DNA of 26,406 nt from Clostridia bacterium (GTDB taxonomy: Bacteria > Bacillota > Clostridia > UMGS1883), in assembly GCA_900768005.1 (NCBI GenBank), contig CAAGBE010000087.1, positions 1 through 26,406 of the forward strand, given 5' to 3'. Made by a program: the position numbers and the translations under genes. The notes beneath the pieces are model-generated. The model was not told the origin of the DNA, did not search any database, and was given only the letters and a program-made list of their open reading frames with translations. Shown in pieces: positions 1-26,406 of this stretch (position 1 is its first letter; each line of letters begins with the position of its first letter).

Positions 1-311
1 GAGGGAGAGTGGTCGCTCATAGGATTCATTACATAGCCGCTCAATGTATAAACCTTGCCACCCTCCAACTTAATACTTGGAGAATAATCAAGCACATGTG
101 TCGCACGGTCATTACGTACCGCGCCAAAGGGGTTATTTACATATAGTGAAAAACCGCTTTCAAAGGGATTGGAATCGTCAAAAATACCGCCAAACCACAT
201 ATCTGCATCAGCCTGCGTCTCAAAGGAGTACGAGAACTGCTCTGCACCAAAAACGGAAAGAGGAAGAACACACAGCAATATTAAAATGAATGTAAAGATA
301 AATTTTTTCAT
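1..311 (-). CDS. Secreted protein with N-terminal signal peptide, 5' part only (runs off window start)
   Basis: Hand translation from ATG at 311: MKKFIFTFILILLCVLPLSVFGAEQFSYSFETQADAD..., open to position 1. AGGAG RBS at 323-319. Absent from the ORF track because it has no stop codon in the window. Confidence 0.85.
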   Translation of the reverse strand, partial: MKKFIFTFILILLCVLPLSVFGAEQFSYSFETQADADMWFGGIFDDSNPFESGFSLYVNNPFGAVRNDRATHVLDYSPSIKLEGGKVYTLSGYVMNPMSDHSP

Positions 312-338
312 TTTTTTACTCCTGATATTTATACAGAT

Positions 339-367
339 ATTATATTATAAATTACACTGTTTGTCTA
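339..367 (-). promoter_or_regulatory. sigma-A-type promoter for the leftward secreted-protein gene
   Basis: TAGACA (367-362), 17 bp spacer, TATAAT (344-339). Confidence 0.6.
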
Positions 368-444
368 TAAAAAAGATTTGTAAATATTTTCAACGGAATT
401 TAAAAAAAATAAAAGTTTCCAACACACTAAACTTGGTTAAAATC

Positions 445-473
445 TTGACTATCACATTAAAATAGTGTACAAT
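445..473 (+). promoter_or_regulatory. sigma-A-type promoter for the murJ operon
   Basis: TTGACT (445-450), 17 bp spacer, TACAAT (468-473); GGAGG RBS at 499-503. Confidence 0.65.
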
Positions 474-510
474 ATATAGTTGAGGAGTTATATATAACGG
501 AGGTGAAAGA

Positions 511-2025
511 GTGAGCGGATTGACATATATTATTGTTGTTGCAGGAATACTGCTTGCAAAGGGAATCGGCTTTTTAAGGGATATTGTTTTTGCTTCAGTT
601 TTTGGTGCAAGTACATATACTGATATGTATTTTCAGATTTTCGGGCTTGTTAACCTGATTTTTACGGGTGTCGGAGTTGCTCTTTCAACCCTTGTGATAA
701 AAAATCTTAACAAAGCGGAAAATTCCACCGAGGAGAAAAAACGGGCGTATGTATCACGCTTTATCGGGAAAACCACTCTTTTTACCCTTTTGGTAACGGC
801 TTTAATGTATATTGCTGCAAAGCCGATTGTAAGTGTTCTTCTCCCTGGCCTTGACGATGGGGCTATGGATACTGCCTTAATGCTTATGTACATTATGCTT
901 CCGTCGCTTCTGTTTGTTCTGGTGGCATACATAATTTCAGGTGTACTGCAGAATAACAAGATTTTCTTTATAAGCTCGATTATGAGCCTTCCGTTCAATG
1001 TCATTATTATAAGTTCTCTTTTTGTTCCCGATATAGACATTATAACAGTGCGAATTGTTACAACAATCGGCTGGTTTTTACACATAGTAATTCAGCTTCC
1101 GTCTTTCTACAAAAGCGGATACAGGCTTTTTGTGAAGCAGAAAGAGAAATTTTTCAAGTCAGGAAAAAACAGTGAAATAATCTGGATTTTCATTTCCAAT
1201 ATGATGTTTCAGGTATGCTTTATGATTGACAAAGCTTTTGTAAGCGGTGACAGCGGTGCGGCATCTACCATAAACTATGCATCAAACCTGTTCATAACAA
1301 TTGCCAGCGTATTCGTTGTGGCAATGAGTAATGTGGTTTTCCCGTCAATCAGTAAAAACTATGAAGAGGGAAATATCGATTATGTAAGGTCACTTCTGCG
1401 GACTATGATAATAATAATGCTTTCAATATTTGTGCCATTTATTCTTGTTACAAGCTGTTTTGGTACAAATGTTATTTCCCTTTTGTATGAAAGGGGAGAA
1501 TTTACTTCTGAACTTGCAAAAACGACGGGCATACTTTTTGCCGTATACACTCTTGGAGCATTCGGCTATGTCTGTCAGGAACTTTTTAACAAAATTCTAT
1601 ATCTTGACGGAAAATATGCATATACGGTAGCTGGAACAATTATAGTAATTGCATTAAAGCCTGTTATAAATGTTTTTGCAGGAAACTACGGTGTAGTGGC
1701 AATTGCTGTTACGACCACCGCGTTGTTTACCCTTTATGCAATCAGCATTGCCCTTGCAATCAGGAAAGTTACGGGAAATTATATTGACCGTGAATTTGTA
1801 AAAAACATCTTAAAAATAGTATTCGCAGGAGTAAGTGCATTGGCAGTTTTTCTGATGTTCAGACTGGTAATGCCTTCTGTCACGGGGGATAGGGTTTTAT
1901 TCCTCGTACCGCTTTCAGCCTGCGGAGTAGTATACATAGGTATACTGTGGGTTTCGGGCATTGTTAAAATAATCCTTAAAAGCAAAAATGCGGATATTCC
2001 GCAGAATAAAGGAGCAGAAAAATGA
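511..2025 (+). CDS. murJ: MurJ/MviN-family lipid-linked precursor flippase
   Basis: 504 aa polytopic membrane protein; N-terminal GFLRD..A..FGA, IDK, NYASNL, LLYERGEF motifs typical of MurJ; GTG start with RBS. Confidence 0.85.
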   Translation: MSGLTYIIVVAGILLAKGIGFLRDIVFASVFGASTYTDMYFQIFGLVNLIFTGVGVALSTLVIKNLNKAENSTEEKKRAYVSRFIGKTTLFTLLVTALMYIAAKPIVSVLLPGLDDGAMDTALMLMYIMLPSLLFVLVAYIISGVLQNNKIFFISSIMSLPFNVIIISSLFVPDIDIITVRIVTTIGWFLHIVIQLPSFYKSGYRLFVKQKEKFFKSGKNSEIIWIFISNMMFQVCFMIDKAFVSGDSGAASTINYASNLFITIASVFVVAMSNVVFPSISKNYEEGNIDYVRSLLRTMIIIMLSIFVPFILVTSCFGTNVISLLYERGEFTSELAKTTGILFAVYTLGAFGYVCQELFNKILYLDGKYAYTVAGTIIVIALKPVINVFAGNYGVVAIAVTTTALFTLYAISIALAIRKVTGNYIDREFVKNILKIVFAGVSALAVFLMFRLVMPSVTGDRVLFLVPLSACGVVYIGILWVSGIVKIILKSKNADIPQNKGAEK

Positions 2026-4040
2026 AAAAACATATTATAATACGAATTGCGGTAATACTTATACTTGCATCTATGCTCATACCTGCTTTCACTATGCGTA
2101 TTTCTAATGAAGCAAAGAATAATGATGTAGTTTTTGCACTTAATTATAACAATGCGTATCAGGCACTTACAGAAGATGAATTTGAAGATTCTCTTGCAGA
2201 AAACAAAAAAATAGGCGTGAAAACTGTCAGTATTGCGGAAGAAAGTCTCAGCACTCTGGTGACGGAGGGCCGTTTAACCTGCATAAATTACAGGGATATG
2301 TGTACAAAATATGATGAAGAAAGTGAAGCTGTTGTATCACTTTTAAAAGATGACCCGAAAATCCGTAAACAAAGCTTCTTACTTATCACAAAGAATCCCG
2401 AAACAAAAGATTTTCTTAATGTTTGGATACCCACAAAATATACCGGAGAAGAATATTTGAAGCTCTCCACCCAAAACGGAATAGACGTTTTTGTGCTTTA
2501 TGAGGGTGGACTCGACAGTAGGGAATTTGCAATCGGATTCAACGAGCAAAAAATACAGAATGCCCATAGTAAAGGGTTTGATATTTCTCTTGCTATGATG
2601 TTTGGTGCTTTTTCAAATTCGGATTATATCGACCGTATAGGTGAATTTGTTGATAAGTACAATATCAGGTATATAAACCTTAAAAATAATGCTAAGTACA
2701 AAGACTCCTCTCCTTATGCAGAGCAAAATACAAAGGCTATGTGCAAGCTCATAAGGGAGAAAAAGCTTTATCTCATAGTAACCGAGAATCAGGACCAGCT
2801 TTCAAATCAGAAGCCTATCGGTTATCAGAAACTGATAGATGCCGCAAAGGGACGGGTTTTAAGAAGCTATGAAACGGTGGACTTTAAAAACGAGGACCTT
2901 GTAGAGGCACGTTATCACCAGATTCTTAATTCCGTGGTGGACAGAAACCTGAGATTTGTTATTATTAATCAGTTTACAAGCTCTAAGGATACATTTCTTG
3001 GTAAAAGTAATAAAACAAATGAGGCAACACGTCTTGTTATGAAAAAGCTTGAAAGCATAGGTTATAACACAAAGGACTACGATACCGTGTTTGATTACTC
3101 CGTAAACAGACGCATGGTATCAGCTATTGCCGTAATACTTATGATTGTTATGGGCGTAACAATGCTGGAGCTTCTTTTCAAAACCCGAATGAAAAAATTA
3201 GAAATATTCGGAATCATAGCGTCTTTCCTTGGAGGAATTGTTACATTAAAGATTCCCGAAAGTCTTTTATATCTGATTCCTACGCTCTTTGCTTCCTTTG
3301 CACCCTGCTTTGCAATAACGATAGTAATGGCATTTTTGAAAGTGATGAAAGAAAAGTATAAAACAGTTATACTCACTCTTTTGACCGTAATTGTGACAGT
3401 TGCTACACTTTCGCTTATGGGCTTTATACAGGCAACGCTACTTTCGGGACTTGATTACTATCTTAACTCTCTCATTTTCCGCGGAATCAAGCTTTCGCTG
3501 ATAGTACCCATACTGTATAGCTTTGCGGCATACGGATTTATATTTAATGATGATAAGGATAAATGGGCATTAAATATAATTGATTTTCTTAATAAGGAAA
3601 TCAGGGTTTACTGGGTTATTTTGGGTGTAGGTGCAGCAGGTGTGGCAGTTATTTACCTTATCAGAAGCGGTAATGTTACCGAAATTTCCTCAATTGAAGC
3701 GTTTATGCGTAACAGCATAGCAGATGTGATGGCTGCCCGTCCGAGAACAAAGGAATTCCTTATCGGATGGCCCGCTCTTGTGCTTTTGGTATATTACATC
3801 AAAAATACCGATATAAAGCTTCTAAGATGGGGATTTGCGGTTGCAAGTTCAATTCTCTTTGCATCTGTTATAAACAGCTTCTGCCACGTCTTTACCGCGG
3901 CAGGAACTATCTACTCAAGACTTATTAATGGACTTTTTGTAGGTGCTTTCGTAGCAATAGCAGCAGTAATATTGAATGTGGTAGTAATCAGATTTGTGAA
4001 ATGGGCAATTAAAAAATATAACTTGAACGCCGGACGGTGA
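2022..4040 (+). CDS. DUF5693-like membrane protein (extracellular domain plus C-terminal multi-TM domain)
   Basis: FRGIKL, RSGN, RPRTKEFLIGWP and NSFCH motifs recalled from the DUF5693 family; ATGA overlap with murJ. Confidence 0.75.
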   Translation: MKKHIIIRIAVILILASMLIPAFTMRISNEAKNNDVVFALNYNNAYQALTEDEFEDSLAENKKIGVKTVSIAEESLSTLVTEGRLTCINYRDMCTKYDEESEAVVSLLKDDPKIRKQSFLLITKNPETKDFLNVWIPTKYTGEEYLKLSTQNGIDVFVLYEGGLDSREFAIGFNEQKIQNAHSKGFDISLAMMFGAFSNSDYIDRIGEFVDKYNIRYINLKNNAKYKDSSPYAEQNTKAMCKLIREKKLYLIVTENQDQLSNQKPIGYQKLIDAAKGRVLRSYETVDFKNEDLVEARYHQILNSVVDRNLRFVIINQFTSSKDTFLGKSNKTNEATRLVMKKLESIGYNTKDYDTVFDYSVNRRMVSAIAVILMIVMGVTMLELLFKTRMKKLEIFGIIASFLGGIVTLKIPESLLYLIPTLFASFAPCFAITIVMAFLKVMKEKYKTVILTLLTVIVTVATLSLMGFIQATLLSGLDYYLNSLIFRGIKLSLIVPILYSFAAYGFIFNDDKDKWALNIIDFLNKEIRVYWVILGVGAAGVAVIYLIRSGNVTEISSIEAFMRNSIADVMAARPRTKEFLIGWPALVLLVYYIKNTDIKLLRWGFAVASSILFASVINSFCHVFTAAGTIYSRLINGLFVGAFVAIAAVILNVVVIRFVKWAIKKYNLNAGR

Positions 4041-4044
4041 TAAA

Positions 4045-5037
4045 ATGGCAAATTACCTTACGACTCAAAAGGCGTTTCGGACTCTTATCTCATCTGCCCG
4101 CAATAATAAAGTAGGGCAAGCGTACATTTTTGAGGGAATGAAAGGTGTGGGAAAATTCACCTGTGCAAGGATTTTTGCAAATGCAATCCATTGTACGGGC
4201 GACCTAAAACCCTGCGGAGTGTGTCCCGACTGCAAAAAGCACGCGGCAAACACCCACAGCGACCTTTTCATTATCGGCGGAGAGGGCAGCATAACAGTTG
4301 ACGACATTCGTTCTATGAATGAAGAGCTGTATATAAAGCCTGCTCTTTCGGAAAGGAAAATCTTTATAATCCGCGGTGCTGACAATATGAACGATGCGGC
4401 ACAGAACGCTCTTTTAAAGTCCTTTGAGGAGCCCCCTCAATACGCGGTTATAATTCTTCTTTCAGAAAATGTAAAGAATCTGCTTCCAACCATCAGGTCA
4501 AGGGGAAGCAGGGTAGAGTTTGAGCCTTTTGCTGAGAAAGAAATATATGATTTCATCCTTCGTCAGTATCCGCTGAAAAAGGATATAGTAGCTTTTGCCG
4601 CCCTTTACAGCGGAGGAATTATCGGCAGAGCAATAGATATTTGTGAGGATGAAGAATTTTTTAACATAAGGAAAACAATGTTTGAAAGAATCGGCAAAAT
4701 GACAGGTGACAGAATCTCCGTTTTAGAGGTTTCGGATTCTTTCGGAGTAAAGAGCAAGACAAAGTTTGTCGGCTGCGACTTGTATTTTGACCTGTTCACA
4801 AGCTTTATGCGTGATGTTATGGCACAAAAGTCGGGCGGCCGCATAATAAACAGTGATATGATGCCGTATATTGAAGCTTTTTCTTCAAAGGTTACGCTTG
4901 CATCTGTGCTGAGCATTATAGAAAGAACTGCAAAAACCCGCTCACAGCTTAATAAATCAATGAATTACGAGCTGTGGATAATGAATATGCTTATAAATTG
5001 TTGGGAGGATATCCATGGTAAAGGTAGTAGGAGTTAA
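4045..5037 (+). CDS. holB: DNA polymerase III delta' subunit
   Basis: AYIFEG..GVGK, zinc module CGVCPDC, AQNALLKSFEEPP, LLPTIRSR; adjacent to ricT as usual in Firmicutes. Confidence 0.9.
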   Translation: MANYLTTQKAFRTLISSARNNKVGQAYIFEGMKGVGKFTCARIFANAIHCTGDLKPCGVCPDCKKHAANTHSDLFIIGGEGSITVDDIRSMNEELYIKPALSERKIFIIRGADNMNDAAQNALLKSFEEPPQYAVIILLSENVKNLLPTIRSRGSRVEFEPFAEKEIYDFILRQYPLKKDIVAFAALYSGGIIGRAIDICEDEEFFNIRKTMFERIGKMTGDRISVLEVSDSFGVKSKTKFVGCDLYFDLFTSFMRDVMAQKSGGRIINSDMMPYIEAFSSKVTLASVLSIIERTAKTRSQLNKSMNYELWIMNMLINCWEDIHGKGSRS

Positions 5038-5887
5038 ATTTAAAGATACGGGTAAGGCGTACTTTTTTGCCCCCGGAAAACATAATCCAGAGGTAGGAGA
5101 AGAGGTTATCGTAGAAACTTCAAGAGGGCTTGAATTTGGAAGGGTTTCTATGTCTATAAAAGAAATTGCGGAGGAGGAAATTGTTTCCCCGCTCAAGGAA
5201 ATAGTGCGTATAGCTACCGAAAATGACAAAGCTCAGGTTCAGAAGAATAAGAAAAAAGAGCAGGAAGCCTTTGGAATTTGCGAGGAAAAAATAGCAGCCC
5301 ACAACCTTGATATGAAGCTTGTGGATGTTGAATATACCTTTGATGGAAACAAGATTCTTTTCTATTTCACGGCTGAGGGAAGAGTTGACTTCCGTGAACT
5401 TGTAAAGGACCTTGCATCAGTATTCAGAACAAGAATTGAGCTTCGTCAGATAGGTATCCGTGACGAGGCAAAGATGCTCGGAGGTATCGGTATCTGCGGA
5501 AGAAGTCTTTGCTGCAGCACTTATCTTGACGGCTTTCATCCCGTGTCAATCAAAATGGCAAAGGAGCAGGGACTTTCCCTTAACCCCACCAAAATTTCGG
5601 GTAATTGCGGAAGACTTATGTGCTGCCTTAAATACGAGCAGAACTGCTATGACGAATTTTCAAAAATTGCTCCCTCGGTAGGTGCTGTTGTATCTACTCC
5701 CAACGGAAAGGGTATCGTGCAGAGTACTACTATTTTAAAGGGTATTGCAAAAGTAAAGCTCGAGGATGACGGGGAAGCACAGGTGCAGGAATTCAGCTTC
5801 CACGACCTTAAAATCCTTAAGAATAATAAACAGCACGAAAATAATGATGCAGATATGAAGGAGCTTAAAAAACTGGAGGATAACTGA
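5015..5887 (+). CDS. ricT: PSP1/YaaT (RicT) family protein
   Basis: FYFTAEGRVDFRELVKDLA, RIELRQIGIRDEAK, GICGRSLCC, GRLMCCLKYE. Confidence 0.92.
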   Translation: MVKVVGVKFKDTGKAYFFAPGKHNPEVGEEVIVETSRGLEFGRVSMSIKEIAEEEIVSPLKEIVRIATENDKAQVQKNKKKEQEAFGICEEKIAAHNLDMKLVDVEYTFDGNKILFYFTAEGRVDFRELVKDLASVFRTRIELRQIGIRDEAKMLGGIGICGRSLCCSTYLDGFHPVSIKMAKEQGLSLNPTKISGNCGRLMCCLKYEQNCYDEFSKIAPSVGAVVSTPNGKGIVQSTTILKGIAKVKLEDDGEAQVQEFSFHDLKILKNNKQHENNDADMKELKKLEDN

Positions 5888-6846
5888 TGAAAATAGTTCT
5901 TCTTGATACAGCAACAATGGGAAACGATATGGAGTTTTCCTGTATAGAAAGGCTTGGAGAGTGCGTCAAATACGAAAATACTCTCAGCGGAGAAGTTTCC
6001 GAAAGAATAAAGGATGCTGATGTTGTTGTTATCAACAAAGTACAGCTTGGCAGGGAAGTTCTTAAAGAAGCAAAGAATCTCAAGCTTATCTGTGTTTTTG
6101 CAATAGGCTATAACAATGTGGATATAGAATACTGCAGAGAAAACAATATCCGTGTCAGAAATGTTCCGGGTTATTGTGTGGAAAGTGTGTGTCAGCATAC
6201 CTTTGCACTTCTCTTTATGCTGATGGAAAATATGCGTTACTATGACGATTTCGTAAAAGACGGAAGTTACAGTAAAAGCGGAGTTGCAAATCACCTTGGA
6301 AAACCGTTTTTTGAAATAGCGGGCAAGAAGTGGGGTATTATCGGTATGGGTGCAATCGGCAGAGCGGTAGCTGACTGTGCAGCCGCTTTCGGTGCAGAAG
6401 TGTGCTATTCAAGTATAAGCGGTGTAGTCCGTAAAGAAAAGTACGAAAATGTTGACCTTATTACACTTCTTACGGAGTGTGACATTATTTCTGTGCACGC
6501 CCCCCTTAATGAAAAAACAATGCATCTTATAGGCGAAAAAGAGCTTAAAATGATGAAGAAATCTGCATACATAGTCAACGTCGGCAGAGGTGCCGTTATA
6601 GACGAAAAAGCCCTTGCAGAAGCAATTGATGAGGATATTATAGGCGGTGCGGCACTTGATGTCTTTACAACCGAGCCGCCAGAGGCTACTTCTCCCATAA
6701 TGAATGTAAAAAATAAAGAGAGAATTGTTTATACCCCACATACTGCGTGGTCGTCGGTGGAAGCAAGGAAAAGATGTATCTCTATGACAGCAGACAATAT
6801 AGATGCTTTTATAAAAGGCGAATCACGAAATGACGTTTGGAGCTAG
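5887..6846 (+). CDS. D-2-hydroxyacid dehydrogenase (glycerate dehydrogenase-like)
   Basis: GIIGMGAIG Rossmann motif, VNVGRG, LDVF..EP, TPHTAW. Confidence 0.9.
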   Translation: MKIVLLDTATMGNDMEFSCIERLGECVKYENTLSGEVSERIKDADVVVINKVQLGREVLKEAKNLKLICVFAIGYNNVDIEYCRENNIRVRNVPGYCVESVCQHTFALLFMLMENMRYYDDFVKDGSYSKSGVANHLGKPFFEIAGKKWGIIGMGAIGRAVADCAAAFGAEVCYSSISGVVRKEKYENVDLITLLTECDIISVHAPLNEKTMHLIGEKELKMMKKSAYIVNVGRGAVIDEKALAEAIDEDIIGGAALDVFTTEPPEATSPIMNVKNKERIVYTPHTAWSSVEARKRCISMTADNIDAFIKGESRNDVWS

Positions 6847-6848
6847 TT

Positions 6849-7787
6849 ATGGAAAATTTAAAGCTTTCTTTTGAGATTATAGCACCTCTTTTGATATTGA
6901 TGCTTTTAGGTGGCTTTTTGCGTAAAATACAAGTATTTGATGATAATACAGTGAAGAAGATGAATGCATCCATTTTCAAGGTGTTTCTTCCTACACTCAT
7001 ATTTTATAATTTATATAATTCTTCTGTAGATGATGTGAAAGATATTAGTACGGCACTTTATGCCGCAGGTGTAATACTTTGTGCTTTTTTACTGTCTGCC
7101 GTAATAGTTTCACTTGTTGAAAAGGACAATGCAAAATGTGGTGCTATGGTGCAGGGAATGTGCCGCAGTAACTTTGTTATTTTCGGTGTGCCACTTTGCG
7201 TTTCAATCTGCGGAGAGTGGATTGCAGGAAAGATTTCCGTTGCAGTTGCAATTGTTGTACCCCTTTTAAACGTCTTATCGGTAATTGTGCTGGAGTTTTT
7301 CCGAGGGGGAAAGCCCAGCTTTAAGAAGATGCTCAAGGGCGTTGTTACAAATCCCCTTATCATAGCATCGATTCTCGGAATAATCGTACTGATTTCGGGA
7401 ATAAAGCTTCCCGCCCTTGCAGAAAAATCAGTAGGAGATGTAGCAAAAATTGCGACCCCTCTTGCACTTATTCTTTTGGGTGCATCAGTAAACCTGAGAA
7501 GTGTAAAGGGAAACCTCAAACAGCTTATAATTGCCGTTTCGGGGAAGCTTGTGATAATTCCATTTGCAGGAATAATCATAGCGGCACTTATGGGTATGCG
7601 TGGGGGAGATATTGCACTTCTCATTGCCGCATTGGCATCGCCTACGGCAGTTTCGTCATATCCTATGGCTCTGCAGATGGAAAGCGACGGCGAGCTTGCC
7701 GCACAGATTGTAGCTTTTAACACAGCAATATGTATCATAACCGTTTTCCTGTGGGTATTTGTGTTGAAACAACTTGGTTTATTGTAA
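6849..7787 (+). CDS. AEC (auxin efflux carrier)-family transporter
   Basis: FKVFLP, RSNFVIFGVP, NPLIIA, ATPLALILLG, PTAVSSY motifs; ATG at 6849 with GGAG RBS preferred over TTG at 6837. Confidence 0.85.
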   Translation: MENLKLSFEIIAPLLILMLLGGFLRKIQVFDDNTVKKMNASIFKVFLPTLIFYNLYNSSVDDVKDISTALYAAGVILCAFLLSAVIVSLVEKDNAKCGAMVQGMCRSNFVIFGVPLCVSICGEWIAGKISVAVAIVVPLLNVLSVIVLEFFRGGKPSFKKMLKGVVTNPLIIASILGIIVLISGIKLPALAEKSVGDVAKIATPLALILLGASVNLRSVKGNLKQLIIAVSGKLVIIPFAGIIIAALMGMRGGDIALLIAALASPTAVSSYPMALQMESDGELAAQIVAFNTAICIITVFLWVFVLKQLGLL

Positions 7788-7788
7788 T

Positions 7789-7824
7789 AAAAAAGGAATG
7801 CAATTTGCATTCCTTTTTCTTTTT
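7789..7824. terminator. Bidirectional intrinsic terminator between the AEC transporter gene and rnpB
   Basis: AAAAAGGAATGCAA-T-TTGCATTCCTTTTT inverted repeat with A- and T-tracts, between convergent genes. Confidence 0.8.
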
Positions 7825-7830
7825 AATTAT

Positions 7831-8162
7831 GAGTAATCCTGTAAGCCGAGTTCTGTCGTTTAAAACGGTCATCTATCTACGCCGTATATCTCTACACGGC
7901 TCCAGCCGCCCGTCGGATTATAGGTCGGACAAACCAATCCTGTCGGCGTTGCTTCGGATGGGGTTTACATGGCACAAAGCGTTACCGCAATGTCGGTGGG
8001 CTCTTACCCCGCCTTTCCACCCTTACTTGTATAACAAGCGGTTTATTTCTGTTGCACTTTCCTTAGAGTCGCCTCCACCGGGATTTCTCCGGCATCCTGT
8101 CCTGCGAAGCTCGGACTTTCCTCATCAGTACAAATGTACTGCCGCGACCGTTCAGATTACTC
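7831..8162 (-). ncRNA. rnpB: RNase P RNA, bacterial class A
   Basis: Minus strand: GAGTAATC 5' end pairs with GATTACTC 3' end (P1); GAGGAAAGTCC and ACAGAACTCGGCTTA (P4 halves); GGAAAGTGCAACAGAAA; GTAAACCCCA. Confidence 0.97.
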
Positions 8163-8169
8163 GGTGTCT

Positions 8170-8198
8170 ATATTAGCACAATATTCTGTCGGTGTCAA
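8170..8198 (-). promoter_or_regulatory. rnpB promoter embedded in the 3' end of nif3
   Basis: TTGACA (8198-8193), 17 bp spacer, TG-c-TAATAT (8178-8170), 7 bp before the P1 helix. Confidence 0.8.
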
Positions 8199-8964
8199 GC
8201 AGGGGAGAAACCTCTGCCTGGCTTATATATAATTCTAACTTATCGGCAAATTTTTCACTTAGTTTATTTTTGAGAATTTCGGTCACAATTTTCTCACTGT
8301 CAAAATGCCTGATTTCAATAAAGTCAGTATTGTCATTGACTTTCATCATTCCTAATTCGTGGTGCTTTAAGTCTCCCGAAATATACACATCCGCACCCAG
8401 CTCCATTGCAATTAGGGGAAGCTCACCGCCACCGCCGCCGTTACAAACTGCCACGGTTTTTATTTCTTTGTCTTTTTCAAAGGTGGAGTAGAGAGTATCT
8501 ATCCCGAACTCCTTTTTGATTTTTGTACAGAGGGTTTTTGCAGTTTCCCCTGCCTGTGCGTGGCAAAGCCTGCCTAAGTTACCCTCAAGATTGCCGAAAG
8601 CCGAAAGCCCTAGTTTTTCGCATACCGTGTCAGTAATTCCGCCGGGCGCTGAGTCAAGATTGGTGTGTGCACTATATATAGAAATTTTGTTCTCAATAGC
8701 AGACACAAGCATCTGCCCAAAATCGGTTGAATCGGTGACACTTTTAACAGGGTTAAATATTACGGGATGATGGGTGATAATAAGCTCTGCACCAATTTCG
8801 ATTGCTTCCTTAACAACGTTTTTATTGGCATCAAGGCAGAGAAGTACCTTTGTAACATCCTTGTCAATTCGTCCTACCAAAAGACCAATATTGTCAAAAT
8901 CCTCTTTGTATTCGGGTGGGAATTCTTTTTCAAGATATTCTGTTATTTTAGAAAGCTTTATCAT
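8173..8964 (-). CDS. Nif3-like dinuclear metal-centre protein (YqfO/YbgI, DUF34)
   Basis: DNIGLLVG, IITHHP.IF, HTNLD, GDLKHH, HFDSE motifs; follows trmK. Confidence 0.9.
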   Translation of the reverse strand: MIKLSKITEYLEKEFPPEYKEDFDNIGLLVGRIDKDVTKVLLCLDANKNVVKEAIEIGAELIITHHPVIFNPVKSVTDSTDFGQMLVSAIENKISIYSAHTNLDSAPGGITDTVCEKLGLSAFGNLEGNLGRLCHAQAGETAKTLCTKIKKEFGIDTLYSTFEKDKEIKTVAVCNGGGGGELPLIAMELGADVYISGDLKHHELGMMKVNDNTDFIEIRHFDSEKIVTEILKNKLSEKFADKLELYISQAEVSPLLDTDRILC

Positions 8965-9647
8965 TTTGTTTCTCCTTTCAGAAGAGATTCATATTCCCGT
9001 TTGAGATTTTCGTAATGCTCACGTCGGGAACTTGGGTTTCCCCCCATCTTGCTTAGTATACTGTCTATTTCATACAGTCTGTACCTTACATAATCATAAA
9101 AGAGCGGGGGAGTGTTCACTATAAGATACGGACCTATCTCCATTTCGGTTTCGGAGAGCTTTTTGCCCTCTCCGCGTACCGCCAGAAGTGCCGTATACAT
9201 TTTGTTTCCCTCACGGCAAACCTCTTCCTTTTCAATTACATAACCGTGGGTAACAAGATATTCCCGAAGCTCTTTATGTGCCGATTGCATCTGCAGTACA
9301 AAGTATTTGCACCCTTTTTCATTTTCAAGTATTTCGGCAATGGTTTCACCACCCATACCCGCAATGATTGCGCATTCCGCCTCGTTTTCAGCAATTGCGG
9401 AAAAACCGTTGGAAAGCCTTGTTTCAATTTTGTCCGAAACCTCAAACGCACGGATATTTTTTTCAGCCTGTGCAAGAGGCCCTTTTTTTATGTCCGCAGC
9501 GATAATTTTCCCCGCAATCCCTTTTTTTGCAAGGTAAATTGCCACATATGCGTGGTCTGTTCCTATGTCGCAAAGCGATTTGCACTTGGGAACAAGTGAT
9601 GCAATCATTTTTAATCTGGGAGTTAAGTTTTTTTCAATATTAAGCAT
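8961..9647 (-). CDS. trmK: tRNA (adenine22-N1)-methyltransferase
   Basis: DIGTDHAY, GPL..A, IAGMGG; ATG at 9647 with AAGGGA upstream preferred over TTG at 9677. Confidence 0.9.
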   Translation of the reverse strand: MLNIEKNLTPRLKMIASLVPKCKSLCDIGTDHAYVAIYLAKKGIAGKIIAADIKKGPLAQAEKNIRAFEVSDKIETRLSNGFSAIAENEAECAIIAGMGGETIAEILENEKGCKYFVLQMQSAHKELREYLVTHGYVIEKEEVCREGNKMYTALLAVRGEGKKLSETEMEIGPYLIVNTPPLFYDYVRYRLYEIDSILSKMGGNPSSRREHYENLKREYESLLKGETK

Positions 9648-9664
9648 AATTTTTCCCTTACAAA

Positions 9665-9689
9665 GAAACAAGCACAAAGTGCTTGTTTC
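9665..9689 (-). terminator. Hairpin between yqeY and trmK (weak terminator or stabiliser)
   Basis: GAAACAAGCAC-aaa-GTGCTTGTTTC, 11 bp perfect stem; only a short U-run on the minus strand. Confidence 0.5.
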
Positions 9690-9694
9690 AAATT

Positions 9695-10132
9695 TTATTC
9701 ACAAAGCTCGGCAACGACTTGATTAATCACTTTTCCGTCAGCCTTGCCCTTAAGCTCAGCCATAACGGTCTTCATAATCATACCCTTGTTCTTTGTGGCA
9801 ATAACATCAGCAAACTTTTCTGTAAGGAGCGCCTTGATTTCATCCTCGCTCATAAGCTTGGGAGCATATTCCTTGATAATTTCGTAGTTGGTGGTGTACT
9901 CTGCAATAAGCTCCGTTCTTTCTGCAGGGCAGGTGTCAAGCTGTTCCTTTGCACTCTTAAGCTCCTTAAGAATAACGGAATCAGTCATTTCCTCGGTAAT
10001 GTCATTTCTCACACCGTTGTCAATGCCGTATTTTTTTACAGCGGCAATAAGGCCCGAGATAACATTCTTCCTCACCTTATCCTGTGCTTTCATAGCAGCA
10101 ATCATATCTTTCTGTAACTCTTGAAGTGTCAT
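9695..10132 (-). CDS. GatB/YqeY domain protein
   Basis: L.KDMIAAMKAQDK, YAPKLMSE.EI, KGMIMK.VMAELKGKADGK.IN. Confidence 0.9.
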   Translation of the reverse strand: MTLQELQKDMIAAMKAQDKVRKNVISGLIAAVKKYGIDNGVRNDITEEMTDSVILKELKSAKEQLDTCPAERTELIAEYTTNYEIIKEYAPKLMSEDEIKALLTEKFADVIATKNKGMIMKTVMAELKGKADGKVINQVVAELCE

Positions 10133-10167
10133 AATATATCAATCCTTTCAATTTAATTAGTTTATTG

Positions 10168-10866
10168 TCAGTTGGGCATTAGTCCACTATCAGCCATACT
10201 CACAAATTTTTCGGGAGTAACGGCAATAATGTGGTCTATAACGTGTACATCCATACCCTCAAGAATGTCACAGAGCTTCTTGGTTAAAAGTCTGTCATCC
10301 TCCGAGGCATACGCACCTGCAGACGGATGGTTGTGCGCCAGAATAACTGAAGAAGCGTTGTGCTTGATAACACATTCTATAACCTTGCGGGGATGCACAT
10401 TGGCTTGCGATACCGTGCCCTCCTCCAGAATTTCAAAAGCCAAAATCTCTCTTTTGGAATTAAGACAAATTATCGAAAATACCTCTTTCTTTTCTGCCCC
10501 TATCATCTTGCAGACATATTCACCTGCATCATAGCTTGTGGAAAGTAATTTCTTATCCCTTAATGAAAGAGAGTTGTGATATCTTGAAAGCTGGGGAATC
10601 ATTTTAATTAAAATAGCTGTATGCTCGCCGATTCCCTCCACTTTGCAAAGCTCCTCAAATGTTGCATTAAATACGGCAGAGGGCGTTTTGAATCGGTCAA
10701 TCAGTCTGTGGGCAAGGGGATTGAGGTCACCCTGCGGAATAGCGTAAAAAAGGAGTAACTCCAAAATCTCGTGGTCGGCAAAAGAGGAAAGTCCCTCTTT
10801 TAAGAACCTTTCCTTGACCCTCGCTCTGTGGCTTTTATGAAGTTCGGGTGTAACATTGTCATGCAT
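10168..10866 (-). CDS. radC: RadC-family JAB domain protein
   Basis: HRARVKERF, EILELLLFYAIP, VHPR, AHNHPS...S..D, DHII. Confidence 0.92.
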   Translation of the reverse strand: MHDNVTPELHKSHRARVKERFLKEGLSSFADHEILELLLFYAIPQGDLNPLAHRLIDRFKTPSAVFNATFEELCKVEGIGEHTAILIKMIPQLSRYHNSLSLRDKKLLSTSYDAGEYVCKMIGAEKKEVFSIICLNSKREILAFEILEEGTVSQANVHPRKVIECVIKHNASSVILAHNHPSAGAYASEDDRLLTKKLCDILEGMDVHVIDHIIAVTPEKFVSMADSGLMPN

Positions 10867-10870
10867 AATA

Positions 10871-11437
10871 TCACTTGCCTGTAAGTTCTAAAAATTTTTC
10901 TTTAGTAATAAGTGCATTAAGTGCATCAATTAGCCCGTTGACAGAAATTTTTTCAGGTATTGATAGCTTCCTGCACAAGGAGATACGGGCGGCGGCACTA
11001 TCTGTACCGCCGTATAATCCGCTGTCGTACAAATCATTTTTTGTTATTTTTTCCTTTGCATCCAAAGGTGAGGTATACTTTGACAAAATCTCGGAAAGGA
11101 GCTTTTCATCAATCCCCTCAACTCCAAGCTTGCCCTCCTTTGACGGGGCAGACTTTCTTTTTTCCTTGCCGAATATTTCGGGGATATACGCCTGCTTTAT
11201 TTCGCCCTCAGTCACAAAGCCCTTGATATGATTGCGTATCATAAAGCCTGCACGGTCAGAATCGGTCAGGATAAGGAGCCCGCGTGTCTTTGCCAGTGCC
11301 TTTAAAAACTCCCGCTTTTCCTTATTTTTAAAAATCCGGAATCCCTCGGTGGTAAAGACAGGGGATGAGCAAACTCTTTCAAGCCGCATCTTGTCGTATT
11401 TCCCCTCGACAATAATTGCTTCCTTAATATTTAACAT
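10871..11437 (-). CDS. rnmV: Ribonuclease M5-like Toprim/DUF4093 protein
   Basis: IIVEGKYD, LTDSDRAG..IR, GVEG, Toprim acidic motifs. Confidence 0.8.
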   Translation of the reverse strand: MLNIKEAIIVEGKYDKMRLERVCSSPVFTTEGFRIFKNKEKREFLKALAKTRGLLILTDSDRAGFMIRNHIKGFVTEGEIKQAYIPEIFGKEKRKSAPSKEGKLGVEGIDEKLLSEILSKYTSPLDAKEKITKNDLYDSGLYGGTDSAAARISLCRKLSIPEKISVNGLIDALNALITKEKFLELTGK

Positions 11438-11961
11438 CAGTCTGTTTCAATAAGTCCGTAGTTACCGTCTTTACGGCGGTAAACTATATCGGTTGTATTT
11501 GTCTGTGCGTTGCGGAAAATGAAGAAATTGTGTCCGAGCAGATTCATCTGCAAAACTGCTTCCTCCGCACTCATTGGTTTAACGTGGTGGGTCTTAGTCT
11601 TAACAATCTTGATTTCAACATCATCCTGCACAGCTTCATCAAAGAAATCAACTTCCTTGGAAACGCCCTCGCGAAGCTTTTTCGCAAGGCGTGTTTTGTT
11701 CTTACGAATCTGCTTTGTAATAGCATCAACAACATCATCGGCAGCATTGTAAACTTCGACATCACGTTCTTCAGCGCGGTAAATCATATCTGCCGTACGG
11801 ATGGTAACTTCGACAGTCATTTTATCCTTCTGCTCACTAACCACAATATCAGCCTGAGCTTCGTCGTCAAAGAACTTGCCCAGCTTGTCTATCTTTTTAA
11901 TGAGCATTTCTTTCTTTTCCTTGCCGAGTTCAATCTTTCTTACATAAATGTTAGTTTTCAT
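11437..11961 (-). CDS. hpf: Long-form ribosome hibernation promoting factor (RaiA/HPF)
   Basis: KQIRKNKTRL, KPMSAEEAVLQMNLLGHNFFIF, VYRRKDGNYGLIE; true start is ATG 11961 behind AAGGAGG (the ORF-track extension to 12087 runs into the repeat). Confidence 0.93.
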   Translation of the reverse strand: MKTNIYVRKIELGKEKKEMLIKKIDKLGKFFDDEAQADIVVSEQKDKMTVEVTIRTADMIYRAEERDVEVYNAADDVVDAITKQIRKNKTRLAKKLREGVSKEVDFFDEAVQDDVEIKIVKTKTHHVKPMSAEEAVLQMNLLGHNFFIFRNAQTNTTDIVYRRKDGNYGLIETD

Positions 11962-11978
11962 ATGTGCCCCTCCTTTTA

Positions 11979-12250
11979 GCCGAAACGAAGCAATCCAAAC
12001 TCGATTTTTAGAGGCGGATTTTCGCTTTTGCTGTGTTAAAATACTCGGAAATACACAAAGTATTTCCTGCGTTTTTGCCTTGCACAATCAAAAATCTGCT
12101 TTCTAAAAATTCGAAGACCTGAAACGGATGAAATTTTGAGCAGGTTTTGGTGCGAAGGATGCAGCAAGGCTTTGTGCCTTGCAAAGACAACAAGCCGAAA
12201 GATGCCGAAATTTCACCGTATCAGGCGAATTTGGATTATTTCGTTTCGGC
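11979..12250. mobile_element. 272 bp Y-shaped structured repeat, copy 1 (MITE-like or structured RNA)
   Basis: Terminal inverted repeat 11978-12003/12226-12251 (23/26), two internal hairpin arms, TTA on both sides; collinear with 16515-16786. Confidence 0.8.
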
Positions 12251-12288
12251 TTATGTTGTGTAAGAAAAGCTTGGCTTTTCTTACCTAT

Positions 12289-12317
12289 ATTATACTATAA
12301 GTTGTGGCAATAGTAAA
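12289..12317 (-). promoter_or_regulatory. Candidate promoter of the hpf operon
   Basis: TTTACT (12317-12312), 17 bp spacer, TATAAT (12294-12289). Confidence 0.55.
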
Positions 12318-12364
12318 TAATTTTCTTTGCATATTGATAAAAAAATGTGTTGACCTATAAAAAT

Positions 12365-12380
12365 CAACAATATGTAGTGA
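12365..12380. promoter_or_regulatory. NrdR box (distal)
   Basis: caaCaAtATgTaGtga matches all strongly conserved positions of acaCwAtATaTwGtgt. Confidence 0.65.
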
Positions 12381-12508
12381 AAAAACAACCAAAAAGTTGC
12401 TATTTTTTCTATAAATTGTGTTTTTTTTATTGGAGAAATTGTGCCAAAAGCCCCTACAAACCCCTATATAAAGCCATTATCGGGCATTATTACAGAAAAA
12501 TTAAAAAT

Positions 12509-12556
12509 ACCCAACATATAGTTATTTTGTATTGACAAAGCAACAAGATGTTGTTA
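12509..12556. promoter_or_regulatory. Tandem NrdR boxes (12509-12524 and 12541-12556)
   Basis: accCaAcATaTaGtta and caaCaAgATgTtGtta, starts 32 bp apart, upstream of nrdD. Confidence 0.85.
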
Positions 12557-12560
12557 TAAT
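12532..12560 (+). promoter_or_regulatory. Consensus sigma-A promoter of nrdD
   Basis: TTGACA (12532-12537), 17 bp spacer, TATAAT (12555-12560) with TG extension. Confidence 0.9.
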
Positions 12561-12603
12561 GGTAATACACAATTTTGAAAGATAAATTTATGGAGGGAAA
12601 GAG

Positions 12604-14781
12604 ATGAAGATTATAAAAAGAAGCGGTGCCGAAGTAACATTTGACCCCGAAAAAATTATAGTCGCAATCACAAAAGCAAACGAAAGCGTAGTGCCAAGCA
12701 GCCGTATGACACCTATTCAGATTAAGCGTATCGCGGAGGATGTTGAGAGTGCGGCAGCAAATATCAACAGGTCCTTGAGCGTGGAAGAAATACAGGATAT
12801 GGTAGAGGACCAGATTATGAATCAGCGTGCGTTTGACGTAGCACGCAGATACATTACATACCGTTACAACAGGGCACTTATTCGTAAGTCCAACACAACT
12901 GATGAACAGATTATGAGCCTTATCGAGTGCAATAACGAAGAAGTTAAGCAGGAAAACTCTAACAAGAATCCTACTGTAAACAGCGTTCAGCGTGACTACA
13001 TGGCAGGCGAGGTTAGTAAGGATATTACAAAGAGAATCCTTCTTGCTCCCGAAATTGTTTCCGCACACGACCAGGGACTTATCCATTTCCACGATGCTGA
13101 CTACTTTGCACAGCATATGCATAACTGTGACCTGGTAAACCTTGAGGATATGCTTCAGAACGGTACAGTTATCAGCGGTACAATGATTGAAAAACCCCAC
13201 AGCTTTTCTACTGCCTGCAATATTTCTACACAGATTATTGCACAGGTTGCTTCCTGTCAGTACGGCGGACAGAGTATTTCTCTTACACATCTCGCTCCCT
13301 TTGTTGATATCAGCCGTAAGAAAATACGCAAGCAGGTAGAAGAGGAAATGGCTCTTCTTGATGAAAAGGTTTCCGAGGAGAAGATTTCCGAAATTACAGA
13401 AAAAAGACTTCGTGAAGAGGTTAAAAACGGCGTACAGATGATTCAGTATCAGGTTGTAACCCTTATGACAACTAACGGTCAGGCACCTTTTGTTACTGTA
13501 TTTATGTACCTTAACGAAGCTAAGAATGAGCAGGAGAAGAAAGACCTTGCCCTCATTATTGAAGAAACCCTCCGTCAGAGATACAGAGGTGTCAAGAATG
13601 AAAAGGGTATATGGATTACACCTGCGTTCCCCAAGCTTATCTATGTTCTTGAAGAGGATAATATCCACGAGGACAGCAAATACTACTACCTTACAGAGCT
13701 TGCGGCAAAATGTACTGCAAAGCGTATGGTACCCGACTATATTTCCGAAAAGATTATGCTCCAGAACAAGGTTGACAAAAACGGTGACGGTCATTGCTAC
13801 ACCTGTATGGGCTGCAGAAGCTTCCTCACACCCTTTGTTGACGAAGACGGCAAACCCAAGTATTACGGCAGATTCAATCAGGGCGTTGTAACTGTTAATC
13901 TTGTTGATATCGGGCTTTCAGCAGGCGGTGATATGGAAAAATTCTGGAAGATATTTGACGATAGAATGGAGCTTTGCCACAGAGCGCTTCAGGCACGTCA
14001 CGAAAGACTTACAGGAACACTTTCCGATGCGGCTCCCATCCTTTGGCAGCACGGTGCACTTCTCCGTCTTGAAAAGGGTGAGAAGATTGACAAGTATCTT
14101 CACGGCGGATATTCTACACTTTCTCTTGGCTATGCAGGTCTTTGGGAATGTGTATACAGCTTAAACGGTAAGAAACTTACCGAACCTGCAGGTGAAAAGC
14201 TTGGCCTTGAAATCATGCAGAAGCTTAATGAATATACAGCTAAGTGGAAAGCGGAAGAAAAGATTGACTATTCACTTTACGGTACACCTCTTGAAAGCAC
14301 AACCTACAAGTTTGCTAAGTGCCTTCAGAAGAGATTCGGTATAATCAAGGGTGTAACTGACAAAAACTACATTACAAACAGCTACCACGTACACGTAACA
14401 GAGGATATTGATGCATTTGACAAGCTTGCTCTTGAAGCAAAATTCCAGGCACTTTCTCCCGGCGGTGCAATCAGCTATGTGGAAGTTCCCAATATGCAGA
14501 ATAACCTCGAAGCTGTACTTTCCGTAATGAGATTTATCTATGACAATATTATGTATGCAGAGCTTAATACCAAGAGCGACTATTGTCAGGACTGCGGATT
14601 TGACGGTGAAATTGAAGTTCACGAGGATGAGCACGGAAAGCTTGTATGGCAGTGTCCCAACTGCGGTAACACCGACCAGTCCAAGCTTAATGTAGCTCGT
14701 CGTACCTGCGGATATATCGGAACACAGTTCTGGAATCAGGGAAGAACACAGGAAATTAAGGAAAGAGTTCTCCATTTATAA
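12604..14781 (+). CDS. nrdD: Anaerobic (class III) ribonucleoside-triphosphate reductase
   Basis: N-terminal ATP cone (IIKRSG...FD..KI), MGCRSFL, YITNSYH, C-terminal CxxC...CxxC and RRTCGYIG glycyl-radical loop. Confidence 0.97.
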   Translation: MKIIKRSGAEVTFDPEKIIVAITKANESVVPSSRMTPIQIKRIAEDVESAAANINRSLSVEEIQDMVEDQIMNQRAFDVARRYITYRYNRALIRKSNTTDEQIMSLIECNNEEVKQENSNKNPTVNSVQRDYMAGEVSKDITKRILLAPEIVSAHDQGLIHFHDADYFAQHMHNCDLVNLEDMLQNGTVISGTMIEKPHSFSTACNISTQIIAQVASCQYGGQSISLTHLAPFVDISRKKIRKQVEEEMALLDEKVSEEKISEITEKRLREEVKNGVQMIQYQVVTLMTTNGQAPFVTVFMYLNEAKNEQEKKDLALIIEETLRQRYRGVKNEKGIWITPAFPKLIYVLEEDNIHEDSKYYYLTELAAKCTAKRMVPDYISEKIMLQNKVDKNGDGHCYTCMGCRSFLTPFVDEDGKPKYYGRFNQGVVTVNLVDIGLSAGGDMEKFWKIFDDRMELCHRALQARHERLTGTLSDAAPILWQHGALLRLEKGEKIDKYLHGGYSTLSLGYAGLWECVYSLNGKKLTEPAGEKLGLEIMQKLNEYTAKWKAEEKIDYSLYGTPLESTTYKFAKCLQKRFGIIKGVTDKNYITNSYHVHVTEDIDAFDKLALEAKFQALSPGGAISYVEVPNMQNNLEAVLSVMRFIYDNIMYAELNTKSDYCQDCGFDGEIEVHEDEHGKLVWQCPNCGNTDQSKLNVARRTCGYIGTQFWNQGRTQEIKERVLHL

Positions 14782-14789
14782 TAATAATT

Positions 14790-14816
14790 TTAGGGTACGA
14801 AAATTTCGTACCCTAA
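14790..14816 (+). terminator. Hairpin between nrdD and nrdG
   Basis: TTAGGGTACGAAA-A-TTTCGTACCCTAA with only a short T-run after it. Confidence 0.55.
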
Positions 14817-14825
14817 TTTAAAGAG

Positions 14826-15389
14826 ATGAAAACAATGAACATAGCTACAGTTAAAAAATTTGATATTGCCAATGGCCCAGGGGTAAGAGTATCCCTTTTT
14901 GTCAGCGGATGCAGACATCACTGCAAAAACTGTTTCAACAAGGAAGCATGGGATTTTAACTACGGCAACCCTATGACCAAGGAAATTGAGAAAGAAATAT
15001 TAGATGCCTGCAACCCCGAACATATTACAGGACTTTCACTTCTTGGAGGAGAACCTTTTGAAAAGGAAAACAGGGCAGGGCTTATTTCCATTACAAAAAA
15101 ATTTCGAGAGCTGTATCCTGAAAAAAATATCTGGTGTTATACGGGATTTTTGCTTGATGAAGAGCTTTTAAAATCTGAGGACAGCGATATTTTGGAGCTT
15201 CTTCAAAATATTGATGTTTTAGTTGACGGCAGATTTGTAGACGAGCTTAAAAGTGCGGCTCTTTTATTCCGCGGTTCATCCAATCAGCGTATTATAGACG
15301 TAGCTGAAACTCTTAAAAAGGGTGAGGTTGTGCTTCTTCCTGGAAAGTGGGAGAGAACAATGGGCAGCGGTGACATTTACGAAGCATAG
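14826..15389 (+). CDS. nrdG: Anaerobic RNR activating radical SAM protein
   Basis: NGPGVRVSLFVSGCRHHCKNCFN, LLGGEP, DVLVDGRF, FRGSSNQR; alternative start at 14835. Confidence 0.95.
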   Translation: MKTMNIATVKKFDIANGPGVRVSLFVSGCRHHCKNCFNKEAWDFNYGNPMTKEIEKEILDACNPEHITGLSLLGGEPFEKENRAGLISITKKFRELYPEKNIWCYTGFLLDEELLKSEDSDILELLQNIDVLVDGRFVDELKSAALLFRGSSNQRIIDVAETLKKGEVVLLPGKWERTMGSGDIYEA

Positions 15390-15407
15390 AATGAGAGGAA
15401 ATTTAAA

Positions 15408-15854
15408 ATGAACAAATATTCAGTAAGAATTAAAAAACTTGACGAAAATGCAATAATCCCCACATACGGCAGTGAATTTGCCGCAGGTGCAGACCTTTAT
15501 GCCTGCACTGGTGAAACCGTTACAATCAATCCGCACGAAACAAAGCTTATCCATACGGGAATAGCAATGGAAATCCCCACAGGATACGCAGGTCTTATCT
15601 ATGCAAGAAGCGGTATTGCCTCAAAAAGAGGTCTTGCACCAGCCAATAAGGTTGGCGTTGTAGACAGCGACTACCGTGGGGAATTAATGGTAGCACTTCA
15701 TAACCACTCTAGCGAACCACAGTCAATAGACAACGGAGAAAGAATTGCACAGCTTGTAATTGCACCATATGTAGTTGCAGATTTTGTTCTTTCAGACGAG
15801 CTTGATGATACCCAGCGCGGAGAGGGAGGATTCGGCTCCACAGGAAAGAAATAA
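15408..15854 (+). CDS. dut: Trimeric dUTPase
   Basis: AGADL, RSG, GVVDSDYRGE, RIAQL, RGEGGFGSTG. Confidence 0.97.
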   Translation: MNKYSVRIKKLDENAIIPTYGSEFAAGADLYACTGETVTINPHETKLIHTGIAMEIPTGYAGLIYARSGIASKRGLAPANKVGVVDSDYRGELMVALHNHSSEPQSIDNGERIAQLVIAPYVVADFVLSDELDDTQRGEGGFGSTGKK

Positions 15855-15861
15855 TGCAATT

Positions 15862-15897
15862 AAAAAGGAAATTCACATTTTGTGAATTTCCTTTTTT
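15862..15897. terminator. Bidirectional intrinsic terminator
   Basis: AAAAAGGAAATTCACA-ttt-TGTGAATTTCCTTTTT between convergent dut and flavin reductase genes. Confidence 0.85.
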
Positions 15898-15898
15898 G

Positions 15899-16498
15899 TT
15901 ACTGCAGTGGCTCAAAATCACTTGCAGGGTGCTTGCACCATGGGCAAATGAAGTCCTCAGGAAGCGGGTCCCCCTCGTACACATATCCGCAGATTTTACA
16001 TACATAGCCTTTTTTCTTTGCTTCGGGCTTGGGCTTAATGTTCTTGAAATAGTAGTCATAAGTTACAGAAGGCTTGTCGGATAGCGTAAGTGCCTGTGTA
16101 ACCTCGCCTATAATCATCATATGTGTCCCGCAGTCAATCATATTTACAACCTTTGCACTTATATATGCATTCGTGTAATTGGTGAGGTAATAAACATCAT
16201 TGCAGGAACGCTGTTTGTACTCGAAATCAGTGAATTTATTTTCCTCTCTTCCACTTTTGAAACCAAACCTTTCAAATACGGAGAACGGAACATCCTCAGA
16301 AAGAACACTCACGTTGAAAACGCCGCTTTTTTCAATCATTTCGAGGGTGTAGTTGTTTTTATTTATTGCAACTGTAATCTGCAATGGGGTATCCGTAACC
16401 TGCATAACAGTATTTATTATACAGCCGTTGTCTTTCATCCCATCCCGTGCGGAAAGCACAAAAAGTCCGTAAGTAAGCTTGAATAATGTTTCTTTCAT
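15899..16498 (-). CDS. Flavin reductase-like protein with C-terminal rubredoxin-like domain (high-molecular-weight rubredoxin type)
   Basis: LTYGLFV, NGCIINT..QVT, FGFKSGR, GTH..IIGEV; CKICGYVY...CPWC; AAGGAG RBS. Confidence 0.9.
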   Translation of the reverse strand: MKETLFKLTYGLFVLSARDGMKDNGCIINTVMQVTDTPLQITVAINKNNYTLEMIEKSGVFNVSVLSEDVPFSVFERFGFKSGREENKFTDFEYKQRSCNDVYYLTNYTNAYISAKVVNMIDCGTHMMIIGEVTQALTLSDKPSVTYDYYFKNIKPKPEAKKKGYVCKICGYVYEGDPLPEDFICPWCKHPASDFEPLQ

Positions 16499-16514
16499 AG
16501 CAAATTCTCCTTTA

Positions 16515-16786
16515 GCCGAAAGCGAATAATCCGAACCTCGATTTTAAAAGGCAGATTTTTGCTTTCACTGTGTTAAAATACTCGAAAATACACAAAGTAT
16601 TTTCTGCGTTTTTGCCTTGTGCAACCAAAAATCTGCACTTTTATAATTCTTCGACCTGAAACGGATGGAATTTCGTGTAGATTTTGGTGCGGAAGATGAA
16701 GCAAGGCTGACGCCTTGCAAAGATGACAAGCCGAAATGTACCGAAATAGCACCGTTTCAGGCGGGTTCGGATTATTCGCTTTCGGC
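16515..16786. mobile_element. 272 bp Y-shaped structured repeat, copy 2
   Basis: Perfect 26 bp inverted repeat 16512-16537/16764-16789; same two arms as copy 1; flanked by TTA and TAA. Confidence 0.8.
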
Positions 16787-16789
16787 TAA

Positions 16790-17060
16790 GCATAAGAGAG
16801 TCGAACCTCATATGCCTTAAACTTGTTAAATTCGTATTCTTTTTATTTGTCGTCCTCGAAAGGCGACAGCCTATCTTCGTCCTCCGCACAAAAATCATAT
16901 CCAATTTTCCTGCGTTTAAGGTCGAAGAGTTTTTAAATAAGAAATTTTGTTATAAGACAAAGAAAATTCAAAAATAATACTGTCGTATATTTGCAGAATT
17001 TTCTGCAGTATTATGCAAAATTTCTATTTTAAAACCATATTAGGTTCGATTATCTTATGC
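16790..17060. mobile_element. 271 bp Y-shaped structured repeat, copy 3 (inverted, diverged, different terminal stem)
   Basis: Inverted repeat 16787-16814/17036-17063 (25/28); 16846-16896 matches the reverse complement of 16680-16730 at 40/51 without gaps. Confidence 0.75.
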
Positions 17061-18131
17061 TTAACATATTGTACCTCCGCCGACTACAATGTCACCGTCG
17101 TAGAGGACAACTGCCTGCCCCTTGGTAATAGCTCTTTGCGGCTGGTCAAATGTAACGCGGATTGTATTTTCATCAATTTGTACCACCGTAGCGTCCTGCT
17201 CCGTATGACGGTAACGCACCTTTGCCTTAACTCTTTTCGGGGTGTATAGGTCAGGTACGCTGATAAGGTTTATATCCGTTGCTGTAAGCTCTTTTGAGAA
17301 AAGCCCCTCGTGAGGACAGAGGACAACTTCGTTTTTTTCTGTATCCAATCTGCAAACGTAAAGGGGAGCAGGGAGGGAAAGTCCCAGTCCTTTTCGTTGA
17401 CCCACAGTGTAGCGGATAATACCCTTGTGCGTGCCGAGAATATTTCCGTCGCTATCTACGAAATTTCCGTCAGGGTAACTTTTCCCCGTATATCTCTCAA
17501 TAAAGTCGGTGTAATCTTCGCCCTTTACGAAGCATATGTCCTGACTTTCTTTCTTATGAGCATTTACAAAACCGTTTTCTTCTGCAATGGAACGTGCCTC
17601 TGCCTTGGTCATATCTCCTAATGGGAAGATAACCTTGGAAAGCTGATTCTGAGTAAGGGAATATAGCACATAACTCTGGTCTTTGGATGAATCCTTTGCC
17701 TTTTTAAGAATCCACCTGCCACTTTCCTCATCATACTCAACACAGGCGTAGTGTCCCGTGGCAATGTGACTGCAACCTAAGTTTTCCGCCTCTTTAAAAA
17801 GCCTTTCAAACTTTAAATATCGGTTACATTCTATGCAGGGATTTGGCGTTGCACCTGTTTCATATGCGTGAACGAACTTATTTACAACCATATCTGCAAA
17901 ATGTTCGGAAAAATCATAGAGATAATGCTCCATGCCAAGCTTTTTACAAACTTTCTTTGCATCCTCAATATCTTCCTTTGAACAGCAGGCGTGCTGCTCG
18001 TCAAGTTCAATTCCGCCACCGCCGAGAAGCTTCATAGTCGCGCCGATACAATCTGTATTTTTTTCTTTTACAAGGAGTGCCGCAACGGCACTGTCAACGC
18101 CTCCGCTCATCGCGATTAAGCATTTAGTCAT
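17061..18131 (-). CDS. mnmA: tRNA-specific 2-thiouridylase
   Basis: AMSGGVDS PP-loop, TPNPCIECN, ATGHY, KDQSY, ESQDICF, YTVGQRKGL. Confidence 0.96.
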   Translation of the reverse strand: MTKCLIAMSGGVDSAVAALLVKEKNTDCIGATMKLLGGGGIELDEQHACCSKEDIEDAKKVCKKLGMEHYLYDFSEHFADMVVNKFVHAYETGATPNPCIECNRYLKFERLFKEAENLGCSHIATGHYACVEYDEESGRWILKKAKDSSKDQSYVLYSLTQNQLSKVIFPLGDMTKAEARSIAEENGFVNAHKKESQDICFVKGEDYTDFIERYTGKSYPDGNFVDSDGNILGTHKGIIRYTVGQRKGLGLSLPAPLYVCRLDTEKNEVVLCPHEGLFSKELTATDINLISVPDLYTPKRVKAKVRYRHTEQDATVVQIDENTIRVTFDQPQRAITKGQAVVLYDGDIVVGGGTIC

Positions 18132-18137
18132 TTTATA

Positions 18138-19169
18138 TCACCTTTTTACGTTTCCGATTGCTGTTACAACATTATATCCTGCAGTCTTAACTTTCTTTTC
18201 AAGTGCAACGCGGCTCTGTGCTGCTTCTTCGCCAGTTGAAAGCTTGTTTTCATACAAATCGTATAGCTTTCTGTACGCCCTTGGGGACAGGTTTGGCATA
18301 ACGACATTCGCCCCTGCTTTAAGTCCCATCTCTCTGCCATTTGGGTGAAGCGTTCCCAATGCCGTAGTAGCAGGAATTAGTGCGTGGGGGAACATATGAC
18401 GGAGAATTGCAATAAGCCTTACAGTCATTTCCACGCTTCCGCTTTCATATTCCCTGAATGGGGTTTCTTTATGCACTATATACGGACCTATACCAATCAT
18501 ATCAGGCTGAAGCTCATAAAGAAATTCCAAATCGGAAATGATATTATTCATAGTCTGAAAAGGAGAGCCAACCATAAATCCGCTTCCTACCTGATACCCG
18601 ATTTTCTTCAGGTCAAAAAGGCACTTTTTACGGGTTTCAAGATTCATATATTCGGGATGCAATTTGTTGTAATGGTCACTTTCTGCCGTTTCATGACGGA
18701 GAAGAAATCTGTTTGCTCCTGCATTATAGTAGGCAAGGTAGCTTTCATAAGATTTTTCTCCGACAGAAAGAGTAATTGCACAGTCAGGAAATTCCCCGCG
18801 GATGCTTTTTACAATATCCACCATTCTTTCATCTGTAAAATACGGGTCTTCTCCGCCCTGCAGTACAAATGTGCGGAATCCAAGCCCGTATCCCTCACGG
18901 CAGCATTCAAGGATATCTTCTTTTGAAAGGCGGTATCTGACCGCGTTTTTATTACTGCACCGTATTCCGCAATAGTAGCAGTCATTTTTGCAGTAATTGG
19001 TAAACTCAATCAGACCTCGTATATATACATCTCTGCCGTAAACAGACTGCCTTATTTCGTCGGCAGACTCAAAAAGAAGGGCATCATATTTATTTGTAGA
19101 CAAAAGCTTGTGAAATTTATCGCGTGATAAAATATGCTTCTCACGAAGCTCTTTTATTAAACTGTCCAT
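18138..19169 (-). CDS. hydE: HydE-like radical SAM protein ([FeFe]-hydrogenase maturase family)
   Basis: RGLIEFTNYCKNDCYYCG, VLQGGED, LLRHET, GSGFMVG.P, IPATTAL, GANVVMPN, YDLY motif. Confidence 0.85.
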   Translation of the reverse strand: MDSLIKELREKHILSRDKFHKLLSTNKYDALLFESADEIRQSVYGRDVYIRGLIEFTNYCKNDCYYCGIRCSNKNAVRYRLSKEDILECCREGYGLGFRTFVLQGGEDPYFTDERMVDIVKSIRGEFPDCAITLSVGEKSYESYLAYYNAGANRFLLRHETAESDHYNKLHPEYMNLETRKKCLFDLKKIGYQVGSGFMVGSPFQTMNNIISDLEFLYELQPDMIGIGPYIVHKETPFREYESGSVEMTVRLIAILRHMFPHALIPATTALGTLHPNGREMGLKAGANVVMPNLSPRAYRKLYDLYENKLSTGEEAAQSRVALEKKVKTAGYNVVTAIGNVKR

Positions 19170-19206
19170 AAAAACCCTCCCTCTTTACTATTTAACATCT
19201 TCCTAT

Positions 19207-19235
19207 ATTTTATACTACGGCAAAAAAGTTGTCAA
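19207..19235 (-). promoter_or_regulatory. Promoter of hydE-mnmA
   Basis: TTGACA (19235-19230), 17 bp spacer, TAAAAT (19212-19207). Confidence 0.7.
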
Positions 19236-19280
19236 GAACTGCACATAGCAATTATATAAAATAATGAGATAGGAAAATAA

Positions 19281-19308
19281 TTGACATAATGCATTATTAT
19301 GGTATAAT
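19281..19308 (+). promoter_or_regulatory. Promoter of lysR
   Basis: TTGACA (19281-19286), 16 bp spacer, TATAAT (19303-19308) with TG extension. Confidence 0.75.
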
Positions 19309-19340
19309 TTAAATAATAGAAAGTAATCAGGAGAATCTAT

Positions 19341-20261
19341 ATGAATATATTGCATATGAAATACGCTGCTGAGGTAGCACGTGTGGGCTCTCTTAGCAAA
19401 GCGGCAGAAAATTTAATTATTGCACAACCAAATATCAGCAGGTCAATAAAGGAACTGGAAACAGATTTGGGCATTACAATTTTTGACCGCAGCACCAAGG
19501 GAATGTTTCTCACCCCCGAAGGAGAAGAATTTATAAGCTATGCAAAAAGCATATTAAAGCAAATTGAAAATGTGGAGGCTATGTATAAAGACGGCTCTGC
19601 AAAAAAGCTGAAGTTTTCTATCAGTGTTCCCCGTGCCAGCTATATATCAGATGCCTTTGCACAGTTTTCCAAAACTCTGGGAAGTCACGACGCGGAGCTT
19701 TTCTATAAAGAAACCAATTCAAAACGGACGATAAACAATATTCTGGACCATGATTATAAATTAGGTATAATCAGATATGCGGAAAACTATGACAAGTATT
19801 TTAAGGCAATGCTTGAAGAAAAAGGGTTGAGCTATGAGCTTATAACGGAATTCTCCTATCGTCTGATTATGCATAAGGACAGCTATCTGGCACAGATTGA
19901 AGATGTTACCTTTGACGATTTGACAGGCTATATTGAAATAGCCCATGCAGACCCTTATGTTCCGTCACTTCCTCTGTCCAAGGTTGTGAAAGAGGAACTT
20001 CCGGATAATATAAGAAGACGAATTTTTGTTTTTGAAAGGGCAAGTCAGTATGATTTGCTTTCGGAAAATCCCGAAACCTTTATGTGGGTATCTCCGCTTC
20101 CCGATAAGCTTTTGAAAAGGTATAATCTTATCCAGAAAGACTGTAAGGAAAATCAAAAGATTTATAAGGATGTCCTTATTTATGAGAAAGGTTATAAATT
20201 AAGCAAACTTGATAAACAGTTTATAGCGGAGCTATATAATTCAAAACAAAAATATATATAA
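19341..20261 (+). CDS. LysR-family transcriptional regulator
   Basis: GSLSKAAENL.IAQPNISRSIKELE..LG..IF.R....M.LT.EG HTH; 306 aa. Confidence 0.93.
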   Translation: MNILHMKYAAEVARVGSLSKAAENLIIAQPNISRSIKELETDLGITIFDRSTKGMFLTPEGEEFISYAKSILKQIENVEAMYKDGSAKKLKFSISVPRASYISDAFAQFSKTLGSHDAELFYKETNSKRTINNILDHDYKLGIIRYAENYDKYFKAMLEEKGLSYELITEFSYRLIMHKDSYLAQIEDVTFDDLTGYIEIAHADPYVPSLPLSKVVKEELPDNIRRRIFVFERASQYDLLSENPETFMWVSPLPDKLLKRYNLIQKDCKENQKIYKDVLIYEKGYKLSKLDKQFIAELYNSKQKYI

Positions 20262-20271
20262 AATGCTGGTC

Positions 20272-20308
20272 GATGTAAAAAACTTTGTGTTTTTTACATC
20301 AGCTTTTT
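20272..20308 (+). terminator. Intrinsic terminator after lysR
   Basis: GATGTAAAAAAC-tttgt-GTTTTTTACATC followed by agcTTTTT. Confidence 0.65.
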
Positions 20309-20315
20309 CTTATGC

Positions 20316-20389
20316 AAAATGTTATATCGATATTGATATAACGATATAACATTTTAATAATTCCCAAGAAATTTTTTTTATGCTATTAT
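20316..20389 (+). promoter_or_regulatory. adhE promoter with upstream inverted-repeat operator
   Basis: AAAATGTTATATCG-N12-CGATATAACATTTT (20316-20355), then TTCCCA (20361-20366), 17 bp spacer, TG-c-TATTAT (20381-20389). Confidence 0.6.
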
Positions 20390-20487
20390 ATAAGTGTCGA
20401 AAAAGAGGCATAAGTATGGAAAGAAGTACTGTATCAGTTCATCTGAATAATCAATTAGTATGTTAGAATAATCAGGAGGAATAAATC

Positions 20488-23124
20488 ATGAATTATGAAA
20501 TCGTAGACAGCGTTGAAAAGCTAGAACAGGCCATACAGCGCACAAGAGAAGCACAGAAGGTTTTTGCAACTTATACACAGGAGCAGGTTGATAAAATTTT
20601 CTTAGCTGCCGCATCTGCTGCAAATAAGGCAAGAATCCCTCTTGCAAAAATGGCAGTAGAAGAAACAGGTATGGGCATTGTTGAAGATAAGGTTATAAAA
20701 AATAACTACGCTTCAGAATATATATATAATGCCTACAAGGATACCAAGACCTGCGGTATTATTGAAGAAGACAGTGCATTCGGTATGAAGAAAATTGCAG
20801 AGCCTATCGGTGTAGTTGCTGCAGTTATTCCTACAACAAACCCCACATCAACAGCTATATTCAAATGCCTTCTTGCCCTTAAAACAAGAAATGCTATTAT
20901 AATCTCTCCCCATCCCAGAGCGAAGAACTGTACAATTGCAGCAGCAAAGCTCGTACTTGAAGCAGCAGTAAGTGCAGGTGCTCCCGAGGGAATTATTGAC
21001 TGGATAGATGTTCCCAGCCTTGATATGACAAATACAGTAATGAAAGAAGCAGACATTATCTTAGCTACAGGCGGTCCCGGAATGGTTAAGGCTGCATACT
21101 CCAGCGGTAAACCCGCACTTGGCGTTGGTGCAGGTAATACTCCTGCAATTATCGATGACTCTGCTGACATCCTTATGGCAGTAAACTCAATCATCCATTC
21201 CAAAACTTTCGATAACGGTATGATTTGCGCATCTGAGCAGGCAGTAATTGTTCTTGAAAGCATCTACAATATAGTTAAAGAAGAATTTGCAACAAGAGGA
21301 TGTTACTTCTTAAATGAGAAAGAAACAGAACAGGTAAGAAAGACAATAATCATCAACGGTGCACTCAATGCAAAAATCGTTGGTCAGTCTGCTTTTAAAA
21401 TTGCACAGCTTGCAGGTGTATCTGTTCCCGAGGGTACAAAAATCCTTATCGGTGAAGTAGAAAGCGTTGAACTTTCAGAAGAATTTGCACACGAAAAGCT
21501 TTCTCCTGTACTTGCAATGTACAAGGCAAAGGACTTTGAAGAAGCTCTTGATAAGGCAGAAAGACTTGTTGAAGACGGTGGCTTCGGTCATACATCTTCT
21601 TTATACGTTAACGAAGTTACAGAAAAGGAAAAAATCAATTCTTTTGCAGCAAGAATGAAAACCTGCAGAATCTTAGTAAATACTCCTTCTTCTCACGGCG
21701 GTATCGGTGACCTCTATAACTTCAAGCTTGCTCCCTCACTGACACTCGGCTGCGGCTCCTGGGGCGGTAACTCGGTATCGGAAAACGTTGGTGTAAAGCA
21801 CCTTATCAATATCAAAACAGTAGCAGAAAGAAGGGAAAATATGCTTTGGTTCCGTGCACCTGAAAAGGTATATATTAAGAAAGGCTGCCTGCCTGTTGCT
21901 CTTGACGAGCTTAAAAATGTAATGGGCAAGAAGAGAGCCTTTATCGTAACAGATACCTTCCTTTATGAAAATGGTTATACAAAGCCTATCACAGATAAGC
22001 TTGACGAAATGGGTATAGTTCATACAACATTCTTTGATGTACAGCCCGACCCCACACTCCTTAACGCTAAAAACGGTGCCGCACAGATGGCAGCATTCAA
22101 GCCTGACACAATCATTGCTCTCGGCGGCGGTAGCGCAATGGATGCCGCTAAGATTATGTGGGTACTCTATGAGCATCCTGAAGCAGACTTTATGGATATG
22201 GCAATGAGATTCATTGACATCAGAAAGAGAGTTTACACATTCCCCAAAATGGGCGAAAAGGCATACTTTATTGCAGTTCCCACATCAGCAGGTACAGGTT
22301 CTGAGGTAACTCCCTTTGCAGTTATCACAGACGAAAAGACAGGTGTTAAATATCCTCTTGCAGACTACGAGCTTATGCCCGATATGGCAATCATTGATAC
22401 AGATTTCCATATGTCTGCACCCAAGGGACTTACTGCAGCATCCGGTATCGATGCTGTAACACACGCAATTGAAGCATATGCTGCAATGCTTGCAACGGAC
22501 TATACAGACGGTCTTGCACTTAAATCCCTGAAGACTGTATTTGAATACTTGCCAAGAGCATATGAAAACGGTCAGACAGATGTCGAAGCAAGAGAAAAGA
22601 TGGCTAATGCTGCTACAATGGCAGGTATGGCATTTGCAAATGCATTCCTCGGTATATGCCATTCTATGGCACACAAGCTTGGTGCTTTCCATCATTTGCC
22701 CCACGGTGTGGCTAATGCTCTTATGATTGAAGAAGTTTTAAGATTCAACGCAGCAGAAGCACCTGCAAAGATGGGTACATTCTCTCAGTACGACCATCCC
22801 CATACTCTTGCACGTTATGCAGAGGTTGCCGACTATCTCGGAATCAAGGGTAAAACAGATGCAGAAAAGCTTGAAGGCCTTATCAAAGCTATCAACGACC
22901 TTAAAGCAAAGGTTGGAATAAAAGAAACCATCAAAGATTACGGCATTGACGAAAAGGTATTCCTTGATAACCTTGACGAAATGGTTGAGCAGGCATTTGA
23001 CGATCAGTGTACAGGCGCAAACCCCAGACATCCCCTTATGGCTGAAATTAAAGAGATGTATCTCAATGCTTACTACGGAAAGCATTTTCAGGAAAAAGAA
23101 ATGCCAACTAAAAATAACCTTTAA
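20488..23124 (+). CDS. adhE: Bifunctional acetaldehyde-CoA/alcohol dehydrogenase
   Basis: ALDH domain (PTTNPTST, ATGG, FDNGMICASEQ, EKLSP), TLGCGSWGGNS linker, Fe-ADH domain (GGGS.MDAAK, GTGSE, HSMAH...HG). Confidence 0.97.
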   Translation: MNYEIVDSVEKLEQAIQRTREAQKVFATYTQEQVDKIFLAAASAANKARIPLAKMAVEETGMGIVEDKVIKNNYASEYIYNAYKDTKTCGIIEEDSAFGMKKIAEPIGVVAAVIPTTNPTSTAIFKCLLALKTRNAIIISPHPRAKNCTIAAAKLVLEAAVSAGAPEGIIDWIDVPSLDMTNTVMKEADIILATGGPGMVKAAYSSGKPALGVGAGNTPAIIDDSADILMAVNSIIHSKTFDNGMICASEQAVIVLESIYNIVKEEFATRGCYFLNEKETEQVRKTIIINGALNAKIVGQSAFKIAQLAGVSVPEGTKILIGEVESVELSEEFAHEKLSPVLAMYKAKDFEEALDKAERLVEDGGFGHTSSLYVNEVTEKEKINSFAARMKTCRILVNTPSSHGGIGDLYNFKLAPSLTLGCGSWGGNSVSENVGVKHLINIKTVAERRENMLWFRAPEKVYIKKGCLPVALDELKNVMGKKRAFIVTDTFLYENGYTKPITDKLDEMGIVHTTFFDVQPDPTLLNAKNGAAQMAAFKPDTIIALGGGSAMDAAKIMWVLYEHPEADFMDMAMRFIDIRKRVYTFPKMGEKAYFIAVPTSAGTGSEVTPFAVITDEKTGVKYPLADYELMPDMAIIDTDFHMSAPKGLTAASGIDAVTHAIEAYAAMLATDYTDGLALKSLKTVFEYLPRAYENGQTDVEAREKMANAATMAGMAFANAFLGICHSMAHKLGAFHHLPHGVANALMIEEVLRFNAAEAPAKMGTFSQYDHPHTLARYAEVADYLGIKGKTDAEKLEGLIKAINDLKAKVGIKETIKDYGIDEKVFLDNLDEMVEQAFDDQCTGANPRHPLMAEIKEMYLNAYYGKHFQEKEMPTKNNL

Positions 23125-23144
23125 AAATTGAGAGGATTAAGAAT

Positions 23145-23894
23145 ATGAAACTTGATAATATAATTTCTGAACGAAAAAATAAGAAAATCTATCGTGACGG
23201 AGATAGATGTATTAAGGTTTTTGATGAAAGTTTCTCTAAGGCAGATGTATTAAACGAAGCGTTAAACCAGGCAAGAATCGAAGAAACAGGGCTTAATATT
23301 CCCAAAGTGCTTGAAGTAACGATGATTGAAGGCAAATGGGCAATCGTGTCTGAATACATCAAGGGAAAGACACTTTCACAGCTTATGAAAGAATCTCCCG
23401 AGAAAATTAATGAATATTTAGAAATGTTTGTTGATTTACAGTTAGAGATGCACTCCAAAAAATCTCCTCTTCTTAACAAATTAAAGGATAAAATGAATCG
23501 TAAGATAAGTGCAACAACTCTTGATGCAACAACCCGCTATGAACTTCACACCAGACTTGAGGGTATGCCAAAACACAACAAGGTTTGCCACGGAGATTTT
23601 AATCCGTCAAACATTATTATTTCTGAAAATGGTACTCCTTATATTCTGGACTGGTCTCACGCAACGCAGGGCAATGCATCTGCTGATGCAGCAAGAACCT
23701 ATCTTTTGTTCTGCCTTAGCGGAGATGTTGAACTTGCAAATAAATATCTTGATACATTTTGCAGCAAAAGTGATACTGCAAAACAGTATGTTCAGAAGTG
23801 GATGCCCATTGTTGCCGCATCCCAGTCTGTAAAGGGTAATGAAAAGGAAAGAGAATTCCTCCTTTCCTGGGTAAATGTAGTTGATTACGAGTAA
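23145..23894 (+). CDS. APH/choline-kinase-like phosphotransferase, substrate unknown
   Basis: IKVF lysine, CHGDFNPSNII catalytic loop, LDW metal-binding motif. Confidence 0.85.
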   Translation: MKLDNIISERKNKKIYRDGDRCIKVFDESFSKADVLNEALNQARIEETGLNIPKVLEVTMIEGKWAIVSEYIKGKTLSQLMKESPEKINEYLEMFVDLQLEMHSKKSPLLNKLKDKMNRKISATTLDATTRYELHTRLEGMPKHNKVCHGDFNPSNIIISENGTPYILDWSHATQGNASADAARTYLLFCLSGDVELANKYLDTFCSKSDTAKQYVQKWMPIVAASQSVKGNEKEREFLLSWVNVVDYE

Positions 23895-24004
23895 AGAATT
23901 TTGAGCAAAATCATATATTCTGCCAATAAAAAACAAAGATTTGTCTTGCGCAGAGCGGGTATTATATTGTATAATTATATATATCTTATCAGGAGAGGTG
24001 CAGT

Positions 24005-25651
24005 ATGGATTACAGAGCAGAATATGAAAAATGGATAAATTCTCCAAAGGTTACAGACGAAGTCAAGGCAGAGCTTGCAGGGCTTGATGAAAAAGAAAAG
24101 GAAGACCGTTTTTATAAGGAACTTGAATTTGGTACAGCAGGTATGCGCGGTATCATGAGTGCAGGTATTAACCGTATGAATATCTACACTGTAAGAAGGG
24201 CTACTCAGGGTCTTTGCCTTGAAATGATGGATAAGGGAGAAGAAACTGTTAAAAAGGGCGTTGTTATAGCATACGACTCGAGAAACAACTCCGCACTTTT
24301 TGCTATGGAGTGTGCGAAAGTTCTCTGTGCAAATGGTATCAAGACGTATCTTTTTGAATCTCTTCGTCCTACGCCCGAGCTTTCCTTTGCACTCCGTTAT
24401 CTTAAGTGTGCACGCGGTATAGTTGTTACTGCAAGCCATAATCCCAAGGAATACAACGGTTACAAGGTTTACGGTGAAGACGGAAGCCAGCTTCCTCCCG
24501 AGGATGCTGATGTTATCACAGGCTACATCAACAATATTGACCTTTTTGACGGTGTTAAAATAACTGAAAACCCCAACTATATTTCAATCGGTGAGGATGT
24601 TGACAGAGCGTACATAGACGCTATAAAGGAACAGTCCCTTGGTATTGAAATTCCCGAGGACTTTAAGGTTGTGTACACCCCTATTCACGGAAGCGGTAAC
24701 AAGCTTGTGCGCCGTGTCCTTGACGAAATCGGTGTTAAGAATGTATTCGTAGTTCCCGAACAGGAAGCTCCTGACGGTGATTTCCCCACAGTAAATAGCC
24801 CCAACCCCGAAAATGCAGAAGCATTCACTATTGCGATTAAATATGCAAAGGAGCAGAATGCAGATATAGTATTCGGTACGGACCCCGACAGTGACCGCCT
24901 TGGTGTAGTGGTACGCCTTGACGACGGCTCATACAATGTGCTTAACGGAAATCAGATAGGTGCTCTTCTATGTGAATTTATTTTGAGAACAAGAAAAGCA
25001 CAGGGAACACTTCCCAAGGAAGGTGCAGTTATAAAATCCATTGTTTCTACGGAAATGATTCGTGCTATTACAAAGGATTACAACATTGAAACAATCGACG
25101 TTCTTACAGGCTTTAAATTCATTGGTGAAAAGATTAAAGAATTTGAAGCAGAGGGTAAGTTTGATAAGTATGTATTCGGCTTTGAAGAAAGTTACGGCTA
25201 TCTTAAGGGAAGCTACTGCCGTGATAAGGATGCCGTTGTTGCATCTATGCTTATTACTGAGCTTGCTGCTGACCTTAAAGCCCATGATAAGACACTTTAC
25301 GACGGACTTATTGATTTATATGAGAAGTACGGATATTACCTTGAAAATGTGCAGACAAAAACCCTTGCAGGTATAGAGGGACTTGCACAGATTAAGGCTA
25401 TTATGAAAAAATTCAGGGAAGAAGGCGTACCCTTCGATGTGGAAAAGGCTCTTGACTATTCTACGGGTATTGACGGACTTCCTAAGAGTGATGTGCTTAA
25501 ATACTTCCTCAAGGACGGCAGCCTTATCACAGTCCGTCCGTCAGGTACAGAGCCAAAGATTAAGTTCTATTTCGGTGTATGCGGAAAATCGCAGAAGGAT
25601 GCCGAAGAGAAAGTAAAAATCCTTGTTGATAAGGTTTTTTCACAGATTTAA
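24005..25651 (+). CDS. pgm: Phosphoglucomutase/phosphomannomutase
   Basis: [36 protein letters not shown]. Confidence 0.93.
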
Positions 25652-25654
25652 GCT

Positions 25655-26317
25655 ATGAAAATCATTGCACACATTGAAACGGATTTCAAGGAGAAATTCG
25701 GTATTCCCAGACAAAGCGGAATTGTAGAAGAAACCGTAGGAAAAATAGTTTTTGAAAAAAAGTATCAAGTCCCCGAAGCATTTCGGGGACTTGAGGACTT
25801 TTCGCACATCTGGATTCTGTGGAAATTTTCCAAGGCAGAAAGGGAAGAGTGGTCACCTACCGTAAGACCTCCGCTTTTGGGTGGTAATAAGCGGATGGGT
25901 GTATTTTCAACCCGTTCACCATTCAGACCGAACCCTATCGGACTTTCTTCGGTGAAACTGGACAGAATTGAATATACAAAAGACCGCGGACCGGTGCTAT
26001 GGGTAAGGGGTGCAGATTTACTTGACGGCACTCCCATATACGATATAAAACCGTATCTTGCCTATGCAGATTCTCACCCTGATGCGGTGGGAGGTTTTAC
26101 CGAAAACCTTGAACAAAGAAAACTGCAGGTTAAGGTTTTGTGTGAAGAGTTTAATTCTCTGCCGGAAGATAAACAGGCGGAAATTATAAAAATTTTAGAG
26201 CAGGACCCTACGCCCTCCTACAAAAAAGACGGGGAAGAGTACGGGATGCATTACGGAGATTATGAAGTGAAATTCTATATAGAAGAGAAAACCCTTTACA
26301 TAACGAAGATTATATGA
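25655..26317 (+). CDS. trmO: tRNA m6t6A37 methyltransferase TrmO (TsaA)
   Basis: KFGIPRQSG, GVFSTRSPFRPNPIGLS, DLLDGTPIYDIKPY. Confidence 0.92.
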   Translation: MKIIAHIETDFKEKFGIPRQSGIVEETVGKIVFEKKYQVPEAFRGLEDFSHIWILWKFSKAEREEWSPTVRPPLLGGNKRMGVFSTRSPFRPNPIGLSSVKLDRIEYTKDRGPVLWVRGADLLDGTPIYDIKPYLAYADSHPDAVGGFTENLEQRKLQVKVLCEEFNSLPEDKQAEIIKILEQDPTPSYKKDGEEYGMHYGDYEVKFYIEEKTLYITKII

Positions 26318-26406
26318 ATAATATTGCCGATAAATGGTATGTTCTTTTCTTCTACATACTCAATTTTATTATGGTTGGTGCCGACCTTGTTATGTATGCA
26401 AGAAAC
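26314..26406 (+). other. Short hydrophobic reading frame running off the window end; possible gene remnant
   Basis: ATGA overlap with the trmO stop; MNNIADKWYVLFFYILNFIMVGADLVMYARN, one TM-like helix; no clear RBS. Confidence 0.4.

Follow-up and report, generated by a model that had tools for sequence, protein, structure and literature searches.

Three copies of a Y-shaped repeat, in which a terminal stem closes two long hairpin arms, lie in the window, a stretch of 26,406 nucleotides from the genome of a Clostridia bacterium. The question that they raise is what kind of element this is and what put it between the genes where it is found. The preliminary description of the locus had proposed either a non-autonomous mobile element or a mobile structured RNA or single-stranded DNA. 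We find that the Y element is a mobile, gene-less, TA-flanked element of fixed size with a three-way-junction fold, and we propose that its movement depends on an enzyme encoded elsewhere that would recognize this fold.

The shared architecture of the three copies is real, and their folding goes far beyond chance. The core of copy 1 (11979-12250, plus strand; 272 bp; c2-type subfamily) has exactly the coordinates and arm strings first reported for it when these are checked against the sequence. In the inverted-repeat listing its left stem (11979-12003) pairs with the right stem (12226-12250). Between them are arm 1 (12004-12110), placed on the minus strand by the family-wide best fold on the bottom strand and tipped by a hairpin at 12047-12067 on the same strand (loop TTTGT), and arm 2 (12118-12225), which folds best on the top strand and whose tip hairpin (12164-12182) lies within a tandem G·A module (12151-12193). 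Copy 2 (16515-16786, plus strand; c2-type; arm-2 motif 16688-16729) is likewise 272 bp and is 81.8% identical to copy 1. Copy 3, originally delimited as a 271-bp element, has a 273-bp core (16789-17061) when placed in the TA register of the family; it belongs to the c3-type subfamily and is inverted, lying on the strand opposite to copies 1 and 2 (arm-2 motif 16847-16888). The terminal stems listed for the three copies are 26 nt at 88%, 26 nt at 100% and 35 nt at 83%, respectively. The folds of copies 1 and 3 have z-scores of -8.8 and -9.4, and in neither case did any of 200 shuffled sequences fold as well. Two long arms per copy were initially described, but the minimum-energy fold of copy 3 has one clean long arm only, on either strand; the evidence for its second arm is covariation together with non-canonical pairing. 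Among the open reading frames listed for the window no credible one lies inside the copies, as had been claimed; one of the frames there extends hpf in frame, and another, of 87 aa, spans copies 2 and 3.

Copy 1 is located in the 5' leader of hpf/yfiA (11437-11961, minus strand), which encodes a ribosome hibernation factor, between the ribosome-binding site (11969-11975) and a promoter-like site, TTTACT-17-TATAAT (12289-12317, minus strand), recognized only by its match to the consensus. It is preceded by TA (11977-11978) and followed by TT(A) (12251-12253), so its site is not a clean TA duplication; neither of the two window sites is. Copies 2 and 3 lie upstream of a gene for a flavin reductase with a rubredoxin-like domain (15899-16498, minus strand) and downstream of mnmA (17061-18131, minus strand). 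They meet right end to right end via a single TA (16787-16788), an arrangement of copies also found at other loci. The TA left of copy 2 (16513-16514) is directly upstream of an AAGGAG ribosome-binding site (16507-16512, minus strand), and the TA flanking copy 3 (17062-17063) doubles as the TA of the mnmA stop codon TAA, whose last base is the first base of copy 3. Locus alignment revealed that both sites are empty in the close relatives G003 and G012, and that the copy 1 site is unoccupied in every other genome of the alignment; in empty relatives the mnmA stop codon is only a few bases from the next ribosome-binding site.

The repeat is not confined to these sites. This partial genome (911 kb) contains seven full copies, the arm-2 motif is present in 39 of 401 Clostridia genomes, and additional filled/empty orthologous pairs were found beyond the window. 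The Y elements are short, non-coding, multicopy and dispersed, with terminal inverted repeats and empty orthologous sites in relatives, as expected for MITEs; the two findings by which mobility was to be judged, further copies and empty sites in relatives, were both made and, together with the TA flanks, support a non-autonomous mobile element. Searches of a plasmid collection with copy 2 and of viral contigs with the arm-2 motif gave no match. Copies across the family sit in leaders, operon junctions and RNA loops, with a bias toward sites adjoining ribosome-binding sites.

The terminal stem is the fastest-changing part of the element, unlike that of ordinary MITEs, and yet its pairing and length are kept. 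There are 124 different first 12-mers among 179 full copies, and a terminal repeat conserved across the family and common to an autonomous insertion sequence was not found among the insertion sequences examined. Across 68 nearest-neighbor pairs, identity is 95% in the interior and 87% in the stem; at 72 positions the stem is altered on both sides and still paired, against about 22 both-side changes expected if the sides varied independently. The pairing figures are inflated by the selection of full copies with at least 16 of 20 complementary stem positions, and they come from related, non-independent copies. The stem measures 24-25 nt in 153/179 copies on the left and 150/179 on the right, and 171 of the 179 full copies are 271-275 bp long; with the covariation of the stems, this bears out the suggestion of selection for fold and size. 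Ends that keep pairing and length, not sequence, hint at an enzyme recognizing shape. An origin of the stems by copying from a neighboring gene was considered and rejected, as the empty sites, read by eye, contain no stem arms.

What is conserved is the three-way junction together with the two arm modules, the invariant columns being clustered at the junction and the arm loops. By DNA energies, the bottom strand gives the better fold of arm 1 in 82/90 copies and the top strand that of arm 2 in 85/90; read on these preferred strands, the two arms have the loop set TGAC/TGTC/TTTGT/TGGC in common. The apparent loop of arm 2 is itself paired, as G-C, GA·AG, G-C or A-T, GA·AG, C-G or T-A in most of 174/179 copies, and the tandem G·A pairs of the arm modules covary. 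When arm 2 is compared by profile with arm 1 reversed, the similarity is weak (best E 0.005, most above 0.5), which counts against reading the arms as inverted homologs. In the stem, wobble pairs show no strand bias (69 G·T versus 76 A·C). A strand-neutral stem carrying arms that prefer opposite strands fits DNA better than a single transcript, and of the two options first offered the mobile element stands while the RNA is weakened. Kissing loops between the arm tips were rejected: the tips are complementary in copies 1 and 3, not in copy 2, and the count of 13/80 against 8.2 in shuffled sequences was not relied on because the loop pattern used for counting was inconsistent.

TA is present at both ends in 114/179 copies and missing on at least one side in the remaining 65, which counts against movement into TA-centered sites. 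An exact TA duplication is seen at C27 compared with G012, and a net gain of 2 bp is the commonest class among filled/empty pairs (5/18), but 13/18 pairs differ from it (range -10 to +29) and some sites are replacements of up to about 30 bp. Since the TA is constant, a duplication and an element-borne base are inseparable in the 272-bp family. Target-site duplication is clear only in a sister family of 172 bp, which has 3-4-bp TA-centered duplications: 4-bp direct repeats are present in 97 of 127 rows, where shuffling gives 12.5 on average, and empty alleles (96.6-100% identity) are shorter by 4 bp in two comparisons, 3 bp in three and 1 bp in one. The two families have only arm 1 and the overall shape in common, and the enzyme of the sister family may be a different one. 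A 4-bp target as the source of the inner base of 273-bp copies was unsupported (14 versus 11.4 and 14 versus 11.8 expected).

The view that the repeat belongs to no named family holds against both Rfam and the literature: Rfam gave no relevant match for the window, nine loci with derivatives and five sister-family loci, and the papers listed in literature searches included no description of the Y element. ERIC, RUP and Correia/NEMIS are MITEs linked to IS630, with terminal repeats conserved in sequence. In the Y element, by contrast, the terminal repeats drift fastest and the interior is conserved, and the IS630-type DDE_3 domain (PF13358) exceeded the cut-off in 0/41 genomes, a result that means 'not found', not absence, because the genomes are incomplete. 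These MITEs are similarly short and non-coding, with a terminal inverted repeat, TA at both ends and co-transcription with host genes (PMC3184786). The bcr1 repeat of the Bacillus cereus group is likewise mobile and gene-less and occurs in Firmicutes; its terminal stem closes two stem-loops, compensatory changes and flanking direct repeats are described, and the description names no transposase (PMC3184786). It measures about 155 bp, and its direct repeats 5 bp (PMC3184786), which sets it apart from the Y element with its 272-273 bp, TA flanks and long arms favoring opposite strands. REP/REPIN with RAYT and TIRtrons with TIRYT are also structure-forming extragenic repeats mobilized in trans and found in tandem arrays (PMC6006769, PMC3733652); compared with them, the Y element is much longer, lacks a tetranucleotide foot, shows some evidence of target duplication and was not found flanking a tyrosine transposase gene of its own. 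Orphan structured motifs of gut Clostridia also include Clostridiales-1 (RF01699) and similar gut RNAs (PMC2864571); in the Rfam scans, window copies, one-arm derivatives and the sister family gave no match at the gathering score or a relaxed E-value. A separate direct search for RF01699, in which no positive control gave a signal, carries no weight alone.

What, then, moves the element? The IS630, IS110, IS4/IS5-type, IS1182, Y1 and integrase genes that were examined yielded no partner enzyme; for ISL2/PIF, IS427/IS1031, IS3, IS701 and reverse transcriptases the analysis covered the neighbors of known copies, where Pfam was run on 104 of 109 selected frames, the five omitted having already been recognized. 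Two copies in G022, and one in G021, flank a tyrosine recombinase that belongs to a tRNA-anchored island; the G005 homolog has no copy at either site, which makes the island a host or vector, and the recombinase was rejected as a partner, and no further relatives of it were found in metagenome and viral contigs. Twenty partial matches from five genomes, considered as possible split autonomous elements, proved to be contig ends, internal deletions and diverged subfamilies; in G640 a lone left half is followed by a frame that is, we presume, Crp-like. No autonomous element was found.

Several other explanations were weighed against fold recognition. One is a conventional MITE, mobilized in double-stranded form by a DDE transposase (IS630 or IS5-type) for which the outermost few bases suffice, the Y fold being kept because transcribed copies do no harm only when folded away; this seems to us unlikely. 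Sequence-specific end binding predicts a conserved terminal repeat, and here that repeat is the least conserved part; no IS630 transposase with related ends was found in the lineage to go with the TA flanks, DDE_3 exceeding the cut-off in none of the 41 incomplete genomes, and the IS1182 and IS4/IS5-type elements that were found have unrelated ends. TA flanks and staggered-cut duplication do agree with a conventional MITE, as does the placement in leaders, operon junctions and RNA loops. Orientation, moreover, is strongly tied to the direction of transcription in a subfamily-dependent manner (33 versus 6 for c2-type, 7 versus 30 for c3-type), which could mean selection on the transcript rather than recognition of DNA; selection on one transcript, however, predicts neither opposite-strand arms nor a strand-neutral stem. 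Precedents exist in ERIC, flanked by TA, and in bcr1, whose two-loop cruciform is maintained by compensatory changes (PMC3184786). A host regulatory RNA structure conserved for the neighboring genes would suit copies at ribosome-binding sites and leaders, some of which may affect expression; this reading is hardly credible and already largely refuted by empty orthologous sites in close relatives. The neighbors are unrelated genes (623 frames in 462 clusters).

An element acting or moving as RNA, whether retro-mobile or serving an IS110-type recombinase as a bridge-RNA-like guide with a TA core, is quite improbable. Tandem G·A pairing is not peculiar to DNA but occurs in RNA too, the two arms have internal loops, arm 2 contains many G·U-type pairs on the top strand, and the bias to sites adjoining ribosome-binding sites also agrees with RNA; against this, the internal loops are self-paired and constant across unrelated targets and are therefore not guide-like, the arms prefer opposite strands, and no reverse transcriptase was present among the 104 neighbors scanned. 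IS110 genes occur in 7/41 genomes, with flanks unlike the element; neither variable guide loops nor a likeness to IS110/IS1111 ends was found. We also regard as unlikely a REPIN-like element that a Y1 HUH enzyme (RAYT/TIRYT or IS200 TnpA) would cut and paste in single-stranded form, the second TA being element-borne. It would account for strand-specific hairpins with conserved loops and for imprecise replacements at some sites, and Y1 genes occur in 27/41 genomes. The variable 4-bp duplications of the sister family, however, are not expected from peel-and-paste; the consensus and flank tallies contain no GTAG/GGAG foot before a short palindrome; and no Y1 gene was found in G000 (69% complete). 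A copy lies within 1.5 kb at 2 of 30 Y1 loci, none of which is flanked by the repeat as a cognate pair: both nearby genes are TIRYT-type with their own GGGGAC repeats (PMC6006769, PMC3733652), and the orthologous TIRYT loci L267 and L269 are empty.

We therefore favor, at a probability of about one half, a non-autonomous, MITE-like DNA element that is copied or moved into TA-centered sites by an enzyme encoded elsewhere and recognized by its fold. As neither an autonomous element nor a partner enzyme was found, we infer each step of recognition and cutting. The enzyme would recognize folded DNA, as a single strand or a cruciform, rather than end sequence. Its contacts would be with the junction and with one or both of the arm-tip modules, taken as inverted homologs read on opposite strands, and it would cut about 25 bp off, at the foot of the terminal stem. 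Integration would follow by a staggered cut, duplicating 2 bp in the 272-bp family and 3-4 bp in its sister. In this model the stem is a spacer of drifting sequence, its sides kept matched by copy-correction in a paired intermediate or by selection. A closed stem that rejoins the flanks and restores the TA could explain why the host tolerates copies that land in RNA loops or separate a stop codon from a ribosome-binding site. Recognition of single-strand structure is known from HUH and integron enzymes, and target duplication from DDE enzymes. It is possible, and we suggest it tentatively, that the family is the substrate of an undescribed transposition system, whose enzyme reads a DNA three-way junction with strand-specific G·A arms, cuts at a fixed distance whatever the end sequence and integrates by a staggered cut.

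If the Y element is only MITE-like, gut Clostridia have in it an abundant, apparently uncatalogued cause of insertions, which fall at ribosome-binding sites, operon junctions and RNA loops; the repeat also causes assembly breaks and false 'conserved RNA' calls. The reading by fold recognition is testable, since Subdoligranulum variabile, records of which carry the sister family, is a cultured carrier. Were that reading true, the transposase would have an unusual way of defining element ends; in the more tentative case of an undescribed transposition system, single-strand structure recognition of the HUH/integron type would be combined with target duplication of the DDE type, and the element would rewrite its own terminal repeats during movement.

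The gene-less elements of the window, in which a terminal stem closes two long arms, belong to a widespread mobile family (the Y family). The window's own genome (G000; 911 kb, 69% complete) holds seven full copies and fragments; the query 16400-17200, which includes gene flanks too, has matches in 33 of 41 genomes, the window's own counted, and five genomes searched with a sequence profile each yielded 15-61 matches, counting weak and partial ones. The arm-2 motif was found in 39 of 401 genomes sampled across the class, the reversed motif in none of the same 401, and the named records carrying it are mostly uncultured gut Clostridia. The preliminary description proposed a non-autonomous mobile element, which is supported by the many dispersed copies and by orthologous empty sites: both window sites are empty in the comparison genomes G003 and G012, and conversely the window's genome has empty sites where relatives carry a copy. 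The genes beside Y copies are not related to one another: 623 frames make up 462 clusters. Divergent subfamilies, with both arms of the arm-1 type and in some cases an extended terminal stem, occur at G000:C95:119-339 and at the extracted loci L138, L507, L510 and L511, and many weak matches of this kind lie in G005 and G006. A one-arm relative (L503:860-970, G011:C14) lies beside a gene set that we take to be an rRNA operon. At L031:2518-2886, close to a one-arm Y copy, a DUF559 endonuclease gene carries its own short palindromic repeat, which is a separate repeat family.

All three elements reported earlier were found in the window, and the strings given there for the two arms of copy 1 match its sequence exactly. 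Copy 1 (11979-12250) and copy 2 (16515-16786), 272 bp each and 81.8% identical, belong to the c2-type subfamily; the shared architecture and coordinates stand for these two, but had to be revised for copy 3, a c3-type element on the opposite strand that measures 273 bp in family register (16789-17061). A single TA is common to the right ends of copies 2 and 3. Copy 1 separates a promoter-like site from the hpf ribosome-binding site, and copies 2 and 3 occupy the gap from the mnmA stop codon to the ribosome-binding site preceding a flavin-reductase gene. In folding, copies 1 and 3 beat their shuffles by far (z -8.8 and -9.4; 0 of 200 as good in each case), but the Y shape of copy 3 rests on comparison because its minimum-energy fold has one clean long arm only. 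A GTTCG-containing motif resembling a tRNA T-loop appears to recur in many copies within the otherwise variable terminal stem (e.g. window 17040-17050).

With a minimum of 16 complementary stem positions out of 20 as the criterion, 179 full copies were collected; 171 of them are 271-275 bp long, bearing out the fixed size claimed before, and 114 have TA at both flanks. Among 18 filled/empty pairs (flank identity at least 84%) the commonest class is a net gain of 2 bp (5/18), the other 13 spreading from -10 to +29 bp; C27 against G012 shows an exact TA duplication, C7, C2 and C28 fit about +2 bp without an exact TA, and neither window site has a clean TA duplication. At some sites the Y element replaces a different 15-35-bp hairpin instead of adding to it (L200 vs G000:C91; L011 vs G000:C22; L020 vs L036 and L089). 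A sister family, sharing arm 1 and the overall shape, was detected via arm 1 in human-gut contigs and makes a true staggered-cut duplication: 109 of 127 rows (some elements counted on both strands) are 172 bp, 97 have variable 4-bp direct repeats (shuffled mean 12.5, maximum 22), and near-identical empty alleles lack 4, 4, 3, 3, 3 and 1 bp. By analogy, the Y family of the window may share this duplication. Records named Subdoligranulum variabile hold four related copies within 50 kb, of which three have exact 4-bp repeats. Nine GenBank records labelled 'Bacteriophage sp.' (L245-L253), which are broken at the 172-bp repeat, are taken to be ordinary pieces of bacterial chromosome.

Conservation within the Y family is lowest in the terminal stem, with 124 different first 12-mers among the 179 copies and, in 68 nearest-neighbour pairs, 87% identity vs 95% in the interior. 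In these pairs 91 stem positions changed on both sides, where independence would give about 22 such changes, and 72 of the 91 stay paired, a descriptive comparison only, the pairs being related. The stem measures 24-25 nt on its left side in 153 of the 179 copies and on its right side in 150, and mismatches are balanced between G·T (69) and A·C (76) in 90 copies. The junction and the arms contain the invariant columns, and changes affect both partners in 55 of 68 predicted arm pairs. The better strand for folding is the bottom one for arm 1, in 82 of 90 copies by DNA energies (66 by RNA energies), and the top one for arm 2, in 85 (81); both arms end in the same loop set when each is read on its favoured strand. 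What looks like an internal loop in arm 2 is in fact a duplex built of tandem G·A pairs with covarying Watson-Crick spacers (G-C 118 or A-T 54; C-G 101 or T-A 58; 174 of 179 copies scored). Some relatives have two arm-1-type arms in inverted orientation, and in many copies the stem is retained and one arm is cut down to a short hairpin. As the profiles of the two arms, compared directly, are only weakly similar, we infer from these strand, loop and arm patterns that the two may be homologous. Other structured repeats are nested in family members at the arm-tip loop or arm base, the same composite occurring at several loci (L401, L413 and L434, 284 bp; L372, L376 and L390, 236 bp; L227, L296 and L301).

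The Y family combines mobility, fixed size, TA flanks, a freely drifting yet paired stem and strand-split arms. We propose, with a probability of about one half, that an enzyme would recognise the junction and arm tips of the folded DNA and cut at a fixed distance, that integration would use a staggered cut, and that copy-correction would keep the two stem sides matched. A conventional DDE MITE, its fold maintained by selection on transcripts, appears unlikely, although orientation bias favours it: between co-oriented genes c2-type copies are antisense in 33 cases and sense in 6, and c3-type copies sense in 30 and antisense in 7. We consider a HUH/REPIN-type element improbable and an RNA-based one slightly more so, and a host regulatory RNA can hardly be entertained. 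In 30 of 71 c2-type and 26 of 63 c3-type copies a ribosome-binding motif is no more than 16 nt away on the matching side, and this shared preference for a TA in front of a ribosome-binding site, with the two subfamilies facing opposite ways, accounts for the right-end/right-end pair in the window. The arrangement occurs at six other loci, besides three same-direction and two left-end/left-end pairs. One Y copy breaks the 3' end of the RNase P RNA gene in another genome (L025; the class A gene of the window lies at 7826-8163, minus strand), and others sit in leaders that are presumably of the T-box and FMN-riboswitch-like kinds.

No partner enzyme was found among the families examined in these genomes, which are fragmented assemblies where insertion sequences are often lost. 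None of 41 genomes has an IS630-type domain above the cut-off. Y1 genes are present in 27 of the 41 and two adjoin a Y copy, but the suggested search for copies flanking a transposase or HUH gene led no further, both neighbours being of the TIRYT class with its own repeats and their orthologous loci being empty. Y1 genes of the TIRYT type that are bounded on both sides by tandem GGGGAC-containing repeats (L263-L275, L282, L283) are common in the window's genus and order. IS110 (7 of 41 genomes), IS4/IS5-type (8 of 39) and IS1182 (9 of 39) genes were rejected, their flanks being unrelated to the Y family wherever comparable. A tyrosine-recombinase island after a tRNA cluster (L084:930-4400, G022:C97; two recombinases with a short frame between) contains a Y copy together with a one-arm copy; it was dismissed as partner since its homologue in another genome has no copies, and it could spread the family between genomes. 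Twenty partial matches in five genomes, considered as split autonomous elements, proved to be contig ends, deletions or diverged subfamilies.

The Y element works like a MITE. In the comparison literature (PMC3184786, PMC6006769, PMC3733652, PMC2267715, PMC2864571), its closest counterparts are bcr1 and the TA-flanked ERIC/RUP/Correia elements (PMC3184786); it lacks conserved terminal repeats common to any IS examined, and is therefore placed with neither. The literature searched, which excludes most subscription journals, gave no description of the family; the supplementary list of PMC2864571 and later gut RNA-motif screens could include parts of it. The Y family is real and is an apparently uncatalogued variant of the non-autonomous mobile element, and the problem of how its ends are defined would strike a specialist as odd.
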